From the IMG/VR virus record IMGVR_UViG_3300036773_000096, positions 32,001-96,000 of that record: DNA of 64,000 bases; one strand, given 5' to 3'. The notes beneath the pieces were generated by a model, which was not told the origin of the DNA, searched no databases, and saw only the letters and a program-made list of their open reading frames with translations. Each line of letters begins with the position of its first letter. The stretch's first letter is position 1. Shown here piece after piece: positions 1 to 64,000 of this stretch. The DNA comes from a virus. The position numbers were made by a program, and so were the translations under genes.

Positions 1-138
1 GTCGGCTGCCGCGCTGGATACCTGACCCTGCGCTGCGGACAGCTGGGACTGAAGCGAGGTCACCTTGTCTCGCATGGCGCTGACGTAACCGCTTACGTCG
101 TCCTTCAGCCGCTGAATCTGCTCGCCTTCGTTGGCCAT
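1..138 (-). CDS. Partial coiled-coil protein (runs off the left edge)
   Basis: AGGAG RBS then ATG at 138: MANEGEQIQRLKDDVSGYVSAMRDKVTSLQSQLSAAQ; not in the ORF track; an upstream in-frame ATG is possible. Confidence 0.5.
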   Translation of the reverse strand, partial: MANEGEQIQRLKDDVSGYVSAMRDKVTSLQSQLSAAQGQVSSAAAD

Positions 139-323
139 GAGATCTCCTATGTGTCGGTGGCGTACATGGATCTGGTGGATCTGCTGCATGATCGACCGGG
201 CGTTGGGCGCTTGCCCATGTCGGCCGTGCCCGGCGCCCCCGGCGTCTTGCGCGTGGTCTTCGGTCACGCCCGTCATCATCGAGCGTGCACGGGCTCTATC
301 CCTGCCGACGCGCCGTAGCGGGC

Positions 324-740
324 TCACGGCCAGGTGATGCCATGGGCCTTGAGCAGCAACTGCGCCCGCTCGAAGTCGGCGGTGAGCTGGTTGGTCTGGA
401 TGGTCAACGCCCGCACGCGAGCCTCGGCGTCCTCATAGTTCTTTGTCGCCGCGTCGGCGGTCTCGGTCAGGCGCGCGACTCGGACCTCCAGGCGTTCAAT
501 CTCACTGCGCATCGGGTCCAGAAGCACCACGGTGGCGTCGGCGACCTTTTTCAGTGAATCGGAGTCCAGGGAGCGCCGGGTGGACCGGGCGGTGATCAGT
601 GCGGCGAACCCGGAACCGGTGAAGATCGCTACTACGGCGGCGGCGATGATCCCGTAGAGCCCCCCCACTCCCCCGCCAGTGCCACTGCCGGGGATGGGCG
701 GTGCGGGTGGGGCGGCGAGCAACAGATCCAGCAGGATCAC
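324..740 (-). CDS. Membrane protein with one TM segment and a coiled coil (lysis-cassette type)
   Basis: TM GLYGIIAAAVVAIFTGSGFAALI followed by heptads; GTGA-coupled to the upstream gene. Confidence 0.6.
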   Translation of the reverse strand: MILLDLLLAAPPAPPIPGSGTGGGVGGLYGIIAAAVVAIFTGSGFAALITARSTRRSLDSDSLKKVADATVVLLDPMRSEIERLEVRVARLTETADAATKNYEDAEARVRALTIQTNQLTADFERAQLLLKAHGITWP

Positions 741-1159
741 GGCGCGGCCTCAACTCTTGCGATGGCGGCCCGCCAGCGCCGCAACTCCAGGGTGATCTCG
801 ACGATGCGCCAGAGGCCGGCAATCCCGAACAGTGACGTGATGAGTCCACCGAGCCCGGCGGCGAACCCAGCGATGGCATACAGCGCGATCGGGTAAGTCA
901 TCAAGGCGCCGGAGAAAAAGAACATGCCGACGCGCTCACCGATGAGTCGGTCGCGGATGTCGGGCAGCCACACGCACACCGAGTTGATCACCCCGCCGAG
1001 CAGGAGAACCGCGTAGTAAGCGGTGCGGTAAGGCTCCGGAATGAAGTGATCCAGCGCTGATGCCGGATTGGGCGGCAAGACCAGCCCCAGGATGCCCGCG
1101 ATGACAACGGCACCCATCGTGAACACCGACAGCGGGTGGCGGCCGTCGTGGACGACCAT
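737..1159 (-). CDS. Multi-pass membrane protein, holin-like candidate
   Basis: About 4 hydrophobic segments from MVVHDGRHPLSVF; located downstream of the tail fibre genes; start trimmed from ORF 737..1396. Confidence 0.55.
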   Translation of the reverse strand: MVVHDGRHPLSVFTMGAVVIAGILGLVLPPNPASALDHFIPEPYRTAYYAVLLLGGVINSVCVWLPDIRDRLIGERVGMFFFSGALMTYPIALYAIAGFAAGLGGLITSLFGIAGLWRIVEITLELRRWRAAIARVEAAP

Positions 1160-1190
1160 CACAGCGGCCCCGACGACTGGCGGTGGCGGG

Positions 1191-1439
1191 TCAGTTCGGC
1201 GCATCGGCCTGCTCGCTGACGAGATCGGGGCGCGGCGCCTCGGTCGGTGCCTCATCGGCGCGGTGCAGCTCAATGCGCCGCTCCAGCTCGGCCAGCTGCG
1301 CACTGAACTGCTCGAACTCGGCAACCTCGACGGCCTCTTCGCGGCGCAGCACGAGCCGGAAGTGCTCGCCCTCCAGCACCGTGATCCGCTCGGCACGCAG
1401 CGCGTCGATGTCGCGCCCAGTCAGGTTCTTGTATTGCAT
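1191..1439 (-). CDS. Small helical protein (possible tail fibre assembly chaperone)
   Basis: 82 aa, starts 3 nt after the fibre stop codon, normal composition. Confidence 0.55.
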   Translation of the reverse strand: MQYKNLTGRDIDALRAERITVLEGEHFRLVLRREEAVEVAEFEQFSAQLAELERRIELHRADEAPTEAPRPDLVSEQADAPN

Positions 1440-1442
1440 CAG

Positions 1443-3185
1443 TTAGGCCGCCGCGTAGGTCTCGACGATGCTTTCCCTCACCTTGAGGTCCGCCCGACGC
1501 AGGCGCGCGTCACTGGCGTAGGCGTAGAGCAGCGCTTGGAAGCGCATACGGAACGTGGTGCCGGCCGCCGCCGTGACGGGGATGGTCACCGTCCAGGTGT
1601 TCTGGATGCCCGGCGCCTGCGGGAACGTCCCGTCCACCGTGGTCGCGGCGGCCTCCTGGTAGTCGGTGTCGGCCAGCGTGAACGAGCCTCCGCCGATGGA
1701 GTAGAACCAGCGAATCTGGAGCACCTGGCGATCAGGGTTGGCGCCGGAGTTCTGCTTAAAGAACAGCGCTTCGAGACGCATCTCGACCTCAAGCTGCGTG
1801 ATCGACGCGCTGCGCACGGTCATCGTGGGCCAGTCGTAGGTGAAGCTGCCGTTGCTGGCGACGAACTGGCCGTCGGGGTAGTCGCCGGGCACCACCCAGA
1901 TCTTCTTACTGGTGTGCAGTACCGGCTGGCGGACGTCGCGCAGGTGGTTGGGTTTGGTGCCGCTGCCCCGCCACGGGGCGTTGGATGACATCTGCCCGAT
2001 CGGGCTGACCTTCGCCACGATCACCTGATCCGGCGCCCCGGAGATGATCTCCGACTGGTACCAGCGAGACAGATCCCCGGTCCATGTCGCCGTCGACGAT
2101 GGGTAGGAGGCGAAGCGGGCGGCGTCGCGGGTGGGGTCACCGTAGTTGTTGAACTGGGTGCCCACCGTGGAACTCAGACCATTGGCCTGATCAATCCCGA
2201 CGAAGCCTGTCATGCCAGGGAACGGGTTGAACGGGGTGGAGCCCGACTGCGAGGCGGCGTTGGGGAACCACGCGAGACGCGCGGTGGCCAGCTTCACCAG
2301 GCTCGCCCCGACGTCCAGCTCACCGGTCCAATCAGTGGCGATCCGGCCGATGCTGATCAGGTTCGGGGCCACGGAGAAAATCGACGCCGCGTCGGAGCTG
2401 CCCGGCTGGAAACGGTTCGCTTGCCAGATCACCCGCGTCGGTGCGGACTCCTGCCCGTAGCCCAGCAGACCCGTGTTGATGGCCCCAGTGGCTTGCGGTG
2501 CCACCGACAGCCCCGCAGCCGTGCTGGGTGTGACCCCACCGAACGCGGCGCTCTGGGTGGACGTGAGCTGTCCCGTGCCCGAGATGGTCAACACGTTGCT
2601 GCCGCTGGAGTCGATCGCCCGCAGCAACTCCGTGACGTTGGTGTCGCCGGCCTTCAGCTCCAGCGCCCGCTCCACCCCGAACGCGGTGATCCGGGCTCGC
2701 ACGGCCGCCGGCAGCGAGTCCAGGGAACCGACCGCGAGACGGCCGATGGTGGGCTCGGCGGCGTTGCCCAGGATCAGGGCGTTGCGGGCCTTGACCGTGC
2801 CATCCCATGACGAGGTCAGTCCAGCGGTGGCGACGCTGGCGTGCTCAATACGCAGCGCCTCAGCGGTAACAGCCGGCGCGGTGTCCGGGGGGCGCACCAG
2901 TAGGCGTTCGGGGATCCAGGACTGCGCATGCCAGGAACCGCCCGCATCGGTGCGGTAGAGGGAGTAGGCGGTGACGCCGGAGCCCAAATCCAGGGTGCGC
3001 TGGAAGTACTCGGCGGACACCAGCGCGGGCGAGCCGACCGGCAGGGTGGCCCCGGCGGTGCGCTGATCGACCGCGACCCGCGTCTCTAAGTCCAGGAAGT
3101 CGGTGTTGAACCCGGTCCGCGAGGGAGAGTCGACGCCGCTAGACCACTGCTCCAGCCCCAGCCGGGGGGTGCGGGTGAGGGTCAC
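1443..3185 (-). CDS. Tail fibre / receptor-binding protein
   Basis: 580 aa, G/S/T-rich beta character, N-terminal TPRLGL baseplate-attachment-type motif, follows baseplate J and I. Confidence 0.75.
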   Translation of the reverse strand: MTLTRTPRLGLEQWSSGVDSPSRTGFNTDFLDLETRVAVDQRTAGATLPVGSPALVSAEYFQRTLDLGSGVTAYSLYRTDAGGSWHAQSWIPERLLVRPPDTAPAVTAEALRIEHASVATAGLTSSWDGTVKARNALILGNAAEPTIGRLAVGSLDSLPAAVRARITAFGVERALELKAGDTNVTELLRAIDSSGSNVLTISGTGQLTSTQSAAFGGVTPSTAAGLSVAPQATGAINTGLLGYGQESAPTRVIWQANRFQPGSSDAASIFSVAPNLISIGRIATDWTGELDVGASLVKLATARLAWFPNAASQSGSTPFNPFPGMTGFVGIDQANGLSSTVGTQFNNYGDPTRDAARFASYPSSTATWTGDLSRWYQSEIISGAPDQVIVAKVSPIGQMSSNAPWRGSGTKPNHLRDVRQPVLHTSKKIWVVPGDYPDGQFVASNGSFTYDWPTMTVRSASITQLEVEMRLEALFFKQNSGANPDRQVLQIRWFYSIGGGSFTLADTDYQEAAATTVDGTFPQAPGIQNTWTVTIPVTAAAGTTFRMRFQALLYAYASDARLRRADLKVRESIVETYAAA

Positions 3186-3403
3186 GGCGTGATCGTGTCA
3201 GGCACAGTGGGGTCCGACTGGGAGTGACACGCGGGCGGCAGGTCGCCGGGGGCAGGAACGCTCATGGCAGCCGGGCGGAATCCCCAGGACCCGCATGCTG
3301 GGCACGCGGGTCAATGACCCAGCCGAACGCACCTTAACCGCTGGACTATGAAGTGGCGGGGACGGCCTTGACCCCCCAGCGGCGACCTGGGCACACCCTA
3401 TGG

Positions 3404-4603
3404 CTAGCCGTGATATTCGCGGGCGTCCCACGCGTCGACTGCGATGGTTTCCGCCACGCCCATGCCGTCGATCTGCACGGCGACGCTCGCGGTGGTCGCC
3501 CCCGTCGGTGCGGTGGCCACAAAGAACGGCACACGGGTCCACACGCCGGCCGCCAGGGTGAAGTCCGGGCCCGTCGCGGTCGCCCCAGTCGACCACGTGC
3601 GGATCAGCCGCCCGGTACGGACGTTGTTGGGCTTCAGGGCGCACGCGCTGCGGTAGTCGTGCGCGGCGGTCACCGCGAACGTCGAAGACGTGAGCTTGAC
3701 CTGCCCCGCTGCGGTGGCGTGCACGATGGCCTGACCCAGGCCGTCCACCCCGCCGGCCAGCCACGTGACCGTAGTGTTCGCCCCGGCGGTCCAGCCGGTG
3801 ACGTTGGCCTCGTAGGACGCGTTGGGCACCAGATTGCCGGGCACGTCGGCGTAGGACAGCCCCGTGTCGGACAGCCGGTCCCAGGTGACCACACCGAGAC
3901 TGTCGGACTCCCACAGGTCCCAGGTGGGGCGCGCGGACTCCAGGATGTCCCAGGAGGCACCGAAGTTCACTAGGTGCAGAACCACCCCGGCCGGTTTGAC
4001 GCCCTTGCGGGTGATCGCACCGAGCACCGCTGACGGGTCGGGGGTTTCCGACGACCGGGTCATGATCGCCACATCCCACGGGCCGCCCGCCGCGCCGCCG
4101 TCGGTCATGTGCGGCACACACTTCGCGTACTGCGACCCGGTCAAGGCGGTGCGCGCCGCGTACTCGATGCTCGCCGCGCTGCCAGCCAGCCAACCGGAAG
4201 TGGCATACCGGATGGTGTCGCGCTGCTCGGCGACGGACGCGGCCGGATCCAGGGTGCCGCCGACCATCTGCACCAGCCACGGCAGCCACGCCGCGTCGGC
4301 CACCGTGGGGTCACCCAGCTCCGATAGCCGCAGTACGCGGTTGGCGTTGTAGTCATCCACCGCATCGGGGTGCAGTGACCACGGGATGGGTGCGGCGGGT
4401 CCGACGGGACGCTGCCCGGTGATGCGATCAATGACGGTGTCGATCGCTCCCAACTCCTGGGTGACGGCGTCGATGTAGAGCAGGAACGGGTAGCCGGAGT
4501 TCGCATCGAAGGTCCGGTAGGCCTCCGGGAGGCGATCGAAGATGCGGGTCGCGAAACCGTTCACCGCCGGGCGTGCCGGCAGGGTCGGGATGGCGGTGGT
4601 CAT
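3404..4603 (-). CDS. Baseplate wedge / tail protein I-like with a C-terminal carbohydrate-binding-module-like domain
   Basis: RIFDRLPEAYR, WLPWLVQMVG and KPAGVVL motifs of gpI-like proteins; NLVPNASYEANVTGW begins a CBM-like domain. Confidence 0.8.
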   Translation of the reverse strand: MTTAIPTLPARPAVNGFATRIFDRLPEAYRTFDANSGYPFLLYIDAVTQELGAIDTVIDRITGQRPVGPAAPIPWSLHPDAVDDYNANRVLRLSELGDPTVADAAWLPWLVQMVGGTLDPAASVAEQRDTIRYATSGWLAGSAASIEYAARTALTGSQYAKCVPHMTDGGAAGGPWDVAIMTRSSETPDPSAVLGAITRKGVKPAGVVLHLVNFGASWDILESARPTWDLWESDSLGVVTWDRLSDTGLSYADVPGNLVPNASYEANVTGWTAGANTTVTWLAGGVDGLGQAIVHATAAGQVKLTSSTFAVTAAHDYRSACALKPNNVRTGRLIRTWSTGATATGPDFTLAAGVWTRVPFFVATAPTGATTASVAVQIDGMGVAETIAVDAWDAREYHG

Positions 4604-4890
4604 GAGAGGGCCATCACGGTGATGCCACTACCGGAGCACCTGAAATCCCCGCTGGAGTGACTGAGCAGCATCAAACCTTTAGATGTCACGACTGCCGCCG
4701 CTATGAGCAGACCGCACTCCGGGCAACGCGGAGCGACAGGGACGGCCTGCTTGCAGGTGAGTTCTTCGTGGGCGAACTGGGGCAGCAACTCGTCGTGCAA
4801 CCAACCGATGCTTTTGATCAGCGCGATGGGACGCTGACAGTTCCGGCAGGCGTTGCGGTCCAGCACCACCACGTGGCCCTCAATGTTCAC
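4600..4890 (-). CDS. Small Cys/His-rich protein inserted in the baseplate operon
   Basis: CRNC, CPEC, H..C motifs; 4-nt overlaps with both neighbours. Confidence 0.6.
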   Translation of the reverse strand: MNIEGHVVVLDRNACRNCQRPIALIKSIGWLHDELLPQFAHEELTCKQAVPVAPRCPECGLLIAAAVVTSKGLMLLSHSSGDFRCSGSGITVMALS

Positions 4891-6047
4891 GGAGCCTCCG
4901 TGACGGTGACCGTCCCGGCCTGCGGCAGGGCCTTCGGGGTGGTCGCCGCGACGTCCCCCGAGCCCGCGTTGAGAGTGACACTGACGACGTAGTCGACACC
5001 GGGCACCTGGTCGATGACGGAAACGAACTCATTATGGCGCAGCGGTGCCCCCGGTGCCCAGGTCAACGGGTTGATGTAGTTGCGGATCGTGGCGATCACG
5101 GCAGCGGCCACCGTGGCCGGCGTGAACCCGGCGGCGGTGCGGATGCTGGCCACCACCGCGATGGTGTCCAGGCCGGCGTTGATGACGTGCACCGCGAGCA
5201 TCGCCGCCGACTGGGCTTGGATGGTGGTTTGGATGCTCGTGAGGTCCGGAGTGGTCAACGGGAGCCCCGTGGGGTCCAGGACGCAGATGGTGATGTGACC
5301 GGGGTCCGCGCCGGGCGTATGTGGTGAGCCCACAGACCCATCCCACAGATCCACTGTCATCACGCGGCCGACCCGCACATCTTCATCGACAGCGGCGTTG
5401 AATTGTCGCGGGACCACAAGACAGTCCGAGAGTCGCTGAAGTCGGGCCACGCCCCGGTCACGCCACGCGGTGTCGGTTTCGGCGTCGCGTCCCCCGGCCA
5501 CCGTCGAAGCCAGGGTCACGGTCTGCACCATGGACAGCTGGTCGGCGAGCACCAGCCGGGCTCCGGCGGCGACCCCGTTGGCAGCGGCGGTGTTGATCTG
5601 AGAGATCAGGTTCACGGTCGCGGAGGTGGCCCCGGCGGCGATCTGGGTGTCCGGGGTTTGTGCCAGGAACACCACCGTGCCCGTGGCCAAGGGCAAATAG
5701 AATCTCGTCCCCGTCGGAATGGTGTAGCCCAGGCCGTCGGCGACGGCGATGGTGGCCGTGGCGATCGCGGGAGCACCGAAGTCCTTATCGACCCCGGCGA
5801 GGTGCAGGATCGCTTCGACCACAGCGCCGGGCAGGCGGTTGATGGTGGCGACGTTCTCCGCGATGGCCAGCGCGATCGCTTCCATGAGAACGACTTCGGT
5901 GTTGCCTTCGCGGGCGACCCATCCGGGGTTGACGATGCCGTAGTAGGCGATCATCGCCGAGATCAGGTCTGATGAGGGGACGTCGAAGACGCGTAGGTCA
6001 ACGTAGGCACCCAGGTCGGTGGGTGGCCTGATCAGTGGTGCGCTCAC
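4887..6047 (-). CDS. Baseplate J-like protein
   Basis: GGRDAETD..WRDR motif and C-terminal VIDQVPGVDYV typical of gpJ/gp47. Confidence 0.92.
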   Translation of the reverse strand: MSAPLIRPPTDLGAYVDLRVFDVPSSDLISAMIAYYGIVNPGWVAREGNTEVVLMEAIALAIAENVATINRLPGAVVEAILHLAGVDKDFGAPAIATATIAVADGLGYTIPTGTRFYLPLATGTVVFLAQTPDTQIAAGATSATVNLISQINTAAANGVAAGARLVLADQLSMVQTVTLASTVAGGRDAETDTAWRDRGVARLQRLSDCLVVPRQFNAAVDEDVRVGRVMTVDLWDGSVGSPHTPGADPGHITICVLDPTGLPLTTPDLTSIQTTIQAQSAAMLAVHVINAGLDTIAVVASIRTAAGFTPATVAAAVIATIRNYINPLTWAPGAPLRHNEFVSVIDQVPGVDYVVSVTLNAGSGDVAATTPKALPQAGTVTVTEAP

Positions 6048-6364
6048 GTTTGGCGCTCCCAGTCGATAGCGACCTCTTCCCGGTCCCCACGGGTGTCCCC
6101 GCCGCGCCGTACCCGCACGGAGGTGACGTTGACGGCCGGGCCGAAGTCCAAGACGTGACGCGACAATGCGGGCGCCTCCCAGCCGGAGAACGCGGGGTCG
6201 GCGATGCCGAAAGTGGGCGCGGTGGCCCGCTCGCCGGGGCGGGTCAGAACGGCGACGGCGAGCTGGTTCTCCACGTCACGATCGGAGTTCTGATCGACGA
6301 CGGCCACCGAACCGCCCGGTCCGAGCTGGAAGGGGAAGTCCCACACTTGTGCCACGTCGCGCAT
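6044..6364 (-). CDS. Baseplate wedge protein, gp25/GPW-like
   Basis: FPFQL, VLTRPGER..PTFGIADP motif; directly upstream of J; start trimmed to ATG 6364. Confidence 0.8.
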   Translation of the reverse strand: MRDVAQVWDFPFQLGPGGSVAVVDQNSDRDVENQLAVAVLTRPGERATAPTFGIADPAFSGWEAPALSRHVLDFGPAVNVTSVRVRRGGDTRGDREEVAIDWERQT

Positions 6365-6405
6365 CCTGACATGCCGCCCAGTGATCTCCAGCGGGGCGCG
6401 CGGGG

Positions 6406-7458
6406 TCAGAACTGCGCGACCGCCGCCAACAGCTTCACGGTGGCCACCACGGCGCCGGGCTGGCGCCCCCAGCCGCACCCGGTGGAGCCTCCGACGTTGT
6501 CACGGTTCGCCATCCGGGTGAAGGCATCCCAGGCCCAGCGGTGCTGCTCCAGCTGCGGTTCCCAGTGCGGATTGTTCGACGCGACCATGGCGCGGACGAA
6601 CCCGGCGGAGACGTGCACCGTTTCGGGCACGATCAGCTCGCCCATCGGGAGATAGAACTGGCGGGAGTACGGGGTGGGGTGGTGCCGGTCGCCGAAGGGG
6701 AGGTGGATCGCGTCGAGGATCTGACCGTGCGGCCAGTAGGTCCACATGGCGTTGGCCAGCTCCACCAGTGGTCCGGCGTCGGGTGGACTGATCAGCGGGG
6801 AGTCATTTTTGTTGCCGTAACAGAAGTGCAGGATCCAGGTGGAGTCTTTCGGGGACTGGGCGATGAACTCACACGCCCGCCGAGCGAATCTCTCCGCGAC
6901 CGCAGCCTGTAGCCGGCGGGGGGATTTCGCGACGGCAACGGTTTGCAGGGGGCCTTCCCACTGGTAGACGGCGTTGCCGAAGGTGTAGCCGTGGATGAGG
7001 CTGATTTCGCGCTGCGCGGCGGCGGCCTCAGCGTCGTAGTAGCGCATCGGGTTGGCCCAGAAGAACGCACCGACGTTCATGGGATCGGCGATGCCGGCCT
7101 GCGGGCGCACTGCGGTGCGCAGCCTGGGGATGGTCCGCATGATGGGCAGTGCGGAGGCGACCTCGGCGGCGTAGGGCAGAGGCAGGGAGTCGGCGGTGAC
7201 CTTCACGCCGTGGCGGGGAATGGCGCGCGGTGGGTCCAGTAGGGGGCGCAGGTTGCGGTCTTCACTCATGCGCGACCGGCGCAGGATCCGGTAGCGGGGG
7301 TCTTGCGCGCGCTGCTCAATGAACTCGATGACCCAGTGGTGGCGGCGCTCGAAGGGCAGCGTGGTGATGGTGTCGCCCAGCTCGTCGACGATGAGGTTCA
7401 TCGACGCTTCGATGTTGTCGGGACTGACGCTGCCGACGATGTGCGTTCGCAAGGCCAT
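6406..7458 (-). CDS. MetE/UROD-like TIM-barrel protein (moron)
   Basis: HIVGS N-terminus, ILHFCYG and terminal STGCGWGR resemble the metal-ligand pattern of the cobalamin-independent methionine synthase fold; own TACTTT-N7-ATG promoter. Confidence 0.55.
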   Translation of the reverse strand: MALRTHIVGSVSPDNIEASMNLIVDELGDTITTLPFERRHHWVIEFIEQRAQDPRYRILRRSRMSEDRNLRPLLDPPRAIPRHGVKVTADSLPLPYAAEVASALPIMRTIPRLRTAVRPQAGIADPMNVGAFFWANPMRYYDAEAAAAQREISLIHGYTFGNAVYQWEGPLQTVAVAKSPRRLQAAVAERFARRACEFIAQSPKDSTWILHFCYGNKNDSPLISPPDAGPLVELANAMWTYWPHGQILDAIHLPFGDRHHPTPYSRQFYLPMGELIVPETVHVSAGFVRAMVASNNPHWEPQLEQHRWAWDAFTRMANRDNVGGSTGCGWGRQPGAVVATVKLLAAVAQF

Positions 7459-7465
7459 GGGAAAC

Positions 7466-7471
7466 AAAGTA
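7466..7471 (-). promoter_or_regulatory. -10 element of a leaderless promoter for the MetE-like gene
   Basis: TACTTT 7 nt upstream of ATG 7458. Confidence 0.45.
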
Positions 7472-7480
7472 TCCGAGCGG

Positions 7481-8467
7481 TCAGGCCACTCTGGTCATCT
7501 TCAGTTTCGATCCGGCCTTAAACAGGGTGGTCGACGGGTCGGAGACGTTTTGGCTGTATTGGATGGCGAAGTTCCCGGCGGTGGCGGCGACGACGAGCCC
7601 CCCGGCGGGGCGCGAGGACATCATTCCTCCGCCAGTCTTGCCGCCCATGATGTAAGAAGGTCCGTCGAACACGTCGTGCCAGATGGCGGCGTTGCCGGCG
7701 GGGTCACCGGAGAACCACGGCGCGACGCGGGGCACGGCGGTGCCCGTCGGCACCGTGAAGGTGATCTTGCAGCCTGGGGTGGGCTGCACGTCGACAATAA
7801 CCAACGCCTCCCACTCGTAGGTCGCCCCCGCGAGCACCGCCATGATCAGGCTGGTCGCCTGCGGGGTGGTCTGGCTGACGATCCCAGTCGCGTCGGCGGC
7901 CTGGAAGACATACCGGGTCGCGCCGACGCGCGTGGTGTCCTCCAGCACCGTTGTCCGAGCGGCCAGCGCGGTCGCCGCCGCCTGGATGGCGGTGATGTTC
8001 GTTTCGGCGGTACCAACACGGGTGGTTAAGGCAGTGATCGCGGCGGCGTTGGCCGCGATGTTCGTCTCGTCAGTGGTCAACCGCACCCCGTGCGCGGCGA
8101 TCGCCACAGCGTTGGCGGTGGTCGCTGTCGTGTTGGCCGCGATGTTCGTCTCGTCGGTGCCAACACGGGTGGTCAGGGCGGTCGCCGCCGCCTGGATCGC
8201 GGTCAGGGTAGCGGTCAGGGTGGAGATCTCGGCGATGGTGGGCGCCCGGCCGGGGATGCGCCCGATCACCGCGAGGCTGTCGCGGGAGGTGGAGATCTGG
8301 GCGAGCAGCACGGCCTCACCGACAGCGAGGTTGGGCACGGCCGTCGGGTAGGGGCCCATCGGTGCGTTGGGCGCCAGTAAGGGGATTTCCACGGTGACCC
8401 CGTGGGTGTCGACAGCGACGACGATGCCCCGGTGCATCGTGCCGAAGTCGGCGAGCTGCATGCTCAT
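7481..8467 (-). CDS. Baseplate spike (gp5/gpV OB fold) with coiled coil and C-terminal domain
   Basis: HRGIVVAV, VGEAVLL and LAVIG N-terminal OB-fold pattern; repeated TDETNIAAN heptads. Confidence 0.72.
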   Translation of the reverse strand: MSMQLADFGTMHRGIVVAVDTHGVTVEIPLLAPNAPMGPYPTAVPNLAVGEAVLLAQISTSRDSLAVIGRIPGRAPTIAEISTLTATLTAIQAAATALTTRVGTDETNIAANTTATTANAVAIAAHGVRLTTDETNIAANAAAITALTTRVGTAETNITAIQAAATALAARTTVLEDTTRVGATRYVFQAADATGIVSQTTPQATSLIMAVLAGATYEWEALVIVDVQPTPGCKITFTVPTGTAVPRVAPWFSGDPAGNAAIWHDVFDGPSYIMGGKTGGGMMSSRPAGGLVVAATAGNFAIQYSQNVSDPSTTLFKAGSKLKMTRVA

Positions 8468-10329
8468 AGGTAGCCCAGCGCCCCGCGCAGCTTGCCGCCT
8501 TGATCCCAGCTGCGACCCGTGGCGTTGAGCTGGCCGATAGGCACCCCGTCTTGGCTGGCTTCGATGGTGCGCCCGTTGCCCAGGCTGATGGCGATGTGGC
8601 CGGGTTGGTGCAGCAGGGCCCCTCGGGTGTTGATGGCGGTCGCCACACTGATCAGGTCACACGCGGCGATCTGCTGCTCAGAGGTGCGGGGCACGTTGGG
8701 GATGCCGGCGCGGGTCGCCGCCCACTGCACGAGGCTGGAGCAGTCGAACGCGCGTGGGTCCGGGTCGGACGCGGCCGGGGTGGCGCCGTAGACATATGTC
8801 TTGCCGGTCTCCTGGAGTGCGTTGCGCACGAAAGTTTCGACTTGCCCATCGGCCCCGCCACCACTGATTCCGGCGGCCCCGGCGGTGATCGGGTTTTTGT
8901 TCGGGTCGTTGGTTGATCCCGGCGGCTGCGGAATGGGATTGACGGGCTCAATGAGGGTCACGTCGGCGCCGTCGGTGTCGGTGGCCAGCACATGCTCAAT
9001 GTCGGACACGATCATGCGGATGGGCGCGGCGGCGGTGTTGCGGGGCTGGATGTTCGGAGTGTTGTCGGCACCCATGATCCCGTAGACATCCACGGGCACG
9101 CCTGGGCGGAACAGCGCCGCACGCGCATGCGGCACCCGGCCCTTGACCTGCAACGTCTGCACCCGGTCGGCGATGGTGGCGCGCACGGTGGTGGGGATGT
9201 CCATGAACGCCTCCTCGGGCACCGCGTTGTCCCACCCGACGCGCACCGGATTGGCGGCGGCCCAGGCCATCGCGAACTGGGCGGAGCCGAAGATGATCCG
9301 GCGCCCGGAGACGAACACCCACTTGCCCAGCTCGCGCGCGAGTCGCACGATCGTTGTCCACGCCGACGGGAACTCGGTGTCGGCGACGACACCCATGGAG
9401 GGATCCCAGACGTCGCGGGCGATGGTGGTCTGGGTGGGCACGGACTCGCCGAGTAAGAATTTCGTGGGGTCGTAGCCGACGGTGGAGATCTCTTGGAACA
9501 GCCATGTGGTGGCGTCGATGTTCGACTGGGTGTGGGGGCCGCGCAGCTGTTTCAGCGCGTGGACGATGTCGTCTTCGGCGGTGACGTCGGCTTGGCCTTG
9601 CCCGTGGTCACCGGGAATGTAGGACACGGTGTCGGTGCGCATGGTGGCGTCGCGCCAGGTGAGCAGGTTGCCTGGGGTGAACAGTTTCGAGTTGGACAGG
9701 TTGAATCCGGGGTCGATGACGGAGAACGTGATGTGGGGGACCATGTCCAGGGCGGCCCGGAAGGTGGGCTCGTCGATGATCTGGAGTCCGAGACTGCCAG
9801 CGATCTGGGTGCCCATGATGCGGATGATGCCGATCGACCCGTCGGCGGTGGGGGTGTTGAACTCCAGCGGGAACGCCTTGCCCGCTCTGACTTCCTCCCC
9901 GCCGGGCGGCCCGTAGACGACGGTTTGACTGGCGGGGTCCGAGCCGGCCACCGGGGGCAGTCCGACGAGCCCGCCAGCGTTGGCGACGGCCTGGGCGGAC
10001 TCGTTCATGTAGGGCGTTTGTGCCCCGGCGTTGTAGGTCGACCACGCTTTGAGTCCTTGCCCGTCGTAGATGGCTTTGGCGGCCATCGTGTTGTAGCGGG
10101 GGTCGGACAGTAGTTGCTGGGCGTTGTATTGGGAGTGAATGGAGTTGATCTGAAACAGGCCCCGGTCGGTGGAGCCGTTTGAGTTGGCGGTGTTGATGGC
10201 GTCGACGGTCCAGCCGGATTCGGCTTTGGCGATGGCGACCATGGTGACGCGGTCTTCCGGGGGGAAGTTGGCCTCGACGACGAGTTGGGCGACCTGTGGC
10301 CCGGTGAGGTGGATCTGACCGGCGGCCAT
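8464..10329 (-). CDS. Baseplate hub with N-terminal lytic transglycosylase and C-terminal NlpC/P60 domain
   Basis: IAKAESG and DRGLFQIN (SLT); YVYGA, FDCSSLVQWA, PRTS and GHIAI (NlpC/P60 Cys-His). Confidence 0.87.
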   Translation of the reverse strand: MAAGQIHLTGPQVAQLVVEANFPPEDRVTMVAIAKAESGWTVDAINTANSNGSTDRGLFQINSIHSQYNAQQLLSDPRYNTMAAKAIYDGQGLKAWSTYNAGAQTPYMNESAQAVANAGGLVGLPPVAGSDPASQTVVYGPPGGEEVRAGKAFPLEFNTPTADGSIGIIRIMGTQIAGSLGLQIIDEPTFRAALDMVPHITFSVIDPGFNLSNSKLFTPGNLLTWRDATMRTDTVSYIPGDHGQGQADVTAEDDIVHALKQLRGPHTQSNIDATTWLFQEISTVGYDPTKFLLGESVPTQTTIARDVWDPSMGVVADTEFPSAWTTIVRLARELGKWVFVSGRRIIFGSAQFAMAWAAANPVRVGWDNAVPEEAFMDIPTTVRATIADRVQTLQVKGRVPHARAALFRPGVPVDVYGIMGADNTPNIQPRNTAAAPIRMIVSDIEHVLATDTDGADVTLIEPVNPIPQPPGSTNDPNKNPITAGAAGISGGGADGQVETFVRNALQETGKTYVYGATPAASDPDPRAFDCSSLVQWAATRAGIPNVPRTSEQQIAACDLISVATAINTRGALLHQPGHIAISLGNGRTIEASQDGVPIGQLNATGRSWDQGGKLRGALGYL

Positions 10330-10440
10330 GGACTGGGCGGGCCTCCGATCTGTGGACGGGGCTACCGGAGGTGCCGGGGGTGATCGTCGGCGTTACCCTA
10401 CGCAGCGGCGTGGCTTCGGAGGGTCCGACACTCCGATCAC

Positions 10441-10572
10441 TCAGCGTGAGTAAAATAGGCACCTCTGGGTGATTGCCTGACCACATAACGCGTGGTCGCA
10501 TCCTTCGATGGACCCCTGTGAAGAGTCTCGTAGCTCCACCGCGCATCGAGAACACACCACCCTGATCGTCAT
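10441..10572 (-). CDS. Possible 43-aa Cys-rich protein
   Basis: MTIRVVCSRCAVELRDSSQGSIEGCDHALCGQAITQRCLFYSR, read manually; below the ORF-track cutoff. Confidence 0.3.
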   Translation of the reverse strand: MTIRVVCSRCAVELRDSSQGSIEGCDHALCGQAITQRCLFYSR

Positions 10573-10675
10573 GGATCTCTACGGTGTCCACGGCTGTCTC
10601 GATGCCCCCACCGACCCCGTCCCCGAACCGGCGTGTTTCGCCCGAATCCCCCACCAGCGAGGGAAGCCTGTCTAA

Positions 10676-11485
10676 ATGACCATCGCGGCCGAGCCCGCCG
10701 AACACCTACCCCACCATGCGGCACACACCGTCGCGTGGCGGCTCCCACGGTGGGCCCGGCCCCTACTACTGACCGTGCACATCGCCGCATCAGTCGGATG
10801 GCTCGGTGTCGACGGTGCGGTCGTCGGCCTGGAGATCGCCCGACGGGTCAGCCACAACGCCGCCGAAGCGTCCAGCGCCAGCACCGCCATAGCTCAACTG
10901 GCGTGGTGGGCTGTGGTTCCCACCGTAGCCGTCTCGCTGATTACGGGGCTCGTATTGTCGGCGAGCACCGCGTGGGGACTGTTTCGCTACTGGTGGGTCG
11001 TAGGCAAGGTCATCGCCGTGTACGTCTTGACCATCGCTGGTGCCCTCACCGTGGCGCTGCACGGTCCCACCCTGCTGCCCCGCGCGCTGGTACTGCTGTG
11101 CCTGCTCGCCGCCATCGCACTGTCGGTTTTCAAGCCGTGGGGGCGCACCCGACACGGCAGGCATGTCTTCGCCGCTGCTCGCGCGGAGCGCGCCGCCTGG
11201 GAGTACACCGCCCACCCCGGCGCGACACCACAGCACCGTCGAGGCATACCGCAAGTGACCCCGCGCGTCCTAGACGCGGGTGCTCCACCCGCTGCCCCGC
11301 ACCAGGCCAACGATCAGCAAGATCAGCCCGATGATAGCTACGATGATGCCCACGATGTAGCAGATGGCGCTGAGCGGGTAGGGCAGCAGGCCGTTGATGG
11401 CGACCAGCACCACCCCGATGATAAGCATGATCAAAGCGTTGAGCCACGGCATGAGAACCCTCCTACGGTGGAATTACCAGCGTGA
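10676..11485 (+). CDS. DUF2269-like membrane protein, antisense to the tail operon
   Basis: LTVHIAASVGWLG, TAWGLFRYWWVVGK and SVFKPWGRT motifs; the last ~75 aa overlap minus-strand genes and look like run-on. Confidence 0.65.
   Translation: MTIAAEPAEHLPHHAAHTVAWRLPRWARPLLLTVHIAASVGWLGVDGAVVGLEIARRVSHNAAEASSASTAIAQLAWWAVVPTVAVSLITGLVLSASTAWGLFRYWWVVGKVIAVYVLTIAGALTVALHGPTLLPRALVLLCLLAAIALSVFKPWGRTRHGRHVFAAARAERAAWEYTAHPGATPQHRRGIPQVTPRVLDAGAPPAAPHQANDQQDQPDDSYDDAHDVADGAERVGQQAVDGDQHHPDDKHDQSVEPRHENPPTVELPA
11270..11452 (-). CDS. Small two-TM hydrophobic protein
   Basis: 60 aa, two hydrophobic stretches, GGAG RBS, directly downstream of the LysM gene. Confidence 0.65.
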   Translation of the reverse strand: MPWLNALIMLIIGVVLVAINGLLPYPLSAICYIVGIIVAIIGLILLIVGLVRGSGWSTRV

Positions 11486-12158
11486 TGCCCACAGCCATTG
11501 TCTGCGGGGTCGCGATCTTGTCACGGTTCGCGTCGTAGATGACCGGCCACCGGTCACCGCGCCCATAGAGCTTCTGCGCGATCCCCCACAGCGTGTCCCC
11601 CGGTGCCGTCGTGTACGACTTCGCCGGGGCGCTGCTCTGCGGTGCCGCGACCGGCGCGGGAGCCACGGGCGAGGACACCGGGCCGGTGTTCGGGGACGTC
11701 TCACTGGCACGGGTCATCGTGATGTCAGCGGTCGCTCGGATGATCAGGTTCGTGTCCGGGTGGCGCAGCACACTGGACACCGCCAGCGCCGTGATCCGCC
11801 ACAGCCCGGCCTCCTGATCGGAGTAGCGCATCATGACCCGCATCCGGGACTTCGCGACCAGCTTCAGCGTGTTGATGTAGCCCGACTGGTCGGCGTAGAA
11901 GTCGTCCGGGTCGCCGATGTTGATGGTGAATCGCATCGTGTCGAGCTTGTCGGCCTTGCGCACCAGTAGCGGCACGAGGCCCACTCTCGAGACTTGCACC
12001 CAATCCTGCTCCCACACGCCGTACTCGATGACCGGCGGCGCGAAACGGAACGTGAAGCTCGCCGACCCATCCTCAGTGAGCAGGTAGGCGCGCTGGCCGG
12101 GCACAGCGGTGAAGCTCACCCCGCTCACCGGGTCGCGGATGACCGCCAGCGCCATCAC
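11463..12158 (-). CDS. Tail tube initiator / LysM-domain protein
   Basis: C-terminal YTTAPGDTLWGIAQKLYG..W..IYDANR LysM; follows the tape measure. Confidence 0.87.
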   Translation of the reverse strand: MMALAVIRDPVSGVSFTAVPGQRAYLLTEDGSASFTFRFAPPVIEYGVWEQDWVQVSRVGLVPLLVRKADKLDTMRFTINIGDPDDFYADQSGYINTLKLVAKSRMRVMMRYSDQEAGLWRITALAVSSVLRHPDTNLIIRATADITMTRASETSPNTGPVSSPVAPAPVAAPQSSAPAKSYTTAPGDTLWGIAQKLYGRGDRWPVIYDANRDKIATPQTMAVGITLVIPP

Positions 12159-14701
12159 GGCCTCCTGGGTGAGCTGTAGCGGTATCGGTCGGACAGCCCG
12201 GCGAGACGGTCAGGTGAGCGCACCGGGGGCGACTGGTCGGGTGGCCGGCGCGCGCTGGCCAGCACGGCGGCGGCCAGATCGTTGATGGCCTCGACCACTT
12301 CCCTCGACCCGGTGTCGACATTGACCGACACGTGCGGGGAGCCCGGTGCGGCGCTGCCCCGGCCCAGCAGTGCCCCGTAGCCGGGCACTGCCCCGGCTAC
12401 CGCGTCGGCGACCGATGTGGGGAGCCGGTCGGCGAGCATCGGGAACTTGCTCAGCGTGCCCAGGTTGGGCACGACGTAGCCGCCGCGTGGGAGGTCGGTG
12501 CGCAGCTCCGGCCCGTGGGTTCCGATCATGCCCAGGAACTGGCCACCCTTGATCAGGGCTTCGGGGCCTTGCTCGCCGACGATGGCGGTGCCGTACTCGA
12601 TCGTGCCGCCCTGGGCTAGCAGCGGCATCTTCGGCAGGCTGAAGTTGGTGCCCCCCACCAGTGGCACCCAGGAGGGTATGGAGATGGTGGGGATCAGGTT
12701 CCAGCCTTTGGCGATGAGGTTGTAGGCCCCCTTGATGATGTTCCACAGCTCCACGAACGGGGCGGCGGCGGCCTTGGCGATCCAGATGAACACCGCGACA
12801 ACGTCGTTGCCGACGGCCTTGACCCCGTCGCGGAACCACGCGAACTTGTTCCACATATAGATGAAGGCCAGCACCAGCAGCATGATCCCGATGATGATCA
12901 AGCCGATGGGGTTGGACGCGAACGCCGTGGCGATGGCCCGGCCGACGAACATGATCCCAGTGCCCATGGCCTCGAACAGCGGGACCACCCAGCGCATGAT
13001 GAACCCCAGGGCACCGATGGACCGCGACCACTCCATCAGTTTTTCGACCTTGGAGAACAGGCTCAGCACGCCGCCCACGGCCTTCGCGCCCGCGCCGAAC
13101 ACCGTGAACAGGGTCAAGGCCGTTCCGATGAGTAGGCCCAGGCCGGGCACGTGGGCGACTAAGAACACGATGCCCCCGGCGAGGATCGCGATCGCCTGAA
13201 TGATGATCGTCAGGCCACCCAGAGGGATCCTGCTCAGAGCCAGGGCGATCTGAGTGAACGCACTGACCAGCGCAGAACCGAACCCACCGGTACCGGCCCC
13301 GGACAGGTTGTGAAACAGCGCCCCCAGCGCCGGCAGTAGCTCCGTGCGGATCTGGGCGATCAGTGCCGCGACCTGCGGGTTGGTGCCGATCCCGCTGATG
13401 CCGTGCAACAGCGCCAGCAGGAGCAGTCCCGTCTCGCGCAGGATCGGCACGGAGTCGGTGAAGAACTTCGTGATCCGGGCGGCGCCTTGGGCTGACGTCG
13501 TCCAGGCCCGGAACTTCGCCGAAGCGGCCTCCATGCCGCCGCCGAGCTGGTCACGCGCGACCCCGCCCGCGATGGCGAAAATGTGGAACAGCCCGACGAG
13601 GAAGTTCTCCAGGATCCGGCCATCGGTTTTCATCTGATCCCAGGCCCGGCTCATGAACGCCTGGGCTTTGCCGGAGTCGGTCATGCGCTTTGACCACGCG
13701 TCGAGTTTCGTGGTCACGTTGTCCAGGCCGTGAGCCATCGACGTCGTCATGGGCAGCGCCGCGACCGCCAGGTTCAGCAGGGTCGTCAGCACGTGGCCTA
13801 GCGAGTTGCCCATCAGCCCCACCAGGGGGGTGACCCCAGCGAACAGGGTGCCGATCTGGCTGACCTGGCGCGTCCCGGAGACCATGTCGCCGACGTGGGC
13901 GACCGCGCCACCGAACGCACCGGACAGCCCCACCAGGCCGGTGCGCAGGGTGGGGATCATCCGGTCGTGGATCTCTTTGTCGAACGCCTGGATGCCCGGC
14001 ACCATCGCCTGGGTGATCACCGTGCGCATCGCGAGGAAGTCGTTGGTCAACGGACGCAGCAGTGCCCCGATATCCTTGCCGCTGATCTTCATCAGGGCCA
14101 TGCCGGCGGCAGCGAGGAACAACGCCGGCCCCAGCGCGCCCGCGACCCCCACCAGTGGCGCCATGTGGCCCACGGCCATCACCGCGCCGGCCCCCAGCGA
14201 CACCAGCATGCCGACGACGGCTTGACCGCCCGTGAGGATCGCGCCCCACTTGATCAGCATGATCATCGACTTCAGGCCGCCGGTCGCCTTGCTGGCCTTA
14301 TTCGCCGACTTCGCCCACGCCTCCAGCGTTGACACATGCTTCTTAGCGCCACCGGTCGAGGAGTTCTGGGCTCTGGTCGCGCTGTTGACCGAATTGGCGA
14401 GCTTGGTGTATCCCAGGCTGCCTGCTGCGGCCTTCGCCCCCGACGCGGCGGCAGCGTTCCCGGCCGCCTTGGCGGCGGGCACGAACTGACCCAGGGCGTT
14501 GCGGGCGCGCTGGGTGGAGTTCTTGGCCTTGTCCATCCCTTCGTCAAGCTCTTCACCGGACTTGATCCCGGCCTTGCCCAGGGAGCCCAGCGCGTGATCG
14601 GCCTCCTCCGCTGCGACCGTGGCCCGATCCAAGGCGTCGGTGATGTCGCCGGACATTGACGCCCTGATATGCACGTCATCGTCAGAGCCGGCCACAATCA
14701 C
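12155..14701 (-). CDS. Tape measure protein
   Basis: 848 aa, Ala/Gly/Leu-rich helical, SNPIGLII..LVLAFIYMWNKFAWFRD and GEQGPE motifs. Confidence 0.92.
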   Translation of the reverse strand: MIVAGSDDDVHIRASMSGDITDALDRATVAAEEADHALGSLGKAGIKSGEELDEGMDKAKNSTQRARNALGQFVPAAKAAGNAAAASGAKAAAGSLGYTKLANSVNSATRAQNSSTGGAKKHVSTLEAWAKSANKASKATGGLKSMIMLIKWGAILTGGQAVVGMLVSLGAGAVMAVGHMAPLVGVAGALGPALFLAAAGMALMKISGKDIGALLRPLTNDFLAMRTVITQAMVPGIQAFDKEIHDRMIPTLRTGLVGLSGAFGGAVAHVGDMVSGTRQVSQIGTLFAGVTPLVGLMGNSLGHVLTTLLNLAVAALPMTTSMAHGLDNVTTKLDAWSKRMTDSGKAQAFMSRAWDQMKTDGRILENFLVGLFHIFAIAGGVARDQLGGGMEAASAKFRAWTTSAQGAARITKFFTDSVPILRETGLLLLALLHGISGIGTNPQVAALIAQIRTELLPALGALFHNLSGAGTGGFGSALVSAFTQIALALSRIPLGGLTIIIQAIAILAGGIVFLVAHVPGLGLLIGTALTLFTVFGAGAKAVGGVLSLFSKVEKLMEWSRSIGALGFIMRWVVPLFEAMGTGIMFVGRAIATAFASNPIGLIIIGIMLLVLAFIYMWNKFAWFRDGVKAVGNDVVAVFIWIAKAAAAPFVELWNIIKGAYNLIAKGWNLIPTISIPSWVPLVGGTNFSLPKMPLLAQGGTIEYGTAIVGEQGPEALIKGGQFLGMIGTHGPELRTDLPRGGYVVPNLGTLSKFPMLADRLPTSVADAVAGAVPGYGALLGRGSAAPGSPHVSVNVDTGSREVVEAINDLAAAVLASARRPPDQSPPVRSPDRLAGLSDRYRYSSPRRP

Positions 14702-14763
14702 CTCCGAAGGTCAGGGGTGATCGTCGCAGCGTGGCCAGTCGGTAACCGGCAGACACGCAGGAG

Positions 14764-14994
14764 CTAGGACCGCTGGGCGCGCTTGGCTTCAGCCTCTTCA
14801 CTTCGGGCCACGTAGCGAGCCGCTGCGATCCGTACCAGCATGCGCCAGTCGTCACCGTCGTCATCGAGCATCGCGGCCGGATCCTGCCGGAACATCCGCG
14901 CCACCATCGCCGCCTCCCGCACCGGCCCCAGGCCCGCTAGCCATTCGATAGTCGCTTCACGCCGCAGCTCACGCGGGTGCGGCGTTACGTAGGG
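14764..14994 (-). CDS. Tail assembly chaperone C-terminal extension (-1 frame)
   Basis: Open 76-codon frame PYVTPHPRELRREATIEWL..ARMFRQDP..RIAAARYVARSEEAEAKRAQRS starting at the chaperone 3' end; not in the ORF track. Confidence 0.7.
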   Translation of the reverse strand, partial: PYVTPHPRELRREATIEWLAGLGPVREAAMVARMFRQDPAAMLDDDGDDWRMLVRIAAARYVARSEEAEAKRAQRS

Positions 14995-15536
14995 TCCGCG
15001 TCACTCTCGCCCGGCTTGGACTCCCCGTAGCCGCAGCGATCCAGCAGGGCCTCCCCCGCGCGCAGCAGGAACACGTCCCTGACGAAGATGCGCTGCACCG
15101 CCACGGACGCTTCAGCGGCCCCGAACGCCGCGAGAACCTGTGGGGAGTCGAACCCGCCAGCCAGTGGCCGGTAGGAGCCGTCGGCCTGAAGCAGAGCGAT
15201 CTCGGTGACCTGCTCGCCGATGAGGCCAGCGAACATCGTGACCTCGTCGAGCTTCTTTAGATCCGGGATGCGCTTGCGCCGCGCCGCCAGCGGCAGTGCC
15301 GCCAGCTGGATGCGTTTCAGGTCCGGCTGCGCGAGGTCCGTTGAGCAGGTCAAGCGGATCACGTCACCCGGCGAGTACAGCTCGAAGTCGGGGAAGTCCT
15401 GATCGGCGACCTCACTGGCCTGATCCAGGGCCAGGCGCAGCTCGTCGAGACTCGACATCGCCGGAGCGGATGGTGGTTCGTCGACCGGATGCTTGTCGGC
15501 GTAGCCGACACCAGCAGGGTCGTAAACGTTGGTCAC
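14985..15536 (-). CDS. Tail assembly chaperone
   Basis: Between tube and tape measure; ends DADPT* at GGACCCTACGTAA. Confidence 0.8.
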   Translation of the reverse strand: MTNVYDPAGVGYADKHPVDEPPSAPAMSSLDELRLALDQASEVADQDFPDFELYSPGDVIRLTCSTDLAQPDLKRIQLAALPLAARRKRIPDLKKLDEVTMFAGLIGEQVTEIALLQADGSYRPLAGGFDSPQVLAAFGAAEASVAVQRIFVRDVFLLRAGEALLDRCGYGESKPGESDADPT

Positions 15537-15621
15537 GCGATCTCCTCACAGGGGCGGTCAGACGGTCCGGGCCGGTCTCGCCCCTGTGAAGCCGAGACCG
15601 GCCCGCACCGCCCGCAGGCGG

Positions 15622-16035
15622 CTAGCTCAGGTTGTTCACCGCGAAGGTCAGTTCATAGGTGGCGGCCTCACCGGAGTTGGCGTCGACGTCGGGGAGCTTC
15701 ACGCCGGACAGCACCGCCCCGGTGTAGACGAACGGCTTCACCCCAGCGATCCGGGACATATCCCCGAACAGCGGCACCTTAGTGATCGTGGTCGACAGCA
15801 CCCCCACCTGCCCCAGCAGGTTGGACAGCATCGCGCCGTCAACATCGGAGTCGTAGGCGTTTTTCACCACCACATCCGACGTTTCCGGGGGGGAGAAAAT
15901 GTTGTCGCTGGAGATCGCCCCGCCGTCGCGCCACTTCGTCACATCGGACTTCTTTTCACCGCCGGTCTGCTCGGTGAACGTCCGGGAGCCCAGGGCGGCC
16001 ACCGTGACCAAGAATTGACGTGCCGCAGCCTTCAT
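15622..16035 (-). CDS. Tail tube protein
   Basis: 137 aa after the sheath; FTEQTGG..KWRDGG and PDVDANSGEAATYELTF motifs. Confidence 0.87.
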   Translation of the reverse strand: MKAAARQFLVTVAALGSRTFTEQTGGEKKSDVTKWRDGGAISSDNIFSPPETSDVVVKNAYDSDVDGAMLSNLLGQVGVLSTTITKVPLFGDMSRIAGVKPFVYTGAVLSGVKLPDVDANSGEAATYELTFAVNNLS

Positions 16036-16046
16036 CTACCTACTCC

Positions 16047-17510
16047 TCAGAATCGCCGGGTCACGCCGACCTTGGTGACGGTGAGCGCGATCAACGCCCC
16101 CGTGGGGGACACCCGCACCGCGCACGTCGCCTGCACCATGTTCGCGCTGGCCACCTCACGGCTGGGGTCAGTGGTGATCGAGAAGCCGGGGTCGCGTTCG
16201 ATCGGGGTACCGCCCAGCGGGTCGGCGTCGATCCACGGATAGAGCCCGCCAGCGTCAGCCATTGGCAGCACGAGCCCCGTCAGGGCGCCCTCCACGCGGG
16301 CCAGCAGATGCCCGCGTGCGTCGATGGTGGAGAACACCATCGGATCCAGGGCCTGCTGGGAGGCGACGACGATGCGGTTGATGACGTCGATACCTGTGAG
16401 CAGCCGCCAGTTGGCGATGTCGGAAGACAGCGACCGCCAGCCGTAGAGCCGGACCCCACCGGACACCGGCAGGATCGGGGAGACCTTCGCGTCCTCTAAG
16501 GCGTTAGCGGTGGCGGAGTCGAAGATTTGATCGGGGGCCACCACCACGATCGACCGAGCGCGGTCACCCGCTGGGGCCTGCCACGGGCCGACGTCGCGGT
16601 GCGCCCGTGCCCGCACGGCCGCGATGTAGCCGTCGCACGGAATGGAGGACAGGCCGCCGAAGGCGTCGCGGGTCTGCACCCACGGGCCGAACAGTCCCGC
16701 GTACTCACTGTCATAGGACGCGGCCAGGGTGGCGAGCTGAGTGGAGGTCGACCCGCGCGCGGAGACCAGGATCGCGAGACGGTTGTTGGCTTTGGCGTGC
16801 GCGATCAGCCCGGTGTGGGTGGCGTCGCCACCACCGGGGATGGCGACGCACCCGTCGCCGTACTGGGGACCGAAGCGGGCCAGGGCGGCCACCAGGGAAG
16901 TGGCGTTGACCGAGCTGCGGTCATCGGTGCCCGCGCCCAGGGCGACCGGGCCGACGACGGCCGGGTTGTTGTTCGGTGCCACCGTGGCCGACGCGAGGTC
17001 GGTGACCGAGACCCACGAGCTGCCGGCGGTTTTGGTGACCGCGTCCTGGGGGGAGGACAGGTTGGCGTAACGCTCCACTTCGATCCCGAGATAAAGGACC
17101 GAGAGGATGAACGTGTTGGGCACCGTGCCCGCGAGGATCTGCACCGTGACGTCTGAGGACCACGAGCCGGGGCCCTTGGCGGTCACCTGCAACGTCGACA
17201 GTGGTGTTCCGGCCCGGTCGACCAGCGGCGTCCCCAGGGAGCCCTGGGTGGCGGCCGGGCCGACGACGCGGGCGACGTAGGCTTCCCCGCCGCCTTCAGC
17301 GAAGAACATCGCGATGTCGTCATAAAGGTTGCCGTAGGACGGTCGGGTGCCGAAGGTGGCCTCGAACTGTGCCAGCGACGTCACGCGTGCCACATCGGTG
17401 GCCGACCCGCGCGCGGCCAGCCCGACTGCGAAGTAGGACGCGCTCGGTACGGGGATGGGGAACAGTGAGCCGGCCGCAGCGGTGCGGGTGACGGTGACAC
17501 CTACAGCCAT
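16047..17510 (-). CDS. Tail sheath protein
   Basis: AKGPGSWS, LGAGTDD, FGPWV, WQAPAG and LYGWRSL sheath motifs. Confidence 0.95.
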   Translation of the reverse strand: MAVGVTVTRTAAAGSLFPIPVPSASYFAVGLAARGSATDVARVTSLAQFEATFGTRPSYGNLYDDIAMFFAEGGGEAYVARVVGPAATQGSLGTPLVDRAGTPLSTLQVTAKGPGSWSSDVTVQILAGTVPNTFILSVLYLGIEVERYANLSSPQDAVTKTAGSSWVSVTDLASATVAPNNNPAVVGPVALGAGTDDRSSVNATSLVAALARFGPQYGDGCVAIPGGGDATHTGLIAHAKANNRLAILVSARGSTSTQLATLAASYDSEYAGLFGPWVQTRDAFGGLSSIPCDGYIAAVRARAHRDVGPWQAPAGDRARSIVVVAPDQIFDSATANALEDAKVSPILPVSGGVRLYGWRSLSSDIANWRLLTGIDVINRIVVASQQALDPMVFSTIDARGHLLARVEGALTGLVLPMADAGGLYPWIDADPLGGTPIERDPGFSITTDPSREVASANMVQATCAVRVSPTGALIALTVTKVGVTRRF

Positions 17511-17560
17511 GCGGCCCTCCCGGATGTGGACACGGGGCGGATCATCGCACCGCGAAGGGC

Positions 17561-17767
17561 CTAGTCAGTCCGCGACGCGCCGTCAGCCTTCGGTGCGGCC
17601 AGCAGTAGCTGCCCCGCGTTCAGCGCGGTGCGCCCCACGTCGTCGACCTCCTCGACCTCGACGCGCTCCCCACCGCCGAGACTGTCCCCCGCCTCGGTGT
17701 AGACCACGCCCGCCGTACCGGGGTTGATCAAAGTACTGGGGGTGGGTTTCTTGTTCGCAGTGGCCAT
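17561..17767 (-). CDS. Small virion-associated protein
   Basis: 68 aa just upstream of the sheath gene; LINPG..VYTEAG pattern. Confidence 0.55.
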   Translation of the reverse strand: MATANKKPTPSTLINPGTAGVVYTEAGDSLGGGERVEVEEVDDVGRTALNAGQLLLAAPKADGASRTD

Positions 17768-17770
17768 CGG

Positions 17771-18403
17771 TCAAGCTCCGATCGGGTGCATGAACGGGAC
17801 GAGAGTGACGCGCAGATCCAGCGTGTTGAACGTCCCCAGGTCCGGCAGGGTCGAGGGGATCCCAGAGGCATACTCGTGGTCGATCTCGTAAGCCAGCAGT
17901 GCGGCGGCCCGGACGTGGGAGGTCTTCAGCCGCACCGGCTCCGATGACTCCTCGGAGATTGTGGCGGGATTGAGCAGGAATCCGGTGTCCCCGAAAGCCG
18001 GCGGCGGCGCCAGCGTCGGGTAGGTCATCAGACTGTCCCGGCACGCGGCGGCCAGTCGGTCCCGCTGATCCAGGGCGGTCTTCCACTCTTTGGCCAGCAC
18101 CCAGACATAGATCCGTGCGGTGTAGCGGTAGCGGTAGATCATGTAGCCCAGGTTGTTCAGGCCCATCGCGCGGGTGCGGGGCATCAGCCGGGGCGTGATC
18201 ACCTCGACCCAGGTGTCGCCCCGGTGATCCAAGGCGTTGTCCGCCGCCTCCCCCGACGTGATCATGTCCGGGGTGGGGATCTCTTTTTCACCCAACGCCC
18301 ACAAGTGCACCATGCCCGCGATCCGGCCCGGCAGGTCCGCGATCAGCAGATCCGCCACCTGATCCCGCACGGCGATCGCACCGTGCTCAGAGGGCATGGT
18401 CAC
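17771..18403 (-). CDS. Tail terminator / completion protein (putative)
   Basis: Position between the gpG-like gene and sheath; 210 aa alpha/beta pattern. Confidence 0.62.
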   Translation of the reverse strand: MTMPSEHGAIAVRDQVADLLIADLPGRIAGMVHLWALGEKEIPTPDMITSGEAADNALDHRGDTWVEVITPRLMPRTRAMGLNNLGYMIYRYRYTARIYVWVLAKEWKTALDQRDRLAAACRDSLMTYPTLAPPPAFGDTGFLLNPATISEESSEPVRLKTSHVRAAALLAYEIDHEYASGIPSTLPDLGTFNTLDLRVTLVPFMHPIGA

Positions 18404-18600
18404 AGCTGGTCGCCCACCCGTGGCACCAGCTCAGTCCAGTCCGCGACAGCCTCGTCGTCGAGCACCTTCACGGCCAGGCCCCCCGCCTGGACGTCGAGGT
18501 AGGTCAGCACCCAGTGCCCGTGACCGTTGAAGTCCTGGGCGAAACGCTGAGCCACGTAGCCATCCGGGCTTACTCGCGCCGCGACTTCCGTGAGGTTCAT
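18400..18600 (-). CDS. Small hypothetical protein
   Basis: MNLTEVAARV..; 4-nt coupling on both sides. Confidence 0.55.
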   Translation of the reverse strand: MNLTEVAARVSPDGYVAQRFAQDFNGHGHWVLTYLDVQAGGLAVKVLDDEAVADWTELVPRVGDQL

Positions 18601-19082
18601 CGCTCCAGCTTCCTGGAACCGCCCGTGTTGGGCACCCCGTCGATGATCCACGTGAGCACCGTCGAACTCGCCGCGCCCTCAGCGGCGACCTGATGGGCGT
18701 TGATCAGACGGCGGGCCTTCATCCGCCGGGTACCGGACTGATGGAAGTGCGCGTAGGAGATGTCAGTACCGGCCTCGACCTCGTGAGCCCGGATGTGCTC
18801 CACGCCCAGCGGACGCCGCGTCAGCTCGCTGCGCATCGACGTCGTGCGCACCAGCGGCTCATTGAGGAACCCTTGGCCGCGCTTCTGGGCGACCGTCGAC
18901 GGCATCAGCGGTGCCCACGGGGTGCGCCAACGCGCCCCGCGCGAGTTGAACTGCTCAACGTTGGTCACCGCCCACCAGGTCAGGAACTCCTCCCACGCCG
19001 GGGACAGCTCCGTCGACCGTGCCCGCATCTGCTCAAGGTTGCGGCGCACCCGGTCCAGGCCCTCGACACTGACCCGGATCAT
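18597..19082 (-). CDS. Virion morphogenesis protein (Mu gpG / tail completion S-like)
   Basis: RWRTPWAPL.PST, GTDISYAHFHQSGTRRMKARRL motifs. Confidence 0.82.
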   Translation of the reverse strand: MIRVSVEGLDRVRRNLEQMRARSTELSPAWEEFLTWWAVTNVEQFNSRGARWRTPWAPLMPSTVAQKRGQGFLNEPLVRTTSMRSELTRRPLGVEHIRAHEVEAGTDISYAHFHQSGTRRMKARRLINAHQVAAEGAASSTVLTWIIDGVPNTGGSRKLER

Positions 19083-19681
19083 CCGCTGGTCCGTAGCCGC
19101 CGCCGGGACCGCAACATCAGCAGCTCGTCGTCAGTCCAGCCCTCTTTGATCGCGGGTGGCTCTTTCGCGTCCAGCGCGCGGGCGACAACCGTGTCGTCGT
19201 GACGGTTGAGCATCGTGGCACCCACCTTGTCCACGATCGCTCCCACGATGTCACCGACCGGCCCCCAGCCGGCCATGTAGTGCATCGTGATCCGCTGGTC
19301 GTAGTCCTGGGGGACGGTCAGGGAGAACGGCCGCGAGGTGTAGGTCAGGGTGTCGGGGGCGACGGGAGCGCCGATCCAGCCCTCCTCCCGCCACGAGTAC
19401 GGCGCGGGCAGCGCCATCCCGTAGGTGGCCGACCCGCCGGCACTGACCCCGTCGATGTCGATGACCCGAAACACTGGGGCACTGGTCGCCACGACACCCG
19501 AGCGGCGCAGGATCGGCACTACCTCGGTGCGCTCCACGGGGTCAATGGGGCAGCGCATCCACCGCTCCAAGTCCGCTTGGCGGCGCGCGAGTAGCAGCGC
19601 GCACGCAGCGGTCTGGTGAGCGCTCCACGGGGGGTTTGACAGGTAGTCGTTGACCTGCCCAACAGTGACAACCAGTGCCAC
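19079..19681 (-). CDS. Head-tail adaptor protein
   Basis: ITMHYMAGW..GDIVGAIV pattern; neck position. Confidence 0.65.
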   Translation of the reverse strand: MALVVTVGQVNDYLSNPPWSAHQTAACALLLARRQADLERWMRCPIDPVERTEVVPILRRSGVVATSAPVFRVIDIDGVSAGGSATYGMALPAPYSWREEGWIGAPVAPDTLTYTSRPFSLTVPQDYDQRITMHYMAGWGPVGDIVGAIVDKVGATMLNRHDDTVVARALDAKEPPAIKEGWTDDELLMLRSRRRLRTSG

Positions 19682-20170
19682 TTAGACCCCGACGCCCGCG
19701 CCCAGTGACTGGGTTCCGCGCGCCTCACTGAGCAGGCCACCGCCGGGCTCGTTCACGGGCATCGCCGTCTCCGGGGTGTTGGGGGCGTCATCACCGCCGT
19801 AGCGGGCGTAGACGCTGCGCAGCACGTGCTGGCCACGATTCCACAGCTTGCGACACGACGGCTGCTGACAGCCTTCGGGGTACCAGGAGTAGTAGGCGTC
19901 GTCCTTGGCCGGCTCGTAGTCCGCTGAGGTGGTGTGCCCCGCGATCCATGAACCGGTCAGGGTGTGCGCCGGGGACGCCGGGTCCGCTGAGACCTCAAGT
20001 TGGCGTGACTGCGCGGCCGAGCCGGCGGGCGTGGACACGGGCGCTGATTCGGGGGCCGTGTCGCCCCCGCCGAGCACCGCTTGGGGGCGGGACGGCTTCG
20101 GGGTGCTCGCGCGACGGTTGCGCACCGCTGCGGCAGCGTCGTTGCGGGAATCTCTGTGGTCATCGGCCAT
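19682..20170 (-). CDS. Hypothetical virion-region protein
   Basis: Low-complexity N-terminus, PEGCQQPSCRKLW core; TACCGT-N7-ATG upstream. Confidence 0.58.
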   Translation of the reverse strand: MADDHRDSRNDAAAAVRNRRASTPKPSRPQAVLGGGDTAPESAPVSTPAGSAAQSRQLEVSADPASPAHTLTGSWIAGHTTSADYEPAKDDAYYSWYPEGCQQPSCRKLWNRGQHVLRSVYARYGGDDAPNTPETAMPVNEPGGGLLSEARGTQSLGAGVGV

Positions 20171-21156
20171 GCGCCGAACGGTAACGCCATGGCCATGGCG
20201 CCACCGTCACGCCACGCGGTGACCATCCGGGCGACCAGCGGGTAACCGCCCGGCGCGGCGACGAACGCCCCCGCGATGAGTAGCGGGTACATGACGCCGA
20301 TCTCGAAGGCCTTGCCGGTTTTGAAAGCCAGCCACTTCGGGAGGTGCACGAACTCCCAGCGCTTACCGGTGCGGGGGTGCTTGAACGGGAACAGCCAGCA
20401 GATGCCGCACTCGGTGACCGAGTCGCCGAGCATGTGGGTGAGGCACCCCAGGGTCGCTGCCGCGCCGAGCAGGCCCGTCCAGTGGGTGTCCAGAGCCCCG
20501 CCAGTGGATTGCGTGAGGTAGAACGCGAGGCCCATGCACACCGCTGCCGTGCCGGAGCGACCTGATGCGCGCAGGTACTTCCCTGGCAGCGGCACCCACT
20601 TTGAGCGCATCGCTTTCACGGCAACGTGCTTCAGGGCGAGCCCGATGTTGTGGTAGATGACAATGCCCAGGCGCCGGGGGGCGCTTTTGCCTTTCAGTCG
20701 GCTGGCGGACAGCTGCCGGTCGGGGTTGGTGGGCATGTAGAGCCCGCGCGCGGCCCAGTGCAGGGAGACGCCGAGCACGATGGGGGTGCCCCAGTGCGGC
20801 CAGACGGCGCAGATCACGGCCACCAGGGCACCCATGAACGCGGCACCGGGCCAGGTGTGGGTGGCGCCCCGGTGGATGACGGGCCTTTTGGGGTCGTCGG
20901 CTTCAGACCGGGTGGCGTAGTAGATGACCGCGCACAGGGTGACGACGAGGTGGTGCAGCGCGATGGTCAGCGCGCCCAGCGACGTGGTCACGGTGGATTT
21001 GCGCGTGTCACAGTCGGGCCAGTTGGCCCAGCCGGCGACGATCACCGCGACGATGTGCGGGATACCCCACGCGAGGTTGATGGTCGTGCACAGCTCAAAG
21101 AACAGGCAGGCGCCGTAGCCGGCGGTGGCACCCGAAATCGAGTGCCCCGTGGACAT
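19957..21156 (-). CDS. Membrane-bound metal-dependent hydrolase (YdjM/DUF457-like)
   Basis: GHSISG, WPDCD, HRGATHT and THMLGD motifs; the 3' end overlaps the next gene by 214 nt. Confidence 0.78.
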   Translation of the reverse strand: MSTGHSISGATAGYGACLFFELCTTINLAWGIPHIVAVIVAGWANWPDCDTRKSTVTTSLGALTIALHHLVVTLCAVIYYATRSEADDPKRPVIHRGATHTWPGAAFMGALVAVICAVWPHWGTPIVLGVSLHWAARGLYMPTNPDRQLSASRLKGKSAPRRLGIVIYHNIGLALKHVAVKAMRSKWVPLPGKYLRASGRSGTAAVCMGLAFYLTQSTGGALDTHWTGLLGAAATLGCLTHMLGDSVTECGICWLFPFKHPRTGKRWEFVHLPKWLAFKTGKAFEIGVMYPLLIAGAFVAAPGGYPLVARMVTAWRDGGAMAMALPFGAWPMTTEIPATTLPQRCATVARAPRSRPAPKRCSAGATRPPNQRPCPRPPARPRSHANLRSQRTRRPRRTP

Positions 21157-21353
21157 CACGTGCGGGTGTCCGGCTCAGCGAGCAGCGCGGCGAGTGCGTC
21201 GAGCAGGCCGAGGTCATGCTCATTTGGTTCGAGGATCAGTAGCGGCCCGAGTCGTGCCCAGTTGCCGTAGTACTCCTGGAAGGGTTCCCACTCGATTTCG
21301 GGACGAGGGGTCAGGGCGCGTAGCCGCGTGCGGATGTCGTTGAGATCAGCCAT
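21156..21353 (-). CDS. Hypothetical protein
   Basis: GGAGG RBS; first gene after the conserved promoter motif at 21370-21389. Confidence 0.65.
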   Translation of the reverse strand: MADLNDIRTRLRALTPRPEIEWEPFQEYYGNWARLGPLLILEPNEHDLGLLDALAALLAEPDTRT

Positions 21354-21369
21354 GTCGCCTCCTGGTAGA

Positions 21370-21389
21370 CCGGAACGACACCCACTCTA
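21370..21389 (-). promoter_or_regulatory. TANNNT-N7-GTTCCG promoter
   Basis: TGG-TAGAGT-gggtgtc-GTTCCGG. Confidence 0.65.
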
Positions 21390-21439
21390 CCAGTTAACTG
21401 CGGGGCTGCGGAACACCCGCCAGCGATCTACGCTGCGGC

Positions 21440-21601
21440 ATGACCGACTGCACAGATCTACGCGACATCATGGCCGTGCTGCCCCCGCAACGGATCTACA
21501 TGGAACTGCGACCCGATCAGGCGCTCGCCGCGATCCGCGCCGACTACGGCCTCGGACCCGGCACACCCATCCTCAGCAGTGAGCGCCCCGCGCAGCTCTA
21601 G
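21440..21601 (+). CDS. 53-aa hypothetical protein
   Basis: MTDCTDLRDIMAVLPPQRIYMELRPDQ.., read manually; TACGCT 5 nt upstream of ATG. Confidence 0.4.
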   Translation: MTDCTDLRDIMAVLPPQRIYMELRPDQALAAIRADYGLGPGTPILSSERPAQL

Positions 21602-22176
21602 AGACCGACCCGCAGCGGCACCCAGGCGACCCGGATAGTCACCAGCGCCTCCTGCGGCGGGCAGTCCTGGACGGCTGGGGCGGTCGGCGCGGGCTCCACC
21701 GGGGCCGGCGGGGTCAGTGCGGGCGGCGGCGCGGGACGCGGCGGTGCGACTGACTGGCGCACCAGCGGGGGCAGGGGATGTGGCCGGGGCAGCGGTACCG
21801 GCGTCACCCGATGGGGAGGTGTCGCCCTGGCAGGGAGGGCTACTGGCGCCGGGGGTGCGACTACTACAGGGGCAGGCGCTGCGGCTGGCGGGCCGACCTC
21901 GACGCACAGCACACCCGAGAGCACCTTCGGTGGCTGGCACGGTGGCGTGACCGGCACTACACGCGGCGGGCCGCCCAGTCCCGGCGGGGGAGGCGCGGCC
22001 AGCCCATCACCGGGAGTGAAGATGGGCTCACACAGCACGTTGCCGCCCACAATCTGCCCCACCGGGCACGGGTCGGCGGTGGCCGCAGCGGGGACCGCGA
22101 CCATCGCCGCGACCGTGCCCACAGAGGCCAGCGCAGCGAAGTATGGGATGGCGGGGCGACGGCGACGGTGCTTCAT
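21598..22176 (-). CDS. Secreted Pro-rich protein
   Basis: MKHRRRR..AAMVAVPAAATA signal peptide; PA/PV-rich; TGATG-coupled to the sortase. Confidence 0.65.
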   Translation of the reverse strand: MKHRRRRPAIPYFAALASVGTVAAMVAVPAAATADPCPVGQIVGGNVLCEPIFTPGDGLAAPPPPGLGGPPRVVPVTPPCQPPKVLSGVLCVEVGPPAAAPAPVVVAPPAPVALPARATPPHRVTPVPLPRPHPLPPLVRQSVAPPRPAPPPALTPPAPVEPAPTAPAVQDCPPQEALVTIRVAWVPLRVGL

Positions 22177-22805
22177 CAGGCGGGCCTCGCAAAGACGATG
22201 GTGTTGTCGGCGTAGCCGAACTGTCCCCCGATGAACTGACCGGAGCAAGTGATCAGACGCAGCTCGGAGGTCGGGGTGTAGCCGTAAACCTCCTGAGTGG
22301 GGAACTGCGGCTTGGGCTTCTGTAGGAGCCGGTAGACGGTGTAATTGAGCACCACCCCATCCACGCGGGTCACCGAGACCTTGTCGCCGACGCGCAGCTC
22401 GTGGAGGTGAAAGAAAATCCCCTCCTGGTGCGCACCGTGTACGACCGACCCGTCAACATGCCCGATGATGATCGACGGACCGGCCTGACCGGGCACCACC
22501 CCGGACTTACACGACGTCGCGGGGAGCACATCGGTCTGGCAGTAGTAGGCGGCCTGCTGGGGGTGCGTGACGTCGGGCTCGGCCAGCTCTTTGGTCTTCG
22601 GGTTGATGCCGATCGGTATCAGCGACGAGTGCGCCCCGATCTGGGGAATGTCGATGCTCGCCGGCTGCACCGGGGGCGGTGCCGCCATGTTGTGAACCGG
22701 CGGGGCGCTCGGCGGTGGGGTGTCCCCGCTACCGGCCGCTGAGCAGCCGGTAGCGAGGGCGAGCACTGCTAACGCAGACAGCAGTGCGACGCGACCACGG
22801 ATCAA
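22176..22805 (-). CDS. Class F sortase
   Basis: PASIDIPQIG, PGQAGPSIIIGHVD, GIFFHLHEL and LRLITCSG (catalytic His and TC) motifs. Confidence 0.92.
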   Translation of the reverse strand: MIRGRVALLSALAVLALATGCSAAGSGDTPPPSAPPVHNMAAPPPVQPASIDIPQIGAHSSLIPIGINPKTKELAEPDVTHPQQAAYYCQTDVLPATSCKSGVVPGQAGPSIIIGHVDGSVVHGAHQEGIFFHLHELRVGDKVSVTRVDGVVLNYTVYRLLQKPKPQFPTQEVYGYTPTSELRLITCSGQFIGGQFGYADNTIVFARPA

Positions 22806-23515
22806 GAGATCTGGTCGCGCAGGGCACCGCCACCAGTGGGGGCGGGACCCGACGGAACTTCGCCGACCTGCGGGTTACTGGGGGTCACGACGATGGGGCC
22901 GTTGTTGATGACCGTCGGAGGGGCTTCCGGGGTGTCGGTCACGGGCGCCGGCTGGTCGGGGGTGTCCACGGGCGGAGCGGGCACCGGGGCCGGGGTGGGG
23001 GCGGCGCACTCGCTGCCGTGGATCCGGTCGGTCAGCAGGGCGATCTTCGCGTCGAGCAGGCGACCGGACTCCCGTGCCTCATCGAGGTGCTTCCGGGCCG
23101 TGTTGGCCTTGGCCTGTGCGAGGTCGAGCCGATTCTTGGCCAGGTTCACGTCGCCCTGGGTGGCGGTGGGAGGAGTCGCGTGGAATCCCGCGAGGGTGGA
23201 GTCGTAGGCGTTCTGTGCAGTGCGCAGGGCTTCGCGGGCGCTGCGGTCCTCATTCTGGGCATCCTGAACGCTGCGGTGGGAGTGGCCGGCGTCGATCCGG
23301 ACCCGCACCAGGAGCAGCCGGTCCTGATCACAGTTGCCGCCGTTGCCGATGCCAACGTTGACGCGGATGGCGTCACGGTTGCCGGCGTCGCAGTTGACGT
23401 GGTTCTCGCACAGCGGGCGGGGACCGGGGTCGGCGGAAGCGGGGACGGCGATCGCCAGGGGGAGCAGGAACGCCCCCGCAGTGACGGCAGTCAGGATGGT
23501 CTTGCGTGCGCGCAC
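22802..23515 (-). CDS. Secreted coiled-coil protein, candidate sortase substrate
   Basis: Signal peptide AIAVPASA, coiled coil, Pro-rich linker, C-terminal VPSGPAPTGGG. Confidence 0.68.
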   Translation of the reverse strand: MRARKTILTAVTAGAFLLPLAIAVPASADPGPRPLCENHVNCDAGNRDAIRVNVGIGNGGNCDQDRLLLVRVRIDAGHSHRSVQDAQNEDRSAREALRTAQNAYDSTLAGFHATPPTATQGDVNLAKNRLDLAQAKANTARKHLDEARESGRLLDAKIALLTDRIHGSECAAPTPAPVPAPPVDTPDQPAPVTDTPEAPPTVINNGPIVVTPSNPQVGEVPSGPAPTGGGALRDQIS

Positions 23516-23648
23516 GTGATCTCCTCTTGCGTGGGGCCGGAACGGGTGGTGCTCCGGTAGCGAGCGGACATTACCGCGCGTGCACGGACGGTCACGCTCT
23601 TAGGGTCCTCTCAGGAACCCCGCGTGTTGCGGGGCTGCGCAACTATGG

Positions 23649-23668
23649 TAGGGTTGGATTCGTTCCGA
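23649..23668 (+). promoter_or_regulatory. TANNNT-N7-GTTCCG promoter
   Basis: TGG-TAGGGT-tggattc-GTTCCGA. Confidence 0.65.
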
Positions 23669-23695
23669 CCAACCGCACGAGGGAGACCCACCCAC

Positions 23696-24406
23696 ATGGA
23701 CGCCAAAGTCCTCGCACGCATCCGTGGCCTGCTCGCCAAGGCCGAATCAACCGAGTTCCCCGCCGAAGCCGAATCCTGCACCGCCAAAGCACTCGAAATG
23801 ATGACCGCCCACGGTGTCGAACAAGCCCACCTCGACGCCGTCAGCGGCCGGCGCCCCAGCGCCACCTCCCTTCGCATCGACTTCGACAGCCCCTACAGCC
23901 TGGAGAAAGCCACCCTGCTGGGATGCGTCACCGAACCACTGGGCTGCAAGATCGCCATCTTTGGCACCCACCGCACCAGCGACTACGCCACCGTCGTAGG
24001 CATGCCCACCGACCTCGAACTCGTCGAAATGCTCTACACGAGCCTGCTCCTGCAAGGCACCACCCAGGTCGTCCGCCAGCGCCCCTGGGATGTCATGGAG
24101 TCCATCGCCGCCTACCGGCGCACCTGGTGGCTGGGCTTCGCCTACATCATCGAGAAGCGTCTCCAAGCCGCGTACGCCAAGGCCGTGACCGAACACGTCA
24201 GCGACGGGCCGTCCACCGCGCTCGTGCTCCGGGACCGCGCCGCACTGGTCGCCGACACCTTCGATGACCTGTTTCCCAAGCTGGGCAAGCCACATAAGCG
24301 CAACCTCACCGGCAGCGGTGGCGGAGCTGGCGCCATCGCCGGACGCAACGCCGACATCGGCACCGGCCGCCGCGTGGCCCGCACCCGGCAGGCGGCGATC
24401 CGATGA
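23696..24406 (+). CDS. DUF2786-domain protein
   Basis: MDAKVLARIRGLLAKAESTEFPAEAE..KALEMM is the typical DUF2786 N-terminus. Confidence 0.85.
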   Translation: MDAKVLARIRGLLAKAESTEFPAEAESCTAKALEMMTAHGVEQAHLDAVSGRRPSATSLRIDFDSPYSLEKATLLGCVTEPLGCKIAIFGTHRTSDYATVVGMPTDLELVEMLYTSLLLQGTTQVVRQRPWDVMESIAAYRRTWWLGFAYIIEKRLQAAYAKAVTEHVSDGPSTALVLRDRAALVADTFDDLFPKLGKPHKRNLTGSGGGAGAIAGRNADIGTGRRVARTRQAAIR

Positions 24407-24702
24407 AACCCAGCGAGGGATGCGTGTGGAACGCCGTTGACCGGGAATGGCTGCTCACGGTCGTTGATGAAGCGCCGCTGGTCTTCGGCGCGGTGGCCGC
24501 GCCTCCGCATGGGGATTCGCAGCGGGCCCCGGAACGCTACGACGGTGCCTACGCGACGCACGGTCCCGATCGGTCCCGCGCATCAGTGCAGCCCTACACC
24601 CGCGAGTGCATGGTCGACTTCGATTGCGGCGGTTGCGCGTGCGGGTTCGTGATGGCGCCGTGCAATCACTGCATGGAGCACTGGGCGGAGGATCAGTCGT
24701 GA
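24403..24702 (+). CDS. Hypothetical protein with Cys-rich C-terminus
   Basis: ATGA-coupled; CGGCACG..CNHC. Confidence 0.5.
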   Translation: MKPSEGCVWNAVDREWLLTVVDEAPLVFGAVAAPPHGDSQRAPERYDGAYATHGPDRSRASVQPYTRECMVDFDCGGCACGFVMAPCNHCMEHWAEDQS

Positions 24703-24890
24703 ACGGACCCCGTGAGCCCTTCGAGGTGGAGACCGCGAAAATCCTGGGTGGCATCACAGCTGGCTGCCTGGGGGTCACGCTGGTCGTCTACACGGTGGCC
24801 CCGTTGGTGGTGACGGCCGTCCCCGCGCTCGTCACGGCGATCTTCCTGATCTTTTTTCTCTGGTCGCTATTCCGATTCACGATCGGCTGA
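24699..24890 (+). CDS. Small two-TM protein
   Basis: GTGA-coupled; two hydrophobic helices. Confidence 0.55.
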   Translation: MNGPREPFEVETAKILGGITAGCLGVTLVVYTVAPLVVTAVPALVTAIFLIFFLWSLFRFTIG

Positions 24891-24896
24891 CCCGCC

Positions 24897-25106
24897 ATGA
24901 TCAGTCACTCCCGCAACGTGGTCGAATCAGCCGGCGGACTAGTCCTGACCCTCGACGACACCTACGGCAAGACCTGGCAGCAAATCATCACCGAACTCGA
25001 CTCCCTCGCCGCCGACGGGGAACAGGTCTACGTCGAGCCCGCCGCGCTCGCCGGACTCATCCGGGCACTACTCGCCTACGGAGCGCTGCCGGCCAGCGTC
25101 GGCTGA
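24897..25106 (+). CDS. Hypothetical protein
   Basis: 69 aa with normal composition; last gene of the plus-strand unit. Confidence 0.58.
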   Translation: MISHSRNVVESAGGLVLTLDDTYGKTWQQIITELDSLAADGEQVYVEPAALAGLIRALLAYGALPASVG

Positions 25107-25376
25107 CCCCGCGTCGGAGGTCGAGTTGTTGTCCTCTGCCCGAGAACCCTGCCAGGCAGAGAAATGCCCCACGGCGTTGGCGTAGCACGAGATCAGGCCC
25201 ACCCACAGCACGGAGTCGTGCCACCACAGCACCGTCGGGATGATCGCTAAGAACCACACCCCCGTAGCCGTGGAATGAAACCTCCGCCACGTCTTCGGGT
25301 TAGCCCACGCATCCTTGACCCGCTCGAAGCGGGGCCGACATTCCGAGCCCGGCCCCGCTCCGAACGTTGCCATCAC
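25068..25376 (-). CDS. Small membrane protein
   Basis: WFLAIIPTVLWWHDSVLWVGLISCYAN segment; the true start may be further downstream. Confidence 0.6.
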   Translation of the reverse strand: MMATFGAGPGSECRPRFERVKDAWANPKTWRRFHSTATGVWFLAIIPTVLWWHDSVLWVGLISCYANAVGHFSAWQGSRAEDNNSTSDAGSADAGRQRSVGE

Positions 25377-25849
25377 ACGTAGACGTAGCTGGCGGCCAGC
25401 GTCAAAGTCCCGCTGTCGTCGGTCACCGTGGTGGCCACGGTGGCGGCGGAATGCGCACCGGAGACACCCGTGATGGTGGTGTTGTTGACCACAGTGAAGC
25501 TGGTCAACGCCACGCCACCCAGGGCGGCACCCGACGCACCGTCGAAGTTGACGCCCTTGATGGTCACCGGGGTGCCACCAGCGGCAGCGCCCGTAGCCGG
25601 ACTGATCGACAGAATCGACGCGGCCGGGTACAGCGCGACGATGTCGGCCTTGCGCACCTGCTGGCCGGCCTTGTACTTGATCCGGCGCTCCCCGTCGAAG
25701 GTCTTGAAATTGTCCTTATACGGGGCGTAGTTGAACGATTCGTAGATGTCCTCGTTGACGATGCAATCGGTCGCGGGAACATCGGTGGTCTTGGCCTGCA
25801 ACGCCGTGAGGCTCAGCACAGTGGTGCCATCGGCGGCCAGAATAGCCAT
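25373..25849 (-). CDS. IPT/TIG-domain protein, candidate capsid decoration protein
   Basis: SILSISPATGAAAGGTPVTIKGVNF Ig-like IPT/TIG motif; directly after the capsid gene. Confidence 0.8.
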   Translation of the reverse strand: MAILAADGTTVLSLTALQAKTTDVPATDCIVNEDIYESFNYAPYKDNFKTFDGERRIKYKAGQQVRKADIVALYPAASILSISPATGAAAGGTPVTIKGVNFDGASGAALGGVALTSFTVVNNTTITGVSGAHSAATVATTVTDDSGTLTLAASYVYV

Positions 25850-25881
25850 TCGATTACTCCTATTCTTGTGCTAGTCGCTGG

Positions 25882-27240
25882 TCAGGGAGTGATCGCGGCG
25901 GCCAGGTTGACCTTGACCATGGCAGCGGGGCGGTAGACGGCCAAACCCAGCCGCTCTTCGGCCAGGACCACGATGGCGTTACGAATGAAGAAGTCCGCGT
26001 GCTGGTCAGCGGTGCGGATGTTGGACTGCATGCGGTCAAACACCTGCGCGCCCAACCCGAAAGCGCCGATCAGAGCGGTGCCCTCAGGACACGCCGGAGT
26101 GGCGACAACAGGCATCTGCCACAACCGCTTCTCGGCACCGGAAGTGACCGACCCCGCGACCAAATAGCGGCCCTGGGTGTCCTTGGTCAATTCCATGCGC
26201 TCCCAGTCGTATGGGTGCACAACTACGCCGGTCGGGTCATACTGCGCCAACATGACGCGCGTGGCGCCCCGGCGAATAGCATCGACGTAGGTCTCGTTAG
26301 TCGGTGCGTGATAGCCGCCGGAAGGGAACAATTGGATACCCGGCGTGTTGAAAATGCCCAGCAGGTTCTGGCCCGTGCCGTCACCTAGAAGCAGCTGCTG
26401 GTCTTCGACCAACCGCAGGCCATAAAGCAGCCGGGTGTCGATGATTCCGCGCAACTGCGGCTCGTCATCAAGAACGTTGCGCGACGCGGGCACCCAGTGG
26501 GCGAGAGTCCGGATCGGCGTGGTCTTGATGTTGAAGTGGATCTGCGACTTCGGCTTCAGGCCGAAGTTGTCGTTGGGCGGAGAGACCCCGTCACGCTCGG
26601 GAATCATCGCCGCCGCGTTGTCGCCCGCGTCGACGAACCCCAGCTCCTCAATGAACTCGATCATCACCGAGTTGGTGTTCATCTGCGGGAACAGGTCACG
26701 CACCCGCCAGGTGAGCATCGGAGCTGACACCATCGGCGCCCGCTGCACCGTGCCGAAACCAGGGTGGACAACAGTGCCGATGCTGCCGGAATGAACATCC
26801 TTGTACTGCACGCCGTTGGGGGAGGTAATCTCCTCGCCCTCGATGGCGAACGCCTTGTCCATGAAACCGGAGTCACGGTGGCCCTTGAAAGCCTCCGACT
26901 CGACGAAACGCTGCCCCAGTGACTTATACTCGGGCATCGCCGTCACGCCGATACCGGCCGGGGATCCACCCATCGCCACGGGCGTGCCGGCGGGGGCGTC
27001 GAGCCACTCGTCCAGGAGGCCCTTGCGCTCCAGGGCGGTGACGATGCCGTGAGTCTCCTCAGCCTTGGCCAGCAGGGCCTTGAACTCGGTGAGGGCTTCG
27101 GGCTTGACGTGCATGTTGCCTTCGCCGTCGAGCCAACCTGACTTGGTGATCTCGTCCATTTGTGCGTTGATGGACTTCACTTCGACCTTGCCACGATCAA
27201 TGAGGTCTTTGTCGTGGCGGTCGAGAGTAGGTGCGGTCAC
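25882..27240 (-). CDS. Major capsid protein, HK97 fold
   Basis: IRTLAHW..SRNVLDDEPQL, ED.QLLLGDG.G.NL.GI, VVHPYDW, FIRNAIVVLAEERLGLAV motifs. Confidence 0.97.
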   Translation of the reverse strand: MTAPTLDRHDKDLIDRGKVEVKSINAQMDEITKSGWLDGEGNMHVKPEALTEFKALLAKAEETHGIVTALERKGLLDEWLDAPAGTPVAMGGSPAGIGVTAMPEYKSLGQRFVESEAFKGHRDSGFMDKAFAIEGEEITSPNGVQYKDVHSGSIGTVVHPGFGTVQRAPMVSAPMLTWRVRDLFPQMNTNSVMIEFIEELGFVDAGDNAAAMIPERDGVSPPNDNFGLKPKSQIHFNIKTTPIRTLAHWVPASRNVLDDEPQLRGIIDTRLLYGLRLVEDQQLLLGDGTGQNLLGIFNTPGIQLFPSGGYHAPTNETYVDAIRRGATRVMLAQYDPTGVVVHPYDWERMELTKDTQGRYLVAGSVTSGAEKRLWQMPVVATPACPEGTALIGAFGLGAQVFDRMQSNIRTADQHADFFIRNAIVVLAEERLGLAVYRPAAMVKVNLAAAITP

Positions 27241-27446
27241 TGCCGCGTCTCCCTTGCGCTCGGTGTGTGTTCGAGCACGGGAAGCGGGTAGGCCGAAGCG
27301 AACCCCCAGCGTGCTCGGGGACTCGCACCGGTCAGTACCAGGCGCGTTGCGCGCAGTAGATCACTGGTGACGCAAATGGCGGCAGCGACACGCCGCCGGG
27401 TCAGCTACAGTGGAAGTCCCCCCGCTGGGGTAAGTAGCCCCAGCCC

Positions 27447-27477
27447 GACGGCCCCGATCCCCCCCGACGGGGCCGTC
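27447..27477 (-). terminator. Stem-loop downstream of the giant gene
   Basis: GACGGCCCC / GGGGCCGTC 9-bp inverted repeat just after the stop codon. Confidence 0.5.
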
Positions 27478-27485
27478 TCTAATTC

Positions 27486-30400
27486 CTAGCCCACCGTGGC
27501 GGTCGCCCGGCCCTGCAATGCACCCGTGCCGCACGACGGGCACGGCGCCGTGCCGACCATCCCGTAGGCGGGGATCATGATGTCGTTGCCGCACTCCGGG
27601 CACGGGGCAACCTTTACGAGCATCCCGGATGCGTCCATGACGTAGCGGTAGCCCTCGATGACGGTGTCCTCGTAGGACTCCACATCTTCCGGCCCGTCGG
27701 TGTCGGGGCCGTCAGCGTCGGTGTCCGACGGTTTGGGGCCCTGCTGCGCGCGCAGCTTGAACTCGACACCCAGCCGAGCGGCGCGCAGCATCGTCAATTC
27801 ATCGACCAGCGACCCGGCCGTCTTCTCCTCGACCACGAGGTGACGCTTCCACACCGCGTCGATTTTCGCCCGCTCCGCGTCCGCCTCGGCCTGTCGCGCG
27901 GCCTCTTTCGCCTTGCGGATCCGCTCGCGCTCCTCATAGGGCTTGGAGTAGTCCGGGGCCTCGTAGCCGCCGCTGTAGCCGGGCTGAATGCGACGGTTGA
28001 TCGCCCAGTGCCCCTCGGCCCACGGGAAGTCCAGCGCCGCGAGGTCGTCGAGCAGGGCGTGAACGTTGTCGATGGCCCCGCGCGCATCATCGGGTCGGGG
28101 GATCAGCTCCCCGTCCGACGTCATGAACACTTCCAACTTGTTCCCGCTGCCCAGGGCGGCCAGAGTGCCATCCGGGGACGCGGCGGCATCCGGGGACGCG
28201 GCGGGGATGGAGAACCGCTTCAGGCGGTCCTTTTCCGGCCCGGCGCTGCCCCGGCCCATGAGGGCGACCTTCGCGCTTGCCTTCGTCCGTGCCGTGGCTA
28301 GACCCTTAGTCGCCTCATCCTGCTGCGGGCCGGCGTCGCCTTTCATGCCGGCGGCCTCCATGGCGGCCTGCAACCGTGCTGACTCGGCCGTGGCTTCCTT
28401 CAGCGCGGCGGCGTGAGCGAACGGCACCCCGATGCGGGCCTTCATCGTCGCGGCTTCGCTGCGCAGCGACGCGGCCCGGTCAACCTGAAGGTCGCGGCGG
28501 AACTCCAGGTTGTTCAGCGAGTTCGCCAGGGTGGTGTTGATGCCCGCGCCGAGCTTCTCGACGTCGCTGGGGCTGATGTGCACGATGTTGCCGGGCAGGC
28601 CCTCCCAGGACAGTGTCATCCCAAAGCGCTTCGTGCCGAGCTTGTCGTAGTGGACCTCCGGCTGACCCAGCAGCACGTGACCGCCGATGGTGCCCAGCGG
28701 CTTGGGCTTCGACCCGGCGTAGCCGTAGCGGCGTTCCCGGATCTGATCCTGCATCGCCGACTTCAGCAGGGTCGCCCCGTCGGCGCGGGTCCGGGCGGTG
28801 ATGCCGGCGACGTTGATGGAGTACTTGTCACCGCTGATGTCGGTGCGCTTGGCGATCGCCGCGTTGTAGGCGGCGGCGTCGGCGTCGGCCTGCTCCGCGT
28901 TGGCCCCGTAGGAGACCACGTCGCGCCGTAGGTTGGTTTGGGTACGGGCGTGCTGGCGCTCCAGGCGGGTGAGCTTGCCGACCGTGACGTCGACTTTCGC
29001 CTTGTCCATGAGTAGCGGGTTGCCGGTGGCCAGGGCCTTGACTTCGGCGTAGGACAGGGCGGTGTCGCCGACGTCTTCGATCTCTCGGACGTCGCCCATC
29101 TTGCCGCGCATGATCTGGTCGATGAACTTCTTTTTGCGCTCCAGGGTCTGCCACATATAGGCGTCGAAGCTGCCCTCGGTGACGTAGCGGAAGATCGCGA
29201 CCTCTTTGTTGGTGTTGCCCTGGCGCATGATTCGGCCGTCGCGCTGCTCCACATCGCTGGGGCGCCACGGGGCGTCGAGGTGGTGCAGCGCGACCGCGCG
29301 GCGCTGCACGTTGGTGCCGACACCCATTTTTTCCGTCGACCCCACCAGCACGGAGACCTGACCGTTGCGGGCGGCGGCGAACAGCTCCGCTTTCTCCCGG
29401 TCGTTTTTGGCCTCGTGCATGAACCGGATCGACTTCGGGTCCATGCCACGGGCGGCCAGCTCGTCACGCAGCTTCTGGTAGGCGTTCATGCCGGCACCGC
29501 CGGGTGTGCCCATGTCGCAGAACACGATCTGCATGCCGCCCGGCGGCGGGTCGTCGCCACCAGCGGGGTCGTTGATGTCTTTCGGGACGGGCCGGTCTTT
29601 GTTCGCATCCCAGATCTTGTAGATGTTGTCGGCCGCCTCTTCGATCTTGCCCGGCTGGTGCTTCTCTCCCACCAGCGCCATGCTCAGGGCGGCCTTGCGA
29701 CCATCACCGGAGATCTTGAGCATGTTGTCGTCTTCGGGCTTGACCTTGCCGTTGCGGACATCCTCGGCGCGCTGGCCCAACTCCTGGACGTAAGCCGACA
29801 ACTCCGGCGACGCCGGCACGATGACGTTCTGCACCCCACCTGTGGCCAGGTCCGGGGTCTTCAGGTTCAGGTCATCGGCCATCTTCACATCAGCGAACAG
29901 GTGGAACAATCGCAGCAACTCAGGAACGTTGCGGAACTTCGCGAAGCGCGTGGTCTGGCGGAACCCCGTACCCTCAGGCTTGAGTTCCATCTCATCAACG
30001 GTCTTGCCGAACGTCGCCGCCCACTGGTCGAATGAGTGAATACCGGCCTCGCGCAACGTCTCAGGGTCGAGGAACCGTTGCATGATGTATGCCTGGGTGA
30101 CCGTGTTGCGGATCGGGGTGCCCGTGGCGAACGTTCCCACCCGGCCCGACTTATTGTTCGCCCGCAGGTGCTCCATTTTCATGTGCAGGTCCGACGCCAT
30201 GTCCGATCCGGTCGCCCCCGCGCCCTGGATGTTGGAGATGGTGCGCAGGTTGGAGTACATATGCGCCTCGTCGACACACAGGTAGTCGATGCCGGTCTCC
30301 TCCCAGCTCACCCCGGCATCCTTAACCTTGTCCAGCTTCGCCTTCAGGGCCTCCTCAGCCTTGATCAGCGAGTTCTCCATTTTCTTAACGGTCTTCTCTT

Positions 30401-33400
30401 TAGCGGAGTCCCCCGCCGCCGACGCCTGCGCAGACGCGAGCTGCGCTTTCATCGTCGCCATTTCCCGGTCAATGTAAGCCTGCATCGCCGGGCGAGACAT
30501 CGGGATGGCTTCCATGGCCTTTTGAGTGAGGATAATGGCATCCCACTCACCCGTGGCCGCACGCGCGACGAACTCCCGGCGCTTATCCCCAGCCAGATCA
30601 TCGGTACCGGCGGCCAGGACCTTAGCGTTGGGGTAGATCTGGAGGTATTCGCGGGAGAACTGCTCCAGCATGTGATTGGGAATGACAATGGCGGGCTTGT
30701 TCGCCAGGCCCAGTCGCTTCAGCTCAGCGGTGCCCATCGCCATCTCAGCGGTCTTGCCGGCGCCGACGACGTGAGCGAGCAACGCGCACGGCTCGGACAC
30801 CATGCGGTTGACCGCCCCCACCTGATGATCGAAGGGGTCGAAGCTGTCGGCCATGCCGGGGAACACCCGTGGCATGTCGTCATAGGAGCGCAACCGGATC
30901 GCGTTGAACTGGTTGTTGTAGGCGGCCAGCAGGCGCCGGGTGCGATCGGAGTCCTCCCACAGCCACTCGGAGAACCGATCCGACAACTCCTCGGCCTTGG
31001 CCTGGGCGGCAGTGGTCGCCTCCAGGTTCGGGTAGGACTTCGACTTGCCGTCGGCGTCTTTGATGGTGTCGCGGACCTGGATGGACCGCTGCTCCAGCAG
31101 GGACTGAATGATCTCCCCGGCGGAGAGCCGGTCAGTGCCCCACTCCTCAGTGGCCTTAGTGCCCCACTGGCCGCCTTCCACGGTCCAAATGCCGCCACCT
31201 GACGTAGAGACCTTGATGGAGTGGTACGGGTCATCGCCGTCGGAAAGCAGCTCCACCATGAACGCGCGGACGTCGTCAGCGGGGATCCACGCGGCCCCCA
31301 GGCGCCCGTCGACCTCGTCGACACCCAGGTCCGGGGGGATCACCGCTTCCAGCGCGGTGACGTTCTTAGCGAAGCGGTCATCACGCTTGGCGGCCTCACG
31401 GGCGGCGGCGAGCTTGCGGCGCACGTTGCCGGACAGGTACGCGGCGGCCGGCTCCAGGGAACCTTCGGAGCGAACCGCCTCACCGACGGAGTCCAGCGCG
31501 GAAGTGTCCGGGGCGTCGTCGAGGTTCAGCCCCGCTGAGATCCCGCCGAAACGCCCGCCGTCGCTGGCGATCCCGGATGCCTCTTCGATGTGGGCGCGGA
31601 ACGCGGCGTCGGCGTCGGCCGCTGACAGTGGTGGCTGCTCGAAAACCAGATCACCCAGGCGCTCGCGTGCGCCGGCCTCATCGGTGTCCAGCATGGTGGC
31701 GATCGCGGGGAGGTTCACCCGGCCGTAGGTGTCCATGGACAGCGCGACGGCGTCCTCGGGACTGTCAGCGTGGGTGGGGATCTCCCGTGGGGTGCTGGCC
31801 CGTTTGCGGAAGATGCTGGTCTTGGATTCGGTGCCGGTCTCGGCGTCGTAGGCGCCCAGGGCGCGCACGATCGCCGACATGGGGTCTTTGCGGAACAGGT
31901 TGCGCGCCGGGTCGGGCTTGCGCGCCCCCGATTTGGTCAGCGTGTAGTGGTTGACCGGCCCGTACTTTTTGGTGAACGCGTCGTAGCGGTCATTGAGCTG
32001 CTTGCGTAGTGCTTTGATGTCCGGGGAGTCCGACACCGACGCCGCTTCAGCGGCCAGCAGAGACCGCAGGGTGTCACGGAGGCCGATCAGCCCACGCACC
32101 GCCTCAGCGTGCTTGGCGGGCACGTCCAGTGCCACGGCGGTGCCCTGTTCGGCCTGGGTGAACGTGCCGTCTTCGTGGGCGGCGATGTGGCCTTCGTGGC
32201 GGTCATCATCCGGGGTGGTGAACGCCGTGAGGCCTTCCATGCGGGGTGACGCGGTGATCCCGTCGGCTTTCGCCGCTGCCACGATCCGGTCCAGCGCGGC
32301 CGGCAGGTCGGCCATCGTCTTGTCACCCTTGACGATCAGTGACCCGGTGCCGTACTGGCCCTTCTCTGCGGTGACCTCACCCAACATTTGCTCGGGATGG
32401 GCAGTGAAGTAGTCGTTGATGGTGATCGTGTGGCCGTTGATGTCCTGATCGTGAGAGTTCACCCAGTCCTGCGACGTCAAAGGCGCCGCGTCGGGCTCCC
32501 GGCGTCGGAAGATCAGGGCGTCTTCGATGACGTCGGTGCCGGAGATCCGGGAGTGCCCCCCGGTGGGTAGGCGCACGGCGCCGACCAGGTCACCCAGCTC
32601 GGCCAGCTTCTTACGCGCGGCGGAGTCTTTCGAGTCCAGGGTGTAGCGCGACGTGAGCAGCGTGACCAGCCCGCCGGGCTTGGTCTGAGCCAGGGCCTTG
32701 GCGATGAAGTGGTTGTGGATCGACATTTTGCGGCCGGGGTTGTGCACCCGGTCGGTCAGGGCGAAGTCACCGAAGGGGACGTTGCCGATCGCAGCGTCGA
32801 ACGAGCCGGCCGGTAGCCGGGTGGCCGCGTAGGACTCGTTTCTTATCGTCGCGTGCGGGTAGAGGGCACGAGAGATCGCAGCTGTCGTCGAGTCCAACTC
32901 GACTCCGACCATGTCGGCGTGCTCGGGTGCGAATCCGATGAACGTTCCGGATCCGGAGCCGGGTTCGAGGACGCGACCACCGTCGAACCCCAGATCTCCC
33001 ATTGCCTTCCACAGCGATTGCACCACGCGGGGGTCGGTGTAGTGGGCGTTGAGGGTATTGCGGCGAGCCTCTGCCCATTCAGAGTCCGACAGCAGTCCAC
33101 GCAGCTCCTCTCGTTGTTTCGCGTACTCGGGTTTGTTGTCGTCGAAGACTTCCGGCAGGCCACCCCAGCCGGCCCAACGCGCGAGCGTGGCCTGCTCTTC
33201 GGGGGTGGCGGCGCGGCGTTCGTCTTGCAACTGGCGCAGGGTGCGCAGCGCCGCGAGGTTCGCTTCGAGCTTCGACTTCTTACCGGCCGGGGCGAAGTCG
33301 TCCAGGCCGGTGGGGTGAAAGGACTCCCCGGTGTCGGGGATCGCATCGACCTGCCCGACGTCGGCGCTGGGCTGATCAGTTTCGGTTACGTCAGGTGCGC

Positions 33401-36400
33401 TGGGCGCTCCGGCAGTGTCGGCATCGCCGCCTTCGCGCTGTCCCGGTGCTGCTGCCTCAGTTCCTCCTGGGCTGCCTGGAAGTCCGCCAGTGCTTGAGTC
33501 AGCGCCTGATCCGTCGGATCCTCCGTCGGCACCATCGACGGGTCCGGTGTCGCCGGCAGTGGCAGCGCGTTGTCCGGGGCGTTCGGGGGCGGCGGGCTCA
33601 TCAGGAACTCCCGCATCACCTTCTCCGTCGCCGCTTGCTGCGCGGCGTTCAGGCGCCCCAGCTTCTCTGGGTAGCTCTCCCCCTCCGGATCCGGCCCCGC
33701 CAGTTGGTCGGCTGTCTGCTGTATCTGCTGGCGCGCTTGCTCGGCCAGGTCGTCGAAGAACGTCTGCTTGTCCTTGATCCCCGCGTACGCCTGCGGCTGG
33801 TACGTCCGGTACCACGCTTCGGCTTGCCTCGCCAGAACTCCCACGATCATCACCCTCTCTCTGGGGCGATTGTGCACCCTTGGCGCGGTCGCGTTGTCCC
33901 GTGACGATTCCCCGCGCTTTATCCCACAGGCGCTGGCGCTCCGGATTCAGCTCTTGAGCCTGATCGAGGTGAGCGAATGCGCCCTCGAAATCGCCACCAT
34001 CGGCGGCGGCGCGAGCTTCCCGCATGTGCTCCTGAGCGCGGGTAACGCGGTTGCCGTCGGCGGCTAGTCGGGCGTCGCGCTCATCGCGGCGAACCTGCTG
34101 CGAGTGCGGCGCGGGTTCAGTGGACGGCGCGGCGGTGCTCGGAACCGGACCCTTGCGGGGTGCGTCCACCGCGCCGCGCTTGCCATCCTCCGGCGCGCCC
34201 TTGCGGCGGCGCAACTCCGCGTCCACTGACCCGATCAGCGACTTGATGCGGTCGCGGTCCAGGCGCTTCGCGAGCCGACGGGCTTTCGCGCCCTCGTTGC
34301 GCTTCACTCGGCGCTGCTCACGCAACGCCCCGGCTGCGGTAAACAGCATGCCGGCCTTGAGCTTCCCGGACGCGATGGCGGTATGGATGTCCCCGTCGCC
34401 GATGGCGGTGCGGATGTCGTCGAAGGCCGTGGAGTCCCCGTGGCGGCGCAGCATCTTCGCGAAGCGTTCAGCGGCGGCAGCGACCGCAGCGTCATCACGC
34501 GGAGTCGCGTTCAGAGCATCGCCCAGATCCTCAGCGGCACCCGCGACACCGGGACGGACCTTCGGGCCGGTATCTTCCGGGCCGGCCGGGGCGTCCGTCG
34601 CCGACACGGAAGACGCCCCGGCTTCCGCCTTCCGGGTCGCTGCCTCCCGCTTGCGTTCGGTGTCGCGACGGTGCAGTTCGTCCTGAAGCGCGAGTTCGTC
34701 AGTGAGGTCTTTGCGGGTTTCGGTCAGCTGCGGGTCGGTCTGGTCAGCCAGACCAGCCTCACCGGTCTCCAGCAGTGCCGCCACCCGCTCCTGGCGGTCG
34801 GCGACCTCCTGAGTGACCTCCTCCTGCCCGTCGGGGCCGTCCGACAGACCCAGGGCCTCGCCCCGGATGCGGTGGGCGGAGTCGGCGACCTCCGGCGGCA
34901 CGGGCACGGTGCCGTCCGGGGTGCCGGCGGGCACTTCCCCGCCAGTGGACTCCGGTGCCTTCGGGTGCTCACCCAGCGGCAGCGTGGCGAAATCGTGGCG
35001 ACCGATGCCGGCGGCGTCGCGGCGCTCGTAGTCGTCGGCGCGGTCTCGCATCCGCTTGGCTTCACCGTCAGACGCGCCACCGCCCGTCTTGTCGGCGCGC
35101 TTGCGCAGTTCGTCGGGAGTGATGCGGCGCCGGATCTCCTCCGTGCGGACACTGTCGGCCATGTTGGCGCCGTGCCCACCACGTCGGGTGGCTTCCCGCT
35201 TGACCGACGCAAGCTCAGTGTCGTCGAGCTGGCGCAGCGCGGCGTCCCGGTAGGCGGGGTGACTGCGCTTCTGGATTGCCGAGTAGTCGATCTGGCCCGG
35301 CGCGGGGCGCAGTGGGTCCGGCTTGACCTTCGGCCCTCCGGTGTCCTCCGGTGCGGTCGCCGGAGGCTGGTCACCGGGGGTGTCGGGGTTCTCGTCGGCG
35401 TGCAGCGCGCCCCGGACGTGGCGGGTGTACTCGGCCAGGTTCTCGTGCAGCAACTGGCGCTGCGGGGAACCCGCGCGGGGCTTGCCACCCACCTGGACCT
35501 TCGAGTTGTCGGCCTTCAGCGCCGCGACGATGCGCTGAAGGCCGTCCAGGGTGGCGTGCAAGGTAGCCGAGTCAGGTGCCTCGGCCATCTGGTTCTTAAC
35601 CCGGATCAGTTCAGCGGCCAGCTTCTCCGGCGTTTTCGCCGACGGGGAGTCCAAACTGCCACGGGCGATGGTCGCCGCGTGGGCGAGCGCCGGGTCGCTC
35701 TGGTCGCGGGCGAGCGTCGCCAGCGCGGCGGACAGATGCGGGGCACTGACATGCCCAGACAGTTGGGCGAGCAAAGCGGAATCATCGGGGGCGGCCGGAG
35801 TGACCAGTGGGTGCGCGTCGACTTCGGGGGCCGGTGTCGATTCGGCGACGGTCGCGGCGGCGCGGCGGCGCGACTCGTCACCGAAGCGGGTAGCGGCGAG
35901 CTTCGAGTCGGAGTACTCCAGGGAGTTCTTAGGCAGGTTGTTGCGCCGCGCCGTCATGTGCCGCTCGTGCGCGGCGGCGGACTCCGCCGCGAGCTGCGCG
36001 TCGGTCAGCTTCTCGGGGGCGTTGTGGTTCCCGGTGGGCTTGTATTCGTGCTCGGGCGCGGCCTGGGGCTTGTTCGGGTCGACAGCCGGGGTACCGGCGG
36101 ACACCAGTGGCAGGGCAGAGCGGTTCTTAACCCCGCGTGTTTGGGTGCCGCCACCCGTGCCGTCGTCGTAGGTGATCAGTGTTTGCCCGGTGCGGCCCGG
36201 CTTGGCCTGGGTGACTTTGCCGCCATCGTGGCGCGACAGCATGACGTGGTCACCCGCGCGGACCTCACTGGCTTTCACCGTGGGGTAGCTGCCGGGCTTG
36301 ATGCCGTAGGTGTTGACCAGCACCGGGGTGCCGTACTTGCGGTCATCAGCAGGCGCGGCCGGCGCTTCCGGAGTGGCTGGCGGCGTCTTTGGCAGGTCGT

Positions 36401-38177
36401 AACCGCCGGGGATGGTGTTCGCACCGGCCGTCACGGTGGTGGTGCCGTCGGCGTGGGCGGTGCCTACCGGATTCGGCTTAACGGGCGCGGCGGGCGCGGG
36501 CGGGTTAGCGTGCGGTGCTGCCCCCGGTGGAACCGCCGGAGCCGGTCCTGCGACGCCCGGCTTTTGCTGCCCGCCATCGGGGGCAGCGCCGGCCTGTGGA
36601 GTCACTGCCTGCGCGGCGACCGCGTCGAGACGCTTGGCGGCGACCTCCGATGGCAGCACCAGCAGGCTGGCGGCCATCTCGTGCGGGTCCTGATCGGGCG
36701 GCAGACCCATCCGCGTGAGGGCTTCCGCGAGGGCGTCACGATCCTGGGTGGCGATCGCCGATTCGGCGTCATCGCGGGCGCCGGCCGCGTCGACTTCACC
36801 GACGGGCGCGGGGGCGGAGAACGGGGTGATCTGAGACAGGACGTCGCGGACGGCCTGCTGGTCGGCGCTGCGCTGCTTGGCGTTGGCCCACCGCTTCTTA
36901 CGCGCTTCGATGTCATCCCAGGGGATGCCGATCTGGGTGAGGTGATCCAGCGCGGCGTCGATCTGGTCGGGGGGCGCGTCGGGGGGGATCTGGGCGGCGT
37001 TGGACAGGCCGCTGCCCGCATTGGCGGTGTCGACGATTGTCCAACCGGCGCCTCCGTGGACGGCGGCGAGCTGCCCATCGGTGGACGCGTGGACATCAGC
37101 GCCGGGGGCGGCGAACTGGGCGAGCATCGCCAGGGAGTTCTCGGCCAGGCTGGAGTCACCGAACGCCGGGGTCTTCTGGACCTGCTCATTGAGTTCCTGG
37201 TACCGCTGATGCAGCGCGGCTAGTGCTTTGGAGACACCGGGGCCGGGCGGCGCGAGCGGGGCTAGGGCAGGGTCACCGGGCGCGCCGGCAGCACCGGGTG
37301 TGCCCGGCTTGGCGGGCATTCCGGGGCCACCGTGGAGCTGCTGGGGCTTGACCGGCCCACTGGCGCCTTCCGGTGCGGTGGTGGCCGCGATCTGTGCGGT
37401 GGTGGGTGTCTGGCCGCTGCGGGGACGCATGCCGGCTTTGATGGGGGTGCCTAGGGGCATGCCCCAGAACTCGGCGTCGCGCACGACACGGATGCCCTTG
37501 TACTCCACGCCATCAAGCACAGTGGTCCCCTCGTCGGTGACACCGGAACGAGACTCATCGTACCAGATGTCCCCGACACCTTCGGAGAGAGATTTCACCC
37601 CCGTGAGGTGCGCGAGCTTATGTGCCCCGTGCAATACCTGGGACCACTCATACAAATCATAGTCATGCAGGTAACGCTTACCGCTGCGCATCCGATAACC
37701 ACCGGGGCGCACCTTATACCCAATGGAGAAACATTCCTCCGGCCCGTAGAACTTAGCGTCCGCGTAAGCGTCGCGGCCGATCTCTTTATCCAGGTTGTAC
37801 TTCGCCTTGATCAGCAGACCGCCCGCGTTGGCCGGCCACGGCTCACCCTGCGGAGTCGTCTTAGGCAACTGCGGGTCACCCGGCATGAGTTCCTTCGACC
37901 ACACCAGCCGCGACACCTTCGCTGACCAGTTGTGCGACATCACGCCCTTGGGCTTCAGCCGCTTGATCGCGGTGGCCAGCGAGCCCGGCACGATGACGTC
38001 GCCGACCTCATCGACCACCCCAGAGACCGCGACCAGCGCCGTGATCGTGCCGTCGGCGTCGTCGTGACCGATCACCCCGGTCAGCGGGGAGGTCATCTCC
38101 GCTGTGGGCAGCGCCTTCCACTCCAGCGCATCCATGTCCTCCGGAGTGTCGACGTCATCCGGGAACGTTGTGGTCAC
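27486..38177 (-). CDS. 3563-aa fusion: HK97-type prohead protease + long linker + N6-adenine methyltransferase + SNF2-like helicase (DarB-like) + zinc ribbon
   Basis: Protease: DEVGDVIVPGS, GVMSHNW, FSIGY, LYEWSQV. MTase: VLEPGSGSG, GNVPFG. Helicase: HVVGAGKT, DEAH, ATGTP, HHLDAPWRPSDVEQRDGRIMRQGN. C-terminal CPECG/CPSCG. Confidence 0.92.
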   Translation of the reverse strand: MTTTFPDDVDTPEDMDALEWKALPTAEMTSPLTGVIGHDDADGTITALVAVSGVVDEVGDVIVPGSLATAIKRLKPKGVMSHNWSAKVSRLVWSKELMPGDPQLPKTTPQGEPWPANAGGLLIKAKYNLDKEIGRDAYADAKFYGPEECFSIGYKVRPGGYRMRSGKRYLHDYDLYEWSQVLHGAHKLAHLTGVKSLSEGVGDIWYDESRSGVTDEGTTVLDGVEYKGIRVVRDAEFWGMPLGTPIKAGMRPRSGQTPTTAQIAATTAPEGASGPVKPQQLHGGPGMPAKPGTPGAAGAPGDPALAPLAPPGPGVSKALAALHQRYQELNEQVQKTPAFGDSSLAENSLAMLAQFAAPGADVHASTDGQLAAVHGGAGWTIVDTANAGSGLSNAAQIPPDAPPDQIDAALDHLTQIGIPWDDIEARKKRWANAKQRSADQQAVRDVLSQITPFSAPAPVGEVDAAGARDDAESAIATQDRDALAEALTRMGLPPDQDPHEMAASLLVLPSEVAAKRLDAVAAQAVTPQAGAAPDGGQQKPGVAGPAPAVPPGAAPHANPPAPAAPVKPNPVGTAHADGTTTVTAGANTIPGGYDLPKTPPATPEAPAAPADDRKYGTPVLVNTYGIKPGSYPTVKASEVRAGDHVMLSRHDGGKVTQAKPGRTGQTLITYDDGTGGGTQTRGVKNRSALPLVSAGTPAVDPNKPQAAPEHEYKPTGNHNAPEKLTDAQLAAESAAAHERHMTARRNNLPKNSLEYSDSKLAATRFGDESRRRAAATVAESTPAPEVDAHPLVTPAAPDDSALLAQLSGHVSAPHLSAALATLARDQSDPALAHAATIARGSLDSPSAKTPEKLAAELIRVKNQMAEAPDSATLHATLDGLQRIVAALKADNSKVQVGGKPRAGSPQRQLLHENLAEYTRHVRGALHADENPDTPGDQPPATAPEDTGGPKVKPDPLRPAPGQIDYSAIQKRSHPAYRDAALRQLDDTELASVKREATRRGGHGANMADSVRTEEIRRRITPDELRKRADKTGGGASDGEAKRMRDRADDYERRDAAGIGRHDFATLPLGEHPKAPESTGGEVPAGTPDGTVPVPPEVADSAHRIRGEALGLSDGPDGQEEVTQEVADRQERVAALLETGEAGLADQTDPQLTETRKDLTDELALQDELHRRDTERKREAATRKAEAGASSVSATDAPAGPEDTGPKVRPGVAGAAEDLGDALNATPRDDAAVAAAAERFAKMLRRHGDSTAFDDIRTAIGDGDIHTAIASGKLKAGMLFTAAGALREQRRVKRNEGAKARRLAKRLDRDRIKSLIGSVDAELRRRKGAPEDGKRGAVDAPRKGPVPSTAAPSTEPAPHSQQVRRDERDARLAADGNRVTRAQEHMREARAAADGGDFEGAFAHLDQAQELNPERQRLWDKARGIVTGQRDRAKGAQSPQREGDDRGSSGEASRSVVPDVPAAGVRGDQGQADVLRRPGRASAPADTADSRPTGGAGSGGGELPREAGAPERRAASGDGEGDAGVPDEPAAPERPGQRAATAGDTGPVDGADGGSDGSGADSSTGGLPGSPGGTEAAAPGQREGGDADTAGAPSAPDVTETDQPSADVGQVDAIPDTGESFHPTGLDDFAPAGKKSKLEANLAALRTLRQLQDERRAATPEEQATLARWAGWGGLPEVFDDNKPEYAKQREELRGLLSDSEWAEARRNTLNAHYTDPRVVQSLWKAMGDLGFDGGRVLEPGSGSGTFIGFAPEHADMVGVELDSTTAAISRALYPHATIRNESYAATRLPAGSFDAAIGNVPFGDFALTDRVHNPGRKMSIHNHFIAKALAQTKPGGLVTLLTSRYTLDSKDSAARKKLAELGDLVGAVRLPTGGHSRISGTDVIEDALIFRRREPDAAPLTSQDWVNSHDQDINGHTITINDYFTAHPEQMLGEVTAEKGQYGTGSLIVKGDKTMADLPAALDRIVAAAKADGITASPRMEGLTAFTTPDDDRHEGHIAAHEDGTFTQAEQGTAVALDVPAKHAEAVRGLIGLRDTLRSLLAAEAASVSDSPDIKALRKQLNDRYDAFTKKYGPVNHYTLTKSGARKPDPARNLFRKDPMSAIVRALGAYDAETGTESKTSIFRKRASTPREIPTHADSPEDAVALSMDTYGRVNLPAIATMLDTDEAGARERLGDLVFEQPPLSAADADAAFRAHIEEASGIASDGGRFGGISAGLNLDDAPDTSALDSVGEAVRSEGSLEPAAAYLSGNVRRKLAAAREAAKRDDRFAKNVTALEAVIPPDLGVDEVDGRLGAAWIPADDVRAFMVELLSDGDDPYHSIKVSTSGGGIWTVEGGQWGTKATEEWGTDRLSAGEIIQSLLEQRSIQVRDTIKDADGKSKSYPNLEATTAAQAKAEELSDRFSEWLWEDSDRTRRLLAAYNNQFNAIRLRSYDDMPRVFPGMADSFDPFDHQVGAVNRMVSEPCALLAHVVGAGKTAEMAMGTAELKRLGLANKPAIVIPNHMLEQFSREYLQIYPNAKVLAAGTDDLAGDKRREFVARAATGEWDAIILTQKAMEAIPMSRPAMQAYIDREMATMKAQLASAQASAAGDSAKEKTVKKMENSLIKAEEALKAKLDKVKDAGVSWEETGIDYLCVDEAHMYSNLRTISNIQGAGATGSDMASDLHMKMEHLRANNKSGRVGTFATGTPIRNTVTQAYIMQRFLDPETLREAGIHSFDQWAATFGKTVDEMELKPEGTGFRQTTRFAKFRNVPELLRLFHLFADVKMADDLNLKTPDLATGGVQNVIVPASPELSAYVQELGQRAEDVRNGKVKPEDDNMLKISGDGRKAALSMALVGEKHQPGKIEEAADNIYKIWDANKDRPVPKDINDPAGGDDPPPGGMQIVFCDMGTPGGAGMNAYQKLRDELAARGMDPKSIRFMHEAKNDREKAELFAAARNGQVSVLVGSTEKMGVGTNVQRRAVALHHLDAPWRPSDVEQRDGRIMRQGNTNKEVAIFRYVTEGSFDAYMWQTLERKKKFIDQIMRGKMGDVREIEDVGDTALSYAEVKALATGNPLLMDKAKVDVTVGKLTRLERQHARTQTNLRRDVVSYGANAEQADADAAAYNAAIAKRTDISGDKYSINVAGITARTRADGATLLKSAMQDQIRERRYGYAGSKPKPLGTIGGHVLLGQPEVHYDKLGTKRFGMTLSWEGLPGNIVHISPSDVEKLGAGINTTLANSLNNLEFRRDLQVDRAASLRSEAATMKARIGVPFAHAAALKEATAESARLQAAMEAAGMKGDAGPQQDEATKGLATARTKASAKVALMGRGSAGPEKDRLKRFSIPAASPDAAASPDGTLAALGSGNKLEVFMTSDGELIPRPDDARGAIDNVHALLDDLAALDFPWAEGHWAINRRIQPGYSGGYEAPDYSKPYEERERIRKAKEAARQAEADAERAKIDAVWKRHLVVEEKTAGSLVDELTMLRAARLGVEFKLRAQQGPKPSDTDADGPDTDGPEDVESYEDTVIEGYRYVMDASGMLVKVAPCPECGNDIMIPAYGMVGTAPCPSCGTGALQGRATATVG
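33386..33850 (-). CDS. TnpV-like protein nested out of frame within the giant ORF
   Basis: GAGAGAGGG RBS, ATG at 33850 (or GTG 33844); strongly G/C-ending codons in this frame; pattern QPQAY..LAEQARQ..EKLGRLNAAQQAATEKVMREFL resembles TnpV (PF14198). Confidence 0.75.
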   Translation of the reverse strand: MIVGVLARQAEAWYRTYQPQAYAGIKDKQTFFDDLAEQARQQIQQTADQLAGPDPEGESYPEKLGRLNAAQQAATEKVMREFLMSPPPPNAPDNALPLPATPDPSMVPTEDPTDQALTQALADFQAAQEELRQQHRDSAKAAMPTLPERPAHLT

Positions 38178-40042
38178 GTCACGGCCTCCGCCGATGCCGC
38201 CTCGAACAGCGCACCCCAGCCACCGTCGTCAGCACCGGGGTCCGGGTCGCCCGACGGCACCCCGTCGACCGGGTCCGCCTCGGGCTCGGCCTCCTCGACC
38301 ACCACAGGGTCGGGGTCGGCGACGAGCTTGGAACCCAGTGCGGCCAGCGCGGCGGTGCGCTCCACCTCACTGGGTGGCTCGGCGTCCTCATCGGTGTCGC
38401 CCTGGGCTTCGGCCAGCTCCGCGAGATAACCCTCCACCCACGGCTCATCGAAAATCTGACCCCAGTCGTCGATGCCGGCGAACATCTCCGCTAAGTCCGG
38501 CTCGGCCACAGCGAGACTTTTGACCTCCGTGGCATCCCAGTCCCAGTCAACCAGCGACTTCACACCGTAAGTGATCGGCTTGCCGGGCTTGGCTTTCGCG
38601 GTGTGCGCGTTCTTGCCCGGCCACTCACCCGTGGCGATCTTGTGAATGTTCGCGGTCAAACCGTTCAGAATGCGCGGATTGTGCACGTATTTCGCCAGAT
38701 GCCGGCGCAGGCGCTTGAAATCACCGGGAATGCCCGGCTTCCACTTCGCCCGGCCTTTCGCGGTGCGAGCCCAGAAGTTACGCAATCGCGACGCCCCCGG
38801 CGACGGTGAGGTGACCTTGACCTCGACCCCGTCCTCCAGGGACTTCCCGTGAAATGAGTGCGGCTCCAGGTAGCCGATCTTGGCGTGCACGTGGGGCTCG
38901 GCGCCCAACCGGATCGCCTCGGCCGCGAGGTGTTCTTTGTGCTTGGCCTTGTGGCTGTCGCGGACCTTCGAGTGTGCCCGGATCGCCGCGTGCAGCGCGG
39001 CCAGGTGCGGCAGCGGTGCGGGCGCGGCATTGCCCGGTGCCCACGACTTCGTCTCAACCTCATCCTCAGGTGCAGACTTCGTGCCGCTGCCGTCGGTGCT
39101 GGCACCTTCCAGCGTGTCGATGCGGGACAGGGTGTGCGCGCTGGCCCCCAGGCGCTTCGCGTGGCCCCGTAATACCCGCACCCGCGCCGGGCGATCCTCA
39201 GTGGGACAGTTCCCGTGCTCCTCGATCGCCCGATGCAGATCATCAATGGACTCCAGGCGCGGCCCGTCATTGACCACCCGGCCCATGTTCATCTCCCGCA
39301 CAGCGGCCTTGACCTCCGCACGGCCCATCATGTCCCCAGCCCACGACAGTCCCGCCGGCCCGCACGCCCCCGCGACCCAGATCAGCCCCGACATATCCAG
39401 GGCCTTGCCCTCAATCACCTCCTGCGCGTACGGACCGTCCAGGCCCTCCGCCGCGTCGCGCACCGCCTTCGGCGGTGTGAACGTGATCGACTTGACCTGT
39501 GGTCTGGGCATGCCCGCCTCCTGATCTCCCAACGGCACATCGAGCACGTCACCAGCGAGCGCGAGGCGCAGCGTGGTGAAGCGCACCGGGCCGGTGTAGC
39601 TCAACGCGTCGATGCTGATTCCGTAGCCGGCCGTCACATGCCACAGGACAGGGGTGTGCTGGTCGGGTAGATCCGGGTAATCCTCACCCGTAGCCATGAC
39701 CCAGGTGGCCCATTTGCGCAGTGGGTCAAGGTCGGGCGTGTCGCCCACCAGGTAGACCGCACACGGCTCTTTGTCGCTGCCGGCGTCCCCGTCGGGGTTC
39801 AACGTGGCGTGACCAATGATCCGAGCGGTGACCGCGTCCAGGCCCGGCCCGCTCGCCGTGATCAGCTCTTTCAAGTGCTGGGCTTGCCCCGCCGGCCACT
39901 GAGCGACGTCATCGCCCAGGTAGAGCAGGGTCAGGTGGATCTGATCGGCAGGATCACCGCCGTCGACAACCAGCTCACCGGGATTGTCGGGGATCAGTGC
40001 GAGCATGCCCCCGCTGTAGGTCTTCGGCTCCTCGTCAGTCAC
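38174..40042 (-). CDS. Head-associated multidomain protein with an N-terminal 2H phosphoesterase domain
   Basis: Two HxT motifs (IHLTLLYLG, WHVTAGY); C-terminal RNFWA..KWKPGIPGDFKR..ANIHKIATGEWPG domain; GTGA-coupled to the giant gene; start trimmed to GTG 40042. Confidence 0.8.
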   Translation of the reverse strand: MTDEEPKTYSGGMLALIPDNPGELVVDGGDPADQIHLTLLYLGDDVAQWPAGQAQHLKELITASGPGLDAVTARIIGHATLNPDGDAGSDKEPCAVYLVGDTPDLDPLRKWATWVMATGEDYPDLPDQHTPVLWHVTAGYGISIDALSYTGPVRFTTLRLALAGDVLDVPLGDQEAGMPRPQVKSITFTPPKAVRDAAEGLDGPYAQEVIEGKALDMSGLIWVAGACGPAGLSWAGDMMGRAEVKAAVREMNMGRVVNDGPRLESIDDLHRAIEEHGNCPTEDRPARVRVLRGHAKRLGASAHTLSRIDTLEGASTDGSGTKSAPEDEVETKSWAPGNAAPAPLPHLAALHAAIRAHSKVRDSHKAKHKEHLAAEAIRLGAEPHVHAKIGYLEPHSFHGKSLEDGVEVKVTSPSPGASRLRNFWARTAKGRAKWKPGIPGDFKRLRRHLAKYVHNPRILNGLTANIHKIATGEWPGKNAHTAKAKPGKPITYGVKSLVDWDWDATEVKSLAVAEPDLAEMFAGIDDWGQIFDEPWVEGYLAELAEAQGDTDEDAEPPSEVERTAALAALGSKLVADPDPVVVEEAEPEADPVDGVPSGDPDPGADDGGWGALFEAASAEAVT

Positions 40043-40280
40043 AGGCGTCACCGGGGAAGTGCCAGGTTCCCCCGGCCATCGCCTCGTCATAGGTGCACTC
40101 GTTGTGGTGCGTTCCCGTAGGCGTGATGACGTAGAAGTTCCACATGCTGGCGCCCAGCTGCTCAACGGCGATCGCTGGGCGGCAGCGCGGCCGGTAGACC
40201 TGCGTCCCGTCGATCAGGACGGGGCTACCGTGAGCGCGATAGTGCACATGGTCGCCGATAGTGAGCTGCACGTAGCGCAT
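40035..40280 (-). CDS. Hypothetical protein
   Basis: MRYVQLTIGDHVHY..CRPAIAVE..GGTWHFP; overlaps the start of the next gene. Confidence 0.62.
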   Translation of the reverse strand: MRYVQLTIGDHVHYRAHGSPVLIDGTQVYRPRCRPAIAVEQLGASMWNFYVITPTGTHHNECTYDEAMAGGTWHFPGDACD

Positions 40281-40461
40281 GGTGTCAGCCACGGCGCTGC
40301 CGGGAGCTGGGGCACGCCGCATGATCTGGAATCGCCCGCACTGCCCTGTTACACTCGGCCTTGCGGATCTCGGGACCCACATTGAGGCTATGCCTCTGTG
40401 GGATAACCCTCGGGTGAGGCCGGAACCGGGACAGCCCGCCAGCAATGGCGGGCTGTTCGCG

Positions 40462-40854
40462 TTAACGGGCTTGCGACATCCGACCCCGGCACAGTGAGCA
40501 CACCGCGAAGACGTAAGTCAGGCCCTGAAGCTTCGCCATCGCCCCGGTGAGGTGATCAGTGACGGTGTTCTCGACGACGTGACCGCACCCGTCACAGGTG
40601 AGGTTCGCGACGGTCTGGGAACTGGGTGCGGTCACCAGATCGGTGCACAGACCGCAGACGACGAGCCCGCACTTCGCGGCGGACATCACCACGGGCATGC
40701 CGTTGCGGGGAGTGGGGTTGTGCATGCACGTCTTGGACTTGCCGTCGTGCCACAGCGCCCGATCGGCTTCGATCTTGTCACGGAGCCACAGGGGTAGGTC
40801 TTCGATGCGCTGGAACTGGCTACTGCGCTTGAGCTTCGATCTACGAAGTCCCAT
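40462..40854 (-). CDS. Cys-rich putative zinc-binding protein
   Basis: CMH, CGLVVCGLC, CDGC, CSLC. Confidence 0.6.
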   Translation of the reverse strand: MGLRRSKLKRSSQFQRIEDLPLWLRDKIEADRALWHDGKSKTCMHNPTPRNGMPVVMSAAKCGLVVCGLCTDLVTAPSSQTVANLTCDGCGHVVENTVTDHLTGAMAKLQGLTYVFAVCSLCRGRMSQAR

Positions 40855-41084
40855 TGGATCCCCTAGCGGGTGTTGGTAGCGGCCGGAACGGGCGGGTGGG
40901 GCGGCCACCCCGCCCAGTGCCACTAGGCAGGGGGACCGCCCCGGAACAGCTCCGCCCGTGTTCCGACGAGGGAGAACGGAGCTGTCCCTTCCTTACACCG
41001 GCTCCCACCCGGCGATTGGGCCTGCGCCAGTCGTGAGCGATCCTTCCCCGATGCTCACTTCCGGAGGTCCCTGGGAGTCTTGGG

Positions 41085-42077
41085 TTAGGCAGCGAGCCCG
41101 TACATCTCCCGGATCACGGTGTAGGCCTTGATCTGGGTGGCGGCCAGCGTCGAGGACGTCAGGGCCCGGCGGGCGCGGGCCCGGTCGAGGTTGTCGTCAC
41201 CGCCGCTGCGGATGCCCTGCACCCACTGGCCGTACTCGTTGATGGCCTGGTAAGCGCCCCATGCGGTGCCGGTGATGTTGGCGTTGGTGGGGCCGGTGTA
41301 AAGCTCCTGGAGGGCTTCGACGCGCTTGTCGTAGCGGGTCTGCGCGGCCTTGGACTCCCCGCCGAGCGGGTACATGATGTCGATGATCGTGCCGAACTCG
41401 TCGTCGGTGACCGGCGTGGCGAGCATTTGGCGACCCTCGGTTTCCAGGTCGCGCATGCCGGCGACGGTGGCCATCAGGGTGTCACCGGCCAGCGCGGTGC
41501 GCTCCAGGGCGGAGGAGGTGTGCCGGATGGTGACCTTCAGGTCGCGGCCTTCGCGGACCATCTGGGACTGCTGGTTGGCACACCACGCGCGCTTCGCGCC
41601 GGGAATGAAGTGGTTCGACGACAGCCCGTGGGACATGAACGCGGTGACGTAACCGATCATGCGGTCGTCGCCGACGACGATGGGCTCGGGCAGCTCCAGG
41701 GAGACGAACGCACGCGCCCCGCCGATGCCGTAGTGCCGGACGTCGATCTTGCCGGCGTTGGCGATGGTGGCCCCGGTCTGGCGGGCGACGGCATCCAGGG
41801 CGTCAGCGTTGTCCTCGAACTGCACCACCTGAAAATCGTCGCCGACAGTGATGTTGTGCAAGGGCTCACCGAGCGCGTTTTCCAGGCAGTACTGGCCCTC
41901 GACGAGCTGGCCGGTGTTGGCGGACAGGACGGGAACCTTGCGGACGTCCATGCCGGCGATCCCGGCGTCAATGAGGGCCTGGTGGGCGGAGCCGGAGTGC
42001 CGGACGTCGGTGCCCAGGGTGGCCATGGCGTCGATACGGCCGTCAATGGCAGGGGCGGTCGCGAGTGCTGCGGTCAT
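41085..42077 (-). CDS. DUF932-family phage/plasmid protein
   Basis: FQVVQFEDNA, R.WCANQ, IRHTSSA and GTAWGAYQAINEY motifs. Confidence 0.85.
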   Translation of the reverse strand: MTAALATAPAIDGRIDAMATLGTDVRHSGSAHQALIDAGIAGMDVRKVPVLSANTGQLVEGQYCLENALGEPLHNITVGDDFQVVQFEDNADALDAVARQTGATIANAGKIDVRHYGIGGARAFVSLELPEPIVVGDDRMIGYVTAFMSHGLSSNHFIPGAKRAWCANQQSQMVREGRDLKVTIRHTSSALERTALAGDTLMATVAGMRDLETEGRQMLATPVTDDEFGTIIDIMYPLGGESKAAQTRYDKRVEALQELYTGPTNANITGTAWGAYQAINEYGQWVQGIRSGGDDNLDRARARRALTSSTLAATQIKAYTVIREMYGLAA

Positions 42078-42101
42078 TGAGATCTCCAGTTGTCGGTGCG
42101 G

Positions 42102-42121
42102 TCGGAACACTTTCGAGTGTA
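42102..42121 (-). promoter_or_regulatory. TANNNT-N7-GTTCCG promoter
   Basis: TACACT-cgaaagt-GTTCCGA. Confidence 0.6.
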
Positions 42122-42216
42122 GCGGGGCTGCGCTATTGCCGCAACTGTAACGCAGCTCCGCAACTCTGCGATGTAGCGGGCGTAAGCGTTCCGACCCAAC
42201 CGAAAGCGAGCACCAC

Positions 42217-42474
42217 ATGACCACAGCAGTCACCACCCCAGCCGCCGAACCCACCACCCCCAACCCGCACACCAACACCCTGGCGATCCTGTCACTGGTC
42301 TTCGCGTTCTTTTGCTGGCCGGCGGGGCTCGTCCTCGGCCACATCGCCCGCAGTCAGATCAAGCTCACCGGAGAGCAGGGCAAGGGCCTCGCCACCGCCG
42401 GACTCGTCATCGGCTACGCGTGCCTCGCCGTGATGGTCCTGTTCATCTGCGCCACCATCGCAGCTCTGGCGTAA
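42217..42474 (+). CDS. DUF4190 membrane protein
   Basis: TNTLAILSLVF..GLVLGHIARSQIK.TGEQGKGLATAGLVIGY. Confidence 0.85.
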   Translation: MTTAVTTPAAEPTTPNPHTNTLAILSLVFAFFCWPAGLVLGHIARSQIKLTGEQGKGLATAGLVIGYACLAVMVLFICATIAALA

Positions 42475-42511
42475 AGTCAGCCAAGCTCTGGTCCGGCGGT
42501 CTACGGCCAGG

Positions 42512-42548
42512 CGAAACCCGGCCCGTGTAGCAAGCGGGCCGGGTTTCG
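42512..42548. terminator. Bidirectional terminator hairpin
   Basis: Perfect 14-bp stem CGAAACCCGGCCCG / CGGGCCGGGTTTCG between convergent genes. Confidence 0.8.
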
Positions 42549-42553
42549 TGGCG

Positions 42554-42715
42554 TCAGGGCTGAGTTTTCTTACCGTGCGCGACCGCACCCCAGATCACCG
42601 TGACGACGAACAACACAATGGCCACATAGAGCAGCCAGCCCACGACGTGCACCGCCGCGCCGATGACGCCCACGATGACCCACAGGATCAGCAAGCCGAC
42701 AATTAGTCCGATCAT
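42554..42715 (-). CDS. 53-aa two-TM hydrophobic protein
   Basis: MIGLIVGLLILWVIVG..; read manually, directly after the MuF stop codon. Confidence 0.65.
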   Translation of the reverse strand: MIGLIVGLLILWVIVGVIGAAVHVVGWLLYVAIVLFVVTVIWGAVAHGKKTQP

Positions 42716-42724
42716 GGGCGAACC

Positions 42725-44065
42725 CTAAGCCGCAGCGGCCGGCGTGGCCACGATCTGACCCGCCGACACGGCCGCCACCGCCAGCACCACGCCCGCCGCG
42801 AGCACCAACGCCCCACTCGAAACACCCACCAGTGTCCCGGTCGGGACGGTCACCGCCAGCACCGCCGCGCCCGCGACCACGGGTGGGGCCAGCGCGAGCG
42901 CCAGCGCGCCCGGCCAGGACAACTGCTGCCCCGGTGCCACCGCCACCTCGCCACCGAGCACCCGGTAACCCACCACGTCAGCCGGAACCGACACCTCGGG
43001 TATCGCCATCGGCTCACCCAGCTCCGGCGCACTGACCACTAGCGGGCCATCCGTTCGGGGAATCCCCGCCCGCAGCAACCGGGTGGCCGCCTTCGGTGTG
43101 CCGCGCTGCGCCAAACCCACCGCGCGGGCCTTATCGGGGGCCGGTCTCGAGAAAAGCAGCGAACAGCGGCACCCGAACACTTCCCGGCCACCGGCCGGCA
43201 GCACCATCGGGTCAGCGGGGAACCGCAGGCCGAACTCGCCCACCTGAAACTTCTCCCCCACGGGCCGGATCTGCCCGTCGGCCTCGACGTGGGTATGGCG
43301 GACCCGGTCATCGCGCCGCGACAGCCACTGAGTGTGGGTAACGCCCAGGGCTTTCGCCGCCCCCAGCGCGGCGTCGCCGGCCAGCGCCGTGGCCAGAGTG
43401 CGCCCGTTGATCAGCAGCCATCGGCCGCCGCGCTTGGTGGCCTCCATGACCCGGTCGATCGCCTCGGACAGGTTCCCCGCCGTGGAGTCGGCGGCCAGGA
43501 TCTCCCGGCGGATGTCAACAGCGTGGCGTTCGTTGACTTCCAGCATCCGCCCCACTACCGAGTCGACCGCGCTGGAGATCGCCGACCAGTCCAGTGCCGC
43601 GAGCCCCGTGTTCGGGCGCCCCAGGGACTTCGCGACAGCTGCGGAAGCGTCCGCCACGATCCGCAACCCCACCGGGCGTACGGCGTCGGCGACCTCAGTG
43701 ACCACCCGCTCGGGTAACACGTAGGACGCGTCGAGGGCTTTGACTTCGGTTCTATGTCCGTAAGAGGCCACTTCCCCTCGCCCTGATACCGATTTCACCC
43801 CATCGGACCAGAAGCGGGTGCCCTTGCGAGCCTTCGGGCCGCGCATCCGGGCCTCGACAACCGCCTCCAGCCGGTCGTTGTAGCCGCCGATCGCGGCATC
43901 CATCAACGCCACCGCCCGGTCGATGCGCGCCGCACCGTGATCGGCCAGCGCGGTGCGGATCGGGCCGGGCTCCGGATCGGGGAGAGCTTCGGAGATCATC
44001 GCGGCCTGGGCGGCCAACGCCGGAAGGGCGTCAGCGGCGAGCGGGTCGCCCCCCGCTCTGCTCAT
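42725..44065 (-). CDS. MuF-like minor head protein with a degenerate C-terminal domain
   Basis: WLSRRDDRVRHTH, LRFPADP and FGCRC are MuF motifs. Confidence 0.87.
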   Translation of the reverse strand: MSRAGGDPLAADALPALAAQAAMISEALPDPEPGPIRTALADHGAARIDRAVALMDAAIGGYNDRLEAVVEARMRGPKARKGTRFWSDGVKSVSGRGEVASYGHRTEVKALDASYVLPERVVTEVADAVRPVGLRIVADASAAVAKSLGRPNTGLAALDWSAISSAVDSVVGRMLEVNERHAVDIRREILAADSTAGNLSEAIDRVMEATKRGGRWLLINGRTLATALAGDAALGAAKALGVTHTQWLSRRDDRVRHTHVEADGQIRPVGEKFQVGEFGLRFPADPMVLPAGGREVFGCRCSLLFSRPAPDKARAVGLAQRGTPKAATRLLRAGIPRTDGPLVVSAPELGEPMAIPEVSVPADVVGYRVLGGEVAVAPGQQLSWPGALALALAPPVVAGAAVLAVTVPTGTLVGVSSGALVLAAGVVLAVAAVSAGQIVATPAAAA

Positions 44066-45710
44066 CCTCCAGGCTCTTGACCTGAACTGGCGCGGCGTCG
44101 ACCGCGCTACCCGGTGCGGTGCGATCAGCTTGGCCGATGGCCCGCTGGTTCGGTGGCCCCGCCGTCACCGCATCAGCCGGCGCGCCACTGTCCTGTCCAG
44201 GGCCTTCCAGGTCCGCGCTCGGGTCGACACCGAAGCCCGCCGGCAGCGTATTGGGCACCCCGGCACCGCCCGCGCCCCCAGCCGGTGCCATGCCGAGCTG
44301 CCCATTGCCGATGGGGGCGTTGCCGGCGGCGTGAGCGTCCCCGTCGTGGGCGGGCTGACCGTCGTCGATGGCCAGGCGCGCGGACGGGATCCACAGCACG
44401 CGGGTACCGGGGACGTTTATCGGATCGCGGTCGCACACCTCGCGGTACTCGTCGATGCTGATCGCGCCCCGGTCGAGGTCGGCCGCCGCCCGGTCCTCAT
44501 CGGCGCGCTGATGCCGGCCCAGCACCCACACATCGGAAACGTCATGGGAGAGGTAGGTCTCATCGTCATAGCCGCCCGGTGACAGGACATCCAATTGCGC
44601 GTCCAATAGCCGGAACAATGGCAACATGCAATGCTCCCACGCTTTAGCGTAATCAGCATCAGCATTATCGAATGTTTGCCCCGACGCATCGGAGACAACG
44701 GACTCGGGCAGTCCGAACGCCACGCAGATCTCGCGTTTGGTCCGGTCCATGGTGTCGGCCCACTGAGTGTCCCGGGGTGTCCCGGACGTGTCCGTCCACG
44801 CCATGTCGTCGGCTTCGATGACGGTAGTGCGGGCATTGGAGACGTTCGGCCCCCCGTTGAACCGGGCGGCCAGCACGTCCTCATAGTTCGGGTCCAGGGG
44901 GCCCTTCACGGCCAGGATGCCGCCCGGCCGGCCGTCTTCGAGCATGAACCTGCGGTTGTACAGGCGCGCATATCGGTCGAGGTCTGCGGACAGGCCGGCG
45001 GCTTCCATGGGCGACATGCCGCGCTCGAACATCGTGGGGTGCGGGGAGCGCAGCCACACGATGCCGCTGGGCTGGTCCTCTGGAGAAGCGTTGGGATCGA
45101 ACGGTGGCCGCCAATCCCACCGGGGGGAACCATTGGCTACCGCCGTGGTCACCCGGAACGACTCGATGGGAGTGACGACACCGATCTCATTCGGATCCTG
45201 CGGGTTCTTCTTCCGCCGCCCCGGCACGGGCAGAACCGCATCAGGATCCAGCAGGTAAACCGAGTGGATACCGCCGCCGCGTGTGCGGACCGCCTCGACG
45301 AACACCCCGCGTGAGGACAGCATGAACTGGGCGGTGAGACGGTGACGCCAAACCTGGGCGATCTCCCACTCATTGGCGCGGCGGTTCAGCCGGCGCAGGA
45401 TCCGCTTCTGCTCCCGGTCCTGCTGGCCGGGGTCGATGATCTCCCCGTCGTTGGGGTTGTCGCGGCGCAGCACGATCTGTCTGGCGCGCTCATTGGCGGC
45501 GATGAACTCCACACACCGGAAGACATACGGGTTCCAGGAGTAGCCCTCACGCACCGCGCGGTCGGTGTCCCAGTCAACGGAGTAGGGCTGGCCGGGAACG
45601 ATGTAGCCGCGTGGGCCGGTGACCACTCGGGAGTCCAGGCCGCCACCTTGACTGCCTGCTCCAGCGAAACGCGCGCGCAGGGCCGGCAGGAAGCGACGGG
45701 CCACAACCAC
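44031..45710 (-). CDS. Portal protein
   Basis: YVFRCVEFIAAN, SPMEAA, RFM.EDGRPGGIL, ICVAFGLPESV and ISIDEYRE motifs. Confidence 0.92.
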   Translation of the reverse strand: MVVARRFLPALRARFAGAGSQGGGLDSRVVTGPRGYIVPGQPYSVDWDTDRAVREGYSWNPYVFRCVEFIAANERARQIVLRRDNPNDGEIIDPGQQDREQKRILRRLNRRANEWEIAQVWRHRLTAQFMLSSRGVFVEAVRTRGGGIHSVYLLDPDAVLPVPGRRKKNPQDPNEIGVVTPIESFRVTTAVANGSPRWDWRPPFDPNASPEDQPSGIVWLRSPHPTMFERGMSPMEAAGLSADLDRYARLYNRRFMLEDGRPGGILAVKGPLDPNYEDVLAARFNGGPNVSNARTTVIEADDMAWTDTSGTPRDTQWADTMDRTKREICVAFGLPESVVSDASGQTFDNADADYAKAWEHCMLPLFRLLDAQLDVLSPGGYDDETYLSHDVSDVWVLGRHQRADEDRAAADLDRGAISIDEYREVCDRDPINVPGTRVLWIPSARLAIDDGQPAHDGDAHAAGNAPIGNGQLGMAPAGGAGGAGVPNTLPAGFGVDPSADLEGPGQDSGAPADAVTAGPPNQRAIGQADRTAPGSAVDAAPVQVKSLEDEQSGGRPARR

Positions 45711-45760
45711 CTCCGAAGATCGGACGGGTCAATGTAGCCACGCCGGGAGGCCCGGAACGC

Positions 45761-45797
45761 ATCGACGCGCCGGGGATGGGAGGCCCGGCGCGTCGAT
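45761..45797. terminator. Stem-loop upstream of the portal promoter
   Basis: Perfect 13-bp stem ATCGACGCGCCGG / CCGGCGCGTCGAT; a TACATT -10 box follows on the minus strand. Confidence 0.65.
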
Positions 45798-45838
45798 AGG
45801 AGGGGTGATGCTGGCGGGTGGTGGTTCGCCAACGCCGA

Positions 45839-46042
45839 TTATACGGGTTTGTCCGCCGCGAATCCGATCAGTCCCGAAAGAGCGATCAGGACAGCACCGA
45901 ACCACAGTCCGGCGATCGCCCATCCCCACAGTCCCCACAGGGACGCTCCGATCAAGACGGCCCCGATTACCCCCAGCCCCACGGCGGAGACATCCCGGAT
46001 GATCTCCGGGTCGCGTGGGGTTGGGGGCGTCGGTTCGGTCAC
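45839..46042 (-). CDS. Small two-TM protein preceding the portal
   Basis: GTG at 46042; VSAVGLGVIG..LWFGAVLIAL. Confidence 0.65.
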   Translation of the reverse strand: MTEPTPPTPRDPEIIRDVSAVGLGVIGAVLIGASLWGLWGWAIAGLWFGAVLIALSGLIGFAADKPV

Positions 46043-46227
46043 CGGGCCAGGACCACGATGTTGCGACGCGGGCGGCGCAGTAGCTCCCTGGAGGTTGGTG
46101 CTGTGTTTAGTGCCGTGATCATCCTCAGTAGCTCGGGCTTCAGGGGCAGATGGATGCTGACTCCACGGTGATTGGTCAACCGCAGTACTCCGCAACCGAG
46201 CAGATTCCGGGCTCGGTGTCGTGCCAT
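46039..46227 (-). CDS. Basic 62-aa hypothetical protein
   Basis: GAGAGG RBS; GTGA-coupled to the next gene. Confidence 0.45.
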   Translation of the reverse strand: MARHRARNLLGCGVLRLTNHRGVSIHLPLKPELLRMITALNTAPTSRELLRRPRRNIVVLAR

Positions 46228-46284
46228 GGCCGTGCACCTCTCGTGATCTTTAGGTCGCTCACAGTTACAGCCCCCCTGACATGC

Positions 46285-46309
46285 AAAAACCCCCGGAATT
46301 AACCGGGGG
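46285..46309 (-). terminator. Rho-independent terminator
   Basis: CCCCCGG-TTAATT-CCGGGGG-TTTTT on the minus strand, after gene 46359. Confidence 0.8.
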
Positions 46310-46358
46310 CCTTGCATATGCAATTTACACGGAGCATTTGGTCAGTGAAACACGGACG

Positions 46359-46676
46359 TCACACCGAATCCGGCTCCTGCGCCCGCGCGTCGGCGCGCAA
46401 ATCGTTGACCATCGAGTCCAGGGTCTCCTCCGCCCAGCGCAAGCTGCGCTGGGACGCCCGTAAGGCGTCAGTCACACCGTTCAGCGCAAGGGTCCGTCCA
46501 GGCAGGTCGGCGACGCACTGCGCCAGACGTTCGACGTGATCGTGTGCCACCTGCTCGGCAACCGCGTAGGCCACCTCGGTCTGCACCTCATGCAGAACTC
46601 GGATGCTCCCCTCGGCCCGCTGCCGGACGACGAAGTCGTCCTGCGCCTGGATCATGTCGTTCAACGATGACGTCAC
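46359..46676 (-). CDS. Hypothetical helical protein
   Basis: 105 aa, GTGA-coupled. Confidence 0.6.
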   Translation of the reverse strand: MTSSLNDMIQAQDDFVVRQRAEGSIRVLHEVQTEVAYAVAEQVAHDHVERLAQCVADLPGRTLALNGVTDALRASQRSLRWAEETLDSMVNDLRADARAQEPDSV

Positions 46677-46966
46677 GCCGGCACCTCCATCTCTGCGGCT
46701 TCCCGCGCCGCGACAACCGCGTCGGTCCGCCGGGCCATGTGCTCGTACTCGACCACCTCGCCCAGCTTGTCGGCGACCTCAGTCATCAGCGTGTTGGCCA
46801 AGCGCAGCCGCTCGGCAACCCACTGCAACGTCTCAATGTGCTCCGGCAGGGCCAGAGCGGCCTCCTCTATTTCGTCGATGTTGTCAATACGGTTGGCGTT
46901 GCCCCGCACCGCCATGCTGCGAGCCGTCCGAACGTGCCCCACGTGGATATCCCTCATAGTCGACAT
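46673..46966 (-). CDS. Hypothetical helical protein
   Basis: 97 aa downstream of the sigma gene. Confidence 0.6.
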   Translation of the reverse strand: MSTMRDIHVGHVRTARSMAVRGNANRIDNIDEIEEAALALPEHIETLQWVAERLRLANTLMTEVADKLGEVVEYEHMARRTDAVVAAREAAEMEVPA

Positions 46967-47001
46967 GCGACCACCACCATTTCACTTATCGGGTCCGGTG
47001 A

Positions 47002-47718
47002 TCACCGGATCGTTTCGGGGAGCAGCTCGCCCAGCCGGCGCACCGCCCGGTGCTGCAAAGCCTTCACCGCCCCCGCGTTATAGCCCTCACCCATCGCGGC
47101 GGCCGTCTGCGCGACCGTCAGCTCCAGGTCGAACCGCAAGTGCAGCACTTCCTGCTGGCCGGCGGTGAGCTGGCGCCGAGCCCGGTCCAGCGCGGTGCGC
47201 GCGTGGTCGAGGTAGACCACCCTGGTGGCCTCCTCGCTGGGATCAGCGTCCTCTGCGAGGCCGATCGCGAAGACCTGACGGCGCATCTGCTTGCTGAATC
47301 CCACCGAGCGCATGTTCGCCGGGGCCGGCCAGGCGCTCTCACCCGTGTCGATCGCGTCACCTGAGGGCATCTCCAAGCGCTGGCGACTGGACTTCACGTG
47401 ATCGAGGACGAGGTTGCGGGCGATGGTGACGAACCACGCGCCGACGTCACGGCCCTGGTAGTGCGCTGAGTCGATGCGCTTCAGCGCGCGGCAGAACGTC
47501 TCACTGGTGAGGTCTTCAGCGGTAGGCCGGTCCACGGTGCGGTAGAGGACGAAGCGGAACACCACGTCGACGTAGCGCTCGTAGAGCATGCCGAACGCGG
47601 CGGAGTCCCCACCCTGGGCGGAGGCGACGAGATCCCAGCAGTCCCCGCGCTCAACCTCGTCAGCGGAGCGCCGCTTGCGCATGCTGGAGCGGAAGTGCGG
47701 GACGACGGCGGTGCTCAT
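47002..47718 (-). CDS. ECF sigma factor, BldN/SigD-like
   Basis: LVASAQGGDSAAFGMLYERY, TAEDLTSETFCRAL, QGRDVGAWFVTIARNLVLDHVKSSR and AVKALQHRAVRRL closely follow Streptomyces BldN regions 2 and 4. Confidence 0.9.
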   Translation of the reverse strand: MSTAVVPHFRSSMRKRRSADEVERGDCWDLVASAQGGDSAAFGMLYERYVDVVFRFVLYRTVDRPTAEDLTSETFCRALKRIDSAHYQGRDVGAWFVTIARNLVLDHVKSSRQRLEMPSGDAIDTGESAWPAPANMRSVGFSKQMRRQVFAIGLAEDADPSEEATRVVYLDHARTALDRARRQLTAGQQEVLHLRFDLELTVAQTAAAMGEGYNAGAVKALQHRAVRRLGELLPETIR

Positions 47719-48008
47719 GCGGTCGCCCCGAGCACCGCGTAGGCGGCTTCGACGCTGCACGGTGGGGTCATGTCGACCTCGTCGACGCCGTAGTGGGCGC
47801 AGCGGTCGAACGCGGCGGCGTTGGTGTGGTAGCCGCCGCACGCGGGGCAGTAGTGGTCGCGGCAGACGTAGTCGTCACCGTCGTCGGTGAGACCGGTGTA
47901 GCCGTCGGCGGTGACGGGGATTCCACCATCGCGGCGAATCTCGACGACGACGGTGGCGTTGCATACCTTGCACGGGCCCTGTTCGAGCAGGGTCTCTGAA
48001 GTCGACAC
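47715..48008 (-). CDS. Cys-rich hypothetical protein
   Basis: CKVC, CRDHYCPAC; ATGA-coupled to the sigma gene. Confidence 0.62.
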   Translation of the reverse strand: MSTSETLLEQGPCKVCNATVVVEIRRDGGIPVTADGYTGLTDDGDDYVCRDHYCPACGGYHTNAAAFDRCAHYGVDEVDMTPPCSVEAAYAVLGATA

Positions 48009-48031
48009 AGCTATCCCTCCCTCTGGTGATA

Positions 48032-48051
48032 CCGGAACGAGGGCCAGTCTA
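48032..48051 (-). promoter_or_regulatory. TANNNT-N7-GTTCCG promoter of the sigma operon
   Basis: TAGACT-ggccctc-GTTCCGG. Confidence 0.65.
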
Positions 48052-48067
48052 CTGGGTGAGTTCCGTA

Positions 48068-48087
48068 GCTGTCCAGCTGTCCGGACA
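48068..48087 (+). promoter_or_regulatory. Putative GntR operator, copy 1
   Basis: GCTGTCCAGCTGTCCGGACA, 19/20 identical to 49463-49482; TACTGT -10 box follows. Confidence 0.65.
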
Positions 48088-48104
48088 GGTGCTACTGTGA
48101 GCGC

Positions 48105-48344
48105 ATGGCCCAACCATGCACTCGCACCTATGCGGATGACGTGACCGACGCGCTGACGTTGCTCGACGACGCGCAGCGGGAGATCAAAAACTGGCGCGCC
48201 CACCTGAATGCCCTAAGGGAAGACCCCAACCCTGGGCGCGCCCGGCAGGCCCAACGCTGCGGCGAGATCGTTGCGGCAGCAATCAACGCTGCGGTCTGTA
48301 ACACGCGGGACGCGGTCGGCGATATAACCCGTATCAGCCACTGA
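48105..48344 (+). CDS. Hypothetical protein (probably leaderless)
   Basis: TACTGT 6 nt upstream of ATG. Confidence 0.62.
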   Translation: MAQPCTRTYADDVTDALTLLDDAQREIKNWRAHLNALREDPNPGRARQAQRCGEIVAAAINAAVCNTRDAVGDITRISH

Positions 48345-48360
48345 CCGGAAGGACCCCGCC

Positions 48361-48531
48361 ATGAAGATCCGTTCCGCCCTCGCCGTGACCGCTGCCCTCG
48401 GTGGCGGTGCCGTGCTCACCGCCGCGCCCGCACTCGCCTGCGGTGACACTCCCGGCTTTTGCCCCAACCCGCCCACCAGCTCCAACCCGGACAACGGCGA
48501 CTACGGCGTCGGAGTCGGCGGAGACTGGTAG
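48361..48531 (+). CDS. 56-aa secreted peptide
   Basis: GGAAGGA RBS; MKIRSALAVTAALGGGAVLTAAPALA signal peptide then CGDTPGFCPNPPTSSNPDNGDYGVGVGGDW; below the ORF-track cutoff. Confidence 0.65.
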   Translation: MKIRSALAVTAALGGGAVLTAAPALACGDTPGFCPNPPTSSNPDNGDYGVGVGGDW

Positions 48532-48539
48532 ACAAGGAT

Positions 48540-48616
48540 TGGCCGCTAGCTCAACGGTAGAGCGGCTCGCACGGCGCCGTGCGGGGCGGCCCTGGGTTCG
48601 ACTCCCAGGCGGCCAA
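48540..48616 (+). ncRNA. tRNA-like RNA lacking a canonical anticodon loop
   Basis: Acceptor TGGCCGC/GCGGCCA; D arm GCTC-AACGGTA-GAGC; T arm CTGGG-TTCGACT-CCCAG; a 23-nt GC hairpin replaces the anticodon arm; no encoded CCA. Confidence 0.75.
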
Positions 48617-48617
48617 C

Positions 48618-49436
48618 TCAGTGGATCGTGGTCTCGAAACTGAGCACGTAGCTCGATGCCTCGATCACCGCGATCGAACACTCCACCGGCCGGTCCCCCG
48701 CGTAGAACACGCGCATGATCTCCCCCACGGGCCCCACCACATCCATACCCAGAACCTGACGCTCACGCGGCGTCGGGGGGCGAACCCTGACCTCCTCTAA
48801 GACGCGGGACACCACGAGCCCCACGGAGTACAGCTCCGCCAGGGTTCCCCCCGGCCAGGGCTGCCGATCCGGGTCAGCGACCGGGGTACCGGCCACTAGG
48901 TCTAAGGGAATCACTGACGTTTGCAGCTGCACCGTCACCCCGCGCACCTGCTTAATCAGCTCCCGCGCGAGCACCATCGCACCGGGCACCAGCTCCAGGC
49001 GCGCCGCGAAATCCTCACCGGCCGGCTCTTCGACGTAGTGGGCGAGCACGTTGTGCTCCGGCCACGCCACACCGTGATCCGTCGTGAACGCCGACGACAG
49101 CGGATGGCAGCCATCGTGGGCGCGGATCGCGTCCAGGGCCTCCTGGTATCGCTGCGTCGACATCCGGCGGACTTGCGGTGGGGTAGCCACTCGGGTGGGG
49201 CACCCCGAGCGCTTCACGATCCGGCCCTCAGCTACCAGGTCATCCATGGCGGTGCGCACCGTGGCGCGGGCAACGCCGGCCATTTCGGCGATCGCATGCT
49301 CACCGGGCAGGGTCTCACCTGCGGCAAGGGTGCCGTCGATGATCGCTCGACGTATCGCGTCGGCGACCTGACGGTGCAGCGGCGTGCCCACCTCGAAGCG
49401 GTTGACGCTCCGAAAGTGGACCCCAGTTAGTGGCAC
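48618..49436 (-). CDS. GntR/HutC-family regulator with UTRA domain (KorSA/TraR-like)
   Basis: QVADAIRRAI..GETLPGE..VARATVR HTH; WPGGTLAELYSVG..EEVRVRPPT.RE..L UTRA; TATGAT-N7-GTG start at 49436. Confidence 0.88.
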   Translation of the reverse strand: MPLTGVHFRSVNRFEVGTPLHRQVADAIRRAIIDGTLAAGETLPGEHAIAEMAGVARATVRTAMDDLVAEGRIVKRSGCPTRVATPPQVRRMSTQRYQEALDAIRAHDGCHPLSSAFTTDHGVAWPEHNVLAHYVEEPAGEDFAARLELVPGAMVLARELIKQVRGVTVQLQTSVIPLDLVAGTPVADPDRQPWPGGTLAELYSVGLVVSRVLEEVRVRPPTPRERQVLGMDVVGPVGEIMRVFYAGDRPVECSIAVIEASSYVLSFETTIH

Positions 49437-49462
49437 GCCACGAATCATAGCCGACCTGTCAG

Positions 49463-49482
49463 GCTGTCCAGCTGTCCGTACA
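49463..49482 (+). promoter_or_regulatory. Putative GntR operator, copy 2
   Basis: GCTGTCCAGCTGTCCGTACA between divergent -10 boxes (TATGAT on minus at 49444-49449, TACTGT on plus at 49490-49495). Confidence 0.68.
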
Positions 49483-49572
49483 CCCGGTGTACTGTGGTGA
49501 GACCACAAGACGTCGCCGGCCGGACGGGTGGAACGAACCCCGCCGGCCGGCGAAACCAACGAAGGGGGCGAC

Positions 49573-50409
49573 ATGGACGCAGACGCCAGGGCCCCCCTGT
49601 TCAACCGCTGGACGTGGGGCGCGGTCGGGCTCACCATCGCCCCGCTGATCCTCTGGGGCGCCGCCAGCGTGTTCCTGCTCGCCGTAGCGTGCGGCATTCC
49701 CGCCTACCTCGCGTGGATCCCGTCAGCGTCGACCACGGGCGTCATGCTCGTGTCGTCGATCTTCGCGATGACCGAAAGCCTCTCCGATGAGGTCCGCACC
49801 TACGCCCGCCGGATGGCCTACTCCGCGATCGGCCTGGACACCGTCGTGTCCGGCCTGCACCTCGCGCTGCCAGTGCACCTCAATCCCGCCGTGGGGTGGC
49901 TGGTGTTGATCGGCATGCTGCCCCCCCTGACTGGCGGCATCACCGGGCACATGATCGCCGCCGCTGTCCGTGAGCACCGCGCCACCGGCAAGGCGGCCGT
50001 CGCCGCCCAGCTCGCCGCCGAGCAAGCCCACCGCGACAGTGAGGCCGCCATCGCACGGGCGGAACGTCTCGCGACCATCGCCCGCGCCGAAGCCGACGCC
50101 AAACGCATCGCCGATGAGGCCGATGCCCGCAAGCGCGCCGCTGCGGCGGCCGTCGTCAACACGGCGCTGACCGGGCCGACGCTAGTCCGCGCCCCCGCGC
50201 CGAAGCCCCCGGCCAGGCGCACCGCGAAGCCGACCTTGCGTGATGCGGCGGTCGCCGAGCTGGTCCGTCGTCACCGCGCCGGCCAGAACATCGCGGCCAC
50301 GGTGGCCGCCGAGCTGGACATCGCGATCGGCGCCGGCAAGGGCTACTGCAAGAAGTTCCTGCCCGAAATCGTCGACCACGTGCTCACCGCTGAAAGGAGG
50401 ACCGCCTGA
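49573..50409 (+). CDS. DUF2637 / Spd-like membrane protein
   Basis: About 4 TM segments, IPAYLAWIP, then an Ala-rich coiled coil and a C-terminal helical domain. Confidence 0.65.
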   Translation: MDADARAPLFNRWTWGAVGLTIAPLILWGAASVFLLAVACGIPAYLAWIPSASTTGVMLVSSIFAMTESLSDEVRTYARRMAYSAIGLDTVVSGLHLALPVHLNPAVGWLVLIGMLPPLTGGITGHMIAAAVREHRATGKAAVAAQLAAEQAHRDSEAAIARAERLATIARAEADAKRIADEADARKRAAAAAVVNTALTGPTLVRAPAPKPPARRTAKPTLRDAAVAELVRRHRAGQNIAATVAAELDIAIGAGKGYCKKFLPEIVDHVLTAERRTA

Positions 50410-51524
50410 TGGCCACGAAGACGACGGCCCGGCCGAAGCCGAAGGTCACGCCGCTGCCGGGGCAGAAGCGCATCACACCTAAGCCCACCAACGCCCGCGA
50501 GCACACCGCTGAACGGATCAGCAAGTGGATGGGCAAGCGCGGGTGGACTAAGGCCGTGCGGGGTGTCTACCGCTACAGCGTGAAGAAGTCTGAGGCCCGC
50601 CGGGAGAACCGGCTCGCGCTGAAAGAGATGCGCGAGAGCGCGGTGCCGACGTGGCGCCAGCGCGTGGAGCACCGCCGCTCCCAGCGCACCGGGGGCGCGG
50701 GGCGGGGGCGGGCTAAGAACTACTGCGCTGGGTGCGGCAAGGCCATGTCGGCCGAAGAGTTGCGCACGCACGACTGCGGGCCGAAGCCCAAAGCGGCCAA
50801 GGCTACAGCGGCAACGGCGGCGACCCAGCCGGCGCCCGCAGCCCCGCCGGCACCAGTTGCGGCACCGCAAGCGCCGCAAGCTCCACCCGCTGCGCCCTCA
50901 GACACTCCGGCTACACCGGCACCGACTCGACGCCAACGGCTGAAGGACCGCCTGTCCGGCAAGGCGGAGATGCCCACGCAGCCAATCGTGGCGCCGGCCG
51001 GCGCGACGGTCACCCCGATCGCAGGATCCAAGCCCGCACCACCCCCGGCGACCGCAGGGGCGAACAACAACGAAGGGAGCCCCCAAATGGCATGGGGCAG
51101 CAAGTCAGGCAACGGCAACGGTGCAAGCGCAGCTGGCGGCGGAAGCTCTGGGGCGGCCAGTTCCGCCACGGTCGGGGCGATGCTCACGCCGTGGACGGCG
51201 TGGGCACAGAACGTACCCAAGACCCACATTGAGATGGTCGCCGAGCTGGAGGCGATGAACCAGCTGATGGTGGCCATCGGGCAGACCATCCGGGAGCGCC
51301 AGGCCCGCATGATCAACATGGGCTCTGGCCCCAACGGGGAACAGATCGGCTTTCACCCCACCTGCGTCCAGCAGCTCAACGGGGCCGCCGACCAGATCTC
51401 CGCTGCCGGCGCCTACTTCACGGCCACCCACGTGGCGATCACCGCGCACTACCAGGCGCTGATCCAGCACTACCAGGGCGGCACTCCCGATCCCGGCCGC
51501 CAGTACCTGTCCAACGCCAGCTAA
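50409..51524 (+). CDS. Transfer-accessory (TraA-like position) protein
   Basis: Basic N-terminus, C-x2-C..H.C motif, Pro/Ala linker, helical C-terminus; directly upstream of TraB. Confidence 0.55.
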   Translation: MATKTTARPKPKVTPLPGQKRITPKPTNAREHTAERISKWMGKRGWTKAVRGVYRYSVKKSEARRENRLALKEMRESAVPTWRQRVEHRRSQRTGGAGRGRAKNYCAGCGKAMSAEELRTHDCGPKPKAAKATAATAATQPAPAAPPAPVAAPQAPQAPPAAPSDTPATPAPTRRQRLKDRLSGKAEMPTQPIVAPAGATVTPIAGSKPAPPPATAGANNNEGSPQMAWGSKSGNGNGASAAGGGSSGAASSATVGAMLTPWTAWAQNVPKTHIEMVAELEAMNQLMVAIGQTIRERQARMINMGSGPNGEQIGFHPTCVQQLNGAADQISAAGAYFTATHVAITAHYQALIQHYQGGTPDPGRQYLSNAS

Positions 51525-51547
51525 TCAGACGAGAGGAGCACACCATC

Positions 51548-53725
51548 ATGGGTCGACGCGTCGGGCACGCTCCGGCGATCGCTCACGACCAGACCTGGGG
51601 CGAGTGGTACAACACGCATTCCCGCCTGTTGAACCCTTTCGCCGCCGGGGCGGCCGTGGGTCTCGCCGGGGTGCTCGATGCGTTGCTCGTGCCCTTCTGG
51701 TGGCAGACCGTCGCGGGGGTCAGTGTCGCCGGGCTCGGGGTTTTCTTGTGGACTATTGGCCTGCTCGATGCGATGCAGCGCCGCGTCTACCGTTTCATCC
51801 TCGTGCTGGGCATGTTGTGGATGTTCGCCTGTCACACGCCGTGGGCGACGGAGTACAAGCTGGATTTCGGTATCGCCTGGTTTTGTGCGGTGATGCTGTC
51901 CGGGTGTGCCTACTGGACTGACCAGCGTGAGACGAAGCGTCGTGAGGTTGACGCTGAGGTCAAGGCGTGGGCCCAGTTCAAGGCTAAGAAGCTCGGAATC
52001 GAACTGTCCCGCATTACCCCTAAGAAGAAGACCAAGAACGGCTCTACGCGTCGCCTGTGGTGGGATGGGGACGATTACACGGTGTCTCAGATCAAGGGAC
52101 TCGCTCCCCGCATCGAGGCATCGTTGGGTATTCCCCTGGGGCAGCTGCGGGTCATGGAAGTCAAGAACGACAGCGACATGACCCGGTCGGACTGTGTCGA
52201 CCTCGTCGAGAACACCGACAACGCTGCCCGGCGCATTCCCGTGGCGTTCACCTCGCCCACCATGACGTCGATTTGTGACGCCATGGACGTCGGGCCTTAC
52301 GACGATGGCGAAATGTGCCAGATCTTCTGGTACAAGCAGGGATTCGGTGGCACGCACACTCTCGCCGCTGGGGCGACCCGGTCAGGTAAGAGCGGTTTGT
52401 ACCACCTGATGTTGGCGGAGACGGCGAACTGTGACGATGTGGTGCGGTTCGGTATCGACGCCAAGGGCGGAATGGCGCTGCGGCCCTGGGCGCCGATGTT
52501 CCACTGGTTGGTGTGTGGTCGCGACGAGGCTGCCATGGAGGAGGCCGCCGCACTACTGGAGCGCATCAACGCGATCATGATTTACCGGGAGAACTACGCG
52601 GCCAGCAAGGGCTGGGACGTCTGGCGGGTCAGTAAGAAGCACCCGTTGATCATTCTGTATGTCGATGAGGCAGCAGAAGTGTTCAACATGCAGATGGAGA
52701 ACTTCCACGCCCTCCAGCTAGTGGAAAAGCTCGGCCGGATGGGTGCCGGTGTCGGTGTTCTGTTGTGCGCCGCAACCCAGTACCCGACTCTGGACGCGAT
52801 CGGCTCCAGCCAGCTCCAGGCGAACATTCTGCGGAGGTTCTGTTTCCGGGTGCAGCAGACCGCACACCAGGCGATCGCATTGGGTCGCCACAACGGGGCC
52901 GTGGATGCCACGTTCCCCGACAAGCCCGGCGGCGACAAGGGCGCCGGGTGGTGCTTCCTGTCCGAGATGGGCTACATGCGCGACATGGCGTTGCGGGTTC
53001 GCAACGTCGACCGTGACGGCATCTACGACATCGTGTGCAAGTACTGGACGCGGTGCTGCCCCCTGGATGCCGGCAGCGCGAACGTCGACTGCCGCAACGA
53101 CGAGTACCGGGCCCGGAAGATCTGGCGCCCGGAGGACGTCAAGCCGAGCAGCGGCGTGTGGGCCGACGAGGACGACGAGGACACCCCGGATCCGGCGCTG
53201 GGACCTGACGCTATCGACGACGAGTTGGCGGAGATGCTCAGGGATTCCGGCGGGGACTCGAAGGGGAGCCCGGCGGGGACTCCGGCCGGGGAATCAGCGG
53301 GGAACGAGCCGGGGACTCCGGCCGGGGAATCAGCGGGGAACGACACTAAGGAGCAGGTCATGGACACAGCGACGACGGAGGCCAGCATCCCGATCATGGA
53401 GATGCTGATGCCACAGGGCAAGGCCGAAGCGGAAGATCTGGCGGCGGCGCAGAAGCGGTACGCAGAGGAGAATGAGGACTGGTCAACGGAGAAGGCCACT
53501 GCCGAGTTCTGGCGGATCTTCCAGGTGGCCGGCCGCGACGGGGTCCGGGTGAAGACCCTGCGGGAGAAGTGCCACCGGTCGGTGTCGTGGACTCAGAACA
53601 AGCGACGGGAGGCGCAGGAGGCCCAGGCGATCGTGCCGATCGCGGCGGGCTCGGAGTACTACCGGCTGGTGTCCCCGTCGATGGTGCCCCAGGCATACCG
53701 CCTGGACTCCGGTAACGCAGAGTGA
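51548..53725 (+). CDS. traB: TraB-like FtsK/SpoIIIE DNA translocase
   Basis: N-terminal TM segments; Walker A AGATRSGKS; Walker B ILYVDE; ATQYP; C-terminal winged-helix-like segment. Confidence 0.88.
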   Translation: MGRRVGHAPAIAHDQTWGEWYNTHSRLLNPFAAGAAVGLAGVLDALLVPFWWQTVAGVSVAGLGVFLWTIGLLDAMQRRVYRFILVLGMLWMFACHTPWATEYKLDFGIAWFCAVMLSGCAYWTDQRETKRREVDAEVKAWAQFKAKKLGIELSRITPKKKTKNGSTRRLWWDGDDYTVSQIKGLAPRIEASLGIPLGQLRVMEVKNDSDMTRSDCVDLVENTDNAARRIPVAFTSPTMTSICDAMDVGPYDDGEMCQIFWYKQGFGGTHTLAAGATRSGKSGLYHLMLAETANCDDVVRFGIDAKGGMALRPWAPMFHWLVCGRDEAAMEEAAALLERINAIMIYRENYAASKGWDVWRVSKKHPLIILYVDEAAEVFNMQMENFHALQLVEKLGRMGAGVGVLLCAATQYPTLDAIGSSQLQANILRRFCFRVQQTAHQAIALGRHNGAVDATFPDKPGGDKGAGWCFLSEMGYMRDMALRVRNVDRDGIYDIVCKYWTRCCPLDAGSANVDCRNDEYRARKIWRPEDVKPSSGVWADEDDEDTPDPALGPDAIDDELAEMLRDSGGDSKGSPAGTPAGESAGNEPGTPAGESAGNDTKEQVMDTATTEASIPIMEMLMPQGKAEAEDLAAAQKRYAEENEDWSTEKATAEFWRIFQVAGRDGVRVKTLREKCHRSVSWTQNKRREAQEAQAIVPIAAGSEYYRLVSPSMVPQAYRLDSGNAE

Positions 53726-53732
53726 CCAATGG

Positions 53733-53880
53733 GCTGGACGGTGCTGGACTCCAGAACCATCCAACACCGTCCAGCCGGGCCGCCAGCGAGCCCTCGACCT
53801 TAGGGGTACCTCGCGGCGAGGCCAGCACCGTCCAGAACTAGCCAGCACTGTCCAACGCAGTCCAACACCATCCAACGACC
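53733..53880. repeat. 10-bp-period direct repeats with an inverted copy (clt-like)
   Basis: Six tandem units at 53821-53880 (gccagcaccg, tccagaacta, gccagcactg, tccaacgcag, tccaacacca, tccaacgacc); three at 53750-53779; inverted ctggacggtgctgg at 53734-53747. Confidence 0.8.
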
Positions 53881-53896
53881 AAGGCGGCGACTACAC

Positions 53897-54241
53897 ATGG
53901 TGACCATCGCTTACGCGGCGGCACTGGCCCAGCCCCCCGGCCCGGAACCAGCCCCCAGCGGCATGTCCCCCGCCGCGCTGGGCACCCTGCTCGTCGTCGG
54001 GGCCCTGCTGTGGTGGTTCATCAAGATTCAGCGTGACCCACTGCGCAAGTGCGGCCGATGCCCCGCACCCAAACCGGACGGCAGCTATCACCGTTGCCGG
54101 CACTGCGGTGGCAGCCCGGAGCGGCTGAAGACAGCGGCGTGGTGGTTCCTGGCACTGGGCATCCCGGTGCCCCGTGCGCGGCGCTACACCGATCGCCGGG
54201 CCCGCATGGCGGTGCCGAAGGACTACACGCGCGACGATTGA
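53897..54241 (+). CDS. Small TM + CxxC/CxxC protein of the type following TraB in AICEs
   Basis: One TM segment, then PLRKCGRC..RCRHCGG..RL. Confidence 0.7.
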   Translation: MVTIAYAAALAQPPGPEPAPSGMSPAALGTLLVVGALLWWFIKIQRDPLRKCGRCPAPKPDGSYHRCRHCGGSPERLKTAAWWFLALGIPVPRARRYTDRRARMAVPKDYTRDD

Positions 54242-54274
54242 TTCCCCTTCGATGTCCCGGTGTTCCGGCACGCA

Positions 54275-54309
54275 GAGAGACCCCCAGCCGCGTCTGCTGG
54301 GGGTCTCTC
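54275..54309. terminator. Bidirectional terminator hairpin
   Basis: Perfect 14-bp stem GAGAGACCCCCAGC / GCTGGGGGTCTCTC between convergent units. Confidence 0.8.
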
Positions 54310-54459
54310 GTGTGAGGGGGTTTAGTCCCCTCGGTTCATGTCGGCCTCCCCTAGTTGTCCCCTTCTCGGTTCCCCGTCAGTGTCGACCCTGGATCGCGCC
54401 CTACTCGACGGTCTCGGTTCCGCAGTGCTCGTGCTCGTAGGTGTCTGGATGCCGCATGG

Positions 54460-54987
54460 TCACCTCCCCTCTGACTGGATCTTGCGGCCGGCCATGCGGC
54501 CGTCGTGGACGAGGGTCGCGGCGTAACGGGAGACCAGCGCCCAGCGAGGCATCAGGAGGGCCTGTGCCATCAGGCGGGCCTGGGGCAGGCTGATGGGTGG
54601 GTTGCGGCCGCCGTTCTTGGCGAACATGGCCCGGTCGGTGGCGGCACCCGCATCAGCGTTGAGCATGCCCTGCTCGAAAGAACAGTGCTTGTAGTGCTGC
54701 CACCACATCGCTTCGCCCACCTGCCCGGCGGCGCATCCGATCAGCCAGGAGGGCAGGTGTTTTTCGGAGATGCGTTTCCCGTCCTCGTCGCCTTCGATAA
54801 CGACCAGACCGGAGACGTCTTCGGTTTCGCGGTGCAGGGTGATGCTGATTTCACCCAACGTGAGACCGAAGTGCGCGCCGATGATGGCGTGAGATGCCTC
54901 GTGGGCGGCGGCGCACGCTTTGAGGTGCTGGGGGAGGATTTGGTCGAAGTAGTCGAAGCTGGGCAGGCCGGACCAGTGCTGCGTCAT
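54460..54987 (-). CDS. HExxH metalloprotease-like protein (M41/FtsH-like domain)
   Basis: AAHEASHAIIG, AAGQVGE, AGAATD. Confidence 0.7.
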   Translation of the reverse strand: MTQHWSGLPSFDYFDQILPQHLKACAAAHEASHAIIGAHFGLTLGEISITLHRETEDVSGLVVIEGDEDGKRISEKHLPSWLIGCAAGQVGEAMWWQHYKHCSFEQGMLNADAGAATDRAMFAKNGGRNPPISLPQARLMAQALLMPRWALVSRYAATLVHDGRMAGRKIQSEGR

Positions 54988-55160
54988 TTGCGGTTCGCCT
55001 CCTCTAGGGCGTCGGCGATGCGGGTGAGTTGAGCGAGGATGCCGAGCTGCGCGGTTGCCGCCGCGAAGTCGTATCGGGCGCGGAGACCGTAGTTCAGGTT
55101 CCCTAGCCAGTCCTCTGCCTTAGCGGCGTAGTCCACGGTGGCCGGCGGGGGGCACATCAT
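54984..55160 (-). CDS. Small hypothetical protein
   Basis: ATGA-coupled; LGILAQLTRIADALE. Confidence 0.58.
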   Translation of the reverse strand: MMCPPPATVDYAAKAEDWLGNLNYGLRARYDFAAATAQLGILAQLTRIADALEEANRK

Positions 55161-55465
55161 GAAGACACCACCTTGGGGGTGTGGAGGCGAGCGAGGACGG
55201 TGATCCATTCCGGGGTGTCGTCGGCCCAACTCAGGTGGTATTCGGAACTGATCAGCGACTTGCCGTCAGTGTTGTCTTTCTTCAGCTGCGGTCCGGTGAT
55301 CAGGGCCAGGTAGGGCACCCATTGATCGTCTCTGACCATGTAGGTGATGTCTGCGGTCATGGGTCGGAAGGTCACCGTCCCGTACCGCTTGACTGTGGGT
55401 GGCGCTTCGATGAGGTCACCCTTCCACTCGATGCGGTAGAAGTGAGGATTCTTAACGGTGACCAT
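55157..55465 (-). CDS. Hypothetical protein
   Basis: 102 aa; GPQLKKDNTDGK..W.DDTPEWI. Confidence 0.62.
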   Translation of the reverse strand: MVTVKNPHFYRIEWKGDLIEAPPTVKRYGTVTFRPMTADITYMVRDDQWVPYLALITGPQLKKDNTDGKSLISSEYHLSWADDTPEWITVLARLHTPKVVSS

Positions 55466-55472
55466 GGCAGTC

Positions 55473-55841
55473 CTATCCGGCTAGTTGGGTCATGGAGTCG
55501 GGTGACCAGTAGGAGTCACCGATCTGGTAGCGGTCGTAGGTGTCTTGGGTGTTGCAGTCGGTGAAAGTGGACTCGTCAGGGTCATCGGCACGGGGGTGCG
55601 CGAGGGCCATAACGAGGCGCCAGCAATCGTGATCGAGGCCCTGTTTGTCGGTGATGCGCCACTCGACCATTGTGCGGAGTTCACCGTGGGAGGCGCACGG
55701 TTGGTTGATTCCGTCATGGAGCTGCCAGCATTGCGGAGTGTCGGCACTGGCCGGGGTGATGGTGGGGGTGTTGCGGGCACCGTAAATGCCCATGGCGATC
55801 AGCACGGCGAGTAGGAACAGAACAACGCGGCCGGGTTTCAT
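55473..55841 (-). CDS. Secreted or membrane-anchored hypothetical protein
   Basis: N-terminal hydrophobic segment; several Cys. Confidence 0.6.
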   Translation of the reverse strand: MKPGRVVLFLLAVLIAMGIYGARNTPTITPASADTPQCWQLHDGINQPCASHGELRTMVEWRITDKQGLDHDCWRLVMALAHPRADDPDESTFTDCNTQDTYDRYQIGDSYWSPDSMTQLAG

Positions 55842-56542
55842 GATTCGGTGCGGCGATGGCTCGGAATGGCGTGGCGATCACACCGGCAGTCGGCCGGATT
55901 ATCGTGCCCATCGACGTGCGCGGCCAGTATGCACGGCTTGTCGCAGTGACCGCAGAGGGGAACGGGGATCACGTTGGCGGCGTTCGCCAGGCAGGCGGCG
56001 ACGAACGCGGCCAGGGCGGGGCGGATCTCATCATCGCTGACGTTCTCCAGGCCCCACTCGTCATAGCCGTAGCGGCTGAGCATTTTGGAGATGTCAGCAG
56101 CGAGCATGTCGAGATCGAGGTCTTCGGGCACTTCGGGTTCGGAGGCGGGCTCGAAGTCGACGGTGACCACGTGGGTGGACAGGTCGCTGCAAAACTCGCG
56201 CGCGGCTGTCTCGATCGCGAAGGCGTGGATGGGGGTTTTGCAGTCGCAGTCCTCATCGTTGCGCACGACGATGTAGCACTTCGGCGCTGCGGGGTCGGGT
56301 GGTACTTCGGTGACGACGTAGCCCAGGGCGTTGAGGCATTCACCGAGACAGCGGTCGGGGTATTCGGTGAGCAGGGCGATGAGGGCCTTGGCGTGGTCGA
56401 CGCCGATGACGTCGTCGAGGTGGCTCCACAGTGCCTTAGTGGCGTTGTTGGCGGCCGTGGCGGAACGCTTGGCGAGCGCGCGTCGGGCGTTGTCGGCGAT
56501 CTCGATGGCGTCGTATTCGGGGCGCGGTAGGGCGATCATCAC
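55838..56542 (-). CDS. Hypothetical protein, paralog of 56539-57126
   Basis: Shared blocks YP.R.L.ECLN..GY, FEP, DLD.LAA, RPAL.AF..ACLA. Confidence 0.7.
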   Translation of the reverse strand: MMIALPRPEYDAIEIADNARRALAKRSATAANNATKALWSHLDDVIGVDHAKALIALLTEYPDRCLGECLNALGYVVTEVPPDPAAPKCYIVVRNDEDCDCKTPIHAFAIETAAREFCSDLSTHVVTVDFEPASEPEVPEDLDLDMLAADISKMLSRYGYDEWGLENVSDDEIRPALAAFVAACLANAANVIPVPLCGHCDKPCILAAHVDGHDNPADCRCDRHAIPSHRRTES

Positions 56543-57126
56543 GAGTCCAGTTCGGCTTGGCGGGCGAGGCAGGCGGTAATGAACGCAGGCAGGGCGGGGC
56601 GGACGGCTTCGGTGTTGACGCTGAAGCCGAACCCATCTTCGTGCTGGTGGTCGGAGATGGTGTCGGCGAGCTGCGCGGCGAGCCGGTCGAGGTCCATGCC
56701 GTCGGGGATGTCGATGTGGGGCTCGAAGGGAACGTCGCGGATGTGAGTGCCGATGCCGGCTTCGGTGTTGCCGGCGAACTCGGCAGCGGCGTCGGAGTTG
56801 GCGAAGACGCGGATGACGTCGTCACCGTCCATGGCGACGTAGCACGTCGGTTCGAGGCCGGTGTCGAGGGAGTCGATGACGGCGTACCCGATGTCGTTGA
56901 GGCATTCCTCCAGTGGGCGTTCGGGGTAGGCGATGAGGAGGCCCAGGAGCCGGTCGGGAGATGACTGGGACCGCAGGGACGTACCGGTGCACAGGGTGTC
57001 TTCGGCGAAGTACCAGAAGGCTCTGTTGGCTGGATCGGAGACGCGGGGGGCGAGGAGGGCGGCGGCCCGGCGGGCGTCGTCGAGAGTTCTCAGGGCGGTG
57101 AAGTCTTCGTGGCTGATGGGAATCAT
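56539..57126 (-). CDS. Hypothetical protein, paralog of 55838-56542
   Basis: Same shared blocks; GTTCCGG-containing leader. Confidence 0.7.
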   Translation of the reverse strand: MIPISHEDFTALRTLDDARRAAALLAPRVSDPANRAFWYFAEDTLCTGTSLRSQSSPDRLLGLLIAYPERPLEECLNDIGYAVIDSLDTGLEPTCYVAMDGDDVIRVFANSDAAAEFAGNTEAGIGTHIRDVPFEPHIDIPDGMDLDRLAAQLADTISDHQHEDGFGFSVNTEAVRPALPAFITACLARQAELDS

Positions 57127-57169
57127 GGCGTGGGGTCTCTCTTCTGGTTCGGGGTGCCGGAACGGGCGG

Positions 57170-57670
57170 TCAGTTGTCGATATCGGCGAAACGGGGCAAA
57201 CCGGTGAAGGGGTTCAGTTCGGGGTTGCGGTCGTACCACTGTTCGGGGGTCATGCCGGCGCCGGGAAGCTCGGGGGCGTAGACGGCGCGGGGGGTGGTGG
57301 GGTCGGTAAAGGTCAGGCCGTGGCGGGCGTAGTGGGCGGCGATCCAAACGTGCAGGTACGCGCGGGACTGGACGCCGATGGTGGGGCGTTGTCCGCAGGC
57401 ACAACCGACCTGGGAGGCAATGCCGCTGCCGTCGGGGGAGGTGATCATCACGGGGGCGTGTTTGGCGTTTTCGGCGGCGCGCTTGCGGTCGGCGATGGAC
57501 TGCCAGTAGGCGGCGATGGCCCAGTCGCGGGGGACGCCGATGGCGTCGGCAGCGATTTCGCGCCATAGGCGGGCGTTCTCGGCTGCGTCTTGGGCGCTGT
57601 AGGCGTTGAGTTCGGCCCGCAGTGTGGGGGAGTAGTGGCGGGAGCGGGTGGTGATGTGCGGCGCGGTCAT
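57170..57670 (-). CDS. Hypothetical protein
   Basis: GGAGG RBS; CACG..H motif. Confidence 0.65.
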   Translation of the reverse strand: MTAPHITTRSRHYSPTLRAELNAYSAQDAAENARLWREIAADAIGVPRDWAIAAYWQSIADRKRAAENAKHAPVMITSPDGSGIASQVGCACGQRPTIGVQSRAYLHVWIAAHYARHGLTFTDPTTPRAVYAPELPGAGMTPEQWYDRNPELNPFTGLPRFADIDN

Positions 57671-57689
57671 GGTGACCTCCAAGTCGGGG

Positions 57690-57709
57690 CCGGAACAACA
57701 CCGAGCCTA
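57690..57709 (-). promoter_or_regulatory. TANNNT-N7-GTTCCG promoter
   Basis: TGG-TAGGCT-cggtgtt-GTTCCGG. Confidence 0.65.
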
Positions 57710-57731
57710 CCAGAGTTGCGGGGATGCGCAA

Positions 57732-58700
57732 CTAGGCGGCGATTCCCAGCACCGCTTCAGCGGTCACCCAGTCCCGCGCGATCGCGACCTGCGCATCGCG
57801 CAGCGGCACGGGGCGCATGCCGGGAATGCGGCCACACACCGCAGAGTGCAGGCGAGTCTCAACGTTGTCCTTAGAGTTGCGGAACCCCTGACCAGCCAAG
57901 TCCGACCGCTCCGCCCACAGGTTGCTCACGTCGTTGCTGCCGCCCAGCCACAGCGGCACGTCGTGATCCAGCTCCGTAGTTGACCGCGCCGACGCGGGCA
58001 CCCCGTAAGCGGCCATGGCGATCGTTTTCAGCCGGTCCGTCTCGGCCTTCGGGGCCCGGATCGTGCTCGTCGACCAGTGCGGATTGCAGATCGTGGCGGC
58101 TTTCGTGGCGTCGGTGATGTCGCTGCGCACCGAGCCCGGCGTGCACGACATCACCGGCAGGCGTGGGTCATCGGCCACCCCGCGCACGCAACGGGCCGGG
58201 TAGGTGCCGGTGACGTGCGCGGTCGGCGCGATGATGACCTTCGGGCCGCCGTCGCCGATGGGTGCCATCAGGGCCCGCATCTCCTCCGGTGGCACCGACG
58301 GAAGCTCACCGAGGTCAGTGGCGGGCGACGCGGTTGTCGGGGCGGGGACGGCCAGGGAGTCGATAGCGCCCACGCCGCATCCGGTGAGTACCAGGAGCAG
58401 GATGCCGGCCACGGCGCAGCTGATGACGAACGCCCACGGGAACCAGCGGCGGCGCCTCCGCGACCGCCGGCCGCGCCGGATGGCGTGCTGGGCGGTGTTA
58501 ACGGTGACCAGCTCAGGTTCGTCGAGGCGTGCGGAGTCGCGCAGCTTGGCCAGTTCCTCCCGGAGCGGGTCGCTCGTGTCCGTGGGTGGCTGGGCGGCGT
58601 GGAGGCTGTCGAGTAGGGCGTCGTCGGCCCGGATCGCGGCCATGTCCAGGCCCGCGTGATCGGGGTCGAACAGCGGGCCGAGCTTGCGGTGGCGTCTCAT
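57732..58700 (-). CDS. RsdA-like anti-sigma N-terminus + TM + extracytoplasmic HNH-like domain
   Basis: MAAIRADDALLDSL..DPLREELAKLRD..EPELV N-terminus; TM ending LVLTGC; ELDHDVPLWLGGSNDVSNLW..KDNVETRLHSAVC. Confidence 0.6.
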   Translation of the reverse strand: MRRHRKLGPLFDPDHAGLDMAAIRADDALLDSLHAAQPPTDTSDPLREELAKLRDSARLDEPELVTVNTAQHAIRRGRRSRRRRRWFPWAFVISCAVAGILLLVLTGCGVGAIDSLAVPAPTTASPATDLGELPSVPPEEMRALMAPIGDGGPKVIIAPTAHVTGTYPARCVRGVADDPRLPVMSCTPGSVRSDITDATKAATICNPHWSTSTIRAPKAETDRLKTIAMAAYGVPASARSTTELDHDVPLWLGGSNDVSNLWAERSDLAGQGFRNSKDNVETRLHSAVCGRIPGMRPVPLRDAQVAIARDWVTAEAVLGIAA

Positions 58701-58861
58701 CGGGTGCTCCGTTTCAGGATCCATCGACCAGTCGAGTAGTAGACGATGCCAGCGACGGGCAGGGCGAGCAGGTAGGCGAAGGCGACGACGCTGAAGACGC
58801 ACACGGTGGCGACGACGCCGGCTAGGGCGACGAACAGTCGCAGCATCGCGTAGATGATCAT
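58697..58861 (-). CDS. Small two-TM protein
   Basis: AGGAG RBS; MIIYAMLRLF..; ATGA-coupled. Confidence 0.62.
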   Translation of the reverse strand: MIIYAMLRLFVALAGVVATVCVFSVVAFAYLLALPVAGIVYYSTGRWILKRSTR

Positions 58862-58929
58862 TTCGGGTACTCCTGGGGCCGGAACGGTGAAGCGGGACAC
58901 CCGATATGTCGCCGACCGGGTGTCCGGTG

Positions 58930-59352
58930 TTACTGGTCGGGCCGCATGCAGATCAGGGGACACGGGCCGCCGGTCTGTTGCTCTTGCTGGGCGATGTGGG
59001 CCTGCACCTGCTGCGTGCAGTAGGCGTCGGCAGCGTCGGCGTTGTGCGCCTGCGGCTCCAGGCCGTAGACGTGGCGCATGAACACGTCGTTGATCCCGCA
59101 GTGGTACGTCGTGACCGGTGCCTGTCCGGGACGGGTCAGGACGCAGACCGTGTGCTCGCCAGTGATGTTGAGCTTGCAGTCCTCGACGGTGCGCGGGTCA
59201 GGCTCGCCCTCGACGGCGGTGCACACGGTGCGGGTGCGGTCGCCTTCGAGGGTCGCTGTGCAGTGCGGCCCGGCCGTGCTCGCCGGAACCTCGCAAGCGG
59301 CACCGGCCAGGGCCAGCGCCAGGCAGGCGCCCAGGAGCAGACGCCTACTCAT
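58930..59352 (-). CDS. Putative Cys-rich lipoprotein
   Basis: MSRRLLLGACLALALAGAAC lipobox-like signal. Confidence 0.58.
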   Translation of the reverse strand: MSRRLLLGACLALALAGAACEVPASTAGPHCTATLEGDRTRTVCTAVEGEPDPRTVEDCKLNITGEHTVCVLTRPGQAPVTTYHCGINDVFMRHVYGLEPQAHNADAADAYCTQQVQAHIAQQEQQTGGPCPLICMRPDQ

Positions 59353-59765
59353 CCGGTGTTCTCCCGCCGCGCGGTCTCCTGCCGGATCAGTGCCCACTTC
59401 GCGGGCAGTCGACTGTCCAGGGGACCGACGTCGATACCGACCGCTTCAGCCCGCGCGATCTCCTCAGCGGACAGTTGCGCGGCGGACCACGTGGCAGCGA
59501 GCAGGTCTTGCTCCAGTGGCTTGCCGGTGTGGGTGTCGATGCCGTGGGCACGCAGGGTCCGTTTGGCCTGCTGGAGTTCCACGCGAAGCTCGACCCCCTT
59601 GCGATGAAGGAAGCGGTTCGTCTGCCCCAACGCGACAACCATGTCCAGAGGGGCTGTGCCGGGAGGGATCGCGTCGGGTCCACCGAGTGCGGCGACCAGC
59701 GCGTCGCGGATCTCGTTGATCTCGCGGGCGGCGGCGACCCAGGACTCCCACGGGTGGTCGCTCAT
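59349..59765 (-). CDS. Hypothetical protein
   Basis: 138 aa, coupled on both sides. Confidence 0.62.
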   Translation of the reverse strand: MSDHPWESWVAAAREINEIRDALVAALGGPDAIPPGTAPLDMVVALGQTNRFLHRKGVELRVELQQAKRTLRAHGIDTHTGKPLEQDLLAATWSAAQLSAEEIARAEAVGIDVGPLDSRLPAKWALIRQETARRENTG

Positions 59766-59950
59766 TCGATCCAGTCCCCCTCGAAGATGAAGATCCCGCC
59801 GTAGACGATGGCGACGGCGATCAGGGCGGCGGCCCAGTAGGCGATGTGGTGGTGGAACAGTGCCACCCCGCCGATGATGGCCAGGGCCAGCAGGATCGCC
59901 CCTACCGCCTGGGCGAGCATGTAGGCGATGAGTCCGTCGATGCCGTTCAT
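59762..59950 (-). CDS. Small two-TM protein
   Basis: ATGA-coupled; hydrophobic. Confidence 0.62.
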   Translation of the reverse strand: MNGIDGLIAYMLAQAVGAILLALAIIGGVALFHHHIAYWAAALIAVAIVYGGIFIFEGDWIE

Positions 59951-60285
59951 TCCCACCTCACCCAACGGGGCTGCACGAAATTACAGTCCGTTGCATCGTC
60001 AATGTCGACCCAGTTGAGTTCGCTGGTCACGTAGTCGCGGGTGGCCATCCCCGGCCACGTGCCGCCATCGCCGTAGTCGCAGTAGATGACGACCGGCTCG
60101 CCACTGTCCGGCGCAATGTCGCCCGGTAACTGCCAGTGGTCGGCGCGCGTATCGCCGTCATCGGCGTCCCACGCTTGCCGAGCGGTGGGGAAGAGTCGGG
60201 GCATCAGCCGATCGCAGCTCCCTTGGTAGAGGGCGTATCTGATCTCCCCGTCGGGGAAGAGAACTGCAACACCAGCGCGGCTCAC
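59947..60285 (-). CDS. Hypothetical protein
   Basis: MSRAGVAVLFPDGEIRYALYQG..CDYGDG..W.GMAT. Confidence 0.65.
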   Translation of the reverse strand: MSRAGVAVLFPDGEIRYALYQGSCDRLMPRLFPTARQAWDADDGDTRADHWQLPGDIAPDSGEPVVIYCDYGDGGTWPGMATRDYVTSELNWVDIDDATDCNFVQPRWVRWE

Positions 60286-60629
60286 AGCTTCACTTCCGGC
60301 ATTTCACACACGGTGAACCCTTCGGCGACAACACCCTCGCAGTGCTGGGCGCACACGCCGTCGACGTGTCGACTGCCGAGCCGCATGTAGAAGTAGCCGA
60401 CGGACGGTTTGGTGCATCCCCGGACGGCGGTGCAGGGGTTGTGCGCGGCGCTGTACTCGCGGTCGACGCGTTCGCAAAGGTCGGCGAGTGCCTGTGCTTG
60501 GCGGGCCAGCGCCCGGCGCTCCCCGGGCAGCATGGCGGTCACGACGAGCTGCCGGGCGGTGTCGGTGTCGCCTTCGATGAGAGCGAGCAGGGCGTTGGAT
60601 TCGGTGTAGTGCGTCGGATCCTCGGTCAT
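60282..60629 (-). CDS. Hypothetical protein with Cys-rich C-terminus
   Basis: ATG at 60629 overlaps the upstream stop; PC..RGC..VCAQHC. Confidence 0.6.
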   Translation of the reverse strand: MTEDPTHYTESNALLALIEGDTDTARQLVVTAMLPGERRALARQAQALADLCERVDREYSAAHNPCTAVRGCTKPSVGYFYMRLGSRHVDGVCAQHCEGVVAEGFTVCEMPEVKL

Positions 60630-61153
60630 CGCATACCCCGCAGGATTTCCAGGGCGAGCAGGGCAACCCCGGCCAGCTCCAGACCACAAACTGCGGCCAG
60701 GGATGCGGGCACGGCGGGGACCGGGGTCACGATCAGATAGGCGAGGATGGCGGCACTGGCGGTCCCGCAGTAGGCCAGGAGGTCAACCCCAGCCTGAACG
60801 ATCTTGCGGTAACGGCGGCGGGGACCGTTGCGGTGACTGGTTTCCCAATCGAGTAGTGGTGTGCTGGAGCCGGGCAAACCCAGTGCGGGCGCGAGGTGTT
60901 CGCGGAAGTAGTGACCGATCTCGTCGACTTTGCGATCATTGGCGAGATGCGTCCAGCCGAGAATGAAGCACGCGACCGGAAGCAGTAATAGTGCCGGGTA
61001 GTGGGTAGTGGCTTGACCAAGAGCAAAGTACGCGACGGCCGCGAACACCGTGAGAGTGACGTACGGGAGGTTGTCGCGGGCTCGAATACGATCGCGTTGC
61101 TCATCTTTCAGAGCTTTGTATTCGGCGAGGTGAATATCGATGGTGCCGGTCAT
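60626..61153 (-). CDS. Integral membrane protein
   Basis: EYKALKDEQRDRIRARDNL, GWTHLANDRKV and WETSHR pattern with about 4 TM segments; visibly more AT-rich. Confidence 0.68.
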   Translation of the reverse strand: MTGTIDIHLAEYKALKDEQRDRIRARDNLPYVTLTVFAAVAYFALGQATTHYPALLLLPVACFILGWTHLANDRKVDEIGHYFREHLAPALGLPGSSTPLLDWETSHRNGPRRRYRKIVQAGVDLLAYCGTASAAILAYLIVTPVPAVPASLAAVCGLELAGVALLALEILRGMR

Positions 61154-61386
61154 CGGCGTGCCCTCTTTCGGCGAGTGGTGACGGTGAAGATGCGCTTGGA
61201 CACCCTCCGGTAGCGCAGGAACGCCCACAGGCAGGCGATCAGGAACACCACGGAGGTGGTGGCGGCGGCCGACCCGAACGCCCAGTCGGCGGCGACGACG
61301 AGCAGGGCGGGCCAGATCAGGACGTAAATGGTGAGCCAGACGCGCAGGATGCCGGTCAGGGGCACGCTGCCGGGCCGACGGCTCAC
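61150..61386 (-). CDS. Small two-TM protein with basic tail
   Basis: GTGA/ATGA-coupled. Confidence 0.58.
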   Translation of the reverse strand: MSRRPGSVPLTGILRVWLTIYVLIWPALLVVAADWAFGSAAATTSVVFLIACLWAFLRYRRVSKRIFTVTTRRKRARR

Positions 61387-61892
61387 AGCGACTGTCCCCA
61401 AATGCCGCGCCACACGCGGTGGCAGATCTCATCGACGGCCCACCACAGGGAGGGGAACAGCACGAGGACCCAGAAGATGAACACTCCGAACGCGTAGAAG
61501 GCGCCCGGTGCGATGGCGTCGTCGAGGGTGTGGCCGTAGTTCTGGTGCAGCACGAGGATGAAGCCGAGCAGCAGGACGAAGTACACGCCGCACTGGAAGG
61601 CCAGCCAGGTCAGGGCGACCAGGGCCATGCCGTAGTCGTAGGCGCGCCACGAGGGGTTATCGGGGCCGTTGCACCACTCGTCGTCGCAGAGAGGGCAGTG
61701 GTAGTAGGCGTTGGCGGGCAGGTCGAGGTCGGCCAGCGCGGGCGAGCGGTGCTCGGGGCAACACAGGATGGGGGTGTCGGGGTTGCAGCTGGGGCAGGAC
61801 TGGTAGGTGCCGACGGGGTCGGTGGTGGGGGGTAGGCCGTTGATGAGGCGGCAGTCGGGGCAGTAGTCGGTGGGGATGGCGGTAACGGCCAT
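61383..61892 (-). CDS. Zn-finger (CxxC x3-4) + two-TM protein
   Basis: CPDC, CPSC, CCPEH, CPLC then hydrophobic helices. Confidence 0.65.
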   Translation of the reverse strand: MAVTAIPTDYCPDCRLINGLPPTTDPVGTYQSCPSCNPDTPILCCPEHRSPALADLDLPANAYYHCPLCDDEWCNGPDNPSWRAYDYGMALVALTWLAFQCGVYFVLLLGFILVLHQNYGHTLDDAIAPGAFYAFGVFIFWVLVLFPSLWWAVDEICHRVWRGIWGQSL

Positions 61893-61918
61893 GACGGGAC
61901 TTCTCTCACTCAGGGGGA

Positions 61919-61938
61919 CCGGAACGGGTCCAACCATA
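61919..61938 (-). promoter_or_regulatory. TANNNT-N7-GTTCCG promoter
   Basis: TGG-TATGGT-tggaccc-GTTCCGG. Confidence 0.68.
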
Positions 61939-61960
61939 CCAGGTAGCTAAGTGGTGGGCG

Positions 61961-62173
61961 CTACGGCCGTACGGGTGCCAGTTTGGACATGCTCCACCGC
62001 AACGGCAGATAGCTGACGAACAGGAATGTTGCTCCACCGCAGACGATGGTGATCCCGTAGAGGTAGTGCGTACCGAGGATGACGAGCACGCCCCCGGCGA
62101 TGACCAGTATCGAGAAGAGCGCGGCGCACAGCGCGGCGAAGCTCACGAGTAAGGCGAGCGGTCGCAGGATCAT
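61961..62173 (-). CDS. Small two-TM protein
   Basis: AGGAAGG RBS; ATGA-coupled. Confidence 0.6.
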   Translation of the reverse strand: MILRPLALLVSFAALCAALFSILVIAGGVLVILGTHYLYGITIVCGGATFLFVSYLPLRWSMSKLAPVRP

Positions 62174-62712
62174 GACGCCTTCCTTCCTGGGATCAGTTCG
62201 GCCAGGCGTTGCGCCATGGCGTCCTCCGTGGTGCAGGTGGGGTCGGCGAACGTCGGCGTCCACAGGGTGCGGGCCTCGTCACCGGGGTGCACTCCGGCGA
62301 CCCACAGGTTGCGGCCCCGCTTGTTCCAGTGGTTCCACGCGGTGCCATAGGCGGCAAGGGGCCCGTGGGCGGCCCAGACGTCGGAGTAGCACTGCCCGTT
62401 GTCCTCGAAAATGCCGCACACCGTCCAGGTGCCCAGTTCCCACACGTCTTCCTGCCCGTCATAGACCTCCATGTCGGCGTGAGTGATCAGGAGACTGCGT
62501 TCGATGTGGCCGGGGTGGATGGTGGAGACCAGCACATCGGTGTCGGTCTCCCCGTACTCCAGGCCCTCAAGGTCGACTTCCCGCTCTAGGAACTCTTTGG
62601 CCACCTTCGGGTCCGGGTCGACCAGTTCCGTCTGGGAGAACCGGGTCTGCCAACCGGAGGGCTCCACGCGGGGGCAGGCCAGCAGAGCGCAGATGCTGAT
62701 TTCGAGGGCCAC
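62170..62712 (-). CDS. Hypothetical protein
   Basis: 180 aa acidic; WTVCGIFED..LWVAGVH.G. Confidence 0.62.
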   Translation of the reverse strand: MALEISICALLACPRVEPSGWQTRFSQTELVDPDPKVAKEFLEREVDLEGLEYGETDTDVLVSTIHPGHIERSLLITHADMEVYDGQEDVWELGTWTVCGIFEDNGQCYSDVWAAHGPLAAYGTAWNHWNKRGRNLWVAGVHPGDEARTLWTPTFADPTCTTEDAMAQRLAELIPGRKAS

Positions 62713-62716
62713 GGCG

Positions 62717-63544
62717 TCACTTCCCGCTGCGGCTACTGCTGGAGCTGCTACCGCTACTGGAGCGGCTTGAGCTGCTAGAGCTGGACGAGCTGGAGCTACT
62801 GCGACTGCTGGAGCTACTGGAATTGCTGCCCTTGCTGTAGCTACTGCCGGGACTGGTGTTGCTGCCCCTGCTCGGGGAGGTGACTTTGGTGCTTCCCGTG
62901 CTCGGCGTGTTCGAGTTGCGGGCGTTGCCAGCGGGACCGGTCACGGGCACGTTGGAGCCCTTGAAGGCGGTCTTCGGGACGGTCTTGCCGTTGTATGCCT
63001 TGCCGGAAGCGGAATGGTAGCCGCTGGTCTTCGGATCGGCGGCGGCTTTCTTTTCATCGGCCGCGTAGGTCTTGTTCACGTGCACGATGGTCGTGTTATA
63101 GGTGCGGGCATCGACGCGGGTGATCGGCTGATGTCCCCATCCGTAGCCGGAGTAGCCGGGGTGACGGTTCCACGCCGGACCGATGTACGTCGAGTAGTAG
63201 CTGGGGCCGTAGTAGAAGTCGGAGTGGCCCATGGCAGTGCTCCACAGGGCGCCCATGAGGAACCAGTCGGCGTCGGACATGCCCTGTGAGCGGACGGGAC
63301 GATTCTGAGGGATGGGCTCGTCGCACGCGCGGTAACCAGAGCCGTCGGCTTCGCCGGGCTGGTTGATCCACGGGGTGCACAGGTCCCCGCTGGCGGTGCG
63401 GATGGGGTCGGGTCGGATGGTGGACTCGTCGGCGGCGGTGTTCACGGCGTTGTCGCTGCCGCACGCGGATAGAACGGGGATGGCGAGCAGGCAGGCGATT
63501 AGCGCCAGCAGGAGCACTCGCACCCATCTAGGGACAGTTTTCAT
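62717..63544 (-). CDS. Putative lipoprotein with Tyr-rich core and poly-Ser tail
   Basis: LSACGS lipobox; FYYGPSYYSTY; terminal SSSSSSRSSSSSSSSSSSSRSSSG. Confidence 0.68.
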   Translation of the reverse strand: MKTVPRWVRVLLLALIACLLAIPVLSACGSDNAVNTAADESTIRPDPIRTASGDLCTPWINQPGEADGSGYRACDEPIPQNRPVRSQGMSDADWFLMGALWSTAMGHSDFYYGPSYYSTYIGPAWNRHPGYSGYGWGHQPITRVDARTYNTTIVHVNKTYAADEKKAAADPKTSGYHSASGKAYNGKTVPKTAFKGSNVPVTGPAGNARNSNTPSTGSTKVTSPSRGSNTSPGSSYSKGSNSSSSSSRSSSSSSSSSSSSRSSSGSSSSSSRSGK

Positions 63545-63578
63545 GATCGCTTCTCTCGAGAGTGGACGGAACGCGGGG

Positions 63579-63929
63579 TCACCAGTCGAAGCAGACGCAC
63601 ACACCGGTCCAGTGTCCGGCCGGGGTGCGGGTCATGTAGTGGCAGTTCTCGTTCGTGTGCGCCTCGATCGCGGCACTGCGCTGCCGGTCCCACTCAGCCT
63701 GCCGGTCGGCCTGGGACAGCCGCTTGGGGGCGCCGTTGGCCAACTCGACGCACCGGGGGCAGCCCTCGACGCGGCGAGCCCACGGGGTGGGCGCGTGGTT
63801 GTGCGGGGTCTCACCCAGGGCCAGCTTCTCGATGCGGAGCTGATCGCAGCGCGGACATTGGCCTTCGTCGACGTAAGCGCCGAAGGGGAGCAGTTCGTGG
63901 TTGTGCTTGAGTTTCGTGACTTTGACCAT
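63579..63929 (-). CDS. Cys/His-rich hypothetical protein
   Basis: Two CPRC motifs, C-terminal CVC; follows the conserved promoter. Confidence 0.68.
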   Translation of the reverse strand: MVKVTKLKHNHELLPFGAYVDEGQCPRCDQLRIEKLALGETPHNHAPTPWARRVEGCPRCVELANGAPKRLSQADRQAEWDRQRSAAIEAHTNENCHYMTRTPAGHWTGVCVCFDW

Positions 63930-63951
63930 CGGGGTCTTCTCTCACTCGGGA

Positions 63952-63971
63952 CCGGAACAATGCCGACCGTA
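63952..63971 (-). promoter_or_regulatory. TANNNT-N7-GTTCCG promoter
   Basis: TGG-TACGGT-cggcatt-GTTCCGG. Confidence 0.68.
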
Positions 63972-64000
63972 CCATGCTACGAGTGGACGTGGAAGCGTCC

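Follow-up and report, generated by a model that had tools for sequence, protein, structure and literature searches.

A stretch of DNA from a large tailed actinophage lineage carries what is, on balance, best read as a co-opted kor-spd-traB-clt dsDNA-transfer module, stably kept in that lineage, that would move phage dsDNA between compartments of a mycelium or between mycelia. The module spans positions 48618-54314 of the window (64,000 nucleotides of IMG/VR record IMGVR_UViG_3300036773_000096) and consists of a three-gene operon with a divergent GntR/UTRA regulator on one side and a repeat block, a small protein, and a hairpin on the other. The operon encodes, in order, a probable divergent DUF2637 membrane protein, a zinc-finger accessory protein, and a 725-aa TraB-like FtsK translocase. 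All of the parts named in the original prediction were recovered at or close to where it had placed them by Pfam, NCBIfam, profile, and repeat analyses. The carrier is a tailed phage with a complete 120-kb genome, of which the module is an old and conserved part; its hosts are probably soil actinomycetes. The case is built from homology, domain architecture, gene order, repeat arrays that turn over by lineage, and retention along with the phage backbone, and it is from these that we infer DNA binding, translocation, substrate, and biological pay-off.

Results

The third gene of the operon (51548-53725, plus strand) was identified as a TraB-like FtsK/SpoIIIE dsDNA translocase by NCBIfam, a PDB profile search, and Foldseek. 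Its best NCBIfam match, plasmid_TraB NF041214 (E 4e-17), aligns residues 26-493 with positions 8-466 of a 639-position profile and scores 62 bits where the cut-off is 800 bits, a difference that marks the protein as a distant relative rather than an equivalog; identity to plasmid TraB is 22-25%. The FtsK/SpoIIIE motor scores 20.6 bits in Pfam alone, or 25 bits with neighbouring matches in the reading frame counted, and an FtsK motor is the best solved-structure match in the PDB profile search (E 1e-14). A Foldseek search with the structural model returned FtsK (6t8b, E 7e-9), then TcpA and EccC. Both nucleotide-binding motifs are intact, with Walker A reading GATRSGKS at residue 275 and Walker B reading IILYVDE at residue 368.

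Along its length the protein is divided into membrane helices (17-149), the motor (∼260-500), a disordered linker (539-622) that contains a 36-nt tandem duplication, and a winged helix (647-707). N-terminal membrane association is predicted from the AF2 helices at 17-149 together with hydropathy peaks at 30-48 and 55-73. The AF2 model has a pLDDT of 63 overall, 71-89 over the winged helix, and below 50 at 380-468 within the motor. The predicted winged helix is arranged helix-helix-helix-strand-strand and gave only weak matches to MarR-type folds in Foldseek. One relative's TraB contains an intein in the Walker A loop, and inteins in this loop are typical of ATPase genes that must work. Sequence and model together predict that the product of this gene is a TraB-like FtsK-type dsDNA pump. 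TraB pumps plasmid dsDNA, and clt is recognised through the TraB C terminus.

The operon begins with a 278-aa divergent DUF2637-family integral membrane protein (49573-50409, plus strand), which was tentatively assigned through a profile-profile match to positional orthologues. It has a hydrophobic helix at residues 22-40 and a coiled-coil/Ala-rich middle, and its C-terminal domain is conserved. Direct searches of Pfam (even at E 1), PHROG, and NCBIfam returned no match. Its profile aligns with that of DUF2637-positive positional orthologues at an hhalign probability of 98.9% (E 1e-17), and the positional orthologues in L016, L017, and the AICE locus L060 match PF10935 at 70, 50, and 42 bits. 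The Atlas also led from the membrane protein to DUF2637 and SpdB clusters, a link treated as a lead only because its score is below 0.9 (SpdB 0.84), and single-sequence comparison with a plasmid DUF2637 protein was uninformative. Spd proteins are mediators of intramycelial spread, and this protein is a candidate Spd-like partner of TraB.

The 371-aa accessory protein (50409-51524, plus strand), whose start overlaps the upstream stop, has a zinc-finger-like CxxC...HxC motif and a conserved domain at the C terminus, together with a Pro/Ala linker of low complexity. Its position is kept in L006-L010, its orthologues give weak C2H2 hints at most, and no known family was found for it in Pfam, PHROG, or NCBIfam. 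The plasmid 'RRQRL motif-containing zinc-binding protein' was tried as a counterpart and rejected, as the letters RRQRL are present yet there is no similarity. Beyond the repeats, a 114-aa small protein (53897-54241, plus strand) combines one TM helix with two CxxC pairs in a zinc-ribbon-like arrangement; it too matched no known family in the same three collections, and it is kept in L006, L008, and L010 at 40-91% identity and absent from deeper relatives.

Divergent from the operon is a GntR/HutC-type regulator (48618-49448, minus strand; 276 aa). Its open frame extends over 48618-49697, but translation probably begins at the ATG at 49448. Both of its Pfam matches exceed the cut-off (GntR, E 3e-15, 55.9 bits; UTRA, E 3e-14, 53.7 bits), and orthologues are 250-313 aa long. 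With a GntR HTH at the N-terminus, a UTRA domain at the C-terminus, and a gene divergent from the transfer genes, it has the features that characterise KorSA/TraR/KorA-type regulators, and it is 29-45% identical to GntR genes located 4-5 kb from traB in chromosomal AICE-like loci. The divergent control region (49449-49572), as read from the sequence, contains the palindromes GTACACCCGGTGTAC at 49478-49492 and TGTGGT-GAG-ACCACA at 49493-49507, and a 20-nt motif within it recurs at 48068-48087. The palindromes are candidate operators for the regulator, since GT-N-AC palindromes are typical of the GntR family and TraR binds upstream of spdB3 in pSVH1 (PMC4447253).

Immediately 3' of the translocase gene lies a block (53732-53880) in which a 10-bp unit, approximately CCARCACYRT with the core GTCCA, occurs ∼11 times in direct or inverted orientation, in two clusters with a 10-bp period. 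Between the clusters lies an imperfect inverted repeat with a conserved loop, ACCTTAGGGRTA, and 5 of the 13 genome-wide CCARCACYRT matches sit inside this 150-bp block. The same layout is found 3' of traB in L006-L018 with lineage-specific units; indeed, in every phage relative the array begins within 10 bp of the traB stop and the unit differs by lineage. At the equivalent place, AICE relatives carry CGTCCGC 4-6 times, and a true Streptomyces plasmid, taken as a control, has CCTGACACCC repeats at the traB stop. Covariation in the central hairpin of the block is weak, and for this reason no conserved structure is claimed for it. Published clt sites are composed of direct repeats plus an imperfect inverted repeat (PMC3583192), and by analogy the block appears clt-like and is a putative address site for TraB.

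The array also bears on two readings in which the translocase would have little to do with transfer. FtsK-like genes are common in actinophages and have no established role (PMC13587820, PMC11536984), so the TraB-like protein could serve another purpose, such as second-step genome entry, resolving or positioning replicating DNA, or host-DNA handling. Such an intracellular role, unrelated to cell-to-cell movement, would fit the widespread actinophage FtsK-like genes loosely tied to replication (PMC11536984), the lack of an adjacent repeat array at gp10 of Streptomyces phage Gilgamesh, and the position of the module next to packaging genes. It is nonetheless distinctly unlikely, since transfer systems are marked by just such a combination of membrane anchor, Kor-like repressor, DUF2637 partner, and cis repeats tracking with the winged helix, and since a dedicated terminase is already present. 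Superinfection exclusion or defence, in which a membrane ATPase would stop or drive out incoming DNA, draws on the placement of the nearest phage families by PHROGs under 'moron, auxiliary metabolic gene and host takeover'. A cis repeat array on the phage's own genome, and the retention of the module over deep divergence beside core genes, make this explanation very improbable.

Two structured elements flank the module. A tRNA-shaped element with a cloverleaf fold (48540-48617, plus strand) was reported by ARAGORN as tRNA-??? and ends one base ahead of the GntR stop codon. Acceptor, D, and T arms are present, with a long hairpin in place of the anticodon arm; ARAGORN found no valid anticodon and Rfam gave no match at E<=0.1. 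The same element occupies this slot in L006, two real tRNA-Gln genes occupy it in L007, and in relatives further removed the slot is empty. On account of this variable content, the element was rejected as an att site and as a boundary of the module. At the other end, a long GC-rich hairpin between convergent genes (54269-54314) has a fold energy of -43 kcal/mol (z -4.7), with none of 200 shuffles equally stable. It is likely a bidirectional terminator, which the consensus terminator scan missed because it has no T run. Both elements were thus where the original prediction had described them, but they are local features only and do not bound a mobile element.

The window is part of a 120,179-bp virus record that is bounded by direct terminal repeats, has no host flanks, and is rated 100% complete by CheckV. 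The contractile-tailed phage gene set is complete: sheath, tube, tape measure, capsid, portal, and MuF genes lie within the window, and a T4-type terminase gene lies outside it in the record. The expectation of an intact virion gene set was therefore borne out, with terminase, portal, capsid, sheath, and tube in one complete repeat-bounded genome. The module stands as a plus-strand island amid minus-strand genes, and a gene for a BldN/SigD-like developmental sigma factor is located 800 bp from it. The taxa of the relatives and this BldN-like factor suggest that the host is mycelial. DNA searches with the module in phage and plasmid collections gave no match, and neither these nor tblastn turned up a cultured member of the phage lineage.

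The genomic context of TraB homologues was taken from IMG/VR and GTDB loci. At least nine viral contigs of independent origin have the same module next to their portal gene, and it is found beside portal/MuF in L006-L011, L013, L014, L016, and L023. Sheath and capsid are shared as well in G003 and G004, and the module is also present in a second phage backbone, G005. TraB identity follows portal identity closely (Spearman 0.98 over 8 loci), and in a FastTree analysis of 52 rows, for which every third chromosomal sequence was kept, a branch with 99% support has the phage TraB family on one side. The nearest cellular relatives, at 26-34% identity, are chromosomal in filamentous actinomycetes and frequently lie close to a GntR gene; one such locus (L029) has the anatomy of an AICE, ending in a tyrosine integrase with host genes adjacent. 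As judged from these sequence comparisons, the module is an ancient lineage trait that has co-diverged with the portal and not an add-on.

These data leave very little room for the module being an artefact or passenger, whether through chimeric assembly or through recent insertion of an independent AICE or plasmid into a phage. Its orientation as a plus-strand island and the tRNA-like element at one edge might have hinted at such an origin. Identical junctions, however, are present in contigs of one MAG and of at least nine separate metagenome samples, and this recurrence refutes the artefact for practical purposes; a passenger origin is further opposed by the GC content of the module, which is that of its surroundings, by the co-divergence of TraB with the portal, by the grouping of the phage TraBs, and by the variable tRNA slot, which is not an att site. 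An AICE combines Int (and Xis), Rep, and Tra within ∼10-60 kb between att sites, whereas no Int, Xis, or Rep was found in the 120-kb record and phage genes flank the module. Of the outcomes that were to count against the original prediction, neither the chimeric join nor the inserted AICE was borne out, and an origin of this kind is barely credible.

Six-frame Pfam searches of the 120-kb record found no integrase, resolvase, ParA, ParB, or Rep_trans, with no match to PF00589, PF00239, or PF02486 anywhere and none to ParA PF01656 or ParB PF02195, and the genome does not qualify as a phage-plasmid by these markers. Neither integrase nor ParA was found in four relatives that are at least 92% complete. 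These results weigh on the reading of the element as a true plasmid-phage, which would persist as a plasmid, mate between mycelia via TraB as pZL12 does, and also form virions. The check that had been proposed for a plasmid gave a divided answer, as host flanks are absent and rep/par genes were not found; the reading itself stands as far as a transfer module in a phage genome is concerned, and falls short on plasmid maintenance genes. In its favour, the record is repeat-bounded, the precedents pZL12 and pCQ4 likewise combine tra genes with neighbouring phage genes (PMC3583192), and distant backbone kin (portal 33-36% identical) are deposited as 125-145 kb Streptomyces and Thermobispora 'plasmids' as well as phage Gilgamesh. 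Headful-packaged, circularly permuted lytic genomes also yield terminal repeats on assembly, however, and the terminase here is T4-type; pZL12, for its part, has ParAB and an integrase on a different, siphovirus-type backbone, and was rejected as a relative when tblastn with the TraB-like protein gave no match to it. A pZL12-like plasmid state is not evidenced, given the missing ParA, ParB, Rep_trans, and integrase here and the relatives without integrase or ParA, and this alternative is unlikely overall.

Discussion

In the transfer mechanism that we prefer, the GntR/UTRA protein would bind the palindromes between the divergent genes and keep the operon off, as KorSA and TraR do. On expression, the DUF2637 protein, the zinc-finger accessory protein, and membrane-anchored TraB hexamers would assemble at septum or hyphal contact sites, where the TraB C-terminal winged helix would read the lineage-specific 10-bp repeats directly 3' of its own gene. 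The FtsK-type motor would then drive the phage genome as dsDNA into the adjacent compartment or cell. As the module is ancient and co-diverges with the portal, intramycelial spread of phage DNA is at least as likely as mating between mycelia. Given that searches for genes of plasmid maintenance or integration came back empty, we think it more probable that replicating phage DNA travels through a compartmented mycelium than that the phage mates in the manner of a plasmid. That the element spreads both as virions and by conjugation, and so escapes receptor-based resistance, as first proposed, is speculative.

A more far-reaching version, to which we give only tentative credence, is that an apparently non-temperate clade of large actinophages has domesticated TraB, Spd, and clt as a 'movement system' that passes dsDNA across cross-walls or into spores using private 10-bp codes. 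If this is true, infection would spread from cell to cell without an extracellular virion, as a counterpart of plant-virus movement through plasmodesmata, and each lineage's 10-bp address code would be matched to its own winged helix. A related proposal, that the pump and address repeats load phage DNA into prespores or compartments across sporulation septa to give a carrier state, follows the same machinery logic of a septal FtsK-type pump with sequence-directed loading, agrees with a developmental sigma factor encoded 800 bp off, and would account for persistence without int/par genes. The module nevertheless resembles plasmid transfer and spread regions (GntR, DUF2637) and not chromosome segregation loci, and to our knowledge spore loading by such a pump has no precedent in actinophages; we regard it as quite improbable.

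Should the preferred transfer reading hold, phages of multicellular bacteria would be able to get past the barrier between compartments, and perhaps past receptor-based resistance too, the boundary between phages and conjugative elements would be blurred in a second, independent lineage besides pZL12, and natural TraB/clt specificity pairs would be available for studying how FtsK-type pumps read DNA.

The closest known systems are the TraB/clt and Spd systems of Streptomyces plasmids (pSVH1, pIJ101, SCP2) and of AICEs of the pSAM2 type; the module matches their transfer regions in both content and order, and it appears intact. Common to both are an FtsK-like ATPase that is anchored in the membrane and has a winged helix at its C terminus (predicted here), a Kor/TraR-like GntR gene divergent from the operon, a DUF2637 membrane protein (a probable one here) upstream of traB in translationally coupled genes, and, at the 3' end of traB, an array of direct and inverted repeats (PMC4447253, PMC3583192). 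In a bona fide Streptomyces plasmid the order is GntR, divergent from genes that include DUF2637, a Zn protein, traA, and traB. The phage protein, by contrast, is only 22-34% identical to plasmid and AICE TraB and scores far below the plasmid_TraB cut-off; no rep, int, xis, Pif, or recognisable SpdB2/TraA was found in the phage; and the carrier is a 120-kb phage whose repeats have a 10-bp period around a conserved core.

The concept is not without precedent, as had been anticipated: pZL12 and pCQ4 are earlier cases, and SpdB2 homologues occur in actinophages. The plasmid-phages pZL12, pCQ3, and pCQ4 likewise place virion genes and a TraB-type transfer gene on one replicon. In pZL12, tra and two adjacent genes were reported as required for transfer (PMC3583192), and in pCQ4, traA/traB lie 3.5 kb from the terminase gene. 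These elements differ in being 85-90 kb and siphovirus-type, with ParAB, an integrase, and an unrelated backbone, and their TraB is of the classical plasmid type and groups away from the phage family in the FastTree analysis.

Cultured actinophages also encode FtsK/SpoIIIE-like proteins, exemplified by Gilgamesh gp10 (PHROG 1358), an FtsK-like ATPase in a large actinophage as here. Gilgamesh shares a distant portal (33%), and its FtsK-like gene is 27% identical over the motor, but that gene is 21 kb from the portal, has neither GntR nor DUF2637 genes beside it, and is without a repeat array, and Gilgamesh has a tyrosine integrase. The full plasmid-style context of the present module, comprising a repressor, a membrane partner, and co-changing cis repeats, turns a vague FtsK-like annotation into a testable mechanism.

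Operon architecture and flanking elements

The element is a phage genome and not a chromosomal prophage. The window covers bases 32001-96000 of an IMG/VR virus record; the whole record measures 120,179 bp, carries a 127-bp direct terminal repeat, is scored as 100% complete by CheckV and has no host flanks; its GC content ranges from 64 to 72%, with no break in composition at the module. Within the window lie genes for the sheath (16047-17510), an HK97-type capsid (25882-27240), the portal (44031-45710), the tail tube, chaperone, tape measure, and LysM and lysozyme/NlpC tail proteins, together with a neck protein, a 3,563-aa polyvalent protein, a DUF932 protein and MuF. A T4-type large terminase and several helicase/nuclease genes are encoded elsewhere in the record.

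Every component that the original prediction had listed for a TraB-type conjugation module (regulator, operon, repeats, small protein, hairpin and tRNA-like element) was found in the window. Three closely packed plus-strand genes follow the control region, encoding a membrane protein (49573-50409), a 371-aa accessory protein with a CxxC...HxC motif (50409-51524) and a 725-aa TraB-like ATPase (51548-53725), with the stop of the first overlapping the start of the second. Downstream of the repeat block are a 114-aa protein with one transmembrane helix and two CxxC pairs (53897-54241) and a hairpin between convergent genes (54269-54314; -43 kcal/mol, z -4.7). Pfam, PHROG and NCBIfam searches returned no family for the accessory or 114-aa proteins, and an RRQRL string in the former was rejected as a sign of homology since similarity was absent. 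The membrane protein likewise has no direct Pfam match, but its description as DUF2637-like is supported: positional orthologues match DUF2637 above cut-off in two deeper phage relatives (70 and 50 bits) and in a chromosomal AICE-like locus (42 bits), and these orthologues align with a profile made from the group to which the window belongs, at a probability of 98.9% (E 1e-17).

A tRNA-shaped element at 48540-48617 takes a cloverleaf fold that lacks an anticodon loop; ARAGORN assigns it no name, and it has no Rfam match. This form is kept in the closest relative (L006, 6736-6813). In viral locus L007 (62% TraB identity), the same slot (6484-6632) holds two ordinary tRNA-Gln genes, CTG and TTG, so the element may be a remodelled tRNA gene.

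A TraB-like ATPase of the FtsK/SpoIIIE superfamily

The best NCBIfam family for the ATPase is plasmid_TraB, covering both membrane and motor parts, and a profile built from 22 family members matches solved structures of the FtsK motor, the pCW3 coupling protein TcpA and EccC. An AF2 model (mean pLDDT 63, with motor residues 380-468 poorly modelled) finds FtsK motor structures as its best Foldseek matches (E 7e-9), and the Walker A (GATRSGKS) and Walker B (IILYVDE) motifs are intact. As the plasmid_TraB score is only 62 bits against an 800-bit cut-off, the protein is TraB-like and not an equivalog of plasmid TraB. The model also contains long N-terminal helices (residues 17-149) and a confident C-terminal helix-helix-helix-strand-strand unit (residues 647-707), which is predicted to be a winged helix. 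The DNA-reading domain of TraB and FtsK occupies this C-terminal winged-helix position.

A perfect 36-nt tandem duplication inside traB (53274-53343) doubles the stretch GTPAGESAGN(E/D) within the disordered linker that joins the motor to the winged helix. One metagenomic member (P0023, 1158 aa) carries a LAGLIDADG intein of ~440 residues in its phage TraB-like gene, with homing-endonuclease domains PF05204 and PF14528, placed exactly within the Walker A loop and ending in ...HN before SGLY.

Control region and candidate clt

The minus-strand reading frame at 48618-49697 encodes GntR and UTRA domains, both above Pfam cut-offs. Because the domain begins at residue 108, an in-frame ATG lies at 49448 and orthologues are 250-313 aa long, the regulator most likely spans 48618-49448. 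This start leaves a 124-bp divergent region with two palindromes, GTACACCCGGTGTAC and TGTGGT-GAG-ACCACA. A 20-nt motif, GCTGTCCAGCTGTCCG(G/T)ACA, is present in two divergent promoter regions, one copy adjoining a sigma-factor gene (48068-48087) and ending in the perfect palindrome TGTCCGGACA, the other lying in the gap that separates the GntR gene from the tra operon (49463-49482). The two copies suggest that the sigma-factor and tra regions are under shared control, possibly by the GntR protein.

Seven bases past the ATPase stop codon begins a repeat block (53732-53880), 150 bp in which a 10-bp unit (roughly CCARCACYRT, core GTCCA) recurs about eleven times, in places inverted, and is arranged as two clusters around an imperfect inverted repeat. 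Five of the 13 matches to CCARCACYRT in the whole 120-kb genome fall inside it; covariation support for its central hairpin is weak. Comparison between loci is decisive here: every related phage locus has a block of the same layout directly after the traB stop, built from a differing unit: CCAGAAC in L007, CGCCAG in L008, CTCCGGA in L010, GTCCGG in L013 and L014, CCGTCCAC in L016, and CGTCCA in L017 and L018. The window's unit is retained in L006, the closest relative at 95% TraB identity. Chromosomal relatives carry CGTCCGC four to six times right after traB, and in the plasmid control CCTGACACCC repeats straddle the traB stop. Known clt loci consist of direct repeats and imperfect inverted repeats adjoining tra (PMC3583192), and TraB recognises clt via its C terminus (PMC4447253). 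Given this published anatomy, the layout kept with lineage-specific units, and the chromosomal and plasmid arrays, the block appears to have the structure and evolutionary behaviour expected of clt and is a candidate clt.

Between the repeat clusters, about 60-110 nt past the traB stop, the deeper relatives (L013, L014, L016, L017 and L018) share a conserved core, CTGACCTGTAA...CCCCCAGCCCCC, in place of which the window's group carries ACCTTAGGGRTA. This core may be read by something besides the winged helix, possibly as a promoter or host factor site.

The module is a long-standing resident of the phage lineage

The TraB-like family comprises 35 clusters, all metagenomic except for the most distant member used, which is a protein from a Streptomyces isolate; relatives are encoded in 14 IMG/VR loci and one MAG contig, and family contigs reach 90-158 kb. 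The gene order portal/MuF, (sigma), GntR, DUF2637-like, accessory, TraB has been conserved in L006-L011, L013, L014, L016 and L023, across which identity drops from 97% to 47% for the portal and from 95% to 25% for TraB (rank correlation 0.98 over eight loci, which are non-independent points). The sheath (76% and 51%) and the capsid (83% and 52%) are also shared in two of these genomes. In an unrooted FastTree of 52 sequences, in which two phage rows are long-branched, a branch with 99% support separates the phage and metagenome proteins from the chromosomal proteins, two classical plasmid TraBs and gp10 of the Streptomyces phage Gilgamesh. A six-frame Pfam search of the whole 120-kb record found no tyrosine integrase, resolvase-type recombinase, ParA, ParB or Rep_trans.

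A chimeric join or a recent AICE passenger is ruled out by the recurring order, the lack of int, par and rep genes in the six-frame search, the co-divergence with portal and the tree; the original prediction had named a chimeric join and an inserted AICE with int/xis/rep as its possible undoing. Taken together with the shared backbone, these observations point to one old acquisition that has since been kept. The module also occurs, in the same short form, within a different phage backbone: L019, a complete 94-kb genome (L019/L017, IMG/VR 3300025898_000004), has GntR, DUF2637, accessory and TraB genes next to its own dissimilar portal and terminase, with no similar sheath or capsid.

The nearest cellular relatives are 26-34% identical and lie in chromosomes of filamentous actinomycetes, with genera including Actinoplanes, Dactylosporangium, Actinoallomurus, Streptantibioticus, Actinospica, Catenulispora and Cryptosporangium. 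Many have a GntR gene a few kb upstream (29-45% identical to the phage GntR), and some a DUF2637 protein directly before traB. At one chromosomal locus, L029, downstream of an FtsK-like gene come a small ORF, a tyrosine integrase and then host genes, an arrangement that is the anatomy of an AICE.

Proposed role in phage DNA spread

On present sequence evidence, the best-supported reading is a kor-spd-traB-clt system serving the phage. The GntR protein would repress the operon at the palindromes, and TraB, membrane-anchored together with the DUF2637 and accessory proteins, would use its winged helix to bind the repeats carried by the phage genome and pump dsDNA through a septum or hyphal junction. 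A plasmid state, raised by the original prediction, is not supported: six-frame Pfam searches found no ParA, ParB, Rep_trans or integrase here, and integrase and ParA are likewise missing from four relatives with a completeness of 92% or more. Since the phage lacks maintenance genes and the whole lineage carries the module, virion-independent spread of phage DNA inside the mycelium is favoured, an idea that Thoma et al. raised when discussing the SpdB2 homologues of actinophages (PMC4447253). Plasmid-like mating between mycelia is the second choice. Less likely rivals, each compatible with the sequence, are spore loading, a part in handling DNA inside the cell, and exclusion.

Comparison with known systems

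A bona fide 14-kb Streptomyces plasmid has the same gene order as the phage module: its GntR gene is divergent from a series of genes, among them those for DUF2637, a zinc-binding protein, traA and traB. The distant backbone kin in culture collections are Gilgamesh and Streptomyces/Thermobispora 'plasmids', with portals 33-36% identical. Gilgamesh (129 kb) has an integrase and the FtsK-like gp10 but, unlike the window phage, neither GntR/DUF2637 neighbours nor a repeat array. The eight PLSDB 'plasmids' encoding such portals (125-145 kb; NZ_CP122459.1, NZ_CP070374.1, CP108533.1, NZ_CP108441.1, CP109288.1, NZ_CP107821.1, NZ_CP107934.1 and NZ_CP039125.1) resemble Gilgamesh. FtsK-like proteins are encoded by several of them too, and the records probably represent phages or phage-plasmids that were deposited under the label of plasmid.

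Phage replicons with a TraB-type gene are not new: pZL12 is an experimental precedent (PMC3583192), as the original prediction noted. In pCQ4 (NC_019307.1, 24516-32463), annotated traA/traB precede a terminase family gene by only ~3.5 kb, which makes pCQ4 another plasmid-phage like pZL12 that bears TraB. Annotations of Streptomyces phages routinely include FtsK-like genes (PMC13587820, PMC11536984). No published description of such a TraB module in contractile-tailed phages was found in a search that most subscription journals lay beyond. What appears to be new is a distinct TraB clade that is embedded, with its complete module and with clt-like arrays particular to each lineage, in large contractile-tailed phages where no plasmid or lysogeny genes were seen, and that also occurs in a second backbone.
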